The notes beneath the pieces were generated by a model that was not told the origin of the DNA, did no database searches, and worked only from the letters and a program-made list of their open reading frames with translations. The position numbers and the translations under genes are program-made. A stretch of 64,000 bases of DNA from Penicillus capitatus (Eukaryota > Plantae > Chlorophyta), in contig OZ287696.1 of NCBI GenBank assembly GCA_965649825.1, positions 1,274,081 through 1,338,080 on the forward strand, written 5' to 3'. Below are positions 1 to 64,000 of this stretch, one piece after another; positions within the stretch are counted from its first letter, which is position 1; each line of letters starts with the position of its first letter.

Positions 1-578
<578 letters not shown>

Positions 579-639
579 TTAATTAAATAAATATCTATGT
601 TTTTATTTTCATAGGTTTCATTTTCTCATTAGAATGTTT

Positions 640-678
640 TTTTGAATTTTTTATTTTCAAAAATAAAAAAATTCAAAA
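640..678. other. AT-rich inverted repeat (stem-loop) in plastid-type spacer upstream of psbA
   Basis: ttttgaattttttatttt / aaaataaaaaaattcaaaa, about 18-bp stem with one extra A. It ends immediately before the switch to GC-richer nuclear-type DNA. Confidence 0.6.
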
Positions 679-708
679 TATGGTCTCCTCCTCTCATCTT
701 CCCTCCAC

Positions 709-954
709 ATGGCAGTGACCTCCCTGCTCTGCGCGCTCGTGATGCACGGATTCGAAGACGCTGTCAAGGATGAGCTGGAAAAAGTGGAAGACATCGACTG
801 GCAGGGACTCGAAACGAACACCTACGAGGCCACCTGGTCTTTCGCCTATATCTCGGCAGGCGTTTATCTCGTCTTTTTCATCTGGCTGTTCTTTGCTCCC
901 GGCGCCTTCCGCAAAGAAGAGCGGGAGCGAGACGAAAAAGATGAGGCAGCATGA
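709..954 (+). CDS. Small membrane protein, or terminal exon of a gene interrupted by the plastid segment
   Basis: 81-aa ORF with a clear hydrophobic helix (WSFAYISAGVYLVFFIWLFF) and a charged tail. A possible acceptor (catggcag) sits at its 5' end. Confidence 0.45.
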   Translation: MAVTSLLCALVMHGFEDAVKDELEKVEDIDWQGLETNTYEATWSFAYISAGVYLVFFIWLFFAPGAFRKEERERDEKDEAA

Positions 955-1124
955 ACACACCGTACACGCATCTCTGGAGTTTGGAACAGGTGCATGTCGC
1001 GGAATCAAGTTGCAATTTTGACAAGCCTTCTTCATATGAGTTGTTGCTGGCTCCAGTCATCTGCATCACACATCAATCATTCGCACTCTCATCACAGAAG
1101 AGCGATGTTGGCTCTGCGATTCTG

Positions 1125-4100
1125 ATGAACTTTATTAACAACGGAATGGAAGCTGCTTGCGTTCGAGAAACGTTGTTTATCGATTTCGACGCGCCGACAG
1201 CGATTGCTTGGTCCGCGAATGGAAATCTGATCGCCGTCGCCTTTCCGCACCGGGACCAGACAACCGCACGTGTCATTCTCCTGGAACCCGACGTTCTGCA
1301 TGTATTGTCCCGGCGGTACAGGAGACACCGCCTTTAACGACGCCGTCTTCTGCAGGAACACACGGTGCTCGAAGTCCCCCTTCAATCTCCTTCCGACTTC
1401 GTCGCCTTCCTGAGCTTCTCTCCTCCACACGCATCTCTGACGCTCATAACGGCGACCAAACAGGGGAAGATACTGTTGTGGACACCACGTCAGAATTCCC
1501 ATACCTACCAGCCTGTCGCACTCAATACCTGGGCTGCTGAGCATGTGATGCTTCTGAGGGTGAGAGCAGAGATGTTGATCGATCTGTACGTTACATTAGG
1601 TGACAATCGAGACTGGAGAGTTGCTCTTCTGTCGGTTTCTCTCGCCGCCGTCGTCTTTCCAATGGCCACCAAAAGATCCTCAATACAAACCTGTTGCGCA
1701 AGGGGCACCTCTCGAACAGCGTTTCTGTTCAATGGAACATATCGTGATAGACGATCCGGCCTGGCTTAGGGTCGGCATTCTTCATTTCCTGACCCTGGAT
1801 AGATCTGGTGCGATGCATGTGCGATGCTTGATGGTTATCTGTATCTTCAGCGTCTCACTCTTGCTTCTCAGGTGCATCAGAGCGCGTTGGATAAATGGAT
1901 CGTAACGCAGGGACAGAGTGTGGGCGACGTCCTTCCAGGAGAGCTACGGTGTGCGGACGTCATCGGCGGACGTGGCTCTTTCCTCACGATGGCCGTCGTT
2001 ACGGAATCCAATCCGTTCATTGCTGTGCTTTTGGAGATTCGTGGACATCCGAATGGCGCAGATCAGCTTGAGACGCCTTCTTTCTCGGTGAGATCCTTCG
2101 GAGAGCATCGCGAATCCCACGAACAGCCTTTGTGTGTTCGTATCTCAAGATGGAGATGCTGGCTATGGTGCGGCCATCGATCGAGCATCCCATCTGCGAC
2201 GTGCAGTTCCGTCCTGCATCACTGGGCGATGGACTGGTCATTCTACAGAGAAGTTCCGATCGGGTTGGCGTCTCGAAGCACACGGCCGTCTCACACGATC
2301 CCGTTGGCTATACAGGTAGACAATGCATCCGTCAATGGCTGCGCCTGCAATTCTGTTGATTGTAGAAGCCAAAAGACTGATTCTGAATCTCGACAGCATC
2401 GATTCTGCGAACGTCGAGAAGATTTCGATGGTTCTGTCCACGGATAACACCTGTGTTGGGCTGTGGGTGCCGGGGACAGCGCTATCGCTCATTTCGTTGC
2501 ACTCAATGTCGATCACAGATCGACTCGATCGGGGAAACGCATCCTCCTGTCTTGCGGGTGTTTTCAGTCCAAACGGCGTCTGCTTTGCCGGAGTCTTTCA
2601 AGCAGAAGGACGGCTGTCCCTGGAGATTTGGAGCCTGCCCGAGGCATCCATCGGTTCAAATGGCGTTTTCGAGAATCTGAAATCATTCTGTCTGTGGGAC
2701 TGCATGCGTGCCGTCTGGGCACTCCTCACACATGCCGATCCATGGGATATCAGCCAACGTATCCAGAGGCATGCCCAGGCACTTCCGGAATCTCTGGCAT
2801 ACTTTTCTCTCTTCTACTTGGACGGGATGCTTCACCGCCATCCACACTTCAGTCGTCCCCAGTACGCAGATCTGCTCGACAGAATCAAGATTCGAGTCTT
2901 TCTCGAGAGTCGAGATCCAACGATTCGAGTCGAACGTCCCTATTGGTAGATGCGCTCGAGGTGCTGCTCTTCTGCAGGTCGTGCTGATGGACTTATATTC
3001 AAGGCGCATGATTTTTAATCTCTATCACGCCTTCGCCTCCGCATTGCTGTCCAACTCTCAGGCAGCGCACATCAAAATCTCTTTGGAAGAATGGACAGAG
3101 GGAGACAAAGAGAGCTGCAGGAGGTGGATGCACTGGATCGAGGAATTCTTTCGGCTTCTTTGCACAGTGAGGCTTGCCTTTCTTCCGGCACAAGATAGGG
3201 ATACCGTTTGGCGCATAGTGTGTCAAGACATGGTGTGTCCGAAACGTCAATGCTGCCGAGAAGACAGCAGATGACGTTCCTTTCGTTCGTCTCCTCTGCG
3301 ATTCGCATTTCATAAAGCGTCTCTGCACACTCCTGTACTGTTTTTGCGAATTCTCAAAACTGAGTCTGTCGTCATCGCAGTCCAATGGTCTGCTCCCTCT
3401 TCGAGATCTGGATGTCAATGGACGTCTATTTGTCTGTCTTAGAAAAGCACAAGTTCTTCAAGGATACCTGTTGCGATACCGTCAGCCAGATTCACCTTGT
3501 TGTGAAGAAGGCCAACAAACACGGGAGCATCAAGGATCAAGAATCGTGTGAAGGCGTTGAAGCTTTTAGGGACTTGGTCAGTCAGACCAGGAAGACATGT
3601 GGAGGACCTGTTCATCTGCACTATGCTCGACTGGATGGGCCCATCACAGAGGAGGTCAACGAACAGTAGATTCGCAATCGATGATGCAGAACTGTGCAGG
3701 TCCTCCGAACGCTTCATCATCAAATCCCGATGATTCGTGAATCGACGCCATGGGATCAGACGGCGATCGAGACGAAGGCCAGAGAATTGGGACTTCTGCC
3801 GGATCGAGCCTTGAAGGGACTGCTCTTGATGAAAGAGAAGGAAAAACGACATCCGTTCCAAATGTCGCCAAAACGCTACATACCGTACAGCGAGCGACAT
3901 GAGCATCTCTGCACCGCATCCATGTGTTTGTTTGTAGTAAGCGATTGCCTCTTTTCGATTGCATGAAGGGGAAGCCATTTACTGAGAACCAGCACATTTT
4001 CTACGCAGGAGATCAGTCTTGCATCGCCGGCTTTGGCACTGTCATCAAGGTATCAGATGCAGTTGACATGCGCAGCGTTTCAAGTCGGTATTGGATACAG

Positions 4101-4223
4101 GAGGACAACCCGGAAACAAGTCGATTGGATCTGACACTCCTTAAACAGTGCACCGCACGTTCTCCTTTCACTGGATGCATGTGGAAAAAGCTGCATGCGT
4201 TCGACGACCCTGATCGAATGTAG
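1125..4223 (+). CDS. MED16: Mediator subunit 16 (SFR6-like), multi-exon
   Basis: Exon pieces match plant MED16 motifs from memory: AIAWSANGNLIAVA; FVAFLSFSPPHASLTLITATKQGKILLWT; FSPNGVCFAG; PQYADLLDRIKIRV; C-terminal ARSPFTGCMWKKL. The start is uncertain (frame open from 951; ATGs at 1125 and 1146). Confidence 0.72.
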
Positions 4224-5276
4224 TCGATTGGATCGGTGTTCGAGCAAAGACAATGCATCTCTAGCGTTTTCTGTTCGTATTCTTTTGGCCACTGAGCGAT
4301 GGACCACTCAGAGAAATCGTGCGAAGTCCTCGTTCTATCAATCTGCGAAAAAGAAAGAGGATTCAAAGATGATGTGTTCGATGGAAATGTGTAGAATGGT
4401 CTGCTTTCACGGAACAGCTTTTAGAGTGTCAGAGGTTATGTGCTGAATGCGTCACCATTCGTTTCAAGTGTCGTGATTGCTCGGCAATGAAAAGGACTTG
4501 TTCCGTCCGTGTCCTTTTCTACTTACCATCTGCAACTCAGAACACAGTTGCGCTTTTCATAAAGGGCAGCTCGATGTTGCTGCTCTGACTTTTCAAAAGT
4601 TGATGAGTATTTGCCGCATCCTCTTAGAATCATTTGAGCGTCGGAGTGTGCTCTACTTTCAAAAAGTTTCATCGATCGAGACACAAAGCGCGGTGTCGAC
4701 TCGAAGCCTCCTCTTTCACAACGTCGATCGGTCATCGAAACAGATAGACACCTCTGATCGCATCGCATCGCTTGTTGTTTTGCGATCTTGTATCGACATT
4801 CGCTCGAGGATTGGGCGCTTTCGATCGCATTGTAATTCTGAAGAAAATGCTCCGTCCGGCACAGAAGGTCGCCAATCGAAGTCATCTCCCGACGTCAAGA
4901 TGAAATGCGCGCATCACAATGCAACAGTTGTGGCGTCCTTCTCTTCACACGATGTCTGTGGTGTCATAGCGAGGACGACAGAAAGCCGTCAACATCATCC
5001 CACTGTGCACGGGATGCTTCATCTTGGCCAACAGGCGCTGCATGGATGTATCATGCATGGTCATGTGTGTTGAGTGAGATACAGGATCTCAGACACGTCG
5101 ATCACGATGGGGGTGCTATCATCGTACGAGATGCCGTTATTGCGTGCCACGTCGATGATTGCTCTGCGAACGCCCTTCGTCCGAACGCGAATCGACGCGG
5201 TTTCGCGTCGAGGAATCGCAGGGTACATCGTCTACTGAGACTGTAGAATTGCCACAAATGAGGTGGCCTAAAAAGC

Positions 5277-5387
5277 TTAACAGGTGTCTGTACGGTTGAC
5301 AAAAAGGAGTTGACCCAAACAGTTTAACAGGTGTCTGTACAGTTGACAAAAAGGAGTTGACCCAAACAGTTTAACAGGTGTCTGTAC
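5277..5387. repeat. 47-bp tandem repeat, about 2.4 copies
   Basis: ttaacaggtgtctgtac recurs at 5277, 5324 and 5371. It is bracketed by a duplicated aattgcca...tggcctaaa motif (~5248 and ~5389). Confidence 0.9.
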
Positions 5388-5515
5388 AATTGCCATGAAA
5401 AAATGGCCTAAACAAGAATCAATCGCTCTATTAAACCCAGAATGTACCACAACAACTAGAACGTATACGATCAGCTCGATAATAGGCTGTCTGCTGCGTG
5501 ATGTCAGATTATAGG

Positions 5516-5897
5516 CTGCTGGAGGCTTCAGTATTGGCTGCCCGCTGCTGGAGGCTTGGTTTTATGCTGCCCGCTGCTGGAGGCTTCATTATATGCTGCC
5601 CGGCTGCTGGAGGCTTGATTTCATGCTGTCTGCTGGAGGCTTCATTATATGCTGCCCGCTGCTGGAGGCTTGATTTCATGCTGTCTGCTGGAGGCTTCAT
5701 TATATGCTGCCCGCTGCTGGAGGCTTCATTATATGCTGCCCGCTGCTGGAGGCTTCATTATATGCTGCCCGCTGCTGGAGGCTTCATTATATGCTGCCCG
5801 CTGCTGGAGGCTTGATTTCATGCTGTCTGCTGGAGGCTTGATTATATGATGTCTGCTGCTAGAGAATTGATTATATGCTGCCCGCTGCTGGAGGCTT
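5516..5897. repeat. 29/26-bp minisatellite (core ctgctggaggctt), about 13-14 copies, with degenerate copies to ~6145
   Basis: Units ctgctggaggcttcattatatgctgcccg (29 nt) and ctgctggaggcttgatttcatgctgt (26 nt) are interleaved. Confidence 0.9.
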
Positions 5898-6169
5898 AGA
5901 CAAAAGGCTTCTGGAGCCTTCATCAAAGGCTGTCGTCTCAATCGTAGGCTGTCGGATGTAGAATCTCAGGCTGCTGGAGGCTTCTTGATAGGTCCTCCCT
6001 CGTCTTCATCAAAGGCTGCTGGAAGCTTCATGATAATCTGCTGTCTGCTGGAGGCTTGATAATCATCTGCTGTCTGCTGGAGGCTTGATAATCTGCTGTC
6101 TGCTGCTGTCAAATCAAAGGATATATGCTGCTGGAGGCTTCATTGTAGATAGTAGTCTTCATCCCCGCT

Positions 6170-8290
6170 GTCCGATGCCGGCTGTCGGCTGTCTTCGCCG
6201 TCTTTACCGCCGACTGTTGATCGCCAGCATCTTCACCGCCGGCTGTCGGCACATCGCCGACTTCATCGAAGGCTGTCCACGCAGGCTACTTCACACGGCA
6301 GTCGAATGCCGGCTTTCTCACCGCCTGCTAGCTTCGCTTCCGACTTCTTCGCCGCCGGCTGCTGGTTGCCCGCTGTCGTCTTCGTCGCAGGCTGTCTTTA
6401 TGGTCGTCTGTCGGGGCTGTCGTCTTCGTCGTCGCCGTCTGTGGATGCCGGTGGCCTCTTCATTACTGGCTGTCGCCGCCGCCGACTGTCTTGGCCGTCG
6501 GCAGTCTTGGCCTGTTGTCTTTATGGCCGGCAGTCTTGGGTGCCGGCTTTCTCACCGACTGCTGGCTTCTTCATCCGGCTGTCGGATGCCAGCTTACTCA
6601 CCGCCGGCTGTCGGCTGTCTTCGCCGGCTTTGCCGCTGACTGTTGATCACCAGCTTCTTCGCCGGCAGTCTGGGCCGGCTGTCAGATGCCGGCTATCGTC
6701 TTCGCCGCCGACAGTCTTCCTCTCCGGCTGTGGATGCCGGCCGTCTTCATGGCCGGCTGTGGGGGCCGGCTCTCAGGGCTGGCGGCTGTCGTCGCCGCCA
6801 GCTGTCTTCAGAGCCGGCTGTGGGGGCCGGCTCTCAAGGCCACCGGCTTCTTCGTTGCCGGCTTCATCGCCGCCGGCTGTGGATGCCGGCCGTCTGTCGG
6901 GGCCGGCGGCTTCTTCGTGGCCGGCTTCACCGCCGCCGGCTGTCTTCCTCTCTGGCTGTCTTGGCCGGCGGCTTCTTCATGGCCGGCTAATATGGCCGGC
7001 TTCACCGCCGCCGGCTGTCTTCCTCTCTGGCTGTCTTGGCCGGCGGCTTCTTCATGGCCGGCTAATATGGCCGGCTGTCTCGGGTGCCGGCTGTGAGATC
7101 CGGCTATAATGGTCGGCTGTGGATGCCGGCTGTCGGGGCCGTCTGTCTTACTCTCCGGCAGTCGTGGGGGCTGGCTGGCTGTCTCCGCGGGCAGTCTTAG
7201 CCGCCAGCTTTTGGGCCCGGCGGCTTCTTCATGGCCGGTTGTCGCCACCGGCTGTTGGGCCCGGCCGTCTTCATGGCCGGCTGTGGGTGCCGCGGGCAGT
7301 CTTGGCCGCCGGCTGTGGGGGCCGGCTGTCAGGGCCGGCTGTCAGGGCCGGCTGACGGATGCCGGCGGCTGTGGGGCCGGCTGTCTTCATAACCGGCCGT
7401 CTTCGCCGCCGGCTGTCTTGGCCGGCTGTCTTCAGAGCCGGCTGTGGGGGCCGGCGGCTTCTTCATGGCCGGTTGTCGCCACCGGCTGTTGGGCCCGGCC
7501 GTCTTCATGGCCGGCTGTGGGGGCCGCGGGCAGTCTTGGCCGCCAGCTGTGGGGGCCGGCTGTCTTCATGGCCGGCTGACGGATGCCGGCGGCTGTGGGG
7601 CCGGCTGTCTTCATGGCCGGCTGACGGATGCCGGCCGTCTTCATGGCCGGCCGGCTGTCGCCGCCGGCTGTCTTCAGAGCCGGATGTGGGGGCCGGCGGC
7701 TTCTTCATGGCCGGTTGTCGCCACCGGCTGTTGAGGCCGGCCGTCTTCATGGCCGGCCGGCTGTCGCCGCCGGCTGTCTTCAGAGCCGGCTGTGGGGGCC
7801 GGCGGCTTCTTCATGGCCGGTTGTCTCCACCGGCTGTTGGGCCCGGCCGTCTTCATGGCCGGCTGTGGGGGCCGCGGGCAGTCTTGGCCGCCAGCTGTGG
7901 GGGCCGGCTGTGGGGGCCGGCTGTGGGGGCCGCGGGCAGTCTTGGCCGCCAGCTGTGGGGGCCGGCTGTGAGGGCCGGCTGACGGATGCCGGCCGTCTTC
8001 ATGGCCGGCTTTCTTCAGAGCCCTCTGTGGGGGCCGGCCGTCTTCATAGCCGGCTGCGGGGGCCGGCTGCGGGGGCCGGCTGTTGGCGCCGGCGGTTTCT
8101 TCATGGCCGGCTGTCGCCACCGGCTGCGGGGGCCGGGGCTGTTGTGGCCGGCCGTCTTCATGGCCGGCTCTCTCGGGTGCCGGCTTCTCCATCCGGCTGT
8201 CATGGCCGGCTGTTTTCGTAGCCGGCTGTGGGGGCCGGCTGTCTTCAAAGCCGGCTGTCGGGGCCGGCCGTCTTCATGGCCGGCGTCTTG
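6170..8290. repeat. GC-rich complex satellite built from gccggc-containing modules
   Basis: Shuffled modules gccggctgtggg, gccggctgtctt, cttcatggccgg and ggttgtcgccacc, with longer duplicated blocks and very dense CCGG sites. Confidence 0.88.
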
Positions 8291-9480
8291 GACAGCGGTA
8301 GCCGAAAATCATGAAGAGAGCGGCGACCGAGAAACGATTTAGCGGAAAGGGTAGACGCACCAAGAAACGTCCAAAAACTTGAAGAAACCGAGAAAGCAAT
8401 AAAATTCAGGAACGCTGATGGTTTTTGACCGCAAATGAAAAAACCGCAACCGTATTCGGCAGTTGATGATGGCGACGTAATCACCAACGACGAAACCGTC
8501 CCACAAGAAGCAAGCGCTAAGTGTCTCGGCTGAGAATGCTGCCAACACCAAAAGGTCCTGATTTGGAACAGAGTGTGCCGTTATCCTGTCTAGGTGTGAA
8601 GGAATGCTTCTTCTTGAAGATGCAGAAGTGGCGGTTATGACTGATCCATGAGAGGCCGCGGGTGAAGATCGACTTGTATACCAAGCTCTGGCACTCAGCA
8701 AATCATGTTCTGGAAATCGCCAAGTGGACTTATACCTATTGCATCATAGTACAGGTTTTTGTTAGCTTGAGTGTTGCAATGTTAGTCCTCTCGTGCATTC
8801 GCTGGATGTTCTGTCTCTCTGTATGTGTCAGATGCACCCCCATCCGACCCGGATGTTAGCTTTGTCTGAGAATTAGGCAACTGAAGATCCATCCATCCAG
8901 TCGCTCTTTGTTTGCATGTCTGTCATTCTCATTCTTCATTAAGTGTCTAAAAAGGTGAAAGGAGGTATCCTTCAAGAATCGTTTTCGTTGTCCAATGTGG
9001 CGCGACTGTAAGGTTCTTTCGATGAGTCGAAGTAGAGACATATCATTCATTTCGCGTTTTAAATCGTCTGCTATTACACATGAGTAAATCCAGTCTGAGG
9101 TGTGCACTTCAGTCAACCTAGGCCTTCGCGCCCTGTAAGTCACATTTGTCAATGTCTTTGAACTCTCCAAAGGCTGCTGCTCTTAGACTGACAAAAAGCA
9201 GCGACTGTTATCAAATCTCAGGGATGGATGTTCCTTCGAGAAGCAGAACTGCTGGTTGTGTCGTGATCGGGTACAAAATCCACCGCTACTGTCTAGCAGT
9301 CTTAACAAAAGATGATCGGTCCCGGTTAGAAGTCGAGGCATCAATTGTTCGAAGATGATCCCAGAAGTGTTTCAGAACCTGCTGCTGTGCAAAGAGACAA
9401 GGGCCATCAGATGATAGCGATCAGAAAAAGGCCGTACATAGATTTCACACACCCGTCTGTCCTGCCTCTCTAGAAAATAT

Positions 9481-9600
9481 GATTCGATCTCGATCGTCGC
9501 CATTAATCGATCGATCGATCGATTAGCATCCGGAAAACTGTAAGTCGATCTCGATCGTCACGATCGACTGGTCAATCGGCGGTCACAATCGGGCGGACTG
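9481..9600. repeat. GATC/CGAT-dense cluster with a perfect 22-bp palindrome
   Basis: taatcgatcgatcgatcgatta at 9504-9525. tcgatctcgatcgtc is duplicated at ~9484 and ~9545. Confidence 0.7.
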
Positions 9601-9772
9601 ATCATTCCGCCGTAAATATTTGAGCACGCATGTGCATTTCTATCACCGTGTCCTTGAAAACGCTATGACGACAAGGAAAGCGCGCATTCGTTCAGATAAT
9701 TCGTCGCACGTACGAAATGAGAGTCCAGGTGTGCGATGCATTACTGTGTGTATGCAAAACAATTTTGCGAGT

Positions 9773-12565
9773 TCAAAATCTCTCACCGACGTTGATCATA
9801 AGCGATCCCTTTCCAAGATTCGTATCTCTCGAGTATTCGAGTCTAGCTGGGCCGACCTTCAGTCCTGCTCCATATGTCACTCCAGATCCTGGCTTTCGGA
9901 AATAGACTGTCGGATTTCCAGGGACATCCTTTGACGAATTTAGATCCCATGCACCTTCTGCAAAGGCATACATCTGCTGATTAATGAAGGGCGTTGGCAA
10001 TCTCAACTCCGCGGCTGCTTCCAGAAAATGGCGAGAGGTACCCAACTCGCCAAGATTGACACCCCTAACCGAATGAGGCCCGCCCAGAGGGAAAGCATCG
10101 TAAGAGGCAAGATCTCCAAGAGCACATCCAAGCTTGCCATGCAGCACCAACACTTTTGGCACTCGGAATCCAGTAGATTCTCTCAGTTTTACGAAACGGG
10201 TCATGGAGACGACTAGTCGATTAAAGAAACCACCGATGCCTGTGCCTTGATCGACAAGATACATGTCGCGTGCACCTACTGGGGCGCCATTGACAGAGTA
10301 CGTCGTATCACGGACCACGTTTGCCTGGAAGTATATTTGTTGATCTTGGCCTTCTCCTAACGTCGTAGGAGGCCCATCATTCTGAGAGGCATTGCGGAAT
10401 CCTCTCGAGATGATGGTTCCTGAGTCATCGTACGTCATGATCTCTTGCATCACAATACCCATACTGCTGCGACTGTTGCAGCTGTGTTGTTCATTCAGTG
10501 AGAGCTTGGCCCCCGATCGGTGCACAAAAACTGGGGGAACCTCCTCTCCTGTTGGCCCCGCCGTGAAGACGCTGCTGATGCGACGGGAATTGAAAACGAT
10601 TCCACTCAATGATGTCTTCTTCGGATCCCTTTCTCCGAGAATATACGGTCTCTTCATTTCGATCTTGTAACCAATGTCTCGTGGATCGAAGACGTTGGAA
10701 GTGGTCACCGTGCCTGTCAGGTTATTGCCTTTGCCCAGCAGATTGCGGTGATCGATCAAGATCGTGGCGCCAGGGATGACGGATTCCGGCAACGGAATAC
10801 CATTCTGTCGACGAACTTGCCAGTCGAGTTCGATCTACACACAACTCTGGCCGTTGTCAGACAATGACAGTGTTGTGGCGACCTCTGTTGTCCTCATCGG
10901 ACGTTCCTTCACCATGACCGTCACATCCACCAGCCGCTCATCTCTGCGATTCTGCTCCGGCAGAACCTGAACGTTCTCGTACATCCCTGTAGCGATCAGA
11001 TCCCGCAACGCCCGACGACTGTCCTCCTGATTGTACAGCTGTCCTTTCTACATCACAAACAATACTGCCACATTATTCTCTGCATCGGACACAGTGGCCT
11101 TCCAGAGGTACAGACGGACAGAGTGAATAGACTCAGAGTACGCGATTCTACATCGGTCGTCGCAACGTTGCACGACTGCAAGGCAACGAGCTTCATAGAT
11201 AAGATCAAGTTTCGGTCATCATCGTCTGCGAGATGTATAAAGGCAGGAATGTAAACGTACCACGAACGATAGCTCTCTGCGGATGAAGCTGTGTGGTGTT
11301 GCATTCCCTCTCTTCTTCTCGTTGCCTTCGTCGTCGACAAACATCACTTTCACCGAATTCACACGACCCTCGATCACTTTGGCAACCACGTTTCCAGACA
11401 GGAGACCATCAAAGGTTCGAATGTATGACATGATATATCCACGATCTTGATACCTAAGCACCAACCATGTCTGTATAGTCCAATGTTATAGGGGTGACCC
11501 TTCACAACCATTTCTCGACGATATTGCGCATCATGCCAAGTGTCTGGATAGTGACTTTTGGCGCCGATTGTCCAGTGGTGATGTCGTGGTGGTACGTGTC
11601 CAGGACTTCGTCCACCACCTCGTCCGGAATGGCTTCAGCGCCTTCCGTTTTGAAACTCGTCATTTCAGGATACTCCGAAGATTTGAACACAAAGCTCACA
11701 TCACACTTTTTCCCTTTGGTCCCTTTTACTGGGGTCACACGGATCTCGACATGGTCCACGCCCTCCGTACTACACAGCACATACCACGTGCTTACCATCT
11801 CCCACGACGGCAGAAACAAACTTACTGTGAGAGCGTCTTAAGATCTTTACGCAGCTCCTCCTGTGTGCATCGGAATCCGGGTTGGCAATTGATCCCGGCA
11901 AAGAGATCCACATCTCTCGGGACACCGGGGCCGTTCGGTAAGCCAATGGCTGAGATCTTGTTGCATTCGAAGGGCGCTGTTGGATCGACGTAATCTTCCT
12001 CGTCGATATCCTCATCGAGGTACTCTTCGATTTCGCCCTCTTCTGATTCTTCCTCTTCTTCCTCTTCGCCTATTTCTTCTTCCTCTTCATCAGCTTCTTC
12101 GCCATCGCCCGTCTCCTCTTCCTCTTCGGTGACGGCAATCTGGAACAGTTCTTGTCCTGACGGATTTCCGCCGCCCCCATCGCCACCGCCACCCTCGCCG
12201 GGCGTCTCTCCGTTTCCGCCGCCACCGGAAGCGAGGGATTGGATATAGTGAAGACAGCTTTTGAGCGATGTTGTGTTCATGGCCCCAGTGATCGTGACCG
12301 CAAAGGCGAATCCTGGAGCGACGGACGCGACAGAGGGTCGGAGCCACGATAGCCCTCGATGGTCCATCTTGCGTGCGCAGATGCGTTGAGAATGAATCGT
12401 TCGCGGTGGTAAAGGCGCCGAACGGACAATGGGTGTCCAGGAGGGCTTTCGTGTCACGGAAGAGTTGCGAACAAAAGGCATCGAGATGCGTTTGTTTTGC
12501 AACGAAGTGTTCGAAGGAGATGACGAGAACGACCGCATTTGTGCAAAACAAGACGAAAACGTCAT
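9773..12565 (-). CDS. TOC75: Chloroplast outer-envelope translocon channel Toc75 (Omp85 family), multi-exon
   Basis: Ser/Arg-rich transit peptide, then a poly-Gly stretch (the Toc75-III stop-transfer hallmark), POTRA exons (GYIMSYIRTFDG; VIEGRVNSVKV) and a beta-barrel ending ...YGAGLKVGPARLEYSRDTNLGKGSLMINVGERF. Confidence 0.9.
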
Positions 12566-12814
12566 CGAAAACCAGACCGTGCAGACTGGACGACGCTACT
12601 AGAACGGCTTGACTCGAACGCTGTCTTTTCTCCCACCAAACGCACACACATACCTTGACTCGATCGATCTGATGTGACGTCTGACGAGACCAGGCGAAAA
12701 ACACCAGGCAGGAAGAGGAGTTCAAAAAGACGATCGTACGTCACATCATCATGCATGGATAGCAAGTACACAAGACAAGGACACTGATCCGAAGAGGATG
12801 AATTCTTCCTTCAT

Positions 12815-13589
12815 CTATTCCCCTTTGGATGGACCCCGTGGGCGGCTAGTGATTTCAAAGGCTCCAGCTGGACATTCGAAATAGCGTCTCAACAAAATCG
12901 CAGCAGCCGTTGCATCCAGACCTTTCTGTCGCGGCCATGATACGTCAAAACCACAAGCGTGTGACGCCGTACCCGCTTTCGTCTTTGATGATGTCGTCGA
13001 CTTCGTGATGGCGATCTTTCTAGTGACGTATAGACATCCTCCATGCCATCGTCAAAGTACTCCGATTCCAGACCTCTCTCGGCGTCGCGGGACGTCCGAA
13101 ATTCATCTGCAGACCCACCGCCTTAGGATCTGCGTCGCTCGATGCTCGACGACAATACCGTACAGAAAGACGCGAATCTCATCTTCCGTCGCGGATGATG
13201 CCAACCATCGAGCAAAATTTCGACAACGGCGTCCCTAGCGACGCACATCGGCAGAGGTTCTCTGCTTAGACGGACGACCCCGTGACGTACATGTCTGGAA
13301 TCTGTCGATGGGTCTGCTATGCTGCCTGTGTATGTGCAGGGCATGCCCACAATGATCCCTTCCACACTTTCTGCTCTCGCTAACTGTAATGCCTCTCTCG
13401 CCGTCTCCATCCATACTCTCTCCGTCTTGATGACCTATCTCCGCCGAGTTCGAGATGGGTCAGTCCGTGATGAAGGTCGGATGACGGATGCACTTTGAGA
13501 GGACGTGGAGCAAACCCTCCATGACTCACGGCGATTCCCGTGAGCTTCGTGCCACAGTCAATTCCCAGAACGTTGGGCAATGCCTTCAT
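12815..13589 (-). CDS. YqgF/RuvX-family nuclease (putative pre-16S rRNA nuclease), multi-exon
   Basis: VLGIDCGTKLTGIAVS; EGIIVGMP; last exon GLDATAAAILLRRYF ending at TAG 12815-12817. Confidence 0.85.
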
Positions 13590-13646
13590 GTACGGCAGCT
13601 AGAATGCAGTTGATACCGACATTATTTCTCTTCGTTCTTTGATTTC

Positions 13647-15356
13647 GTGATGTCCGCGGATTTGAATGAAACGCGCGACGCCGCAGCACCTGACGAATTA
13701 CCAGTGGACTCGAGTTCGCAAAACAACGCAGCGAATAAAGGCTGGGAGAAAGTTCGGCGAAAAGTTATGTCTATCGTTGGAGCGTCCTGTAATTTTCATA
13801 CACTCCGAGACATGTACGGCGAAATCGTCCTTGAGCCTGCCAAGCTTAAACTGATAAAGACAATAGCAAGTACGCCCCGGACAGACCGATTAAGGCCAAC
13901 CTCCATTTTGTCAATATTCAGCGGGGAATTATGGAACCGTCGCCGAATTTGAGTACACTGAGGAAGATGGACAGACAACGCGCCTGGCAATAAAGAGACT
14001 GAGGCCTGGAGATGTCTCAGCACAGGTATACCCACACTAGGGTGGACTTCATCTTCACTAACAGAGGGAGAATGGCAACAGGGATTCCTGGATTTTATGA
14101 AAGAGGTCAAAATTCTCAAACAGGTAAGAAGTCTCGTCTGACAGAACCGCACTGAGCTCTGATGGGCTGCTTACCAGTTGAGGCATAGTCGCATTGCTGC
14201 GTTTCGTGGGACGGGATATCTCCCAGCCGAGAATGAAGGAGAAGAAGATGACCTTTTCTTGGTTACACACATCCTAAGCTGACACTTGTGTGATGCGATG
14301 GCGTCTGGTCGAGGTCAGGCACAAGAACTTATGGACGGTGGGACGCTGAGAGCAAAATTGGAGAAACAGAGAGCAATGAAAGACGAGAAACTCTACTCAT
14401 TGTGCGATTGTGTTTGCACGAGACAGAGGGCAGTCAGTTGTCTACGTGTGTATGGTTTGCAGATCAGAAGGGCTAACGTGGTTGTTCGATGTTGCATGTG
14501 CATTGGCTTATCTCCACAATTCTGAACCGTTGGTTATTCACAGAGATCTGAAGCCCGAGAACATCATGCTCACACGTATGTCCCGCACAGTTGTCTGCTC
14601 AGCTCGTCAAACGGCCTTTCAGAAGACCAAGTCGCCAAGATTGTCGACTTTGGTCTGCACAAAGTCGTTGGTAACACATCTTGCCTGACGGGGAGTACAT
14701 GCGATTCATGTGGCACCGTTTAGACAAATGGGAGAGAGAAGACGCGCGGGATGAAGATGGATTTTATGACATGACAGGCGGAACAGGAGCATATGTTTAC
14801 ATGGCTCCCGAGGCCTTCTTAGGCCACAGATACAATCACAAAGTTGACGTTTTTTCATTTGCCATTGTTGCGTGGGAAGTCGTGCACTACCAAATGTTGA
14901 TTACAAGAGTGTGCGTGACTGGCTCTGCTTCCGAAGTGAAGAACTATGCAAAGTATGTGGCAAAAGAAGGATTCCGGCCGCAACTCTCCGGGACATTACC
15001 GAAAGCTTTGGGTAAGAACAGCGATACATCTCTGTCCTCTGTTATGGCCACCTGAATGCGCAGCGGATTTAATTGATCAGATGTGGCAGCAAGACCCAAC
15101 CAATCGGTAATCCCCTTCACTGTTAATGCATGGATGATGTGTGACGTAGCCCCGAGTTCAACGAAATTGTTACAAGACTCAAAAAGATTCTCGGTATGCT
15201 CTGCACGAATCCGCCGATCAGATGTTGAAAGGAGACGTGTTTGTTGTAGACGAAGTGAAAGAAAAGGAAGAGCGAGATCGCGTCAAAGATGTGCCCAGAT
15301 CGCCGTCGCCGCCGCCTAAGAAGTCATGGAAGTTATTGTGCTGCTTTGGCGCCTGA
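13647..15356 (+). CDS. TKL-group Ser/Thr/Tyr protein kinase, multi-exon
   Basis: HRDLKPENIML, DFGLHK, YDMTGGTGAYVYMAPE, KVDVFSFAIVAWE; the C-terminus reads KKSWKLLCCFGA*. Confidence 0.88.
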
Positions 15357-15569
15357 TCTTTGCACCAACTTCCTACAAGTGTGCTTCGCGAAAGGCATGT
15401 CCCGACATCCTGTGTTTTCCATTCTCGCTATCCTGATTCATTTTCTGCAATGCGAAAGACGGCGCATGCGTGACAAAAAGGAGTAGAGTGTAGTACCGCT
15501 GTGTAATCTGTCTGATTTCAGATTTCTCTCATTTCACACGCGGATTGCATGCGAACATTGACGAACGAC

Positions 15570-18500
15570 ATGGACCTCAAGACCAAACGTACATGGCGCA
15601 TCGCCATCGTCGCCATGCTTCTCTCAGTCGCCATTTCGAAACCCGAAGTGTCGAAGACGGAGCTCTGGGGAGACGGACTGCGCGTCGTCCATGCCGGCGA
15701 GATCTCGACCATCTATCTTCGGACGCGAGATCAAGAAGGTTTGACAAAGCGTGCGTCTGTTCCGGAAGCAGTGTGCAAACAGGCTCTCTTCTCCCGGTCG
15801 ATGTTTCTGAGATCGCCGCTTACTGCCTCAGTCTGCCAGACAAGCCGGCAGATTTCTGTGACAGTGGTCCCACGGTCATTGCCGATTCGCCGTGGCAAAT
15901 ACGCGTGGAATTCGTCGTGGGACGTTTCGAGGCGGTCGAGCGCGATCCGTCTATTATGCACCCCAATCCTTTGCCCGATGACTTTTTCTCAGCGACTGAA
16001 CATCGGATGCATATCACCGTCCTCGGAGATGCCGTCCCCGGAAGCCCATTTGCCCCACTCTTTCTTGGCGCTGACGAAATCGGACCAGCTAACTGCGAAT
16101 TCCACGCCTCGTATCCTGTCATCTTCGCCGGAGAAGGCGGAAGCGTCGGAGACCTCATTAAGATACGCGACAGATTCGGAAACAATATACGACCCGCGTC
16201 ACTCGTCGAACGCATTTCCGGAAATCTCACTCTTTTGACTCCGTATGACTGGACGCCCATAGAAGACAAGCCAGCTGAATTGACGCCGACTTGGCTTTTT
16301 ACTAACTGGTTTATCAGTATGCAAGTCGATTGTTACGTGGCTGGACAGTACCGCTTGAACATTGATTACGCTCAAGACAATGACACTTCCGTTCCGATTC
16401 CGATTAGGCTGAGCAACGGTTCGACGTTGCAACCAAGCGTGACAGTCGAATGTGCACCAGGCAAGCTTCACTCTATTTCGCTGGAGAGGCAGGGCGAAGC
16501 TGCGCTTGGATCCGAAGTGACTCTCGTTGCTCAGGCTTACGACAGTCAAGGAAATGCGGCATACTTCGGTCCTGCCGTGAGAAATGACACACTCGTGCCG
16601 ATCGAGGAACAAGATATTGATAATACCGAGGTCCTTATCGAACATGAGTCGTGCAGCTGTACGATGTTGAGCTCACTGGATGTGGAATTGATGACGGAAA
16701 GACCCGGATGCCTTTCTATACGCTTCTCCACAGAGACCGCCGGAAAGCACACCATCCGAATTCTCTATAGGAACGTCGACTACGTTCAGAATCCGTTTGC
16801 GGTCGAACTCCAGTTGCTTCAGCGAGTTATCGATCCGACAGCTTCTGTAGTCGATGCGAGTTTCCTTTTTGTCATTGACAATATAATTCATCTGTACGCT
16901 GGAGAGGATAAGTGGTTCTTCGTGTACTTGCGTGACAAAGATGACACGCCAACCGAAGGCAATCCGGAGGAACTGGTAGCGAAGCTCTTTCGACAAGACG
17001 TACCTTCGCAAGATCCAACGATACTGTCCAAACGGTCTATGGCCGGGCAGGGCATTGACGGAGTTTACGCCATCCAGATTAAGATGACAACTGCGGCGAT
17101 GTATAGGCTGGTCGTCACTTACCAGGGCATCGAGATTACAAATCCGTACAGCACAGTTATCATCTATCACTCTTTGGATGTCAGTCCTGAGCGGTCGTAC
17201 ATTGTGGGCTCTGCAATCGGCATCGAAATCGGACGGGAAGACGATCCACAGTACGATGAGCCAGAGCTCTATCGCCAGGTGGCCGGCCGAAACATGAGCT
17301 TAATCGTTATTGCAGTCGACCCGTATGGAAACGAACATGGCTCGACGAAGCCAGGATTCACAATGAACCAGGAGATCATTTCTGCTTCCTCGTGGATGCA
17401 GGTCTACGAATGGGGAGACGGAAAGACGCGATTCTATTTTTCTATCCAGACGTCTGGAAGATACCACCTAAGAACGGACCTCGGCACAACACTCAACTAT
17501 CAGGCATACTTAACAGTGTATCCAGCCGAGCCAGTTGTTTCCGAATGTCGCTTATTCGATATGCAGTCCATCGTCGCTGGCGAGGAGGGATATGGATTTC
17601 TGTACGCCGAGGATCGATTTAGAAACGTCTACGATGAACGATTCTTCGACCTGTTCACCAACAGCCTGTTTGATATCACTCTGACCCACACTACAGCAGC
17701 CTCGGAAGATGGTCCTCACTCAGTCGTCTTCACTACGTACAACACAGCAATGAACGCCATGCAGTTTCGTTACAATCCGACACGGGCGGGCGAGTACAAC
17801 GTAAGAGCGATGACTCAGAACTCGCCGATCCCAGGTGGCGGCGGCACAATTAACGTCTGGATTTCAAGCATTGTCAGTCCAGAGAGGTCGTTTATCGTTG
17901 GCTCGGCAATAGGTATTGAAATCGGACGGGAAGACGACCCACAGTACGATGAGCCAGAGCTCTATCGCCAGGTGGCTGGAACGAATATGAGCTTGATCGT
18001 TACGGCAGTCGACCCTTACGACAACGTCCACATTTCGTCGAAGCCAGGATTCACGATGAATCAGGTAATCCGCTCAGCGGCAGTATCGATGCAGGTCTAC
18101 GAATGGGGAGACGGAAAGACACGGTTCTATTTTTCTATTCAGACATCTGGAACCTACTACTTAAAAACGAAAGTCGGGACAGCGCTCAACTATGAGGCAT
18201 ACTTGGACGTGTCGCCAGCTGAGCCACTTGCTTCTAACTGTCGCGTATTCGATCTGCAGTTATCCGCTGGCGAGGAAAGACATGGATTTCTGCAAGTCCA
18301 GGATCGTTACAGAAACGTTTACGATGCACAGTTCAGTGACATGATAGATGTCACACAATTTGAGGTCGGTCTGGTCCATAGTACAGCAGTTTCGGTAGAC
18401 GACGTTCAAATGGTCGTCTTCAACGGATTCAATGCGCAACTGGACGCCGTGAAATTTAGCTACAGTCTGACGCAGACGGGAGAGTACATGATCGGTGCCT

Positions 18501-21500
18501 TCTTTCAGAATACTCCGATCCAAGGAAACGGCGATAGATTCGTCGTCGGGTTTTCCTCAGCTGTCAGTCCTGAGCGGTCGTACATTGTGGGCTCAGCAAC
18601 TGGCATCGAAATCGGTCGAGAAGACGATCCACAATACGCCAGGCCAGAGGACTTTCGACAGGTAGCCGGCCTAAACATGAGCTTAATCGTCACGGCAGTC
18701 GATCCTTACGGAAACGAACATACCTCGACGAAGCCAGGATTCACAATGAACCAGGAAATTGTTTCTGCCGCGGCATGGATGGAGGTTTATGAATGGGGAG
18801 ACGGAAAGACGCGATTCTACTTCTCGATCCACAGGTCTGGAACTTATTACTTGAGAACGGATTTTGGAACTGCGCTTAATTATGAGGCATACTTAGACGT
18901 ATCGCCAGCTGAGCCGCTTGCTTCCAACTGTCGCGTATATGATGTACACTCCGTCAACGCTGGTGAAGAAGGACACGGATTTCTGGAAGTCGAAGATCGT
19001 TTTGCGAATGTTTACGACGCACAGTTCAGAGACATGATCGACGTAACACAGTTTCATATCACTCTGACTCATAGCGAAGCAACGTCAGAAGATGACGCTC
19101 ATCCGGTCGTCTTCACTGAGTACAATACGCAACTCAACGCCATGCAGTTTAGCTACAGTCTGACGCAAGCAGGAGAGTACACGATCTCAGCCGACTATCA
19201 GAACTCTCCGATGCAAGGAAACGACGACACGTTTATCGTCTATCCTTCCATAGTTATCAGTCCTGAGCTGTCTTTCATCGTTGGCTCTGCAATCGGCATT
19301 GAAGTCGGACGGGAACATCATCCTCAGTACGCCAGGCCAGAGGACTTTCTTCAAATGGCCGGCCTTAACATGAGCTTAATCGTTACGGCAGTCGACCCTT
19401 ACGATAACGTCCACATCTCGTCGAAGCCTGGATTCACAATGAACCAGGAAATCACCTCTGCGGCGGCGTGGATGGAGGTCTACGAATGGGGAGACGGAAA
19501 GACGCGATTCTACTTTTCCATTCACAGGTCTGGAATGTACTATCTGAGAACGGACCTCGGCACAACGCTCAACTATCAGGCACACTTATTCGTGTCGCCG
19601 GCAGAGCCTCTTGCTTCTAACAGTCGGGTATTCGGCGTGCATTCTCTCGAGGCTGGCGAAGAAGGAGGTGGATTTCTGGAGGTCGAAGACCGTTTTGCCA
19701 ACGTCTATGATACAATGTTCAGAGACTTGATCGACGTCACGCAATTTCATATCACTCTGAACCCCATTGCAGCAGATTCGGAGGATAGCACTTACCCAGT
19801 CGTTTTCACAGAGTACAATACAGAACAAGACGCCATGCAGTTTCGCTATAGTCTGACGCAAGCAGGAGAATACACGATCGCAGCCGACTATCAGAACTCT
19901 TCGATGCAAGGAGACGGCGACACGTTTATCGTCTATCCTTCCTCAGTTGTCAGTCCCGAGAGGTCGTTTATCGTGGGCTCGGCAATTGGTATCGAAATCG
20001 GACGGGAAGACGACATACAGTACGCAAGACCAGAGGACTTCCGTCAGGTGGCCGGCCTTAACATGAGCTTGATTGTTACAGCAGTCGACCCTTACGATAA
20101 CGTCCACATTACGTCGAAGCCTGGATTCACAATGAATCAGGTGATCCGTTCAGCAGCGGCCTGGATGGAGGTCTATGAATGGGGAGACGGAAAGACGCGA
20201 TTCTATTTTTCCATTCACATATCTCGAACCTACTATCTAAAAACGAAAGTCGGAACAGCGCTCAATTATGAGGCATACTTAGAGGTATCACCGGCAGAAC
20301 CACTTGCTTCCAACTGTCGCGTGCTGGACGTACAATCCGTCAATGCTGGTGAAGATGGAGAAGGATTTCTGCAAGTTCAGGATCGTTTTGCGAATGTTTA
20401 CGATGCACAATTCAGAGACATGATCGACGTAACACAGTTTCATATCACTCTGACTCACAGCGAAGCAACGTCCGAAGATGACGCGCATCCGGTCGTCTTC
20501 ACCGAGTACAATACAGAACACGACGCTATGCGGTTTCGCTACAGTCTGACAAAGTCGGGAGAGTATACGATCACAGCCGACTATCAGAACTCTCCGATGC
20601 AAGGAGACGGCGACACGTTTATCGTGTGGCCTTCCTCAGTTGTTAGTCCAGAGAGGTCGTTTATCGTGGGCTCTGCCATCGGCATCGAGGTCGGACGGGA
20701 ACATCATCCTCAGTACGCAAGACCTGAGGACTTTCTCCAAATGGCCGGCCTTAACATGAGCTTAATCGTTACGGCAGTCGACCCTTACGATAACGTCCAC
20801 ATTTCGTCGAAGCCTGGATTCACAATGAATCAAGAAATCATTTCTGCAGCGGCGTGGATGGAGGTCTACGAATGGGGAGACGGAAAGACGCGATTCTACT
20901 TCTCTATCCACAGGTCTGGAATGTACTATCTGAGAACAGACCTCGGCACAACGCTCAACTATCAGGCACACTTATTCGTGTCGCCAGCAGAGCCTCTTGC
21001 TTCCAACAGTCGGGTATTCGGCGTGCAGTCTCTCGAGGCTGGCGAAGAAGGAGGTGGATTTCTGGAAGTTGAGGATCGTTTTGCCAACGTCTATGATACA
21101 ATGTTCAGAGACTTGATCGACGTCACGCAATTTCATATCACTCTGAACCCCAGCTCAAGAGACTTGGAAGATGACGCTCAGCCAGTCGTCTTCACCGAGT
21201 ATAATATGCAACTCGACGTCATGCAGTTTCGCTATAGTCTGACGCAAGCAGGAGAGTACACGATCGCAGCCGACTATCAGAACTCTCCAATGCAAGGAGA
21301 CGGCGATAAATTCGTCGTCTATCCTTCCTCAGTTGTCAGTCCCGAGAGGTCGTTTATCGTTGGCTCGGCAATTGGCGTTGAAATCGGACGGGAACAGTAC
21401 CTAAGGGCAGAGGATTATCGCCAGGTGGCTGGTCTAAATATGAGCTTCGTCATCACGGCAGTCGACCCTTACGGAAACGTCCACATCTCGTCGAAGCCTG

Positions 21501-23183
21501 GATTCACAATGAATCAGGAAATTGTTTCTGCCGCGGCATGGATGGAGGTTTATGAATGGGGAGACGGAAAGACGCGATTCTACTTCTCTATCCAGACGTC
21601 TGGAAGATACTATCTGAGAACGCATCTCGGAACTGCGCTCAATTATCACGCATACTTAGAGGTATCGCCGGCCGAGCCGCTTGCTTCCAACTGTCGCATT
21701 TTTGACGTACAATCCGTCAACGCTGGTGATGAAGGACACGGATTTCTGGAAGTCAAAGATCGTTTTGCGAATGTTTACGATGCACAATTCAGAGACATGA
21801 TTGATATCACACAGTTTCATCTCACTCTGATTCACACCGCAGCCAACTCCAACGATGGCGCTCAGCCGGTCGTCTTTACTGGCTACAATGCGGAACGTAG
21901 CGCCATGGAGTTTCACTTCAATCTGACGCAGTCTGGAAAATACAGAATCGCAGCCGTGTTCCAGAACTCGCCAATCCAGGGAAGCGGCGGCGCTTTAAGC
22001 ATACATGCATCACCCGTCAACTACAACCATACGCAAGCATCAGATGTTGTCAGCGACGTCGTCGCTGGCCACGGCATTGAAATCCGGATCGTAACGCGCG
22101 ATTTCTATGGAAATATCGCAACAGAAGAGGAAGATCTCGCACAACGAACTCGAATCAACATCACGCGTATCGCTACGACAGAACGCGAAGTAGTGAACCC
22201 GACGACACAGCATGAAGCTTCGAATGCAACAAAAGAACACGAAGTGGTGAACGCGACGTCACAGCACGAAGCAGTGAATGCAACAAAAGAACACGAAGCG
22301 GTGAACGCGACGTCACAGCATGAAGCTTCGAATGCAACAAAAGAACACGAAGCGGTGAACGCGACGTCACAGCATGAAGCTTCGAATGCAACAAAAGAAC
22401 ACGAAGCGGTGAACGCGACGACGTCGATTGTTGAGGTGTATCCTGGACTGCTAGCGGTCGAGGTGAACTTGACGACGGTTGGAAGCTATACTTTTCGTGT
22501 ACAGATCGACGGCAACGACATCTTATCTGGCAACTCAAGCTGCGTCGTGCATCCGGACGTATTCGATGCTGCGACGTCGGCGATTATGTTGGCGGCGAAT
22601 GTGCCTGTCGGAGAATGGAACGACATCATGCTTTTGCCGATGGATAGGTTCCGCAATGTGTTGGCTCCTCTCTCGAATCTCTCCATCTCCACAAACGCGA
22701 CGGACGTCGAGATTCGGCCGTTTGGATTGGCGGATGTCGGCGGCGGATGGATGAGGGCACAGTATTGGCTCGGCAGTGTCGGCAATTTCACTCTCGATGT
22801 ACAGCAGAATACCAAGACGATCTGGAATTTCTCCATCACCGCCGTTTCCAATACATCCACGAGTGAGGGCTGGGCACACACATCCATGATCCGTATATTT
22901 GACGCTCTTCTGTGCGATTTTAGGCTGGTATACTTTATCGAATACGTTATCCCTTATCAAGAAATGGCAGAACAGCGACAGGGCGCGCATCATCATGATC
23001 GTTTGCTTAGCAGTGGCACTCCTTGCTGGCTGCTGGATCTGCTTAAGGGACTCAAGTGACGACGACTCATCCTATGACGACTCAAGTGACGACGATTCGT
23101 CTTGTGATGACTCCTCAAGTGATGGTGCCGATCACTCTTCGTCGAATTCGACTCTTTCGATGGGAAGCCTATCGTTGCCATAA
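15570..23183 (+). CDS. Giant type-I membrane protein with filamin/Ig-like repeats (GEX2/FUS1-like architecture)
   Basis: Exon 1 (15570-15738) has a signal peptide (MDLKTKRTWRIAIVAMLLSVAIS) and LWGDGLRVVHAGEISTIYLRTRDQEG. A 44-nt phase-1 intron (15739-15782) joins it to the long ORF. A second intron (22863-22923) joins a final exon with a TM helix (IIMIVCLAVALLAGCWICL) and an Asp/Ser tail. Filamin-like motifs AG...D.YGN recur. Confidence 0.85.
17183..22015 (+). repeat. Seven tandem ~693-bp (231-aa) coding repeats, each two Ig/filamin-like domains
   Basis: The SPE(R/L)S motif starts at 17183, 17876, 18566, 19259, 19952, 20645 and 21338. YEWGDGKTRFYFSI is invariant in all seven copies. Confidence 0.93.
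22187..22423 (+). repeat. 27/54-bp coding repeat encoding an array of N-A-T sequons
   Basis: VNPTTQHEA SNATKEHEV VNATSQHEA VNATKEHEA VNATSQHEA SNATKEHEA VNATSQHEA SNATKEHEA VNATT. Confidence 0.92.
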
Positions 23184-23598
23184 AGGACGTCTTATCTTAC
23201 GACATGCACCGGACTTCATGACGCAATGTTTGTCGAGAGTCTTCGCTCAGCACATAGACGTGAAATGACAGATAGACGCCATACCTTTTTAACGAAACAT
23301 TGGCCGAACTGCTCCGAAACGCGATCGCGGGACTAACGCTCTTACCGTTGCGGCAGCTGACGTGCTTTATATCTCTACAAACCAACTGGCGGGACCGTTC
23401 ATCAAACTTCTTTCACTGCTCCTTTGCGCAGACTGTGGATCTCGGACAATTAAATCTGTCTATCTGTCTGTTTGTCTTTGCACATCTACAACGATGTTTC
23501 TAGATAGATCTCAGGGCGGAGGCATGTTGCGGCGAAGCCTCTATTCGCCTCCCGTTAATGTAAACGAAGAATGGAGTCAAGGATCATGGAAGCAATGT

Positions 23599-24745
23599 CT
23601 ACGATGATGCAACCATTTTTTTAGTATCACAATGTGTTGTCCGTGGCAGTCTTCGGAGGAGCCTCGAAATCAATTCGAAGCTTGTAAAGGTGATGGCCGC
23701 CGAAGGCACTGCTCGGCAGAGATTGATGCCACATCCCTTGTAGAATCCACGAATGCCGTGTTCTTTGACAATCATTCGAAAGGTGTCCTTCAGTCCAGAG
23801 AATGGCTTGGTCCCGTTGAGATGCATATGCGATCGGAGGACTTCGTGAGGATAGGTGATGGTCGATGCCACCATTTTTGATAGACTGGAGGCGAGAATGA
23901 GTTCGTGCACTGAGAGCTCTCTCCGTTTTCCATCTGCTCGACGTGAGAGGCGCGATTTGAGATTCTCGTAGAGGGGAAACTGCACGGCGACGTGTGCTAT
24001 GCCGAGGAAAGAGGGGACCAATCCAGCATAGAGGCGGCTGAATCCCTCTTTGCGGATGATGCTCTGGAGACCATCGAGTGTCCCGCGGTAACGCTGCCAG
24101 TTTGTTTTTAGGCCCATTCCCTGAGTCTGCAATCGCGTCTTCACCACCCAGAGGGGATTGGTCACCACAATGGTGGAGATTCCTGCGCCGATCGCTGCAA
24201 ACATATGCACCACTGGAGAACTCCTCTCTGCACAAAACCCTTCTCGAACAACCCAGTCAACAATACCACTGGGGTTTCACCATCGGCGAAGGGCATGTAG
24301 GTCTGCTTCAGATGTTCATACACCGAGAAGTACACCTGCCGTCACATCATCCCATTCTTATTACCAGAGAGATTCTGTGCCGTATGCTCACTGCCCAGTT
24401 GGGTACAAGGGCAATCAGGGTCGGCGACAGTCCTTTGTACAGTCCACCCACACCTTCTTCGCGCACCACGAGTCGAACAGCGTCTGTCATGGAACAGGGT
24501 ATCTCATCCTTGCAGTCGAATCTGCTGTTGCCACACGATACTCGCAAGCGATGTGTACTTCCTCTGACGCGACTGGACTTGAAATCGTGTGCGGAGTACA
24601 TCCAGTGGACAGACAGCGATTGCCGTGATGCCGCCTACGAGGCAGCGTCAAAATTCGTGGCCCTAACGGGAACAGTAGTCTCGCCTGAGAGTGCTCCCGA
24701 TACACTGCCGATGAGATCGTCACGTGAGACATGCGGAGGTCTCAT
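23599..24745 (-). CDS. Mitochondrial carrier family, NAD+ transporter (NDT1/2-like), multi-exon
   Basis: Three PX[DE]XX[KR] repeats (CPLDVLRTRFQ, NPLWVVKTRLQ, YPHEVLRS). GLYKGLSPTLIALVPNWAV and AHVAVQFPLYE are typical of NDT carriers. Confidence 0.88.
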
Positions 24746-24913
24746 TCAACCCGTCGATGCAACGATGTGGGGATGGTGGACTCGTTGTCGACGAGACAGC
24801 CACTCTTCACAGAATGACGCCGTAATGAAGCATCATCGTCGGCATCTTCGACAAGCGCATTCTTGAAACGAACGGACTCCGTCGTTTGTCTGCACTTTGT
24901 GTGTCTGTGCTCG

Positions 24914-27900
24914 ATGGAGGTCTTCTTGCAGTCGGTCGAAGCAGATTTACGTCATTTGTCGACCGAATCACGTAAACCTGAGACCCTGGCGGGTCAGTTG
25001 GCCGGATGGCTTGTCAATTCCGAACATCCCGAAGTGAAAGTCGCAGCGGAGCGTGCGATATTGAAACTGCGTGCCCTGGGGAGGCAGAATCTCACGAAGG
25101 ACGTGTTCAAGAACAGCAAAGTAGAACCACAACGCCAACGGCATCGTCGTCCACTTCTCACAATGACTGACGATGAATGGACAGGAACTGCTTCGGCCGT
25201 TTCTCCTGGCCTGTGAAACGAAGAACGCACGTCTGACCGTTCTGGCCCTTGGCTGTGTGCAGAAGCTTCTGGCAAACGATGCCGTCTCGGAAGACGGAAC
25301 AGTGACCGTCATCACCACTCTCCAACATGTCCCTCCCTCCAACGATCATTGCTCCCACATAACAGAACACACCTAATAGGTAGAAAGGAGCGGAGATGAA
25401 GCGGTCAAGCTCAAAATGTTACAAATTGTGCTGACGCTGGTTCAAGACACATCTTTCACTTCAACAGTGATCTTAGCCACGTACTGACTGAGTCCTGAGT
25501 AGAGGGATGGCTCGTGTAGGCGCATCTCGGCAGTGTCTTGGGCGTCTGTTTTCGAATCTTGGCCCAATCTCGCAATACGGATACGGTACTGAACACGGCA
25601 GCTGCCACGATTCGGCAGGTAGGAAGGTACGTTTCGTGTAAACGACCGCTTGATGTCAACATCACATCATCTGACACACTGTATCGCATTTTAGGTAGTG
25701 GCTGTGATCTTTGAACAGGTGACCATCGAAAAGGACGAGGAAAAGAAGAAAGAGAGTACGAACGAAGCAGCCTTGCTGTTGATGGATGATCTCTGCAATC
25801 TGGCGGCGGGCTCTCCAGCTACCTGGCTCCAGTCTCCAGCCATCCCGCAGCATTTTGCTCTGGAACTTGTGGATTTTGTCATTGCCAATAAGACAGAGAT
25901 TTTTCATTCCCTTGAGGAATTCGCGGCTGTGTTGAGGGATCGAATCTGTCATGTCCTGCAGCAGTTGCTGACAGAAACGTTTGAATTGGATGTCGAGCCG
26001 TTTCGTAGCGGCACCCACAAGTCTACTTTCAAAGTGCTCTCCAGTCTGTTGAGCAAGTTCTATACTCTCATCCCTGGAAAGATTGCTCAAATCTGGCATC
26101 CCTTATGTGCCGGCGCAGCTTCGCATTCGCACCTCTGGCGTCAGATCCTGTGCCTTCAAGTGCTGAAGACGTGTGTGGCGGAACCGAACGAACTTTATTA
26201 CCTCTATGAGATGTATGATCTGGCACGGGACTTTGATATCTTGGCAGTTTCCCGTGTGGTGGATGTGGCCGTCGAGCTGCTTCGCCCGAGAAAACGGAGC
26301 ATTGGTGGCGAAGAGGATCGCAAAATGCCTGCCTTGGCGGATGAGCGCGTCTCCACTCCAGCCTCCAATGCTGCCGAGGAGCACACAGATGAAGGCGTTG
26401 CCTGTTTACTGGCCCTCGAAATCCTTCTCAAAATCACCAATGCCATTCACATGCTCTCAGAGAAATGCATCGAGACACACGCTGCTCAAGGTAATACCGC
26501 TCGTTCTCTAAACACAGCATCGAAGTGGGGATATCGGGTAGGCATTGAAGGCAAGGTGTACCTGAAGCATGTCTGTTGTTCTATGCTGGATCGGTTCTTC
26601 GGATCCTTCTATTCTGTTTTCCAATCGCATCTCTCCTCTGGACACTGCAGCGAAACGGTGGTCTTGATGATTCTCAAGGGCTATCAAGACATTCTGCAGT
26701 CAGCTGCTTCGTTTGAACTCAAAGAGGTCAACGAAAAATTCTTGAAATCTCTCTGTCAATTCGCAATTCCGACGACATCGGGTGATTGCAACGGAGCGTA
26801 TTCAGGTTTGTGTGTGCTGATGTCTGCGTGTGTAGATAACGGAAGCCAGTCTGAGAACCTGACACTCTCTTCGCTCAATGTTCATGCGATCCGGACGCTA
26901 TTGAACGTGGTCCATCAGCTTGGAAATGTACTGGGCGCTTCCTGGACAGCTGTTGTGACGACACTCTACACGCTGGATGGCATTCTGATGCATTCTGTCA
27001 CCAATCAAGAGGCTCGAACGGCGGAGCTCGGCGCGGACACGGAGCTGGCAATCCTCGAAACTTCGCTGAAGCATCTGTTCGATGGGACGTCCAATCTCTC
27101 AACAGAAGCGGTGGTCTGTCTGCTGTCTTCCCTCCGCGATGTCTCGCTCCAGTCGTTGACGGCTGCATCCAGCAAACACAGGCGTCCGTCCTTCTGTCTG
27201 CAGCATATGGTCGGCGTCCTGTTGCGCAATTTGGAACGGGTACATGATCTGTGGGGCATCTTTCTGGCCCACGTCATCGAGGTGATCAGCACAAGTGAGC
27301 CGTCCTCCTGGACCATCGCTATCGATGCATTGGACAGAGCAGTGATCGGAATTCTGGAAGGCTGCCTCAAGACAGAAGACGACGGAGCATTGGAGAACAT
27401 GTTACTGGTGGCATTGGCTTCGCTCTTTTCGGATGCCTGTCATCGTCCCATTCGCATCGGCATTCTCAGAATCGCCCTCCACGTTCTGCAACGCGGCGGA
27501 GAGTCTCTCACGCGTGGATGGGATCCGATGCTGCGTCTGCTGCAGAGTGTTCCCGAAGGCGTCGCCGATGAGGAAGTCATCAACATGGCATTCGACAGCG
27601 TCGAACTGCTGGTCAATGAACATCTGGACCAACTGCCTAGCGACATTCAATCGAAATCCCTTCGGATTGTCTCTTCCTTTGCCAAACAGACAACGGCCAT
27701 GAACGTCAGTCTCACATCGATCAATCTCCTGTGGGCAGCTGTCGATATGTTTGGCAAAGAGGCAAAGCCGCCGCGACAGCTTCAGTCCCAAGGATCCTTT
27801 CCAGGAACGGTCCTTCGTCGTAGTATCTCTTCTGAAGACCCGACGTCTTTGGCCGCTTCGCAGAGCCTGTTCTATCTGATTATCGTTTTGCAGGAGCTCA

Positions 27901-29795
27901 GTGTGGACAAGCGACCAGAAGTGCGGAACAGTGGCATTCGTTCCTTCTTTGCCGCCATGGTGAGCTACGGTTCAAAGTTCTGCCTGGATGATTGGAATCG
28001 ATGTCTCTCCGATGTGCTGCTGCCCCTGCTCAAATCGGTCTACTACATCTCCATGACCTCCAGCAGCGACGAAACGGAGGCCGTGGAGCTCGGAAAAGAA
28101 AAGGGACGCAGCGTCATGATGTTGATGCACTACAGCCGCAATACAGAGAGGAAACAGTGGGAAGAGACAATGGTCTTGGCCCTCAATGGTCTCTGCAAGA
28201 TCTTGCGACTCTATCTGCCTCTACTTCTGAGCCTCAGCGCTTTCTCCCAGGCCTGGGACCAGATCGCTGTCATCTGCAAGAATTCGTTGGCTCAAGGGAC
28301 GAAGGATGCAGCACTGGCCGCCATTGCCCTGATCGTTCAGGTGTCTGAGACATTCGGCACGTCGACAACACAGCTGCCCACGCAGACAATGTCACTGATC
28401 TTGAGATCGTTGGACGAGAGCATCGAACTTGTCACCCATCCAGAGTCCCTCACGCCGGCCATTGTCCGATTCGAACTTGTCAAAGCCATCGGTGCCATTG
28501 CACACAGCACCAAACGCATCTTGCCGGAATCTTCCATGTCGAGAATCATAGAGTGGATTCAGAAATTGGCATGCAAACCGTTCAATACCGAGGAAGCCAC
28601 ACAGAACGTGTCAGACATGCTTCCAATAGTGCAGAAAGAGATGCTGTCGGTGATGGCAAGCTTGCCTGAAGATCCAGATGACCATCTCTGGATGGAGGTG
28701 ACACAAGCGCTGTGTCGTTTTCTCTATCCGGATGCCATGGATTTCGAAGATCCTCTCCGACAGCCAATCTCTCTGCCATCCACTTTCCACCGATCGCCAG
28801 AATCGTCCATGCTGCTCTGGTTGACGCACATCGTCGAGCAGTTGGAGAAGATCTACCTGACGAACATCTCGAAGGACCTCCAGGGGGAGCTCTTTTCAAT
28901 GGTCTTGTCCTCATTGACGCGGTGCATGGCATCCGGATTCGTCCACCACGCTGAGACGCCTGCTCTCTGGATCAAAGCGGCTTCACTGTTCAGATCTGTC
29001 CTGGATGTGGGCCTCACGTCGATGTCCGAAGATTCCAGACACGGATACGACTGGATGTGCAAATGGGAGACGATTGTCAGTTCCTTCGAGGCCGTGTTCA
29101 GTGGCAAGCATGTCAAGATCGAGCATGTGCCTCCTTTGGATCTCTTCTCCAGTGCTGCTGCCTCGGAGTTGAAGCTTTCGCTGCTGGATGTGCTGTCCGA
29201 TGTCATTATGTCTTCCTACCATCGAATGTCGGAAACGACGTTGAGGCGATTGATCGCGCTCATCGATGCCACCATCACGCTGCATGCCGATCAGCACGAA
29301 GATAATGGTCCAGCTGGAAATCTCTGTCATTCATGTCTGCGAAAACTGTTCGTTCTCTGCAGTCATTCCAACGATTTCTCCGTTTCTGTTATCGCCCTGC
29401 CGCTCTTTATCCGTCGATGCAAATCGATTCTGGGCGTTTTTTCCGCAAAGAATGCGGAAACGAGCACGACGCATCTGTCGCTTGTTCGTGTAGGAGAAGT
29501 GGTTTTTGTTCTGGAGATGCTTTCGTCTCTCAGAGTGTCCGCCGCTGTGGCAGAAGCGCTGCTGACTGAGCATCCTGTTTACCAGAAATTCTCTCCTAAT
29601 CGTGGCGGCGGTGGCGGCGGATCTTCATTGAGACGTTCGAATTCAACGGCATCATGGATCGTTTCCATGAGACGTCCGCATCTGTTGATGATCTATGACA
29701 CCCTTTGCGACTGCGTCATGAGCAAAGAGGCGCATGTCCGAGTATTGGTGGGAGAATTGCTCAAATCCGTGGGTCAGGACATTGGATTCATGTAA
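24914..29795 (+). CDS. MON2: MON2 homologue (Arf-GEF-like HEAT scaffold), multi-exon
   Basis: MEVFLQSVEADLRHLSTESRK...EVKVAAERAILKL; LLRPFLLACETKNARL; LSVDKRPEVRNSGIRSFF; HYSRNTERKQWEET; HLLMIYDTLCDCV. Confidence 0.92.
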
Positions 29796-29873
29796 ATCTC
29801 GGAATGCGCCGGTGCGCGTACCGTCATCGCATTTGACGGACCGATCACCATAGGGTCCGTCCGGCGCGACAGG

Positions 29874-31152
29874 ATGAACCCAATTCTGCTCACTCGGCGA
29901 GTCAACGGCGTCCTTCACGGTGACGCCTTCTATGTCGCGCGTCCATTTCTGAGGTGCGTTTCTCTTCTTCCTCGACCCGCACGACCAGCACCGACGACGC
30001 CATCCGGTAGATCTCCCATCGAGAAGCGCTGGATAGCGGTGCGTCCTTCGCGGGTATCCCTCTTCAGCACCTCGATTTCGAGGACTGATGCTTGACATGT
30101 TCCCAGTACTGCCCGAGTCGCAAGCAGCGATGTCTGCGGTGCTCAGCTTCAGAATCGGGTACCACTCCGTCGACCACACAACCAGAGGAGGAATTCTACG
30201 AAGTGATCACACTTGTCACACTTTTGGACACATCTCCGGATGTTCTCTATTCCGCAGGTGATGCTCGAGAAACCATTAGGTATCCGATTCGCCCGCGGTA
30301 ATGACAGTGGTGCCTACGTTGTCGAGAGCGACCCTACTTTGGGCAACACGGACGATCGTATCGAAGTCCTGTCACATCACACCGTCGACCTCTTCGCAGA
30401 CTTTGTGTTCTTGCTCTTGAGATTGGTGACAAGGTGGACAAAGTCTCCGCCACTTTTGGGACAGACGTATGGGATGCCAAGAACTTTGGCCAGATCATCT
30501 ACGCCATTCGCACACGTAATGGCAAAGTCTACCTCAAGTTCAAAAAAATGTACGGCGATATGAGCGCCTTGGAAGAAGAGGACCTGACCGAGGAAGAGAA
30601 GCTGTGGCGTCGGGAGCAGTCCGGAGGCAACGTGGGTTACGGGACGCGACAGATTCAGGAACGGAATTACTTAGATAGCAGGAAGAAAGAAGTGGAACGC
30701 ATGTCACTCTTCGAAGAGGCGCTGTCGAAGTTCCAAGGCGGCGAGATCGAAACGGCGCTGATCGATTTCGAGAATGTCATCGCAACGGAAGCTTCCAAGT
30801 TTATGGGTGACAACTTCTCCCGCATCTCAGATGTTGGCAAATTGGCACAGTACAATGCCGCGTGCTGCTATTCGATGCTCGATCAGATCGATGCAGGACT
30901 GGAGGCACTGGAGGCGGCTTTGAAACAGGGATTTGATGATTATACCAAAGTCCGCACAGATCCGAATCTGGAAAAACTACGAACGTCTGAAAAATTCACA
31001 CCTATGATCAACAAAGTACGCATCCAAAGAATCTCACTCTTTTATTGAGTCCGTGTGCGCTGTCTGCTGTTGTGCAGTTTGATGAGCCGATCTTGAACGA
31101 AAACGCGATGAAAGTGATTCGTGGCATCTTGTCTTTTGGAAAAAAAGATTAA
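29874..31152 (+). CDS. MET1: Thylakoid PDZ+TPR protein MET1/ZKT, multi-exon
   Basis: EKPLGIRFARGNDSGAYV; SATFGTDVWDAKNFGQIIYAIRTRNGKVYLK; YNAACCYS...ALKQGFDDYTKVRTDPNL; last exon FDEPILNENAMKVIRGILSFGKKD*. The start is uncertain. Confidence 0.9.
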
Positions 31153-31175
31153 GACGGATTTGGATTCTTTATGAA

Positions 31176-33549
31176 ATGGACGATTTTTGTCGAAGGTCAT
31201 CGGTGTCGGACAAGGGAGGAAAGGCAAAGAAGTCGCCTCTCGTCCTCGACCTCGGCTACCCACGCGACATCGACGCGCACTATGCCTTCACGCGCGACGC
31301 TCCTCTCGGCAAAGGGGGATTCGGTGTCGTCAAGCGTGTCCGACGCAAAGTATCGAACGAGACGTTTGCGTGCAAAGAGATATCCAAAGCGATGGATCCT
31401 TCTCTCGCCACACCCGAGAGACAGAAACGTCATGTCGAGAACATTCAACGAGAAGTGGCGGTGTTGAAGACACTTAAAGGTTCACTCAATGTTGTGAACC
31501 TGGAGGCTGTCTACGAAAACGATGAGAAAGTCTATATCATTATGGAATGCTGTTTTGGCGGCGAGTTGATTCACACCATTGGGTGTCGCCCATACTCCGA
31601 ACAGACGGTTCAATGAAAAGAGTGATGATGATGATGTGACAGCTGATGTGGGCTGATGCAGGTCGCCAAGATTATGAAAGCTGTCATGCGGACGCTGGCA
31701 CAATGCCACGAGCGTGGAATTTTGCATCGTGATGTAAAGCCTGGAAATTTTATGTTTTCGCGAGAAGATGGGGGATCACACATTAAGGCCATTGATTTTG
31801 GTTTAGCCGTATTTTATACAGAGCAGGAGCTGCCGAGAAGGGATCTGGGATTTGATGGGACACCATGGTTCATGGCCCCAGAGGTACTGTCTTCTCAAGT
31901 GGTCCCGGCATCAGACGTGTGGAGCGCTGGTGTTATGGCCTACCAATTGCTCTCTGGGTTTCTGCCATTCGATGACAAAAAATGTCGAAATGCTCCTGCT
32001 CTTTCAGCTGTTTGGTAAGCGTCTCTTTCATTGCGATGTCTGTCAGGACTGTCGACAGGAAGTCGATACTGACAGACGAGCCAGATTTTAGCCAGCGTTG
32101 GTGGAAGGGTATCTCGAACGAGGCTGTGGACTTCATTAAGCAACTCCTGAACAAGTATAGCGACAGGCGAGATGAAGATTGTGTGCCGATGCTGTGTGGT
32201 ACTATAGGGATCCTACGAAACGGCCGACGGCGCAGGAGGCTCTGTCACACGTATGGATTCAGAGAGGCCCCACGCGGGACTCCATCGATGGAAACCTGCC
32301 GCATACCATTGTCCAACGCATTCAGAGATTTGGTCAGTCGAGTCTATTCAAAAGAACAGTGCTGGACATGATTGCCAACGAACTGTTGCAGTCCTATATC
32401 GAAAAAACGCGCCATGCCGAAAGGTACCCCCTGTACCATCCATCACCCACATCTATGTCATGCAATGGGTACAGGCAACTTCTGCGGAGGTGTGCAGAGA
32501 TGGGTCCTACGAAAGGATTGCCGTCCGGCGGAAGATCCGAGTATGGACAAACTCAAGCTATCGATGTGCTGAAGGGATTTTCCAACATGAGGAGATGGGG
32601 AAGCATGGCCGATATTTCAGCAGCCTCGCCCATGTCGATTGATGACTGGGAAGCTGTGCGAAGGGTCTCTCGATTGGCCCTCGATACCTCGCAGCACGGA
32701 TCTGAGAGAATCAGCAGTCTGAGTCCCTCTTTCTCTCACCCAACGCCGCCATTGGATACGCCCTTCACTCAGGCAGCTATGGAAGAGCACGATTTCGGCT
32801 CACCCCCTCCCAGGGCAATGTCTCTCCAGGCTGTCTTGGAAGACAAAGAGGAACCTATGCCAGATATCTCATCTGATAGGGATACCCGTTATCGAGGCAG
32901 ATCACTGATTAAAGATCTGTTGGAAGCACAGGGAGCAGCATCTTTCGAATCTTCGCCTTCTGCCCCAGATCCGCCGACGCTGCCTAACCATCGAGCACAG
33001 CGCGTCGAGAGCTTTCTCAAATCGATGTTTGGAGTGGAGGATGCCAACGAGACGCGTAAAGTCATGGAGTTCCTCGATTTCGGCGTGTCTTCGAACATTA
33101 CGGAGAAAGCGTTTGTGGAAGGACTGGAGAAGCTTGGATACGATATCGACGAGAGCGAAGTGTCCCACCTGGTCGAGAGTATGGCCCCTGGGAGCAACCA
33201 CGTCAACTTCACACAGTTTGTTGCCAGCCAGATCGACTGGGAATCGTTGCAGCACACGCACAAAGATGCGTGGCTGTCCTGCGTGCGTCATGCTTTTGAG
33301 AGTATTGACAAAGATCAGGACGGTGCTCTCTCGACCGAAGACATCATCAGCGCCATTGCTGGGAAAATCCCGAACAAAGATGATATCGATACGGCCCTTG
33401 AGCAGGCACGAGCTGAAGTGTGTGCTGCTGAGCTGAACATGTCTTTCGAAGATTTTTTGGTCGTGTTGCACGATGATCGATCGTCACGCCCGCTGCAGAA
33501 CTTTGACTCCAGATTTAATGCCCATCCTCTTTCGCCCACTTCACAGTGA
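31176..33549 (+). CDS. Calcium-dependent protein kinase (CDPK-like) with a long insertion before the EF-hand lobe
   Basis: LGKGGFG, FACK, HRDVKPGNF, IDFGLA, GTPWFMAPE; junction IVQRIQRFGQSSLFKR; EF-hand DKDQDGALSTED. Confidence 0.9.
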
Positions 33550-33658
33550 AGTGTGTGACCAAATAACAAAAGGAAGATGTATAGAAGATTTGCAACGGAC
33601 ATGGCACAACGTTTGTAAGCCAGGCAACGAATTCAATGGACCCCTCGCTCTTCTCCAT

Positions 33659-35246
33659 TCATTTCTTTCTGTTGAGAACGAGATCGGACAGATGCAACAG
33701 AGCATCGTGGGCACACTGCGCCTCCTCGTGCATCGGAACTGGAAATTGATGCACCTGGAAGCAACACGAGTCATGATCCTGCTGACGGACAAAGGGTAAA
33801 TGATCATCTCACCATTTTCTGAGCATCTCTCGTGTGCTGGCTTGCCAGTTCTCTCGCTTTCTGAATTCCCGAGCTCTTGTGTATAAGATCGATCGCCTGA
33901 GAGAAGTGGCAGCTGCCGAGAAGCTGAGAATCGCATGTACCTTGTCGATGTCGCCATTCTGTTTGAACTTGCGAACGATGAGCGGTCGGAGTTCTGGGAA
34001 TTCGTTCATGGCAAAGAGCACCTGGTCAACCGAACAGACCATTGCTCAATGGAATGAGCGCACTCTCTTGGCATACCTCCTCACCGGAGCAGTGGAGATG
34101 CCACTGTGGATATCATTCAATGCCGGTTTGCCAAGCTCTCCACTCGTCGATGTGAAATCCAATACATCATCCACAATCTAAACCTCCCTCCACACGTGAC
34201 AATCGCCACCGCCGTGTTATACGCTCTCACTTGGAATGCCATTCCGAGATGGCGGCCGTAATGAAAGACTCTCTCACAGATCTGTGCGCCGCCACCAGCA
34301 CACAGAGTGATCGATTGTCGTGGCACGCAATGAGGGGAGTACTTCTGGTCCGTGGCCTCCCAAAATGGCTGCCGCTTTGGAGCTGTTTGCCATGAGGGAT
34401 GCCGTTTTCTTGAACGTCTTTTCCAAGTAGTATTCCATTCTCACCAAATCCTCATCTGTCGCTGTCATCTAGCATCTCACTCTTTTGCCTATCCAGCGAC
34501 ATTGTGATCACACTATTTACTTGCATGATTTCGCCACTGACAAGGTTTTCCAAGATCTTTGCCATCAGCATGATGACTTCGGGATGACGCAAGGCCGCCA
34601 ATGTCACCGATGCGCGTGCCAGAAGGAAATCTCCGGCCAAAATGGCGAGCTTATTGCCCATTTCTGCGTTTAATGAACTCATCCCGCGTCGCGTTTCGGC
34701 ATTGTCGATCACATCGTCATGCAACAGACTCGTCACATGCATCAACTCGGCAATCTCCGCCAGGCGTTGCTGCCGTCGTCGCTCTTCGCGAATGTACGTC
34801 GACGAATGACGTTCGTCCACTGTAAAGCGATCTGGCGAGAGTGGCGTCGGACTGAGAGCCGTCGCGAGCAAGAGCAGCAGACTCGGACGAAAGCGCTTCC
34901 CTTCGGCTCCAAATTTTAAAAAATAATCGGCCGCGTGAGAGAGCGCCGGGATCTCGGTGACCACACTCAGACGAATACGTTCCGATACCGTCTCCACCTC
35001 GCGACGGACGATTCCGAGTGGGTCTTTAGGATCTGGACCGTCTCCATGCGCTGACTAGAATCTCTTTGGCATCGAGGCGATAGATACCAGCCATTACCTG
35101 AATGCTCGGCACCGAGGCGAAGCCCCACGAGTAGAGTCCTGTAGGCGTGCGTGTGTTCGTTCGTTCGCGGAGTCAGTAGATCGACGCGAACCGTGTGGAA
35201 GAGGGAAGCGACAGAGGAAGGGCTGAACGCGACGACAAAGCGCCAT
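33659..35246 (-). CDS. Trans-long-chain prenyl (solanesyl/decaprenyl) diphosphate synthase, probably mitochondrial (COQ1/SPS3-like)
   Basis: GKRFRP, LLHDDVID...RRG, LAGDFLLARAS, KKTASL, LGMAFQ/IVDDVLD. The spliced N-terminus MALCRRVQPFLCRFPLPHG looks like a presequence. The C-terminus reads LSDLVLNRKK*. Confidence 0.9.
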
Positions 35247-35300
35247 GCCGCTGCGAATGATGCCATCTATGTACGTCGGTGTCATCTTGATGTCCATGCA

Positions 35301-36534
35301 ATGCTCGTGTTCATCGTGGTCTACGCCGTTGTCGTCGCTTCCATCGTGCTGGTGCTCTTGGTTGGAGAATGGCCATTGTTTCGCAAGACACCTGTCTCGT
35401 GGTGCCATTGGTTCGTGACAACAGGCTTCCTGGAATGGAGCCTGTAATAACAAACACCACAGTGCTCACGCTTGGCGGCGAGACTCATGGACCGTCTGCT
35501 TTAGGGCGGGGATAGAGAGATTCTGTGGCAGACGCATTGTGGATAGAGTGATGGAAATTGAACAGATCTGCTGCGAACGGCGCAATCCCATCGTGCAGGT
35601 GAGATGAGGATTCTAGGCATCGCTGATGACGTGCTTGATTACAGATTTTCTATGGTCTGATCTTGGTCATCTGCTACACCGTCTACTACACGTCCCTCTT
35701 TTCACATCTCCCCAGTAAAGGACTGGCGCATTATCACGTGTCCGCGATCGCTTCCGAATTTCCGCTCTAGTGACACATCGCGCCCTCTGTGCAGGTATAC
35801 AGGGACCGTCATGGCGTTGCTGTGCTTGCTGATGTTCGTCGCATGTTCTGTGTCGGATCCGGGAACCGTGACAGCTGATAACGTGGACCGCTACATTGCA
35901 CTGTTTCCGTACGACAATCTCATTTTCCGAGAAGCCCGCTGCGGCACCTGTCACATCACGAAACCAGCTCGATCTAAACACTGCAGCATCTGCAAGAGGT
36001 GCATTTCCTCGATGGCTCTGCCACGGTGACGTGTCTTCTAGGTGTGTTGCTCGCCACGATCATCATTGCATCTGGGTCAATAACTGCGTTGGTAGCAATA
36101 ACCATCGCTATTTCATCCTGTTCCTCCTCGTCAACTTCCTGGCATCGCTCTACGGGACAATCGCTGTGCCTCTCTTTCTCCACGGAGAAATCTCGCACTA
36201 TCTCTATCGCCCTCTGAGAGAACGCGCCACTGGAAAGTTCATCGTCCTGGCACAGCATCCCCGTCGACTGCTGGAACTCGTCGCGCTGCGTTACACATCC
36301 CTCTTCACACTCGGCTGCTGCACTGCCGGCTTCACTCTGCTGCTCCTTGCTTTCCTTGTCTACCATATCTACCTCATCTGCGTTGGCAAGACATCCAACG
36401 AGCTGTTCAAATGGCGCCGACTGCCAAAAGAGAAGAGGGGTCGCGGAAGCAATCGATATAACAAGGGCTGGCGACAGAATTTTATGGAGGTGCTATTTCC
36501 AATAGACGTCAATCGTCACCTGAAGGATCTATAA
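35301..36534 (+). CDS. DHHC protein S-acyltransferase (SWF1/PAT17-like), multi-exon
   Basis: [21 protein letters not shown] / [16 protein letters not shown]; TM helices; C-terminal [17 protein letters not shown] motif; stop TAA at 36532-36534. Confidence 0.92.
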
Positions 36535-37466
36535 TGGGCGCACTGCTTTCGTATTTTGGAAGATATGAGACATATTACGCAAACTACGAAAAAGCTTTTG
36601 CGAAGCTAGAGAAAACGAAAGGAGATGTTCATAAACGCACGGCGTCGCGAACGACGCGTCGGAAGACGCTGTCTCGTACCTTTCTCTACTGTGGCACGCT
36701 ACTGACCCTCTTGGCCGCCATCTACGCATCTTGGGTGAATCTTGATATCGGCAAGATGTCTTTCCAATGCCTCTGTCCCGTCGAATAGGTTTTCCGCCAA
36801 GATGATGCCTTGTTTACATCCAGAGGCCGCATGCTACGGATATCCTTCTTTGTATTGGTTCCTACAGTACTTGCCATGTTGCATCACGGCTTGCTGTGTT
36901 GTTTTGATTTTTTGCATAAATGGGATGAACGGCAATTGGTGAAGGTTGAGAAATCGATGGATGACATGCTGAAAGAACTGAAAGTCACATCAGCTACGCA
37001 TTCAATCGTGCATCTTACTGTATGTCTTTACAGGATCGGAATCGCTACAATAAGATTCAAGAGCTTCTGCAGAGATACGATCCGGAAGAACGACAGAAGA
37101 TGGAACTGCTGAAAACGATCAAGAAAGGACCACCAGCCCCTTCTCTCGAATCTTCGCCCGTCACATCAGAACAGAAGAAAATGTCGATTGGCACCTCGCT
37201 GATGTACGGAGCTGGCAAAATCGTAGACAGTTTGGCAAATAAGATCATTGGTGATCAGCCAGAGCTGATTGCTGAAGTCGAGTACGCGTTACCCGGCCGT
37301 TTCTTAGTGTCTTCCAATGTGGTTGGTATCTGCTAGGAAGCTGCGATCCATGCTGCATGCATTGGAAGAGAAGAACGAAGCTCTGCAGCGCGAGAATGAG
37401 GATTTGAAGTCACAGTGCACTCCTCACCCGCCTTCTGTTAGCAGCGAAACGTCACATCATGAATAA
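36534..37466 (+). CDS. LNP: Lunapark-like ER junction protein, apparently without the Zn ribbon
   Basis: Myristoylation-type start MGALLS, coiled coil, two TM helices, then ELK/DRNRYNKIQELLQRYDP, which matches the Lunapark core. Confidence 0.75.
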
Positions 37467-37496
37467 TCAAGCGGACTGGCGTCGCTGCTGTCCAGA

Positions 37497-37501
37497 TGTA
37501 A
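37497..37501 (+). promoter_or_regulatory. TGTAA, chlorophyte-type polyadenylation signal after the Lunapark-like gene
   Basis: TGTAA lies about 30 nt after the stop codon, within the 80-bp gap before SRP54. Confidence 0.5.
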
Positions 37502-39137
<1,636 letters not shown>

Positions 39138-39228
39138 ACAGAGATCTATCTCCCAATCCCTCGATTCTGTTGACACAACCCTGCCTACTCCATTACGATC
39201 CATTCGACGCATTTTGACGCGTTGTTGC

Positions 39229-39233
39229 TGTAA
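39229..39233 (+). promoter_or_regulatory. TGTAA, putative polyadenylation signal of SRP54
   Basis: Located in the SRP54-SEC13 gap, about 30 nt before the SEC13 ATG. Confidence 0.45.
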
Positions 39234-39262
39234 AAGTGCGTTCTCTGGCCGAGACGGACGTG

Positions 39263-40356
39263 ATGGAATTCGACAGTGGACACTCGGATGCCGTCAATGC
39301 ATTGCAACTGGATTACTATGGCCGACGGGTCGCAACGGCATCCTCGGACCATACCATACGCGTTTTCGATATCGGCGCAGAGACACCAACGCATGTCGCG
39401 ACGCTGCAAGGACACACAGGACCTATCTGGAATGTGGCATGGGCGCATCCAAAATACGGATCCTTGCTCGTCTCTTGTTCGTTTGACGCTACCGTCATCG
39501 TTTGGAAGGAGACAGAAACGGGCTGGGTTCAGGTCTGGTCCGAGAGACTGGCGATTGAGGCGCATACGTGTCGAGATGGTGTGTAGTTGTATCGGAGTCC
39601 ACCTACCGTGCATTCTGCCTCGGTCAACGGAGTGGCGTGGGCATCGCACGAAGCGGGATTGATGTTTGCATCTGCCTCGTCTGATGGATCTGTCTGCGTC
39701 TTCGAGTGTCAATCGGATGGGAGTTGGACAGAATTGAAGGCAGAGTAGATAGGATATGCAAGAGTTGAGGCATGACGTGTGTGGATATAGATTCCGGGCG
39801 TCGATGCCATTTCGTGCACTTCTATCTCCTGGGCATCGCCTGGTTTGTCCGATTCGCTGACAAACGAAAGCGGTGATGCGCAAACATCTATGCAGTTGGT
39901 TGTCGGCGGATGCGAGAACTGCTTAAAGGTGTGAGATATCTCACACTTTTGAACGGGTACCAAGACAAACGTCTGCTTAGATTCTATCAAGGACTGCTAA
40001 CGCCGCCTGGCGATTGGAACAGAGGTTGGTTGCACATACCGACTGGATTCTGGATGTTGCCTGGGCGCCGATGCTGTCGACAGTACGTCCCACGATCGCG
40101 AGTGTGGGACAAGACGGCAAGGCACATCATCTCACACTTTTTTTTCGCTTCTCACACATGATTACAGGTCATTGTATGGAAAGAGCGGGCTAAAGGTCAA
40201 TGGGAGCATCACATCGTTCACGAAACGGCCGTTCCTGTCTGCGGTGTCCACTGGTCAGTGACTGGCAATGTCTTGGCCGCAATGGATGCACATCAAGACG
40301 TCTTTTCATGGAAAGAGAATCAGCTAACCGGCAAATGGACGCTACTGAAAGACTAG
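39263..40356 (+). CDS. SEC13: SEC13 WD40 protein (COPII/nuclear pore), multi-exon
   Basis: FDSGHSDAVNALQLDYYGRRVATASSDHTI; GHTGPIWNVAWAHPKYGSLLVSC; SVNGVAWASHEAGLMFASASSDG; HTDWILDVAWAP; WSVTGNVLA. Confidence 0.93.
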
Positions 40357-40391
40357 TCCCTCGACACGATGTCGGTCCGATCACATGATGA

Positions 40392-41453
40392 ATGGCATTA
40401 TCACACTCCTTCAGATCGATGATCGCGCGCGGGGCACATTTGCGCGTATCATCACGTCGTCCGCTATCGCGTCGATGCGAGACCACGAGGCGCAGTCATC
40501 TGCGCGAACGTCTAGCGCGACGCCAACGAGGAATGGCGGTAAACCGTGAAGACGGGGATGCTTCTCCGACATTCGGTAGCACAACGCCTATCGGTGCGGA
40601 GTATGGCGAAGGCTTCGAGGTGTACAGCGCCCCTGGTCAATATCTAGACCTCATCGACGTGGCTGCTCTCAATCGAACGCTGCGCACGACGGGAGCTCAA
40701 CGTCTACGTCACGCCATGAAACCTGACGAAGCACTGGGTGCCATTTTTGTTCTGGAGGGTGTCTTGGCGGACACTCGACCTCTGAGAGAGATGGCATGGA
40801 AACTCCTGGCGGCGGAGAACAAACTATCCCTCCCTACCATCATGCGACCATTGATGTTCGATCTCCCTCCGATCAAAGTGATGACGGAGGTTCTGCAATG
40901 GAGTCGAGATGTGGGGACAGCACGGAGTCTCGCCCATCGATTGGGTCAGATTTACTGTGAGCTGTTTCTGGATTTGGATGAGCCTCAGCCAGGGACGGTC
41001 GAATGGCTCAGAGCATTGGAGAAGACAAACGTGCCGTGTGCCGTGATCAGTCACATGTCGAGAGAGGATGTCCAAATCGTGCTGCAGAAGATGGGTCTGC
41101 ACAGCTTCTTTGTCGCCGTCGTGGCATTCGAGGACGACATGGAAACGATGGCGCAGCAGTATCTCTGTGCCGCTTTGAAATTGGAACGGCCTCCGGATCA
41201 TTGCATTGTCTTTGATCATTCTCCCACAGGCGTCGCTGCAGCACACAACTGCACGATGAAAGCGGTGGCGGTGCAAGGATATTTCAAAGGCTATCAGCTG
41301 AAACAGGCTGATGTGACGTGTGCCTCACTGAACGAGTTGTCTGTGTACAATCTACGACGACTCTTTGCAAATCGAGGCGCTGAGTTTATGGATCAGTTGA
41401 AGGGGAAGGACACGAGAAAGGACAGAAGGAAAAACACTATTGCGACGCTGTAA
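40392..41453 (+). CDS. Plastid HAD-like hydrolase (At3g10970/PyrP2-like subfamily), intronless
   Basis: Arg/Ser-rich transit peptide; KPDEALGAIFVLEGVLADT (non-canonical motif I typical of this subfamily); KLERPPDHCIVFDHSPTGVAAAHNCTMKAVAV; ADVTCASLNELSVYNLRRLFAN. Confidence 0.85.
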   Translation: MALSHSFRSMIARGAHLRVSSRRPLSRRCETTRRSHLRERLARRQRGMAVNREDGDASPTFGSTTPIGAEYGEGFEVYSAPGQYLDLIDVAALNRTLRTTGAQRLRHAMKPDEALGAIFVLEGVLADTRPLREMAWKLLAAENKLSLPTIMRPLMFDLPPIKVMTEVLQWSRDVGTARSLAHRLGQIYCELFLDLDEPQPGTVEWLRALEKTNVPCAVISHMSREDVQIVLQKMGLHSFFVAVVAFEDDMETMAQQYLCAALKLERPPDHCIVFDHSPTGVAAAHNCTMKAVAVQGYFKGYQLKQADVTCASLNELSVYNLRRLFANRGAEFMDQLKGKDTRKDRRKNTIATL

Positions 41454-41990
41454 AGAGAAAGGGAGTGTTTTGTTGTCGCGGGAGACGGATATTTGACTGT
41501 CAACAAATGTTCACTCTGCTTCATGATTAAATCGAATCTTGCCGAACCCGCTTAGCCGTGTCTCCTATCGCTCAATACCGAAAGGCTTTCAACTACAAAG
41601 GATTGTCCTACACTCTGAACGCAGAAGACATGAAACAGATATCTCTGTCATGATCTGGCGAGTACTCTAATAATAACTCACCGAATGGCAGAGTGAATTT
41701 TTTGCAAGGTCTGTTGCCCGCTAGGCACACAAGACGATATCCGCAGAACGAAGACGTCACTCACCTTTCGTGAAGACTCTGTTAACAGACCTCTTCCGGC
41801 GTCGAAGGAGATACAGTATTGCATCGTTTGCCTCGGACTGTACTGCCGTGCAAAAGGAGATATGTGGCATCCAAAGGACCTTCTTCTACACTAGGCGCAG
41901 TACGCACATGGCTTATGGACGGAAAGGCCCCAGTGCCTCGCAGCACAGCACAGCACGCAGAGAATTGTGATATTCTTGTCCACGCGACCT

Positions 41991-41996
41991 TATAAA
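41991..41996 (+). promoter_or_regulatory. TATA box upstream of the repeat-peptide precursor gene
   Basis: TATAAA ends 83 nt before the ATG at 42079. Confidence 0.5.
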
Positions 41997-42078
41997 TCCC
42001 GAGGCCATTTGTCGCTTTGCGTGTTTGTTGGTTTCTCAGATTTGTTTTGAATTCTCGAGGCGGTGTTGACCGAGCACT

Positions 42079-42595
42079 ATGGCAAGCGGCAAGCGTTTGT
42101 GTGTCTTCGTTCTTGTCTCAGTGGCTCTCGTTTTGTGCGCTGCTGGTCATGGTGAGCAGCTTTTCGCATCATCTAACGTCGCTAGGGTATGTTGTTTTGC
42201 GCAAAGGAGATCCCGGTGAAACGAAGCTCTCAAAGGACGAGACGGACTGTCTAGATGTATCCGACTGTGGGAGAAAGTCTGTCGTCGGAGTTTGGGACGC
42301 GGGCTGGAAAATGCCTTTTCAGAAGCGCAAGCTCGCAGCACCGCCGTTCCGACCACCACCACCATCACCAGGAGGACGCAAGCTCGCAGCACCGCCGTTC
42401 CGACCACCACCACCATCACCAGGAGGACGCAAGCTCGCAGCACCGCCGTTCCGACCACCACCACCATCACCAGGAGGACGCAGGCTCGCAGCACCGCCGT
42501 TCCGACCACCACCACCATCACCAGGAGGACGCAAGCTCGCGGAGGTTGATTTGCCGCACAGCGACGCCGGCAACGTCATTGCCAAATCGGCTTAA
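42079..42595 (+). CDS. Secreted multi-copy peptide precursor (prepropeptide), about 153 aa
   Basis: Exon 1 (42079-42151) encodes signal peptide MASGKRLCVFVLVSVALVLCAAGH. A GT-AG phase-1 intron (42152-42206) restores the frame into GDPGETK...DCGRK...FQKRK, 4x LAAPPFRPPPPSPGG(RK/RR), then LAEVDL...KSA*. An alternative last intron (42575-42627) would end at 42639. Confidence 0.8.
42326..42541 (+). repeat. 51-bp (17-aa) near-perfect coding tandem repeat, 4 copies plus a partial
   Basis: Copies start at 42326, 42377, 42428, 42479 and 42530. The only difference among the four full copies is aag to agg (Lys to Arg) in copy 4. Confidence 0.95.
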
Positions 42596-44257
42596 CGCGA
42601 CGCCGATGTGCGTCTCTGTTTCTACAGGACGGCGAATAAGTAAAGGTCATGAGGCGTTTAGTTTTTGGATTCTTTTGTCGAATGGTGAGCCCTGCTTTTA
42701 GTAAAAGACAGTGCCAGTTCACAAGTCGTAATCGAATGTGGTATACCAAACATCTGCCGTTCACCCTTTTTTGAAACCGAAGTCGAATCTTTCATGAAAT
42801 GTGTGTTCTCTTATGCTTATGTCTCGCTGATGCACAATTCAATGGTTTACTTACTCCTAAGCAACCATTCCTTCGATTGTTCGGACCTATCTTATCCAAA
42901 TCCACATGTGGCGTAGAATCAGTCGTATTCGCCATGCATGATACATTGTCGTTGATTAAGATCTGCACATTGTTCTGTTGTGCTACCTCCAACTTTAATG
43001 TTCCATCTTGACGTGAACTCTGCCGGCAACATCTCGACAATGATCGAGGAGACTGGCACTCTCTCGTCCGTGCTACACATCGTCGTCCACGGTCTTCTAA
43101 TTCGTGTCGTCAGACGACGGCTGTGCCGATCGCTCATCACCAAGACATAGATCGAGAACGTTCTAGACATGGCTTCCCTCGACCATGATTGGCTGATCCT
43201 GAAAACTGCTTTTGATCACCTCCACATCCACACTCCGACTGCAGTATTCTGTATACAAGGCATACATACTACAGAGAAAGCAGTCGTTGCAGTGATTCAG
43301 ACGTCGAAATGTCTGAAGATTCGGACAGTGTAGACACGATTCGATAGCCAAGGTGTTTACATGACTGTCTAGAACCGTTTGGGGCACTGTGCAATAGAAT
43401 GGCTTGAAACCGACTAAGATAGAGAAAAGTGAGATGACAGGCCGAGCGTCACTTTCCTAATGGAAACAAGAAAAGGGTAGAGCGTTTCGATGCGCATCTG
43501 TCCCGGGCACGACAACTGTTGCAGCTGCCCCAATCACACAGATCTCGGCGCGTTCAGCATACCAGAATCGATTTTTATCATATTCCGTCTGACAATCTAT
43601 ATGGCCCAAAGACTCCAAGACGAACTCGCTCAGAATTACACCATTATCGAGAGCAGTTGCAAGACATCTCCGTTTGGAATCCCTTGAAGACATCCGGCAG
43701 AAGGAATTGGCGATCTGGAGTCTCGTCGCATTCTTCTAGAGGTGAAGATACGATCGACATCGATGGTGTCTTCCTCGAAGACAAGAGAGTGCTAGATGAC
43801 GAGGTGTATGCTCTGTCGGCCCGAAAGTATGCAGAGCGAGAAACAGACCTGTAAGAGAACCGTGCCTTCTCTCCTTACGAACAGACATCGACGCGTTCAG
43901 CACAGACGACAAACCCTTTGTGCGCAGCAATTCTCGAAAGACGGATCATAAAACAGCGGTCGTTTTCGGAAAAGCCATTGACGAAGAGCAAACATTTTTC
44001 CGAACAGCGCGTTCGCGTCCGCAGATTTTTTTGCGACGACCATCGTGCATTACATGTCCCACAGATCCGTTTTCAGACTCGAACATATAGGAAGAAGATT
44101 CGCCCCGAAAGGAGTACTGCATAGGCAGAGAAGGGCGCCATCTTCATGTATACTCGATTCCAAACGGATGTACCAACACTTCCGGGTGCTACCCGTTAGC
44201 ACCACTCATCAAGCTGCTACTAGTAAGAACGGACCAAAACCAAAGAAAAGCTCAAAG

Positions 44258-45220
44258 TCATCCATTTGCAGTGGATATGGACAAACTAGGAAAAATCTCG
44301 TCGTTCCATTTCAATTGAGGCTCGCCGTTATGTTCCAGCGACCATTGCAACAATTCCACCAGTAGAATACTCAAGGAAGGACTCCGCCCTCATTGCTGTC
44401 GGCATTGCCGAACACAGACGGCGACGGGTCTACCGTGACACCGGCATCTCCAAAGACCTCGGCAGCAACGCCATCTGCAACTCAGAACGTGATTATAGCG
44501 AATGGCAACGTTTGCTGCATACCGGGGAAACATGTCACGAAGCAAGAGGCGGCCGCATCTGCGATGATGCTCTCGGCACGGGATCCGAATTCCCTTTCGA
44601 AATCAAAGACAAATCCAGTGCTGCTGCCGTCGGTGCACACCGCTGCCTGTGCCTCCGTGGCGACAGATGCAAAGACAGCAGCCATCGCCCCGACGTCAAC
44701 ATCGCACACCGCCTCGCCATCGTTCACATTCACCAGCAACTGAGCAACGGCTGAGGCGAAAGAGCACGCCCATGCCTCACCGTTGGCCTGCGCAAATCCG
44801 CAGCCGCTTCCTTGACCTTCGCAGCTGATCGAGACAAAGGCATTCGCAAAAACGGTCGCCACAGCAGATGCGGTGCAGCTGGCGAAGATTTCAATGTCTA
44901 CTGGTCGACACTCGCCTAACGAGATTTTACGAGATACCTCGGCAAAACACGGCTCCGACGCAGAGGCGAAGGCGAAGCAGTCTGCTCTCGCCGTTCCGCG
45001 GCACCGTCCGATGCCATTGACTCGGATACGCAACGCAGCGAGGGCGGAGCACTGTGTGCTCGTGCCGCACTTGGGTGGCACTGCAACAGGTGAGAGGTCA
45101 TAAATGAACGAAGAGCTCGTCGAGCAATAGATGTGTACCTTGTCCACTGACAACTGTCGCAAACAAGACAGCCCAGAGGCAGATAAGACCAACACTCTTC
45201 ATACCGAAGAAGGAAGACAT
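44258..45220 (-). CDS. Secreted Cys/Ala-rich protein, paralogue A
   Basis: Signal peptide MSSFFGMKSVGLICLWAVLFATVVSG-Q, phase-1 intron 45081-45138, a 14-Cys domain (SGCGFAQANGEAWAC...FASVATE), a second phase-1 intron after VTCFP, and a tail with GVT...GNAD. The 3' end is uncertain. Confidence 0.78.
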
Positions 45221-45488
45221 GCTTCAAGAAATGCAAAGGTAGGCTTGGAATTCAAAAGGACTGACTGCGTCCGACTGTTCGACTGCACTGGACAAACGTC
45301 GGTATACGTCTCAGATGGACGACTAAAAAGATATGAAGACTTGACGGCGTTCTAACAAAAGGCGCAGCGTGAGTCAACAGACGTAAAGTCCCTGTGCGAG
45401 TAAGGATGGATGTAGCAAACACTGTTCGCTTAAATAGTAAAACCAGCTAAATGCTCCCGCCCCGTTCTCATTTGACCACCGGCCGCGA

Positions 45489-46590
45489 ATGCCAACGATA
45501 GAAAAACGCCGAAGCCGAGTAGCTACGAAAACGAGAAATTCGCACTGCGAACATGGCGCAAAGGAAGGTGCGTTGACAAAACAGGTATCTCGACCGGAGC
45601 TGGACAGTAGCAGCTGGATCTTGCAGACAGCTGGCCACCATCCTTTCGACAACACAAGCCATTTGGCAAGTATTTTTGATAAGGAGAGTGATCATCAGGC
45701 TGTCCGCGGTGAGATTCTTGTCCACTTAGCCAGCTCTTTACAACAGACTTCCGCCGTCGAGTCGCTGGAGACCCGACAGCACGAAGAAGAAAATGAGCAA
45801 AACCTCCAACTCATGATCTTACCATTAGGCTTTCCGTACGGATGCGAAGCGTGGGACACGTGGCAGCATTTCGCCAGAAGGTATCATGGGTGGTCGGTAG
45901 GCGGAGCGTGTTCGTCCGTGGTGCACCTACGTCGACAAACAGCTAGCAGCATTGCAGCGGACGTTTGCAGAGATGGCCGAAGAAATCCGACGCACGATGG
46001 CAACGGACACTGAGGTCGACCGTCGTCTTCTCCGATCATACCCATCAGCCTCGCACATACGCGCATCATCCGCGGCATTGTTATGTGCAGGCCGGGAACT
46101 ACCTTTTTGTCGGCGGAACGAACCGATTGTGCTCTGTTCTGTGTCGGCGCACGAAAGCATCGACGGTCATTCAGTCCTTTTGCGAAATCGTGTAGAGCCC
46201 TTTTGAGGAAAGGGCTACGTGCAAGACTTAAAAAGCGAGATACAGGCGCAAAGACACATGTTAAGTAGGATCGCTGAGGGTGCGCCTTTTTTGTTCAAGG
46301 AATGTATACTTCGGCGCAAGAATGGCTTTATGCGTGCGAACTCTGACTGTTGGGTTACATCACGTCGTTCCTTCGCGCATTTTTTCAGGAGTCATGCTTG
46401 TTCGGAGCCCTTTGTCGACACTGACGCTGTCGAGCGAGACGACGATACCTGTTTCCCTCTCGAAATGGCTCACCCCAAAGATGCTTCGCAGTGGACGGCA
46501 TTCAGCTTCCTTATTCTGCCATTTGACACGTCTCACTCGGATAGCGAATCCAATGTGCAGCGCAACATACCAAACAGCGGCGCGGATTAG
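45489..46590 (+). CDS. Hypothetical protein, probable multi-exon gene
   Basis: Consecutive protein-like plus-strand ORFs (45489-46013, 45952-46206, 46219-46590). No motif recognised. Confidence 0.3.
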
Positions 46591-47097
46591 CGAAGGGCAC
46601 AGTCGCTTCGAGACTACTTCCTTTAGGAAAGATTCAACAAACAGTCCGCCGTCGAGGACAGACAGTCGATGCGCAGTCAACGCTGCCACTGACGACGAAA
46701 ACGAGAACTGCTTTTGCAAAACGGGTTCGTACCAATCTCTAATCAGAGATAAACACTCGATGTGTCTATCACAATCGCTCTCGAGATCGCTCTCGAGATC
46801 TTGCTAAGACAAAAAAGACGTTGCCACAACATCATGACATATCTGCATTGCACAAATAACACAGAGATGTGGCATCAACGGACCGAAGTCCTCTAAAGCA
46901 AGTAGACGGGGAAAGGCGTTAGGGCGGATAACTGCTTTGTTTCGGTGTTTGGAAAAATTGGAGAAAATCGAACAGTCATCGCTTCGAGAGCTAACTGTTC
47001 ATCATAAGAATGCATGTGTGCAGAAAAGTGGACTTGTCTGCTGTAGGACAAAAATTCCCTTGCCCATCCGTGCGTGTATGGCTGAAACATCTGGAAG

Positions 47098-48024
47098 TCA
47101 TGGACCCATTGGGGTAGAGGTGTCAGCAGCCGTAGCCATGGTGTTATCGCCAGCCACTCTATCGCGGCATGCAGGGTCGGTGAGATCACACGGGAGCGGA
47201 GATGGTCCACCCATGGTCGTGTCCGCATTGCCTTCGATCTCGGGAGATAACATGGTAACACCGCTGCTGATCACTTCGCTGCCAACAGGTCCGTCTACAT
47301 CGCAGAGAGATCACAACATGTACAAAGCAGATAGATGCTTACCAACAGTGCACGTCACCAAGCAACTTGCCACCGCTTCTGCTACGAGCTGTTCAATGCG
47401 CTGGCCGAATTCTTCCTGAAACTCTGACCTGAATTCGGTGCCGTTGGCACAGATGTTCACTTGCACTTCCGTCGCAACGGAGGCAAATGCTGCAGCCATT
47501 GGACTAATTGATAGATCACAGAGTGGTTGATCGCCCCCAGCTCTCACCTCCAAATCAACCAGCACTCCAGCAAAAGTACAAGCCCAGGCGTTGGCATTCG
47601 CCTGAGCAAATCCACAACCGCTGGCTTCGCCAGTGCAGTTGATTTCAACGTATGCTTGAGCGAAGACCTCCGCGACGGCAAATCCAAAGCAGCTGGCGGC
47701 TTCGGTGATATTGTCTGGCATACACGTGCCCTGGTCGATGGCCCTGATAACCTCGTTGAAGCAATTCTCCGACTCGGCCAATGCGCTGCAGTTTGCATTC
47801 GCCGTTCCTGTGCAAGATCCCACGCCCATGAAAGAGATGTCCAGCGACGACATAGAGTCGCATTCCGCATTCACGCCGCATTCGAACGGATCTTAACAAG
47901 GCAAAAGCATCCATCAGCTACGAGGCAGCACAAGGTGTTGTTACCGACCCGGAGAAGGTTGTGCTCCGACGATGATGACGACGAAAAGAAAAACGCAGAG
48001 GCAACCGCGTGGAAAATTCTTCAT
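47098..48024 (-). CDS. Secreted Cys/Ala-rich protein, paralogue B
   Basis: Signal peptide MKNFPRGCLCVFLFVVIIVGA-Q, the same two phase-1 intron positions as paralogue A, the same 14 Cys (SGCGFAQANANAWAC...FASVATE), and a tail DGPVGSEVISSGVT...GNADTT...MGP*. Confidence 0.8.
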
Positions 48025-48523
48025 GGTCGCAGATGAAGGGAGAAACTCTTGAAAGAGAAAAGCGTCTGGAGGTTGGTAATTTTTGCACCAACTGGAACAG
48101 ACCACGTGGACAGACGCGCAGCCTCGGCCACCCGAACGGAGGTTCAGCAGCAAAGGAGGTTTGGGAAAGAGAGCGAACGAGTCTGCATAGGACGCGTGCT
48201 TTAAATAACCAATCACTGGGAAATGGTCGGTCGTTATGTCGCTGGACATTTAGACCTGTGTGGCTAAGAACATTCTATTTCGCGCGCGAAAATTCGGGCG
48301 GATCGCTTGAAGATCGATCGCAGAAGCGTAGAGCTAGGTTATAAAAAAGAAAGCCGCAGGATAAAGGTAAGGGAGGGAGCCGCGAAACGAGGACATCTCG
48401 ATCACTCCTGTTCCACACTTTCTCCACACGTGCACAGAGTCGACGATCAATTTGAGCTAAGCAAAGCAAATGCACATCATCTTGCAGAGAAGGAAGATAG
48501 AGAATCCGATCGCCGCCATCAAG

Positions 48524-49057
48524 TCATTCGAGAGGCTCAATCAGAGGCGTGAAAGCCATTGAGCGCCAACGTCTTGCTGGATCGGCTGAGCGTCTGGCAC
48601 TAATGTGCTTGAAGAGACATCTCGACGAAACGAAGAGCGCAAAGTGTATTATCGGACCTGAACCGTCGATTGGAACGAAACGACAATAAAGACGCGAGCG
48701 ATCTATCTGCAATCGGCGCTGGAGCCTCTCTGTTTCATCCATACTTCGTCTTATCTCCCCCGGACGGAAATCGATAGCGTTTGGACTTCGAGAATCGACA
48801 TACTTGAGATCTTTCGAGCAGTCGAGAGGACAAGAATGAACAAAGAAGCGCGGCAAGAGCTCTGGAGGATTCGAGAGCGTGAATGTATCGTAAACACGCA
48901 ACGCATTGTACCGGACCCAATCCCCAGGACCCCAAGGTAACATGCCACACTGATGACGCCCCTCTTTTGGTTTTAAGAGTTTCTTTCTCTCGTGAAGTGT
49001 TACAGCAGAAACGATCGATGCCATGACCCAAGTCCGCATACTACCCATGCCGCCCAT
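48524..49057 (-). CDS. Hypothetical protein
   Basis: 177-aa ORF in an otherwise unexplained gap. No motif recognised. Confidence 0.3.
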   Translation of the reverse strand: MGGMGSMRTWVMASIVSAVTLHERKKLLKPKEGRHQCGMLPWGPGDWVRYNALRVYDTFTLSNPPELLPRFFVHSCPLDCSKDLKYVDSRSPNAIDFRPGEIRRSMDETERLQRRLQIDRSRLYCRFVPIDGSGPIIHFALFVSSRCLFKHISARRSADPARRWRSMAFTPLIEPLE

Positions 49058-49305
49058 TGGAGAAGATGCTCCTGAATGAGCACACCGATCGCGCTGATGT
49101 CTGGCAAGCTTAAGAGATTCGTCATTGGCATTGAAACAGAAGGTTACGGTTACAATTGCGGCGACACCGCTGATTCCTCAAAGCTGATTTATGCCAGGGT
49201 CGATTCCGCTACGTGTTTTATGACAGAGAGTGATCAACATAGATAGAGTACAGCAAACTACGTCTTTTCGATCAAAGGGATTCTGCGTTGCTACACTGCA
49301 AAACT

Positions 49306-50793
49306 TTAGGAAGAGAGAAGCTTTGTTGCCTGATGACGACAACCAATGAGCCCCACTTCTTCGTTCAAAACGGCACACAGTCGAAAAGACTGGAGTAGGG
49401 GTCGAAATCGATGTTCCTCTTCGTGAAGAAAGGCATTCAAAACCACTCCAGTCTTCACTCTTTCAATGACCTTCGGGGTAATACCTCCAGCGATGTAGAT
49501 GCCACCATGTGCCAGACAACGCAGTCCCATGTGTCCAGCTTCCGCGCCGATAATACTTAACAGCATGTCGAGCGCTTCTACTGCACTGTCCTCCTCCTCA
49601 TTGAGCGCTCGCTTCGAGATCTCTGGTGCCTATGCCGTACAAAATCGCAATATGCGCGTGTGGCATGCACAAAGAGTTATCCACCTGCAGGAGAGGGGCA
49701 TCTGTGACTGGAATTTGACCTTCTGATTTGAGAAAGGTGTAGATGCGTTCGAGTCCGGCTCCACAGGCCACCTGTATACCATTCATGAGGCTTTTGAAGA
49801 GCCGATGGCAGAGACGTACATGTTCCAGTTCGCAGTAGCCGTAGCCAGCTGCGATCCATTCCTGAAGGCCGCGTTGCTTGGCAGTGCGAGGGGCAAAGTC
49901 AGAATGTGCCCCTTCGGATGGCCAGACTTTGTAACTCCCCTTTCCTTCATCCCACATCAACTGTGCCTCGCCCAATCCCGTTCCGGGACCCAGAACAGCA
50001 ATAGGTGCCTGTGATCACCATCCATCCACCGCGATCATCACTCCTTGCATTCGATGATGACCTTATCTTCGACAGGCTTGTCGTTAAGGACAACGAGATC
50101 AGAAGGATCAAGCAGAGGGATGCCATAGCCAAGGGCCTCAAAATCATTGACAAGAGAAACTCTGAGCACAAATGCCTGCTGTTCATGAAGAGGCGTCGAC
50201 AATGCCGCACTTCCAATTAAATTGTTCTTGGAGCTGATCTCCATCGATCAACCATCCGAGGTTTGTCATTTTGGCTCGGTTTTGTGAAACGGGTCCAGCG
50301 ATGGCGAAGCATGCACTGGTTGGGTAGTTCTGCTGGACGTCTTCCACTTGGCACAGATCACGTAAGACGCCAACAAAACCCGTCTCCTTATAATCCTTTG
50401 TTGGATACCACTGTTCAGACGACAGTGAGTCTATGCTGATGACATGCATTCCAAAACCTGCTCAAAAATCTTCGTATACTCTCCCTCATCGATTTTCCAA
50501 ACAGTCAATCGAGCGTTTGTGCCTCCGATGTCTCCGACGAGAATGGTCGTCTGAGTCGGACGCGGTGATGTGACGTCTTCTAGTTTTGTCGACGTCGGCG
50601 TGGTCGCCTCGACAGCACGTGTTGCGACACCCGCACCGAAGCGTGCAGGGGTACTAGGCGGCTTCGTCTCGACCAGTCGATTTGGCTTTCGGCGCAACCA
50701 TTGACGTCGAGTGCCATTGCGCCGACGGCGCGGCGCAAAAAAGGAGGAAAGGCGTTCGTGAACAGCGGCACTTCCGTACGTCATCTTATCCAT
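49306..50793 (-). CDS. Bacterial-type glucokinase (Glk family) with an N-terminal extension, multi-exon
   Basis: LVGDIGGTNARL; ACFAIAGPV; MTNLGW; NDFEALGYG; GPGTGLGEA; SEGAHSDFAP; GGIYIAGGI; VGLIG. Confidence 0.93.
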
Positions 50794-50857
50794 CTTCACC
50801 TTGTCTTGTCCATACTTAAACGACGTCTTCGGTGCGCGCACCGATTTTCAAAGAAAA

Positions 50858-52060
50858 ATGGAAAACAACGGCACTGCCTCGCAACAACTCGCTCTGTCAC
50901 GACCGGCGGCGATTCCGAAGCGTAAAAAACGTGTGTTGACGGAGGAAGAATACGTCGATGGCATCGAGGCGATTATTGAACGCGATTTCTTTCCAGACGT
51001 CCCTCTGCTCAGAGCCAAACTCACAGAGCTCAAACGCCACGATGCTCGGCGTCAGAACGCAGTCGGAGAGCTCTTTACTGTTGCCCCGCTCTTCTCAAGC
51101 GCAGCAGGAAAGCTGGCACCCACGCCCGCTCTCACCCATCCTGCTGGCACAGTTCTCGAAACGCCTGTTATGGCTGGGAGTCGCTCTCCGAGACCCCTTG
51201 ATTCGCAGGAAGCATCTGCCGGCCCTTCGGCCCCTATGTTATCTCTCGATGCCTTTCTGAGTCACCACACGAGCGAAGATAATGCATCCTTCGGTGAACT
51301 GCACGAAGAGGCGCTGCAAAGAAAGCGTTTGAAGGTACGGCATCTTCTGGAGTTTCCCCAACCTTCAGAAAGGGCCGTTCCAATGGAGTATATTGACTGG
51401 CCCTTCAATCCCAAGAATAAGCTCTTCTACGACGTCTCTGTGACAGGAGACGTGCCGTATACCGAATCTGAATTGGCTTCCCGTGTTCAAGGGCCTCCCA
51501 AAGAGATTCGGCATGAGAACACGAGACTTCCAGTGGACTTCGAAGTCGAACGACGTCCAGAATTGAAGCCCGGTCAAGATTATCATCTCCCAGGCGTCGG
51601 TGCAGTGGATCAGCCCCACAGGGCATTGCTCTCAACACCTGTGCCCGTTCCCGGCAAGAACATGACGCCCATCATGACGTGGGGCGAACTGGCTGCAACA
51701 CCCATTCGATTGGACAGGACTCCCGGATTCACCATCAAAGCTGCGTCGGAGAGAGATGTCATCGGACGAAAGATGGCCAGCAGTGCACGACGATCTTTGC
51801 AAAGGCGAGCGGCGCGATATACCCCATCCTCTGTGCGAGCAACGCCGCGGACGTTGTCGGTGGCGGGGAAAAGACTGGCATCCGTGCTGCACAGGACACC
51901 GGGGACAGACCTGCAGCTGAGGGCCAGTTATTCGGGGACCCCCTGTCGTCGTTCGAATCGTAGCGCAGCGATGCGGGGCGTCACGCCTGTCTCGCGGCCA
52001 AAGATCAAAAAAGAAGTCACACAGACATCGGGCAAGATTACAGATAACCTTCTCAAGTGA
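50858..52060 (+). CDS. ESS2: Splicing factor ESS-2/DGCR14 homologue, intronless
   Basis: KRVLTEEEYVDGIEAIIERDFFPD; SLDAFLSHHTSEDNASF; KEIRHENTR; TPIMTWGELAATP; LRASYSGTP. Confidence 0.92.
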   Translation: MENNGTASQQLALSRPAAIPKRKKRVLTEEEYVDGIEAIIERDFFPDVPLLRAKLTELKRHDARRQNAVGELFTVAPLFSSAAGKLAPTPALTHPAGTVLETPVMAGSRSPRPLDSQEASAGPSAPMLSLDAFLSHHTSEDNASFGELHEEALQRKRLKVRHLLEFPQPSERAVPMEYIDWPFNPKNKLFYDVSVTGDVPYTESELASRVQGPPKEIRHENTRLPVDFEVERRPELKPGQDYHLPGVGAVDQPHRALLSTPVPVPGKNMTPIMTWGELAATPIRLDRTPGFTIKAASERDVIGRKMASSARRSLQRRAARYTPSSVRATPRTLSVAGKRLASVLHRTPGTDLQLRASYSGTPCRRSNRSAAMRGVTPVSRPKIKKEVTQTSGKITDNLLK

Positions 52061-52269
52061 TCGTCTCTTCAAGTCAAATCATCATCTCTCCCAGATCACT
52101 TTCCGTGACCTATGCCTCGTCTGTCGCTTCTTTCTCTTTAAACAGAAGCTTATTAAGTTCATCATATTTCGCCGTCCATTCTTCGAGCACTACATGAGGA
52201 TAATGGGTTCAGAAATGTGAACCTCTTTGGTCATGAAGTCTCATCGTACTTTGATCGGCATTGGTGTCC

Positions 52270-52886
52270 TTATTGAAGACGCGAACGACGCGGAGCTGCG
52301 CAGAACTGGATCGGCCCACGGAATAGCTTGGCATGTTTGTCAGTGACGGCATTCGCATCTGTGAAAAAGCGTGGTCATTGGTTGGTCCATCTAAGAACTG
52401 CATAGCGACGCATGGCGAGGTGACTCAAGGAAGAGCGAGAGGGTACCTCTTCAGGTAAGGCATCGACCAGTTTTATGAGTTTCTTCTTGAGCTTCTCTGT
52501 ATTCTCGTTCTCGGTACGGAGCTTAAGCGAACAGTCCTCCTTTACTACATGGACGCCCGTGTCTCGGATTGAAAGGCCGATCAGGAATTACGTTTCTTCT
52601 CCTGTTGGGCCAAAATCGCGAGGATTTGCTGTAGACGTCCCTCGGGTTCGTCTCCGATCGGTTCGATTCTGAGAAAGGCGGCGACGTCGTCCGACAACAT
52701 AGCGAACGGTGCGGGTTCGCCTTCGACGTCGTTCGGTGCTTCCGTCTCCGCTTCCGATTCCGATTCCCGTTCCTTTGGTCCCGTCTCTTCTTCCGGATGT
52801 GTGCTTACTCCCTCCTCTTCGGTCGGCAATGGTTCTTCCTGTATCTCTGGCATCTCGGACGCACGCGTTTGACGACGTGTTCGCAT
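52270..52886 (-). CDS. Hypothetical protein with an acidic N-terminus and a coiled coil
   Basis: MRTRRQTRASEMPEIQEEP...; a second exon reads ENENTEKLKKKLIKLVDALPEE. The 3' exon is tentative. Confidence 0.4.
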
Positions 52887-52928
52887 GACGTTACCCGAAA
52901 CAAGCACAAGTGGGTGTAATTAAGCAAG

Positions 52929-53683
52929 TCACGTCGGCAAGATAATGACGTCGATGATATCATCCGTCTGGCAATCGAGAGAAGCTGGCGTCTCCGTCAC
53001 CTCGATCCGCTCATCATCCAACAGAAACGACAGACGTGCGCCACGTTTGATCCATCCCTGTCCCTCTGCATAGGTTCGATACTTTTCGAAGAGACTCTGA
53101 AACGGCGCATGTGTTGTCGTCCGTACATGAATGCGCTTGTGTTGCTCGTTCTGCACGACCAGGACGATCTCATCCCCTACCGCAAAGAGTGAGATGACAT
53201 CGCAATCATACAGCGAGCATCACACCTTCATTCTTTACGTCGGCAACGGAAGAGATCGATTCGCATGGATCATTACTGCAGCGCCGCAGCTCGGATTCGA
53301 TCTCTTTGCTAATCCCATCGAAGACATTAGGTGTCGTCCTCCTTCGACGACTACTGCTGCTGCTGACGCTTTTACTTGGTGTCGTGGGTGTGCGTCTGAC
53401 GTCCATCAGTGTTTGAGTCACGGCGCCCGTTACGGAGGCAATACCTTCGAGACGAAGGCGTTCGGCGACGACTCGATGCGGGGAGGTCTGTCGTCGTCTC
53501 GGCGTTTGTTTTCTTGACGGGCGTCATTTCTTGGACCTCCGGCCGAAACGCGTCATCCCACGTTTCGTCTTCGTCCTCTACGGAGGACGACAACGAAGCA
53601 GGCGGCGATAGTTGCCACAGACCTGTGTGTATTTCTTCATCTGTCGTTTCTCCAGATAGGTCGAAGGTGTAGAATGTCGACAT
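52929..53683 (-). CDS. SUMO-like-domain protein (Rad60/Esc2/NIP45-type C-terminal SLD), multi-exon
   Basis: Low-complexity S/E/R N-terminus starting MSTFYTFDLSG; last exon KRIHVRTTTHAPFQSLFEKY...LSFLLDDERIEVTETPASLDCQTDDIIDV. Confidence 0.72.
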
Positions 53684-53791
53684 CTTATGCTGGCTGGTCG
53701 TCGATGGACGAGTCAATCGACCGTGCGTTCGTTCGATCAATAACCAACCAACCAACAACGTTCGCTTGTTTGTTTGTTCGTTCGTCTGTAA

Positions 53792-55647
53792 ATGGGTCGC
53801 AAAATGCGTCAAGCGGTGAAGATTATTTCTAAGAAGCTTCATCCCGATAGCACTTCAGACGGCTCGGTAAACACAGTTGGCCGTCGAGATGTTGCTGATG
53901 GACGGCCTGTGTCGTAGGGAGGATCCGAAGAGACGGAATTGGCAGCGCAATTGTCGAACGGTATCGATGACCAGCTCATCTGCTTCTTAATCTTGTGTCT
54001 CGACAGCCAAAAGGTCCGTCAGGAGCTAATCATACGTCTTTCAAGGATTCTGTGTCAGAAAGCGTTTTCTCAGTCGAATGCATTGGAGCAGATTCATGCC
54101 GCCTTGCCAAAAATAAACTCCTCTCCACACCCTTCGCTGCTGGATCAACTGGCGCATTGCTTAACGCATCCGCTGAAGTATGCGAAGATGACACAGTTGG
54201 TCCAGACGGAAGTGGCTGGATCAGACAAGATGGTAAATGGCAATCTGATTCTCACGATGAAAGACTGGGGCCAAGTGCAAATGTTGGCCAATGTGCTCGT
54301 CCAACAGCATGACGAGCCGCTTCTCCACGTTCTGCTAGTCAAGTGCATTTTGCATCGAAAGGAGGGGAAAGTGATGGAGGCAGTGGAATGGGCACGGTAA
54401 CCGTCGCACTCCAATATTCGCCAGTCCATATCCCCAAATGCATACAGAAGAGGACTGACTCACTGCAACGAAGATACGCCCCTTTTGGTAGCGGATCTGT
54501 TGAAGAAGGCATTGGCCATAGCCCTGAGCTCCGCCGCATCGAAATCTGTTCTCTCGCAACGAGAGCGCGCTGCCTTCAGGTTCGTGGCCGAATCTTGTTG
54601 ACGAAGAAGGCACTGGATGAAATTCACTCTGTGCAGAACAGAGGCGACCGATCTGCTGACGGAGTTGTCTTTACGGCATGAAGAGGATGCGACGATTCTA
54701 TACAATCTCTCGGTGCTCTTGGCAGAGAATGCAAAGTATTCTGCAGCGACGAAGGCGATTAAGTCCGCCATGGCCTGCAGCAGTGGCTCTTTTGATCCCG
54801 CCTGGGCACTCTACGCCCTCATTCTCTCTGCCAAGTAAACGTCACATCAGACCTCGCCTCCTTGAAAGGGCGTTTTGCATGCAGTCGTGAATATGAAGCT
54901 GCACTGACGGTGGTGGACGGTGGCCTCACCGAATGCACAGAATTCTATAAACCACTCTTGCAGATGACGAAGGCTCGATTGATGGCAGGTTCGGGCGTTG
55001 CGAATGACGGCATCAATCTGTTGGCAAAAGCTTGTGAGGCCTTCAAGCGAAAAACCAAAACGGATGAAGACTCCCACAGTTGGACAGAATTCGAACGTGA
55101 TCAGCAGGCCATGCTCTGGAAAGAGCTAACCCTGCTTTACCTTGGAGAAGACCGTATCAAAGATGCAGAATACTCGCTGATCGAATTGGAGCAGCTCACA
55201 GCCAACACACCAGATACACTGGCCGTCAAGGGAGATGTCTTGGAAGCGCAGGGGCGTACCTACCCTGCCATCCAACATTACGAACTGGCGCTATCCATCG
55301 ATCCGAATCACGAAGCTGCCACACTTGGCCTCGGCAGGACCCGTCACGTCATCGTCTACGGTGTTTGTTGAATGTCTATGTTTGCAGGTCGGCTGTATCG
55401 GATTCGCGGAGAAGCTTCCATGAAGAAGCAGTTGGATGGAATGAGCGATTTGATTTTGGCACAGAGTTTGTTGGCGGCTCATGTTCAGGTTCAGGATCCG
55501 AGCAGCTATGAGGGATGGTATAACCTTGGACTGGTCTGCAAAGCGCAAGGGCGTCTCGAAGGAGCCAAGAAACACCTCCAATATGCAGCATCCCTTGCAG
55601 CGATTTCGCCTGTGACGAATTTCAAGACACTGCCGCGTGTCTTTTAA
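53792..55647 (+). CDS. TPR protein, NPG1/NPGR (TTC7/Ypp1-like), multi-exon
   Basis: ILYNLSVLLAE; AWALYALILSA(K)/REYEAALTVVDGGL; ALSIDPNHEAA; EGWYNLGLVCKAQG; SPVTNF C-terminal motif. First exon is MGRKMRQAVK...DGS. Confidence 0.82.
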
Positions 55648-56081
55648 CATAAGCTGCCTTGATTTCATCCATGCGCAATCGACTGCAACGCTGTCATATG
55701 GGTCTACATCGAAAGGGAGAAATGCTAATGGTTCGATGAGCAATGCTGCCATGCCCGTTGCGTTTATTTGACGCGCAGAATCTCCCGCGCCGCTGCGGAG
55801 TTTGTGTGCGATGTCCAGTTGCACGACCCTCGAGTGGCATCGTCACTGCCCCATAGCCAAAACGTAGCTGAAGTGAAGTCGACAGTGCGCGCGCAACCAA
55901 TAAGAACGCCAAATTCATTATTCGAATAACTCGATACGAAGAAACGGTAGCAGCGCATTCTGAGAATAAACTCATTTGTCCGAGGGCTAAACCTTTCGGG
56001 CATACCTATATCAGAACCTGTCACCTATCCTGGCACACGGCCACACAGCCAAGTCCTCTGCGCCTCAACGTCCAGATTCGC

Positions 56082-57899
56082 ATGAGCACGCCGAGTAGCC
56101 GCCACACGAACACCGACCGTGACGAACCCCCTCGTCGACCACCGCCGCGTCCGCCTGTTCTGTGTCCTTACTGTCAATGCGCTCTCGTGAATGGAGTAGG
56201 AGAATCTGTTACACAACGTCTGAGACAAGGCATGGATATTAGCAAAGGAAGCTTTGGCAGAGTCTCAGAGGAACGGGTGGGAGAAGAAGGTAGTCCAGTG
56301 GCTGTCAAACGTCCCCTATCCGATGAACAGTATGTGTTTCATCCGGAAGAGCGCAGCTGCGACATAAATACTAGGTGCCTTATTCTGGAGGCACAGGTGT
56401 TGAAGCATCTCAGTCATCCGAACATCCAGCGCGTTTATGACTACAACACGAATCCAGCAGAGATGGTGATGGAACTGCACAGACATGGCAATCTATCAGA
56501 CTTCATCGAATGCCATCCAGCAATCGCATCCAAACCAGAATGGATATTACGGAGGTCTGTAGAGCTTGCTTCCGCTATGAGATATGCCCACAGCATGCCT
56601 TGGTTCATCAGCCATGGGGATCTGAAATCGACGAATATCCTCATCAGCGATGCTGGCCGCATTGTCGTGATGGATTTTGGTAACGTCCAAATCGCACCTG
56701 GGTATCCGATTTTTGAAAAGAGTCCAAGTGTTGGCGATTTGAACAAATGCCGCCATGCTCTAGAAGTGATCAAGGATGGGGTCTATGGAGAGAAGGGTGA
56801 TGTCTACCAAACAGCTATTGTCATGTATGAAATGCTGACGGGTACACCGCCATTCAAAGGGGAAGGCTACAAGAACATCTATTATCCTTTGATCCTGGCC
56901 CACCAGATTGCCAAAGACGGAGTCCGTCCAGAAATTCCACCAAATCTGACGCAGCGCTCTGGATGGCATCCAGTGTTGAAAGAGTACGAGAATCTTATGA
57001 AGAGATGCTGGAGTGCGTATATGGATAAGAGACCAACTTTTGCAAAACTCGAAGAGGAACTGACTGAGATTCTCAAGAAGTACAGAAGGATGACTCAGAT
57101 CAGCCAAAATCAGACAATAGGGGTCACGAATGACAGCCATAAGTCAATTACTGCCTTCGTGTACGTGCTTCCTGCCATTGGCTTTTTGGCTGTCATCCCG
57201 TTACACTTGCTCCATATTCAACAGAGAGCGCCAATGACAGTTTCAGAAGTGGCGGTCTATTGGATGATTGTGTCGGCGTTTGTCGTGACGATGTGGCGCG
57301 TGTGGACCGTCCCTTCGAGTCCGACTGCCGTCGATAACACCGCTCGTTTCTTGAATAAGAGGGTAGAAAGATCAGCAAGAGCATCGCCCAAAGACGATAC
57401 TTCGTGTACAGAAGACACCGTCGCAGAGGAGGAATTGTCTACTTGCCAAAGATCCCCTTTTGACGTTCGTCAATGTCCTTTCTCCTGCGACGATCTCCTG
57501 GCAGAAGAGGCGCTGCAATCGCTGAATCTTCCAGTCCCCCATGCAGAGACATGGAATCAGATGTGCCTCGAAGTTCTCGGAAATCTACGAGGCCAACCGT
57601 CAGAGTCGTGGTGCATCCAACTTCACCGTCTCTGTACAGAACGTTGCGGCGGCAGTCCTACGCAGCAGGAATGGGAGGGTTTTCAGAAAACATTCATAGA
57701 TCATCCAGCAGCCCGCAGATTGTGTCGTACTTGGGTAACATACGAAGAACGGCACAACAGATGTCGTCTTACGCGATCCGAAACGGAGAAGCAAAGTAAT
57801 AACGTCTATCGGATCTGTCTCCCTATGGCTAACGGTATACGTTGCTTCAGGTTTGGCTCGATATTCAGATGCAATATCCTTGAATGGGATAGGAGATGA
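56082..57899 (+). CDS. TKL-like protein kinase followed by two TM helices and a Cys-rich tail
   Basis: ISKGSFGRV, VAVK, HGDLKSTNIL, MDFGN, KGDVYQTAIVMYEMLTGTPPF, RCWSAYMDKRPTF; hydrophobic segments AFVYVLPAIGFLAVIPLHLL and VAVYWMIVSAFVVTMW. Confidence 0.85.
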   Translation: MSTPSSRHTNTDRDEPPRRPPPRPPVLCPYCQCALVNGVGESVTQRLRQGMDISKGSFGRVSEERVGEEGSPVAVKRPLSDEQYVFHPEERSCDINTRCLILEAQVLKHLSHPNIQRVYDYNTNPAEMVMELHRHGNLSDFIECHPAIASKPEWILRRSVELASAMRYAHSMPWFISHGDLKSTNILISDAGRIVVMDFGNVQIAPGYPIFEKSPSVGDLNKCRHALEVIKDGVYGEKGDVYQTAIVMYEMLTGTPPFKGEGYKNIYYPLILAHQIAKDGVRPEIPPNLTQRSGWHPVLKEYENLMKRCWSAYMDKRPTFAKLEEELTEILKKYRRMTQISQNQTIGVTNDSHKSITAFVYVLPAIGFLAVIPLHLLHIQQRAPMTVSEVAVYWMIVSAFVVTMWRVWTVPSSPTAVDNTARFLNKRVERSARASPKDDTSCTEDTVAEEELSTCQRSPFDVRQCPFSCDDLLAEEALQSLNLPVPHAETWNQMCLEVLGNLRGQPSESWCIQLHRLCTERCGGSPTQQEWEGFQKTFIDHPAARRLCRTWVTYEERHNRCRLTRSETEKQSNNVYRICLPMANGIRCFRFGSIFRCNILEWDRR

Positions 57900-59259
57900 A
57901 GGTCCTGTATCATTACACCCGGATGATTTCTTTGCAGCCAGACCTGTGATCGAGGATGGTTCTGATGAGGAAGAGCACGGACTGAGCCGAACATCCACTG
58001 GAGTCCTCACAGAATATGATTTGTATTAGCGTGTTGTATACTACTAGGTTTTGGTTGTGAAGTATTTGCAGGCTGTCTTCTGTGGTTGTGGGAACTGCTA
58101 AGTGATCTGTTGCTAACACCAGCACATCATAAGTGCTATTGTATTGGACGACGCTTTATGGCGTCCAATACAAGCAAACACTTTCAATCGACTAGGCTGA
58201 TTTTGAATGCCTTTGTTGTGTACAAACTGTGTATCTGTGTCTTCTCCCGGAGACAATTTCAATAACGTCTTTCTACATTTTACTCTATCGTAGGTACTGC
58301 AAGCACTGCATGCAAAGTTCTGGACTTGTGGGAATTTTGCCTGATAGTCCATTCTCGGACTGCCCATCATTCTTCACACGTGTCGTGATGTGGTTTGCCT
58401 ACGAAGATACTCAATTGTTGTCATTCAGGATGTGTGATATCCTGTTTATTGTCATGCTCATTTCCATTCCTGTTCATTGTGCGATTTTGCTTTGCCTGTT
58501 CATTGTTGTGATCTTGTTGGTCGACTTGATTCGAAATCGTAAAACGGTCCCCCCAACCGATAATGTCTAGAAACGTTTCACTTTCTGTGGTTATTACATT
58601 TAAGATCTCATTCCCGAAATGGTCGAGCTTGCGAACAAAGGAAAACATAGAGGAGACCACTCGCTTATTCATCGACATTGTCATCAAGCATCTCTCTCCG
58701 TCCGTTACGAATGGTCATGTGTATTATTTTATCGACAGCATTCTCCTGTCCACTATGGAACTCAATCATTTGGACCTTGTAAACAGAGAAGAGCCAACTG
58801 AAGAAGAAACCATCCATCATTCTTCGAGCCTATCGACGTTCTGTTGAAGACCTTGGAATTAGATGACGAAGACGTGGACTCGAATCCTATCGGAGCTGAT
58901 GGTGGTTAATAAGTAGATGGATATAGAAGACGATATTTAAGAAACACATAACAGTGTTGTCAAAAGCATCCTGCCAGAACTCACGAAATGCAAAGAGTGT
59001 TACTCGCCACACAAACTCTAAGAAAAAGGAAATATACCAGAGCACATCCGAACAGTCGAATACAATCGCCCCAGACCATCACATGAGATCAGAAAAGCCG
59101 CAATGGCCACTGCGTGATATGTTGCATACCATGCAGTTATGCCAACACAAAACTGAGCAGTTCAGGTATTCTTGACGAGCATTTTGCCTCGTCTTGACGT
59201 CTGCCATCTCTATCGACGGCCTAACGAAACCAACATAAGACATGAAATGAAGTCTGTCT

Positions 59260-60714
59260 TTATTGCCCGTTCACGCTATCCCTTCTGGCAGGCATCCATC
59301 GAGATAAAATCGAAAAGGGTGGTGCTGCAGGACGTGCGTCCCGTTCGGCGTTGCATGTCGAATACACGTGATCATCGCCATTTCTTTTTCTTTTGGCAAG
59401 GAGCAGCGAAGCACCAGGGTGTCTCGCGCTGAGAGAAAACAGCTGCGAGTAACGGACAGACGGTGCTTGAGTCAGTCGTCCATCCACACCCTCTCTTGGC
59501 TGGATGTCGATCTGAGGCGAACGGGATCCGTCTACGAGGTCGCCCATCTGTCCTCTATGCACCCAGACAACCGAATCTACTCTGCCTGAGCCTACACGCT
59601 CGTTCGTGCGATGCAGTTGTTGGGTCACATCGCGTTCCGCCACATCACAGATCAAACTCTGTTTATCTTTTCTCTTTGTCACATTTCCGCAGATAAGTCT
59701 CTCTGATAAGATCAACTCGGCCTGCTCTACCAAATCCGCCACCTCTCGATCGACAGATCGATTCGTCACGATAGGGAATGGCATTTCCCCCTTTCCTTCC
59801 CATGAAACGTGCGGCACGAATTCTTCTTCTGTGCACGTCGTCTCTTTCATGCCATCGATGACCCACTGATCCGAATGGCGCATCCAGATGGGCTTTCTTG
59901 CCTTTCTGTTAGCCCTCTTCTCCGGCACTGCTGCATTGCCGAGTGCCTTTGAAACAGAGGTGGTGTCCCTCTTTGCTCGCTTGATTGGACGCGGCTTCGT
60001 AAGGGCGCTTTCAGAAAAGGCCACCTCCTCAAAGAATCGACTCGCGTCCACCACTTCCATCAACGATGTCATCATCTCCTTCTCTTCATCAGTGATGAGC
60101 GGCGACGCCGATCGTATAGCGCAACGAATCCCTCCTTCCAATATTCCTCTCTCGAGCAGTCGAACGTAGACGGCGTACCAATCCCGGACCCTCTGGTCCA
60201 CTTTGAAATCGAAGGCATCCACCGTTAAGTCTTTCCACTTGGCGTTGTGGCCCTGATGGTTCTCGAGCCATCTCTGCAAGTAATCCCTTCTGTCCATTCC
60301 TCTTGAAGCCTCTCCGCAAACGTCACACCGGGAACGGTAGGAGAGCCACGGCCTCCCGACTTCTCGACCTGGTGCATGACGGAAACGGATCACGACTGAG
60401 AACCCTTGTGGCAGACTGTAGCCTCCTGTCGAGTATCCACTGTAAGACTGAGACATCATGCAGTTGCAGTCTTTGCTCAGACAGTGGTCGCATGGTTCCT
60501 GACAACGTCTCCCGGAATCCGGACACGTCCAGCGACGACACAGATCGCTGTCAGGAGGCAGAGCGATGCCTCGACGCCATCGAAAGCAGGCATCGCACTG
60601 GAGCCACGATTCCGATGTCTCGCTTCTTTCGGATGGAGCACAGTAATGGGCCACACGTGCCAAAAAGAGCAGTGCTTGGACACTGCCGCCACCGCAAGGC
60701 TGATGCGTCGACAT
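59260..60714 (-). CDS. CW-type zinc-finger protein with a degenerate MBD-like segment
   Basis: SWLQCDACFRWRR...WTC (zf-CW), then LPQGFSVVIRFRHAPGREVGRPWLSYRS. The likely start is MSTHQP at 60714 because the upstream part overlaps the opposite-strand gene. Confidence 0.65.
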   Translation of the reverse strand: MSTHQPCGGGSVQALLFLARVAHYCAPSERSETSESWLQCDACFRWRRGIALPPDSDLCRRWTCPDSGRRCQEPCDHCLSKDCNCMMSQSYSGYSTGGYSLPQGFSVVIRFRHAPGREVGRPWLSYRSRCDVCGEASRGMDRRDYLQRWLENHQGHNAKWKDLTVDAFDFKVDQRVRDWYAVYVRLLERGILEGGIRCAIRSASPLITDEEKEMMTSLMEVVDASRFFEEVAFSESALTKPRPIKRAKRDTTSVSKALGNAAVPEKRANRKARKPIWMRHSDQWVIDGMKETTCTEEEFVPHVSWEGKGEMPFPIVTNRSVDREVADLVEQAELILSERLICGNVTKRKDKQSLICDVAERDVTQQLHRTNERVGSGRVDSVVWVHRGQMGDLVDGSRSPQIDIQPREGVDGRLTQAPSVRYSQLFSLSARHPGASLLLAKRKRNGDDHVYSTCNAERDARPAAPPFSILSRWMPARRDSVNGQ

Positions 60715-60784
60715 GAGAGATGAGGTGAAAACGAAAGACACGGAGATTTGACGTCGCTCAGTAGGTGGAATGGTAAAATCGAGA

Positions 60785-62013
60785 ATGGCATTGACCCGGA
60801 CGCGTTGCTTCCTGACGCCTCGCTTTCCGATCCGTTCAGCGAAGGCGGCGCTACATTTCGGTTCGGTAAGAAAACGGATTCCGCTGTATGGATTGAGGAT
60901 GGCAGCAACAGAGGGAGAGAAGACTGCTATGTCGCAGTCGAAGAAACGACTCGCGGAGAAAACAGTCAGCAGAGGAATCGACACCAGGTACGCCATCGGC
61001 AAGTCTTGCATGAGATGCCCATCGCGATCGACCTGACCCAGAGGGGTCAACGAGCGAACTGAATACTCCCGCATCGAGTTCGCCAGAGCCAATAGGTAAA
61101 GTGTGATAAGAGAAGGACGGTCGTATCCCATCTGCTCCTGCACTGTGCAGAACTGAGTCGCGATGGAAAGAGAATGGGCTGGAAGTTCTTTCCAGGAGAG
61201 GAAGAGGAGCCGGAAAACGAGTCGCCAGAAGAGACGTCGGAAGATGAGGTTCCTTTCGTCGTCGATCTGACCAATCCCGGACGCGTTTTGGAGGAAACGT
61301 CCCTGCCCACGGTGTCAAGCGATAAAGTAATCTACCACCTATCTAGTGCAGCCTCCCCTGATGAACTGCATTAGATTCTGACCACTTGTTTCTCGCTCAG
61401 CAGCGGCGTATTCATCGCGTCCTTCTTGCTGAGACGTACGGCAGAACGCGGGCTAGAAGTGTTCGGCTATGATCCTGTCGTTATGCAGTCGCTCTTGTCA
61501 CTCGCACCGCAGTGGAAACTGGATCATGTGGGCATTGCCTTTCTGGCAGCAGCCCTCGTCTCTGGGGCCCGTCTCTTTCTTTACAACAACTGGAGAGACT
61601 TTGCCATTTCGACGAACCGTTATAACAAACAGGTGAACGACCCCCTGTGCCTGAATGTTGAAGAGAACATGCATTCGTAGGTGCTCCTTCCTTTGAATTT
61701 TGGTGATATCATCTTCGTTTCTTTTATTTCTGGAATCTCCGAGGAGATGCTGTTTCGAGGGGGACTGATCCCTGCTTCGTTTCCAGACTGGAGGGGCGTC
61801 GTCTTTGCAAGCATCATCTTTGGTGCTTTTCACAAAGGGGCTGGCAGGAATTACGCTTTTGTCGTGTGGGCGTCGTTTGTGGGCTGCCTCTACGGTTTCT
61901 CCTTTCTCCTCACTCAGAATATCTATGTGCCAATCGTGGCGCACTCCTCTGCGAATCTCTTCTCTGCTTTGAACTGGCTGTCGACGCAGGACGATTCTCT
62001 GTCAGAAAGTTGA
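60785..62013 (+). CDS. Plastid CPBP/Abi (CAAX protease II-like) intramembrane protease, multi-exon
   Basis: Transit-peptide-like MALTRTRCFLTPRFPIRS; ISGISEEMLFRGGLIP; IFGAFH; VPIVAHSSAN (EExxxR, FxxxH and HxxxN motifs). Confidence 0.9.
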
Positions 62014-63064
62014 GAACGCGCCACAACAACGAGTGTAAGGAAGCGTTGACGATCACGTGATATCTTTTTATTAAAGGAAGGTAGTGTCCGACAAAGGGAC
62101 TCCATTTGGCCTCTTTTGGCATCGCCGCACACATCTTTTCTGCCAGGGAAGACATCTGGCTGCCATAGATTTCAGTTTTTAGTCGATCGCATTTGTTTAA
62201 AACCTGTCTGTCATAGCACGTGATTGGTGTACTTCTATTCTTGCCGCGGCATCACAACGAGATCCGGACCTCTCAACACTCATTCTTTTGAACTCCGCCG
62301 CCTTGTTGTGCTGTTTGGCGAATGTGAGTCGTCAATGGCTTTGCATACAGACAAGAGTTCGTGCAGCTGGTGTAAAAAGCGACCGACTTCATTGGCTGCG
62401 GCGATAGAGACTTACGAAAATCCAGCGCCATGCGCGAAACGAACTGAGACCACGTCTCCGTGTCCGTCTGGTTGTCTTAGAAGGCGTCTTCGGTTCTGCC
62501 TTCCATATTCGAGGGAGTTAGTGCCACCGACAACCCCCAAAACCGACTTACGTTACACCGTCGCAAGCTCTCTCGACCGCGTTTGCGACGGAAACGACCG
62601 AAACATACGGTCGCGATGACGAAGAGTGCTTGCTGCTTCTGCCAAGAAGAACGCCTGCCTCGTCTCCCTACTTAGGCGATGGCAAGCTGGCTCGAGTTGT
62701 TCGCCGTTTGTAGATTCATGTTAAACCGCCACGAAACGCATGCGAGTTACACCTAGTGTTACACCTAGAGGAGAACATTCCGACAAACTGTGGACAGCTT
62801 TACCTGTAAAATGCTATGCAAAGTTTCCGAAAACAGACTTCCGTTCGCGTTTCGTACTCCGACAACAGCGGACTGAGTTTCTGGACAACTGGCGGCCGGT
62901 CATCTGTCCGGCGGCGCATGCAGGCGCCGCCCAAACGGCTACAGTTCCTACCCTCCGCACGCCAGCCGTGGGGCAGCAACCGACGCGGCCTACAAAGGTC
63001 CTGTCGCAGATCCTTCCGCGCTCGAGTTTCCGAGTTCTTGTTTCTTGCGAGCGACTGCGACGAG

Positions 63065-64000
63065 ATGGCCGACGCGCACATGGTGACTGAAGATGATTAT
63101 GGGTACCCCGGAAAACCGTAAGTCCTAGGGGCCACACTTGCACGCGCCGCACGCCACGGAGTCCCGTCTGCTGCCTGGACGCTTAAATGCACATGCATGC
63201 GTCCATCGGCAACTCCTGCGTTCGGGATCACGTGCTTCCGGGAATGCAGCCGCCATCCTGTTCTCGAAAAGACTTCTTACTTTTTTGTGTTCGTCTAGTT
63301 TCGCCCAGGTGACGCTGCAGGAGGTCTTGGGCACTCAGCCACCCAGGGCCTTCCGGGGGATGGAGAAGGCCGAGCGTGAGCAGTTGTTCTGGGCTTTAAA
63401 AGCCCAGACAACTGCTCAGAGGGGCCAAGACCTGCTTCAGCAGCAGGCCCCTCCTGTTCGGTTTGGCCCCAATAGGGGCCAGACCGAACAGCCTCGGCCC
63501 CAACGGCGAGCGAGGGTCCTCTCCGCTCAGGAGAGGAGGGAACGACTGGCCCAAGAGGGCCAGTCGTCCACGAACAACGGAGGGGGAGAGGTAAGCATCT
63601 CAACAACAAATGACATTCACTCAAGAGGTTTGTTTTTGTAGGCACAAGCACCACTACCTCCATGCAATCCCCTTCCGGCCTCGCAGCCACCATCCTCCCA
63701 GCAGCCGCCTGTCCAGCCTCCCCCGTCTTGCCACTCGCAGTCCTCCCAGCCTCCGGTCCAGCATCCTTCTCTTTCCCAGCAGCCAACTCAGCCACTCCAC
63801 CGCCAGCCGCCATCCTTCACATTACCGCAACACCCGCAGCCTCCATCTCAGCCAGCCTCCCAGCCTTCCTCGCAGTCTCCGTCTTCCATGCAATGGTCAC
63901 CATCTCCTTGTCCGCAGCCCATCCTTTCCCCTGCCTCTCCACAGCCCGTCCAGGCACCTCCCTCCGAGTCTTCTTCTATGCAATGGTCCCATTCTCCCCC
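63065..64000 (+). CDS. Hypothetical three-exon (or longer) protein with a Pro/Gln/Ser-rich region, runs off the window edge
   Basis: Exons 63065-63117, 63299-63590 and 63642 onward splice in frame through GTAAG donors and pyrimidine-rich AG acceptors. They give MADAHMVTEDDYGYPGKPFAQVTLQEVL...GGGE/AQAPLPPCNPLPASQPP..., open to the end. Confidence 0.65.

What the first reader, a model, noticed from the sequence alone, without database searches (positions are those of the whole stretch)
36500..36560. DHHC acyltransferase stop codon overlaps the Lunapark start codon (TAATG)
Seen: ...gatcta-TAATG-ggc. Both ends look natural: DHHC ends shortly after its conserved NxYxxGxxxNFxEVLFP motif, and Lunapark starts with the myristoylation-type MGxxxS. 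There is no intergenic DNA. A TAATG overlap is the classic translational-coupling (stop-restart) signature of viruses and bacteria. The bicistronic algal loci I know of are mostly attributed to leaky scanning, which is hard here because the upstream ORF is long and ATG-rich. Inference: a termination-reinitiation bicistron in a nuclear gene pair of ER membrane proteins.
Basis: partly seen in the sequence, partly recalled or inferred. Interest (0 to 1): 0.7.

Follow-up and report, generated by a model that had tools for sequence, protein, structure and literature searches.

The report
Overlapping DHHC and Lunapark-like algal genes
In an uncultured, very gene-dense green alga related to Caulerpa, the stop codon of a palmitoyltransferase gene shares one base with the start codon of a Lunapark-like ER protein gene, and the pair has stayed within 17 bases in five related genomes; whether the second protein is made from a shared mRNA or from its own nested one cannot be decided without RNA data.

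Summary
The DHHC stop TAA (36532-36534) and the next gene's ATG (36534-36536) share A36534.

- **Gene ends:** homologues support both. The DHHC tail is 10 residues after the conserved FP motif. The downstream protein starts MG, and Gly2 is near-invariant in its family.
- **Identity of gene 2:** it matches Lunapark only in the N-terminal membrane/coiled-coil part. It lacks the Lunapark zinc ribbon and ends in a leucine-zipper-like coil.
- **Source:** an ENA metagenome contig from a green alga nearest Caulerpa lentillifera.
- **Conservation:** TAATG recurs in two other genomes (L005/L006, L009). Two more have spacers of 10 nt (L008) and 17 nt (L012). The Caulerpa gene model fuses the two genes. 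Outer neighbours differ. The genes are apart in Bryopsis, L007 and L001.
- **Leaky scanning:** implausible, with 9-23 AUGs before the second start and no depletion.
- **Termination-reinitiation:** not shown. There is no TURBS-like motif or junction structure, and the whole locus is hypercompact (head-to-head ATGs 34 nt apart; tandem spacers 35-126 nt), so promoters embedded in neighbouring genes must be routine.

My best reading (0.45) is overlapping transcription units with a nested Lunapark-like start site. A true reinitiation bicistron stays open (about 0.33).

The parts
35301..36534 (+). DHHC S-acyltransferase gene (plant PAT17-like), 342 aa. Exons 35301-35443, 35505-35598, 35645-35739, 35795-35998, 36042-36534. 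Introns 61, 46, 55 and 43 nt.
   Evidence: Pfam PF01529 E=1.1e-34. Model built and corrected against relatives. The same four intron positions occur in L005 and L009. Best homologues are Caulerpa lentillifera at 55%, Bryopsis at 44% and plant PAT17.
36532..36536 (+). TAATG: the DHHC stop (36532-36534) and the Lunapark-like start (36534-36536) share A36534.
   Evidence: The identical TAATG occurs in L005/L006 and L009. L008 has a 10-nt spacer and L012 a 17-nt spacer.
36534..37466 (+). Lunapark-like ER membrane protein gene, 257 aa. Exons 36534-36734, 36789-36983, 37034-37281, 37337-37466. It has an MG start, two hydrophobic segments (~50-69 and ~85-107), a YDPEE motif, a GDQPE motif, and then a leucine-zipper-like coil in place of the zinc ribbon.
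   Evidence: Model. The profile search gave 134 hits. Gly2 is near-invariant. Distant hits carry PF10058 while this protein and its near relatives do not. Hydropathy.
37497..37501 (+). First sense-strand TGTAA downstream of the DHHC stop, 31 nt after the Lunapark-like stop. It is a candidate shared poly(A) signal.
   Evidence: conserved in L005. UGUAA is the poly(A) near-upstream element of core chlorophytes including ulvophytes, peaking about 17 nt before the cleavage site (PMC1868727). Sense TGTAA also occurs inside coding exons here (31733), so the motif is suggestive only.
37467..37546 (+). 80-nt spacer between the Lunapark-like stop and the SRP54 ATG (37547). It is more conserved than the coding sequence around it.
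   Evidence: 96% identity to L005, against 77% for introns and 80-92% for exons.
35264..35300 (.). Head-to-head junction. The likely first ATG of the polyprenyl-diphosphate synthase gene on the minus strand (CAT at 35264-35266) lies 34 nt from the DHHC ATG at 35301.
   Evidence: ORF 34967..35266(-) and the PF00348 ORF 34452..34997(-). L009 has the same arrangement with 20 nt between the ATGs (read by eye). The minus-strand start codon is inferred, not proven.

Best explanation
This is a real tandem gene pair that is old within the Caulerpa-related clade, squeezed to zero spacer in a hypercompact green-algal nuclear genome.

Shown:
- Both genes are intact, and the stop and start share one base.
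- The two genes lie within -1 to +17 nt of each other in five related genomes, although the genes flanking the pair differ.
- Leaky scanning from the DHHC cap is implausible.

Inferred:
- The two transcription units overlap.
- DHHC transcripts probably run into or through the Lunapark-like gene, as far as the TGTAA at 37497.
- The Lunapark-like protein is probably made mainly from a shorter mRNA. Its start site would lie inside the last DHHC exon and its leader would be very short.
- This matches how the neighbours must work. SRP54 and Sec13 each have a TGTAA only 29-45 nt before their ATG. The divergent synthase/DHHC pair has start codons only 34 nt apart.
- The pair then stays together because there is no DNA between the genes where a rearrangement could cut without damaging one of them.
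- Some reinitiation at TAATG on read-through transcripts may add to expression, but it is not required.
For: - **Compaction at every junction of the locus.** Tandem spacers are -1, 80, 126 and 35 nt, and the head-to-head ATGs are 34 nt apart. In L009 the head-to-head gap is 20 nt and the Lnp-to-ProB spacer is 15 nt.
- **TGTAA close to the next start.** The TGTAA after SRP54 lies 29 nt before the Sec13 ATG. With cleavage about 17 nt after UGUAA (PMC1868727), the Sec13 start site must lie upstream of the SRP54 poly(A) site.
- **An example of a constrained control region.** The Lnp-SRP54 spacer is 96% conserved, against 77% for introns.
- **The gene works on its own elsewhere.** The Lunapark-like gene stands alone in Bryopsis, about 1.85 Mb from DHHC. 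In L007 it follows about 600 nt of non-coding DNA.
- **No reinitiation elements.** There is no TURBS-like motif and no junction structure.
- **A hint of extra constraint.** All 11 same-residue codons among the last 14 DHHC codons are identical between the window and L005, against about 0.70-0.75 elsewhere. This is weak evidence.
- **Precedent.** Overlapping transcripts are documented in other compacted eukaryotic genomes (Williams et al. 2005, as cited in PMC3629993).
Against: - No transcript data exist for this organism, so no start site or poly(A) site has been observed.
- Apart from the last ~40 nt, the DHHC 3' end is no more conserved than the rest of the exon. It lacks the strongly conserved block seen before SRP54.
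- No sense TGTAA lies between the DHHC stop and the end of the Lunapark-like gene in the window, L005, L008 or L012. That fits a single shared transcript.
- A related, intron-free contig (L001) carries the Lunapark-like ORF and the next ORF (ProB) on one transcript-like molecule.
- In Chlamydomonas, a second ORF placed 3-7 nt after the stop of ORFs up to 654 codons long is expressed (PMC5144980).
Confidence: 0.45

Rival explanations
1. True bicistron with termination-reinitiation. One capped mRNA carries DHHC and the Lunapark-like ORF and is polyadenylated after TGTAA 37497. Ribosomes that terminate at UAA reinitiate at the overlapping AUG, or at an AUG 10-17 nt downstream in relatives. In L009 the unit may extend to a third ORF (ProB) 15 nt further on.
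For: - The stop and start lie within -1 to +17 nt in five genomes spanning a deep clade, while outer neighbours change.
- There is no room for a promoter and no sense TGTAA between the ORFs.
- Leaky scanning is excluded by 9-23 AUGs, several in strong context.
- The Lunapark-like AUG has a purine at -3 and G at +4 in the three overlapping cases.
- The transcript-like contig L001 spans the Lunapark-like ORF and ProB.
- The Caulerpa gene model merges the two genes.
- Chlamydomonas expresses a second ORF 3-7 nt after long first ORFs (PMC5144980).
- Polycistronic mRNAs are widespread in chlorophytes (PMC7896298).
Against: - Reinitiation after a 342-codon ORF is normally inefficient, so a structural ER protein would be capped at a fraction of the level of a low-abundance enzyme (my own knowledge).
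- No TURBS motif or junction structure is present.
- Experiments on algal bicistrons favour leaky scanning over reinitiation (PMC11892635).
- TAATG conservation is also expected without coupling, because stop loss is harmful in any case.
- The locus-wide compaction gives a simpler explanation.
- The gene works as a separate unit in Bryopsis and L007.
Confidence: 0.33
2. Spliced fusion protein. A donor near the DHHC end joins Lunapark-like exon 2 and skips the stop codon and exon 1, as in the Caulerpa lentillifera models g1665.t1 and g1665.t2.
For: - The Caulerpa models fuse DHHC to Lunapark-like exons 2-4.
- In the window, GAC|GTCAAT at 36508 would join the exon 2 acceptor (36788/36789) in frame.
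- In L009, CAT|GTAAAA would do the same (read).
Against: - Exon 1 is conserved as protein: YYANYEKAFAKLEK and the first membrane segment.
- Gly2 is near-invariant, which implies a free N-terminus.
- The intron would be 281 nt in a genome whose introns are 40-61 nt.
- Skipping the first membrane segment would flip the C-terminal domain to the wrong side of the membrane (inference).
- L008 offers no in-frame donor near the DHHC end.
- A gene predictor merging two genes 17 nt or less apart is a common artefact.
Confidence: 0.04
3. Leaky scanning on a bicistronic mRNA, the mechanism shown for Chlamydomonas and Auxenochlorella bicistrons.
For: It is the experimentally supported mechanism in green algae (PMC11892635).
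Against: - The first ORF is 1029 nt, against a median of 291 nt in Auxenochlorella.
- It carries 9, 12, 16 and 23 AUGs before the second start in four taxa, with observed/expected 0.65-1.2. Four or five are in strong context in the window and L005, and two in L009.
Confidence: 0.02

Closest known systems
[quoted passage not shown] 2005 PNAS, cited in PMC3629993)
   Same: Spacers are tiny or absent, so promoters and terminators must lie inside neighbouring genes. Transcripts are expected to start in the upstream gene or end in the downstream one. Gene pairs are held together by the lack of neutral DNA between them.
   Different: The host here is a free-living-type, intron-rich green-algal nuclear genome, not a parasite or an endosymbiont remnant. 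No transcript data exist yet. An actual one-base overlap of two coding sequences, kept in two deep lineages of a clade, is an extreme case.
Green-algal nuclear polycistronic loci (Gallaher et al. 2021, PMC7896298; PNAS 2025, PMC11892635)
   Same: The pair is chlorophyte, colinear and very closely spaced, and it is conserved between species. A related transcript-like contig carries two ORFs.
   Different: Described loci have a short first ORF (median 291 nt in Auxenochlorella), AUG depletion before the second ORF and spacers of about 40-260 nt, and they are translated by leaky scanning. Here the first ORF is 1029 nt, it is not AUG-depleted, and the spacer is -1 to 17 nt.
Viral and retroelement termination-reinitiation at UAAUG/AUGA (caliciviruses, influenza B segment 7, victoriviruses, hypovirus; from my own knowledge)
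   Same: The same pentanucleotide, a long upstream ORF, and a second ORF in another frame.
   Different: No 18S-complementary UGGGA motif and no upstream structure were found. This is a cellular gene pair, and single-mRNA status is not shown.
Synthetic stop-TAGCAT-ATG bicistrons in Chlamydomonas (Onishi and Pringle 2016, PMC5144980)
   Same: A long first ORF and a second ORF 3-7 nt after the stop, with no special element needed, in a chlorophyte.
   Different: That system is artificial, and its second-ORF expression is low and under drug selection. Its mechanism was later argued to be partly leaky scanning (PMC11892635).
Lunapark (Lnp1/LNPK), the ER three-way-junction protein
   Same: An MG start, a two-helix membrane hairpin, a coiled coil, the xYDPE motif and the GDxP motif. 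Profile-level homology over the N-terminal ~150 residues to proteins that carry PF10058.
   Different: The defining zinc ribbon is missing and is replaced by a leucine-zipper-like coil. Bryopsis P0123, P0126 and P0127 also lack PF10058, and the other closer profile hits show no zinc-finger motif in the alignment.

Membership tests
Green-algal leaky-scanning bicistron | Both ORFs are found only on one mRNA | not testable with these tools
   No transcripts of this organism are on record. The only indirect evidence is the related intron-free contig L001, which spans the Lunapark-like ORF and ProB.
Green-algal leaky-scanning bicistron | Short first ORF with AUG depletion upstream of the second ORF | tested here: not met
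   The first ORF is 1029 nt. It has 9, 12, 16 and 23 AUGs, with observed/expected 0.65-1.2. Published medians are about 0.48 (PMC11892635).
Green-algal leaky-scanning bicistron | Short inter-ORF distance and conserved colinearity | tested here: met
   Spacers of -1, -1, -1, 10 and 17 nt in five genomes.
TURBS-type termination-reinitiation | Stop and restart codons overlap or lie within a few nucleotides | tested here: met
   TAATG.
TURBS-type termination-reinitiation | 18S-complementary UGGGA motif and structure within about 100 nt upstream | tested here: not met
   No TGGGA within 130 nt upstream in four taxa. Fold z-score -0.96.
Overlapping transcription in compacted genomes | Pervasively minimal spacers at neighbouring gene junctions | tested here: met
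   Tandem spacers of 35, 80 and 126 nt, and 34 nt head-to-head. The same holds in L005, L009 and L012.
Overlapping transcription in compacted genomes | Transcripts that start in the upstream gene or end in the downstream gene | not testable with these tools
   Only inferred, from the TGTAA that lies 29 nt before the Sec13 ATG.
Lunapark (Pfam PF10058) | C-terminal zinc ribbon CxxC...CxxC | tested here: not met
   No PF10058 hit. Near relatives lack it too, while distant profile hits have it at E=1e-17 to 1e-21.
Lunapark (Pfam PF10058) | MG start, two-helix hairpin and coiled coil, homologous to Lunapark N-terminal regions | tested here: met
   Gly2 is near-invariant. Hydrophobic segments lie at ~50-69 and ~85-107. 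The profile reaches PF10058-bearing proteins over positions 1-150.
DHHC S-acyltransferase | DHHC cysteine-rich domain with an intact DHHC motif | tested here: met
   PF01529, E=1.1e-34. The [15 protein letters not shown] motif is invariant in the alignment.

The most novel reading that the evidence does not exclude
A nuclear termination-reinitiation operon conserved across the Caulerpa-related clade of green algae. DHHC and the Lunapark-like ORF, and ancestrally a third ORF (glutamate 5-kinase, 15 nt further on in L009), would be translated one after another from a single mRNA despite a 342-codon, AUG-rich first ORF. This would be a translation mode distinct from the leaky scanning shown for other algal bicistrons.
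Probability: 0.3. Interest if true: 0.8.

Novelty: new member of a known kind. Interest (0 to 1): 0.52.

Why it matters
All characterised green-algal bicistrons fit leaky scanning, with a short, AUG-poor first ORF. This pair cannot work that way. If it is expressed from one mRNA, it would be a natural cellular case of reinitiation after a long ORF, which is a long-debated possibility, and it would offer a compact element for co-expressing two proteins in algae. If it is expressed from nested mRNAs, it shows how far promoter and terminator embedding can go in a free-living, intron-rich algal nuclear genome, and why some gene pairs stay linked through deep time. Either way the question can be tested directly in Caulerpa lentillifera, a farmed alga with public genome and RNA data, where the current gene model g1665 appears to fuse the two genes wrongly. 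A side result is a lineage of Lunapark-like proteins that replaced the zinc finger with a leucine-zipper-like coil.

Tried and rejected
- **Exact-protein look-ups** of the spliced Lunapark-like and DHHC proteins, hoping for RNA-derived contigs, found nothing on record.
- **Database search with the Caulerpa Lunapark-like part**, to find Caulerpa RNA contigs, gave no hits and used the last search.
- **The metagenome scan** with the Lunapark-like alignment only re-found L001.
- **One look-up (P0124)** turned out to be the window's own exon 3.
- **Rfam and tRNA scans** of the window found nothing.
- **A crude test linking TGTAA to ends of long open frames** was not significant: 9 against 6.2±2.2. 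TGTAA is not globally depleted either: 66 against 62.6±7.8. I therefore use TGTAA only as a local hint. My earlier impression of depletion came from a mononucleotide expectation and was wrong.
- **My first DHHC model** used a GTAAAG donor that L005 does not conserve. I corrected it to exon 3 = 35645-35739, which restores the conserved HxYTG block.
- **Stop-codon read-through is rejected.** The DHHC frame hits TAG after 23 more codons and is not the Lunapark-like frame.
- **A -1 frameshift is rejected.** No slippery heptamer lies in the last 24 codons (read by eye), and the conserved MG start argues against any fusion.
- **Spliced-leader trans-splicing** was considered and not pursued. It is not known in green algae, and no SL RNA family was hit.
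- **A paper search for the sample and run accessions** found nothing, so I could not establish whether JGI 3300008031 (L001) is a metatranscriptome.
Full report
**Observation.** The window reads ...ctgaaggatctaTAATGggcgca. TAA occupies 36532-36534 and ATG 36534-36536, so the two codons share one base. The ORF listing reports 35896..36534(+) and 36534..36788(+).

I built spliced models for both genes.
- DHHC: exons 35301-35443, 35505-35598, 35645-35739, 35795-35998 and 36042-36534, giving 342 aa.
- Lunapark-like gene: exons 36534-36734, 36789-36983, 37034-37281 and 37337-37466, giving 257 aa.
- Introns are 43-61 nt.
- My first DHHC model used a donor that is not conserved in a relative. The corrected model restores the conserved HxYTG block seen in homologues.

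**Gene identities and ends.** The upstream protein matches Pfam DHHC at E=1.1e-34. It aligns end to end with plant PAT17-type acyltransferases. After the conserved NxYxxGxxxNFxEVxFP motif it has a 10-residue tail, within the range seen in homologues. The stop is therefore natural.

The downstream protein gets no Lunapark hit in Pfam, only weak leucine-zipper-type matches at its C-terminus. A profile search of 1.84 billion representatives gave 134 hits. In the alignment almost every member starts MG, and Gly2 is near-invariant. The six most distant hits I scanned all carry the Lunapark zinc ribbon PF10058 at E=1e-17 to 1e-21. The near hits I scanned (Bryopsis P0123, P0126, P0127, P0001) and the window protein lack it. 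Two hydrophobic segments lie at about residues 50-69 and 85-107. The gene is therefore a zinc-finger-less Lunapark relative, and its ATG at the TAATG is the true start. The frame is closed 24 codons upstream and holds no earlier ATG.

**Source organism.** The window is part of an 844-kb contig of the ENA metagenome assembly ERZ25074695. It has no rRNA, tRNA or Rfam hit. The closest DHHC is Caulerpa lentillifera (EukProt g1665, 55% identity), then Bryopsis sp. KO-2023 (44%).

**Relatives.** Using exon-level ORFs from the profile search as handles, I fetched the locus from other genomes.

| Locus | Source | DHHC to Lunapark-like junction | Context |
|---|---|---|---|
| Window | ENA ERZ25074695 | TAATG (overlap of 1 nt) | synthase(-) upstream; SRP54 80 nt downstream |
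| L005/L006 | ENA ERZ26696514, introns 77% and exons 80-92% identical, fully syntenic | gatcaaTAATGggc | same as window |
| L009 | JGI 3300022562, Lnp exon 1 only 38% identical | cagtcgTAATGgga | synthase(-) upstream; glutamate 5-kinase (ProB) 15 nt after the Lnp stop |
| L008 | Logan SRR20820736 | TGA + 10 nt + ATG | contig ends soon after |
| L012 | Logan ERR4592244, Caulerpa-like | TAA + 17 nt + ATG | upstream neighbour is LplA, not the synthase |
| C. lentillifera | EukProt g1665.t1/t2 | models run from the DHHC tail into Lnp exon 2 | the genes are adjacent there too |
| L007 | Logan SRR33785046 | separate | about 600 nt of non-coding DNA and another gene upstream |
| L001 | JGI 3300008031 | separate | 158 nt of non-DHHC leader |
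| Bryopsis | GCA_030272585.1 | separate | about 1.85 Mb apart on one scaffold, opposite orientation |

A tree of the Lunapark-like proteins supports a clade of the window, L005, L007, L001, L008, L009 and Caulerpa (100/98), with Bryopsis as sister (94/94). L007+L001 sits next to window+L005 (85/91). The simplest reading is that the tight pair arose in the ancestor of this clade and was broken once. L012 was not included in the tree.

**What conservation does and does not show.** The pair is held together while its outer neighbours change: synthase or LplA upstream, and SRP54 or ProB downstream. That points to a constraint. The constraint could be a shared mRNA, or simply the absence of any DNA between the genes where a rearrangement could cut without harm. 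The exact TAATG is weak evidence. In-frame changes upstream cannot move it, and losing the stop would extend DHHC by 23 residues across the other gene's start, which would be harmful under any model.

**Leaky scanning.** The spliced DHHC coding sequence holds 9 internal AUGs in the window, 12 in L005, 16 in L009 and 23 in L012. Observed/expected ratios are 0.65-1.2 (the window value is 1.4 sd below shuffles). Four or five AUGs are in strong context in the window and L005, and two in L009. Characterised algal bicistrons have first ORFs with a median of 291 nt (Auxenochlorella) and AUG ratios near 0.48 (PMC11892635).

**Reinitiation signals.** No UGGGA lies within 130 nt upstream of the junction in four taxa. 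The junction RNA is no more structured than shuffles, with z=-0.96. There is precedent that no special element is needed in a chlorophyte: in Chlamydomonas, a marker placed 3-7 nt after the stop of ORFs up to 654 codons is expressed at a low level (PMC5144980). That result was later reinterpreted as partly leaky scanning.

**Poly(A) signal logic.** UGUAA is the chlorophyte poly(A) element, including in ulvophytes, and peaks about 17 nt before the cleavage site (PMC1868727). On the sense strand of this gene cluster TGTAA occurs at:
- 35443, the donor site of DHHC intron 1;
- 37497, 31 nt after the Lunapark-like stop;
- 38830, in or near the SRP54 intron;
- 39229, 92 nt after the SRP54 stop;
- 41449, overlapping the stop of the HAD gene.

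There is none after the DHHC stop and none after the Sec13 stop. L005 shows the same pattern. This fits transcription units DHHC+Lnp, SRP54 and Sec13+HAD. The motif also occurs inside coding exons (31733, and L012 exon 2). It is not globally depleted (66 against 62.6±7.8), and a crude association test was not significant. I treat it as a hint only.

**Compaction.** The same data show that overlapping transcription units must be routine here.
- The TGTAA after SRP54 lies 29 nt before the Sec13 ATG.
- The Sec13 stop and the HAD ATG are 35 nt apart.
- The divergent synthase and DHHC start codons are about 34 nt apart, and 20 nt in L009 (the minus-strand start is inferred).
- The 80-nt spacer between the Lunapark-like gene and SRP54 is 96% identical to L005, while introns are 77%. 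Control elements are evidently packed into and around coding ends.

A promoter for the Lunapark-like gene inside the last DHHC exon therefore needs nothing unusual in this genome. Efficient reinitiation after 342 codons would be unusual. The last 14 DHHC codons show no synonymous change between the window and L005 (11 of 11, against about 0.7-0.75 elsewhere). This is a weak sign of extra constraint that either model could explain.

**Transcript-like evidence.** L001 has neither the Lunapark-like introns nor the ProB introns that its sister L007 and L009 carry. It holds both ORFs 48 nt apart on one 2351-nt contig. If it derives from RNA, molecules spanning two tightly spaced genes exist in this clade. 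This does not show which ORF is translated from them, and I could not establish the sample type.

**Other readings.**
- A spliced DHHC-Lunapark fusion like the Caulerpa model is possible on paper. In-frame donors exist at 36508 in the window and at CAT|GTAAAA in L009. It is unlikely, because exon 1 is conserved as protein, Gly2 is conserved, the intron would be 281 nt in a genome of 40-61-nt introns, and the topology would be wrong.
- Read-through and frameshifting do not reach the Lunapark-like frame in any sensible way.

**Verdict.** This is a real gene pair, old within its clade, with zero to 17 nt between the two ORFs. I rate nested, overlapping transcription units slightly higher (0.45) than a termination-reinitiation bicistron (0.33), because the former is what every other junction of this locus already requires. 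Both predict that DHHC transcripts run into the Lunapark-like gene. They differ on whether capped 5' ends exist inside the last DHHC exon. That can be checked with existing or easily made Caulerpa lentillifera RNA data.

Noticed in passing
window 36534-37466; also P0001, P0123 (Bryopsis), P0126, P0127, Caulerpa P0122: A lineage of Lunapark-like proteins has lost the defining zinc ribbon. After the conserved GDxPE motif they carry a leucine-zipper-like coiled coil instead, possibly a swapped dimerisation module. More distant hits keep NRYALICxxCxxHNG...CxxC.
   Followed up: partly
L009 3972-3994; L007 ~10347-10406; L001 963-1016: The Lunapark-like gene is followed by glutamate 5-kinase (ProB) after only 15, 56 and 48 nt in three relatives. 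In L009 this gives a DHHC-Lnp-ProB run with spacers of -1 and 15 nt, and the Lunapark-like stop sits inside a TGTAA. L001 is intron-free across both ORFs, so it looks like a two-ORF transcript.
   Followed up: partly
window 40354-40394 (L005 ~13860-13900): The Sec13 stop (TAG 40354-40356) and the ATG of a plastid-type HAD hydrolase (40392) are 35 nt apart, with two out-of-frame ATGs between them. There is no sense TGTAA until the one overlapping the HAD stop (41449). This is a second candidate shared unit, and L005 has the same layout.
   Followed up: partly
window 35264-35303; L009 1872-1897: The head-to-head polyprenyl-diphosphate synthase (minus strand) and DHHC (plus strand) have likely start codons only 34 nt apart (20 nt in L009). 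In L009 a three-codon uORF (ATGAAGAAATGA) overlaps the DHHC ATG as ATGA.
   Followed up: partly
window 37467-37546: The 80-nt spacer before SRP54 is 96% identical to L005, while introns are 77% and exons 80-92%. A CGTT(T/C)TCT block follows the TGTAA both here and in the SRP54-Sec13 spacer.
   Followed up: partly
window 5515-8284: About 2.8 kb of G+C-rich (67%), strongly strand-skewed, degenerate tandem repeats with units of 13-29 nt, such as GCCGGCTGTGGGG and GCCGGCTGTCTTCAT. This could be a repetitive coding region or a minisatellite.
   Followed up: no
Caulerpa lentillifera EukProt EP00210 g1665.t1/t2 (P0122, P0002): The published gene model joins the DHHC gene to exons 2-4 of the Lunapark-like gene and starts inside DHHC. 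It is probably an annotation artefact of two genes 17 nt or less apart, and it hides the Caulerpa Lunapark-like protein from searches.
   Followed up: partly
L005 10501-10530: In the close relative, the otherwise invariant KDRNRYNK motif of the Lunapark-like protein reads K-GNLYPE, with a 3-nt deletion. The rest of the gene stays intact.
   Followed up: no
L009 3526-3571; L012 8415-8713 and 9415-9464: Intron changes within the clade. L009 appears to have a GC-AG intron in the Lunapark-like gene. The Caulerpa-like L012 lacks DHHC intron 3 and has an extra intron in Lunapark-like exon 1.
   Followed up: no

Follow-up and report, generated by a model that had tools for sequence, protein, structure and literature searches.

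The stretch of DNA analysed here (64,000 nt; hereafter the window) contains a small nuclear gene with one intron, at positions 42079–42595 of the forward strand, which belongs to a family of at least nine paralogues encoding secreted and, by prediction, intrinsically disordered proteins. Their short segments are separated by a strictly kept Arg-[Lys/Arg]-Leu junction, and with moderate confidence we interpret the family as new secreted polyprotein precursors whose junctions would be cut in the secretory pathway by an S1P/SBT6.1-like protease.

Enumeration of every GT..AG pair returned a 153-aa product identical to that of the original prediction, running from the ATG at 42079 across a 55-nt intron at 42152–42206 to the end of exon 2 at 42595. 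Donor 42152 and acceptor 42206 place the ATG in frame with the ORF closing at 42595, and the unspliced reading from the same ATG hits a stop at 42219. In the product, a signal peptide and an acidic stretch are followed by LAAPPFRPPPPSPGG-R-K/R in four identical copies and by a conserved 19-residue tail. The features of the locus are as follows.

41600..42078, + strand: conserved 5' part of the duplicated unit, comprising promoter and 5'UTR, with blastn homology to the paralogues from 41600
41991-41997, + strand: TATAAAT, a nearly invariant TATA-like box in a six-locus alignment
42001-42019, + strand: element GAGGCCATTTGTCGCTTTG, nearly invariant in the six-locus alignment
42079..42151, + strand: exon 1, with the ATG, the signal peptide MASGKRLCVFVLVSVALVLCAAGH and the first base of Gly25 (phase-1 boundary)
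42152..42206, + strand: intron, 55 nt, GT-AG (GTGAGC ... pyrimidine-rich ... AAAG)
42207..42325, + strand: start of exon 2, N-terminal pro-region GDPGETKLSKDETDCLDVSDCGRKSVVGVWDAGWKMPFQK, whose residues 1–21 are acidic
42326..42535, + strand: first R-K-L junction (42326-42334) and four 51-nt units, from Tandem Repeats Finder and a repeat search
42332-42382, 42383-42433, 42434-42484 and 42485-42535, + strand: the 51-nt units, each LAAPPFRPPPPSPGG followed by R-K, or by R-R in the third
42536..42595, + strand: C-terminal tail LAEVDLPHSDAGNVIAKSA and TAA stop, the family's best conserved candidate product
42596..43559, + strand: conserved non-coding 3' flank (3'UTR and beyond), duplicated along with the gene

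Tandem Repeats Finder delimited the array to 42326–42540 (period 51, 4.2 copies, 98% matches). The four units (42332–42535) are identical except for A>G at 42483 (AAG>AGG in codon 42482–42484), which is the single Lys-to-Arg difference noted among them earlier.

Eight further copies were retrieved from two ENA metagenome assemblies (ERZ25074695 and ERZ26696514), the sequence scope being the window plus about 80 kb of related loci, and the paralogous precursors that the original prediction had proposed to look for were thus recovered. Because these copies share its layout, the gene is judged to be more than a chance reading frame, and comparison among them supports both gene and intron as real. 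The intron is in phase 1 in all nine copies, with the same donor and position and lengths of 55, 54, 55, 55, 50, 50, 50, 51 and 51 nt; these lengths cover all three classes modulo 3, and the spliced frame is open in every copy. The two introns of the neighbouring SRP54 gene measure 56 and 47 nt (checked against an intronless transcript-type orthologue), and introns of 47–56 nt are normal for the genome of this alga. The TATA box proposed upstream of the gene is likewise kept in the paralogues as a TATA-like box. Since a 50–55-nt intron splits the signal peptide from the body of the protein, such genes are overlooked or cut short when ORFs on metagenome contigs are called as for prokaryotes.

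The SRP54 encoded in the window is closest to that of Ostreobium (76%), which places the host among the green algae, in agreement with the algal host assumed at the outset. A diatom origin, prompted by the RXL motif and a GC content of 50%, was dropped because the SRP54 is green algal. The family itself appears to be lineage-restricted. A full-length protein search gave at least three matches, and a full HMMER scan and a repeat-trimmed profile (1.84 and 5.8 billion proteins) matched only family members, so that these searches returned no homologue outside the two ENA assemblies. The large matches P0124, P0126 and P0128 were unrelated low-complexity proteins, and word-indexed searches for the family were swamped by Pro/Gly repeats. 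A peptide-pattern scan of JGI metagenomes for relatives or cDNA gave no match, and the 74 loci from a triple-motif DNA scan of JGI data were, on inspection, all unrelated tandem repeats. No family member was found in transcriptome-derived protein sets and no further copy within the 64-kb window; the neighbouring HAD ORF had no exact match on record. Pfam gave no match at E<=1, apart from a sub-threshold Pro-rich hit in one paralogue only, and no homology to RALF, RGF/GLV, SCOOP or PME pro-regions was detected (Pfam at E<=1; profile searches returning the family only). The earlier statement that the precursor fits no described family therefore stands within these searches. The copies are both tandem and dispersed. 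Separately, L001, L002 and L083 hint at allelic or paralogous mosaics.

The predicted signal peptide, already named in the first analysis, has a basic n-region and a hydrophobic core with a 12-residue Kyte-Doolittle mean of 3.2 (a heuristic; all six paralogues scored keep the core), and is retained in 9/9 copies; its pN/pS is ~1.1. In the weakly conserved pro-region, pN/pS is 0.35–0.57 among close paralogues, and its cysteines and GRK-S site are not kept in subfamily B. The moderately conserved tail is kept in seven of the nine copies (consensus LAEV[DG][LF][PL]N[SN]DA; pN/pS 0.64, pooled over five copies) and is frameshifted in the other two, L005a and L005b. AlphaFold2 yielded a pTM of 0.13 with no secondary structure, for which reason a folded domain was dropped, and the protein is predicted to be secreted and intrinsically disordered. 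The multi-copy precursor layout originally described, a signal peptide followed by tandem units, is retained.

Across the nine genes, the 59 junctions invariably carry Arg (59/59), followed by Lys (48) or Arg (11) and then by Leu (59/59); the basic pair is accordingly R-K or R-R and never K-R. The residue after the Leu is A, S, T, L, Q, H or R, and the single departure beyond the 59 Leu junctions is an R-K-Val, in which the position is still hydrophobic. One example of a junction peptide is SPGGRKLAAPPF. At the DNA level, 49 junctions checked in six genes use five Leu codons, three Arg codons and AAG/AAA at 20:20, and Arg and Leu are never replaced, the codon changes being synonymous only; the constraint therefore acts on the protein and not on the DNA. 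The family boundary motif can be written (Gly)-Arg-[Lys/Arg]-Leu-[Ala/Ser], and an R-x-[LVI]-x pattern (Arg at P4, aliphatic residue at P2) occurs at 59/59 junctions. The original prediction had emphasised a Gly-dibasic signal and remarked only in passing that RxLx is also the site-1 subtilase motif. Gly is present at 48/59 junctions (81%; 4/5 in the window gene), but 11 junctions carry Glu, Arg, Lys or Asn instead, including the first in the window (KRKL), and the missing K-R and invariant Leu do not follow from such a signal, whereas the passing remark applies to every junction. Judged by sequence, the junction is thus an R-x-L-x motif of the plant S1P/SBT6.1 type as much as a Gly-dibasic one, and its overall pattern fits an R-x-L-x subtilase site better than a kexin/PC plus PAM site. 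The first 'GRK' site named earlier (DCG-RK-SVV, residues 46–48) lacks a following Leu, and one subfamily has ALDRGHGSVVG in its place; this site probably does not serve for processing.

We propose that the precursor is cut at these junctions by an endoprotease in the secretory pathway, most likely a subtilisin-family protease of S1P/SBT6.1-like R-x-L-x specificity that would act after Ala/Ser; a cut after the basic pair would be less likely. Either cut would release several short peptides and the C-terminal tail. Neither the window nor the related loci (about 80 kb) contain a protease gene. In plants, S1P/SBT6.1 and SBT3.5 recognise R-x-L-x / R-x-x-L sites on RALF23, GLV1 and PROSCOOP12 (TGRRLM) (PMC13082318), and for the pro-regions of plant pectin methylesterases the processing motifs given are RKLL and RRLL (PMC4008260). 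With these propeptides (RALF23, GLV1/CLEL6 and PROSCOOP12; type-1 PME pro-regions) the algal proteins share the green lineage and a signal peptide, their R-[KR]-L-x has the same form as RKLL, RRLL and RRLM, and PROSCOOP12 also has Gly before Arg (PMC13082318); however, there is no sequence homology, and the plant proteins have one or two sites against 3–12 per algal protein. The diatom silaffin Sil1p is a proteolytically processed protein in which a signal peptide and an acidic N-terminal domain precede repeats that each close with an R-x-L-type motif; cleavage sets the units of Sil1p and silacidin free, and the motif is removed from them (PMC4557024). The likeness is one of architecture only: stramenopile and chlorophyte are compared, the algal units are not Lys/Ser-rich or phosphorylatable, and a silica link and homology are absent. 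Several points run against R-x-L-x cleavage: S1P specificity does not account for the Gly at -1 (81%), selection elsewhere in the protein is weak (pN/pS ~1.1 in the signal peptide and 0.64 in the tail), and some predicted products (LSHHE, LLQNG) have only 5 residues, an unusual length for a bioactive peptide.

The segment bodies are unconstrained and hypervariable. Among 50 segments between junctions, 37 are distinct, and paralogous positions are occupied by LAGSKHSG, LAGPPAYGGGGGG, LAAPPVYG, LSHHE, LLQNG and others; each protein has 2–11 segments of 5–37 residues, for a total size of 112–270 residues across the family. DNA identity is 34–58% in the repeat region, compared with 71–94% in the tail coding sequence (the frameshifted L005a set aside) and 61–90% in the 200-nt flanks. 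The paralogue segments are Gly-, Ser/His- or Ala-rich, unlike the Pro-rich window copy, where an (ACC)n microsatellite within every unit encodes PPPPS; PPPPSP is private to this copy among the nine genes. Unit duplication together with microsatellite slippage drives a fast turnover of the arrays, as a result of which the predicted products differ between paralogues.

Conserved junctions and free bodies could also mean that the protein stays uncleaved and works through the motif itself. According to this reading, which we hold to be unlikely, the family would be intact, disordered basic repeat proteins of the wall, mucilage or adhesive layer, with G-R-K-L as the working unit (which might, for example, bind sulfated or acidic polysaccharides or mineral, or be cross-linked or modified) and the segments as spacers. 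The motif alone is constrained while the spacers drift through microsatellite expansion, disorder is predicted, the Pro-, Gly- and Ser/His-rich spacers resemble structural low-complexity proteins, and the window copy has its PPPPSP. On the other hand, the hallmarks of extensins (repeated SPPPP, Tyr cross-link motifs) and a Pfam HRGP match are absent, and at 112–270 residues the proteins are short for matrix components. A fixed order R-[KR]-L-[small residue] with an invariant, hydrophobic Leu is typical of a protease subsite pattern rather than of a charge-binding motif, and a signal peptide, pro-region and C-terminal tail form the layout of a precursor.

The model first put forward for this gene, in which a kexin/PC-like protease cuts after the basic pair, a carboxypeptidase trims the end and PAM acts to give four LAAPPFRPPPPSPG-NH2 peptides, possibly Hyp-arabinosylated and working as a hormone or pheromone, appears rather unlikely. 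The Gly before the pair at most junctions, the signal peptide and the disorder are in keeping with it, and chlorophyte algae with PAM, subtilisin-like convertases and secreted amidated peptides are documented (PMC6919629, PMC6529398), including the Chlamydomonas PAM and amidated secreted peptides to which it appealed (PMC6919629). Literature searching returned nothing on PAM in Ulvophyceae. One such case, Chlamydomonas Cre03.g204500 / GATI-amide, resembles the family in its chlorophyte origin, signal peptide, Pro-rich regions, paired basics, Gly-basic sites and (clustered) multigene family (PMC6919629), but involves C-terminal amidation of 94 kDa proteins as against short tandem-repeat polyproteins, and homology was not detected. 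Fungal KEX2-processed repeat proteins (KEPs; alpha-factor type) are also secreted, with three or more near-identical short repeats between basic processing sites, and are highly diverse, lineage-specific and mostly without an established function (PMC6339444, PMC7329392); these are fungal proteins with K-R/R-R sites and Arg at P1 (often LxKR), in contrast to the R-K/R-R and invariant Leu of the alga. Several features of the algal junctions count against the pathway, which has no need of an invariant Leu at P1' and would have to accept the Glu, Arg, Lys or Asn that replaces Gly at 11 junctions. Arg is the residue that kexin, furin and PC1/3 favour at P1, yet P1 would be Lys at 81% of the sites (48/59), and K-R never occurs. 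Moreover, the peptide body and the would-be amidated end differ between paralogues, which carry other segments in place of the 14-mer, so that the idea of the 14-mer as a conserved ligand was not borne out. PPPPSP is a private microsatellite product of the window copy, and the Hyp-glycopeptide idea consequently lacks family-level support; Ser-Pro(3–5) or kindred Hyp-glycosylation modules are not conserved across the family, in which SPPPP and the Tyr cross-link motif are absent. HypSys, multi-CLE and extensin-type HRGPs are similar in that they place multi-copy short Pro-rich peptides in a secreted precursor, as the window copy does with PPPPSP, but the algal Pro-rich body is private to one paralogue and derives from (ACC)n, and SPPPP, Tyr and CLE motifs are absent. 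An amidated, Hyp-glycosylated 14-mer hormone is therefore weakly supported.

If the junctions are cut as we propose for R-x-L-x sites, the peptides may act in signalling or in defence. A role in host defence, or in fast-evolving gamete or self/non-self recognition, comparable to the precursors of frog-skin peptides, cone-snail toxins and the insect multi-peptide apidaecins, seems quite improbable to us. Conserved promoter, signal peptide and UTRs beside hypervariable products would suit such a role, as would the presence of both tandem and dispersed members in a multigene family and an acidic propiece adjoining basic or Pro/Arg-rich units; however, many of the predicted peptides are very short and nearly uncharged without the basic pair, no likeness to known antimicrobial peptide families was found, and neutral repeat turnover explains the hypervariability equally well.

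The duplicated unit extends beyond the gene on both sides. The 3' flank is 66–89% identical to the paralogues over about 0.4–1.0 kb, depending on the copy; tblastx found no consistent frame for a second coding exon in it, Rfam gave no structured RNA in the conserved flanks, and no terminal inverted or direct repeats were present around the unit, on which ground a mobile-element reading was rejected. It is very unlikely that the copies are a non-functional dispersed repeat or mobile element of ~2 kb with a chance open frame, or decaying pseudogenes: about 480 nt upstream and about 0.4–1.0 kb downstream were copied along and are conserved at least as well as the coding part, two copies have frameshifted tails and the signal-peptide pN/pS is near 1, but terminal repeats and a transposase are absent (repeat search; Pfam), nine copies keep the ORF open through arrays that differ in unit length, intron length varies without loss of the spliced frame, the junction Arg and Leu are invariant (59/59, with synonymous changes only at the 49 DNA-checked sites), and the copies still have a hydrophobic signal peptide.

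Land plants, animals and fungi are well known to signal through secreted peptides. For green algae, to our knowledge, almost all known cases are a few Chlamydomonas examples. In the present family the candidate processing site (R-[KR]-L) is clean, occurs repeatedly and is strongly constrained, and it is the motif of plant site-1-type subtilases. If the proteins were uncleaved wall components, they would form an ordinary orphan low-complexity family. If the cleavage is true, RxLx-dependent propeptide maturation would predate the chlorophyte–streptophyte split, and the family would be the first algal polyprotein of alpha-factor or silaffin style. A fuller version, which we advance tentatively and regard as unlikely as a whole, is a new multi-peptide precursor class in siphonous-type or Ostreobium-related green algae: a plant-like S1P-type subtilase would cut at tandem G-R-K-L-A junctions, PAM might then amidate the Gly, and the rapidly diversifying short peptides would serve, together with a conserved C-terminal peptide, in cell-cell signalling or defence. 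If true, this class would combine the plant RxLx pathway and the amidation of animals and Chlamydomonas with the polyprotein strategy known from fungi and diatoms.

The gene at 42079–42595 (+) is organised exactly as the original prediction had read it. Enumeration of every GT..AG pair 3' of the ATG at 42079 retrieved a 55-nt splice that brings the ATG into frame with the repeat ORF, in agreement with the predicted intron between the signal peptide and the repeat exon; without splicing, the ATG frame stops at 42219. The spliced product is 153 aa long, and the predicted upstream TATA box was located as TATAAAT.

Features of the candidate repeat-peptide precursor gene and of the SRP54 gene in the window
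41991–41997, +: TATAAAT (direct reading)
42152–42206, +: 55-nt intron, donor 42152 (GTGAGC), acceptor 42206, joining the ATG frame to the ORF ending at 42595 (GT..AG enumeration)
Product, +: signal peptide, MASGKRLCVFVLVSVALVLCAAGH (spliced translation)
Product, +: segment after the signal peptide, GDPGETKLSKDETDCLDVSDCGRKSVVGVWDAGWKMPFQK (spliced translation)
Product, +: first junction RK, then four copies of LAAPPFRPPPPSPGG, each followed by R-K (third: R-R) (spliced translation)
Product, +: C-terminal tail, LAEVDLPHSDAGNVIAKSA (spliced translation)
37547–39137: SRP54 gene, two short introns (comparison with an intronless transcript-type orthologue)
38600–38655: SRP54 intron 1, 56 nt, donor GTCCCT
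38854–38900: SRP54 intron 2, 47 nt

Tandem Repeats Finder detected a repeat at 42326–42540 (unit 51 nt, 4.2 copies, 98% matches), and the four units at 42332–42535 differ solely by an A>G change at 42483 (Lys to Arg). No Pfam domain was found in the family proteins, and the AlphaFold2 model was disordered (pTM 0.13, without secondary structure).

Three protein searches (one word-indexed over 5.8 billion proteins, one a full scan with a HMMER profile across 1.84 billion representatives, and one with a second, repeat-trimmed profile) detected relatives only in two ENA metagenome assemblies, ERZ25074695 and ERZ26696514. Fetched loci and spliced models gave a count of nine genes.

Locations of the family members
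Window gene: contig ctg340460, ~247 kb
L001: same contig, ~292 kb
L083: same contig, ~464 kb
L002: a 13-kb contig
L004: another contig of the same sample as the window gene's contig
L003, L082, and the tandem pair in L005: a single contig of the second sample

The paralogue P0002, with LAGSKHSG-type repeats, lies at L001 6001–6492 (ctg340460 ~291.5–292.0 kb), ~1–2 kb beyond the left edge of the window (position 1) and ~44 kb from the window gene, in the opposite orientation. L001, L002, and L083 share a common segmental duplication of at least 3–7 kb, with adjoining ORFs of 176 and ~196 aa. Some paralogues (L005 5001–5663 and 7127–7623; L004 5001–5864) have an additional acidic module, EEGED-N-GIV-DVS-T..., which is conserved and lies between junctions. 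The C-terminal tails of both L005 genes are frameshifted, and the family thus includes decaying or diverging members.

Comparison of the nine copies provides good evidence for the predicted intron. The GTGAGC donor follows exon 1 in all nine, exon 1 ending in CAT-G in eight and CAC-G in L083, and the 3' end is a pyrimidine-rich tract plus AAG. The intron lengths (55, 54, 55, 55, 50, 50, 50, 51, and 51 nt) cover all three classes modulo 3, yet the spliced frame runs open into the repeat exon of all nine copies; read-through would meet a stop or shift the frame in five. No transcript of the family turned up in the collections searched (JGI metagenomes). The SRP54 introns, placed against the 92% identical SRP54 of a related alga (JGI 3300008030), an intronless sequence of transcript type, are of 56 and 47 nt, so that a 55-nt intron is normal for this genome.

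The window itself is eukaryotic, gene-dense, and ~51% G+C, and encodes Mon2, Es2, a protein kinase, an Omp85-family protein, a HAD hydrolase, and SRP54. The top named match of the SRP54 ORF was the green alga Ostreobium quekettii (76%), with ~60–71% for other green algae and land plants. A stretch of 3.07 kb is identical to the ENA contig ERZ25074695:ctg340460_36x_l; near the left end, identity is 97.5% with a 734-nt offset, which implies a length difference somewhere in 4821–36547, where a variable tandem-repeat block lies. The block at 5241–8284 (nested periods of 29, 45, 58, 106, and 234 nt; 67% GC; strong T-over-A skew; several frames open on both strands) is the likely site of this register shift. 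An apparently intronless 2504-aa open frame at 15545–23059 shows weak filamin-repeat and His-rich matches and contains a 54-nt tandem repeat at 22171–22422.

In the family proteins, the repeat segments are separated by a (Gly)-Arg-[Lys/Arg]-Leu junction. Arg and Leu were present at all 59 junctions; the residue after Arg was Lys in 48 and Arg in 11, the Leu was followed by Ala in 28 and by Ser in 21, and Gly preceded Arg in 48. One additional site, outside the 59, reads R-K-Val. DNA-level examination of 49 junctions in six genes showed synonymous codon variation, with Leu encoded by CTC/CTG/CTT/TTG/TTA, Lys by AAG/AAA (20:20), and Arg by CGC/CGA/CGT, and no replacement of Arg or Leu, so that it is the protein that is under constraint. 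The first 'GRK' site of the original prediction, before SVVGVW, probably does not belong with these junctions: it lacks the Leu and is absent from subfamily B, the branch with ALDRGHGSVVG in its place. The codons of the conserved pro-region motif W-D-A-G-W (42287–42301; TGGGACGCGGGCTGG, in L001 TGGGATGCAGGCTGG) contain, read in another frame, almost the DNA of the G-R-R-L junction (GGACGCAGGCT), a resemblance that may be coincidental or may reflect how the junction arose.

Between the junctions, the repeat bodies have unrelated compositions among copies (LAAPPFRPPPPSPGG, LAGPPAYGGGGGG, LAGSKHSG, LAAPPVYG, LSHHE, LAQAAAVAAVG, LLQNG, LSVSGGG), and the 50 segments across the family include 37 distinct ones. 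In the window copy, an (ACC)n microsatellite makes up the Pro run; the Gly run of L002 reads in the alignment as a string of GGA codons. Close paralogues share 80–99% identity in the promoter, 5'UTR, exon 1, intron, pro-region, C-terminal tail, and 3' flank, against ~52–58% in the repeat region. Among distant paralogues, identity is higher in the signal-peptide exon (76–84%), the tail (71–80%), and the flanks (61–74%) than in the pro-region (51–62%). Outside the junctions, selection is weak (pN/pS: signal peptide ~1.1, pro-region 0.35–0.57, tail 0.64). Each copy sits in a ~2-kb unit (window flanks 41600–42078 and 42596–43559) extending ~480 nt upstream and, by copy, ~0.4–1.0 kb downstream. In dispersed paralogues these non-coding flanks are conserved as well as or better than coding sequence; no consistent reading frame, Rfam match, or terminal repeats were found in them, and they may represent a long UTR or regulatory DNA, or else reflect gene conversion or a mobile-type element.

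In a secreted protein that is disordered and whose intervening segments are unconstrained, so strict a motif would most simply be a protease recognition site; cleavage at the junctions is inferred. The originally proposed Gly-dibasic cutting agrees with the Gly ahead of the basic pair and with the PAM system documented in Chlamydomonas (PMC6919629; PMC6529398). However, K-R never occurs: every pair is R-K or R-R, so that Lys would occupy P1 at 81% of the junctions; the pathway gives the invariant Leu no role, and Gly is missing from 11 junctions. Recognition of R-x-L-x, an S1P/SBT6.1-type motif, would account for the invariant Arg and Leu as well as for the small residue next to the Leu, but leaves the Gly without explanation. 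Plant propeptides carry this motif as a recognition site for S1P/SBT6.1 and SBT3.5 (RALF23 RRIL, GLV1 RRLR), and the PROSCOOP12 cleavage site is written TGRRLM (PMC13082318); for pectin methylesterase pro-regions, the listed motifs are RKLL and RRLL (PMC4008260). We prefer, with moderate confidence, R-x-L-x recognition or its combination with Gly-dibasic cutting. A rival reading is an uncleaved basic repeat protein, with G-R-K-L as a binding or modification unit. Another rival, an arsenal for defence or recognition, is suggested by the hypervariable products behind a conserved signal peptide and UTRs. It is unlikely that the gene is a dispersed ~2-kb repeat whose ORF is accidental, because the ORF is kept open across differing repeat lengths, the junction Arg and Leu are invariant and their codons, where checked, differ only synonymously, and terminal repeats are absent.

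The C-terminal 19-mer is the best conserved candidate product, a position shared with many plant peptide precursors. The proteolytically processed diatom silaffin Sil1p has a like layout of signal peptide, acidic stretch, and tandem units with Arg-x-Leu-type ends (PMC4557024), and fungal KEX2-processed repeat proteins are similarly arranged (PMC6339444). As originally predicted, the family matches no described one, having neither a curated-family match nor a detectable homologue beyond two metagenome-assembled algal genomes. The kind of protein to which it would belong, secreted tandem-repeat precursors whose processing junctions are conserved, has already been described in animals, fungi, diatoms, and plants.
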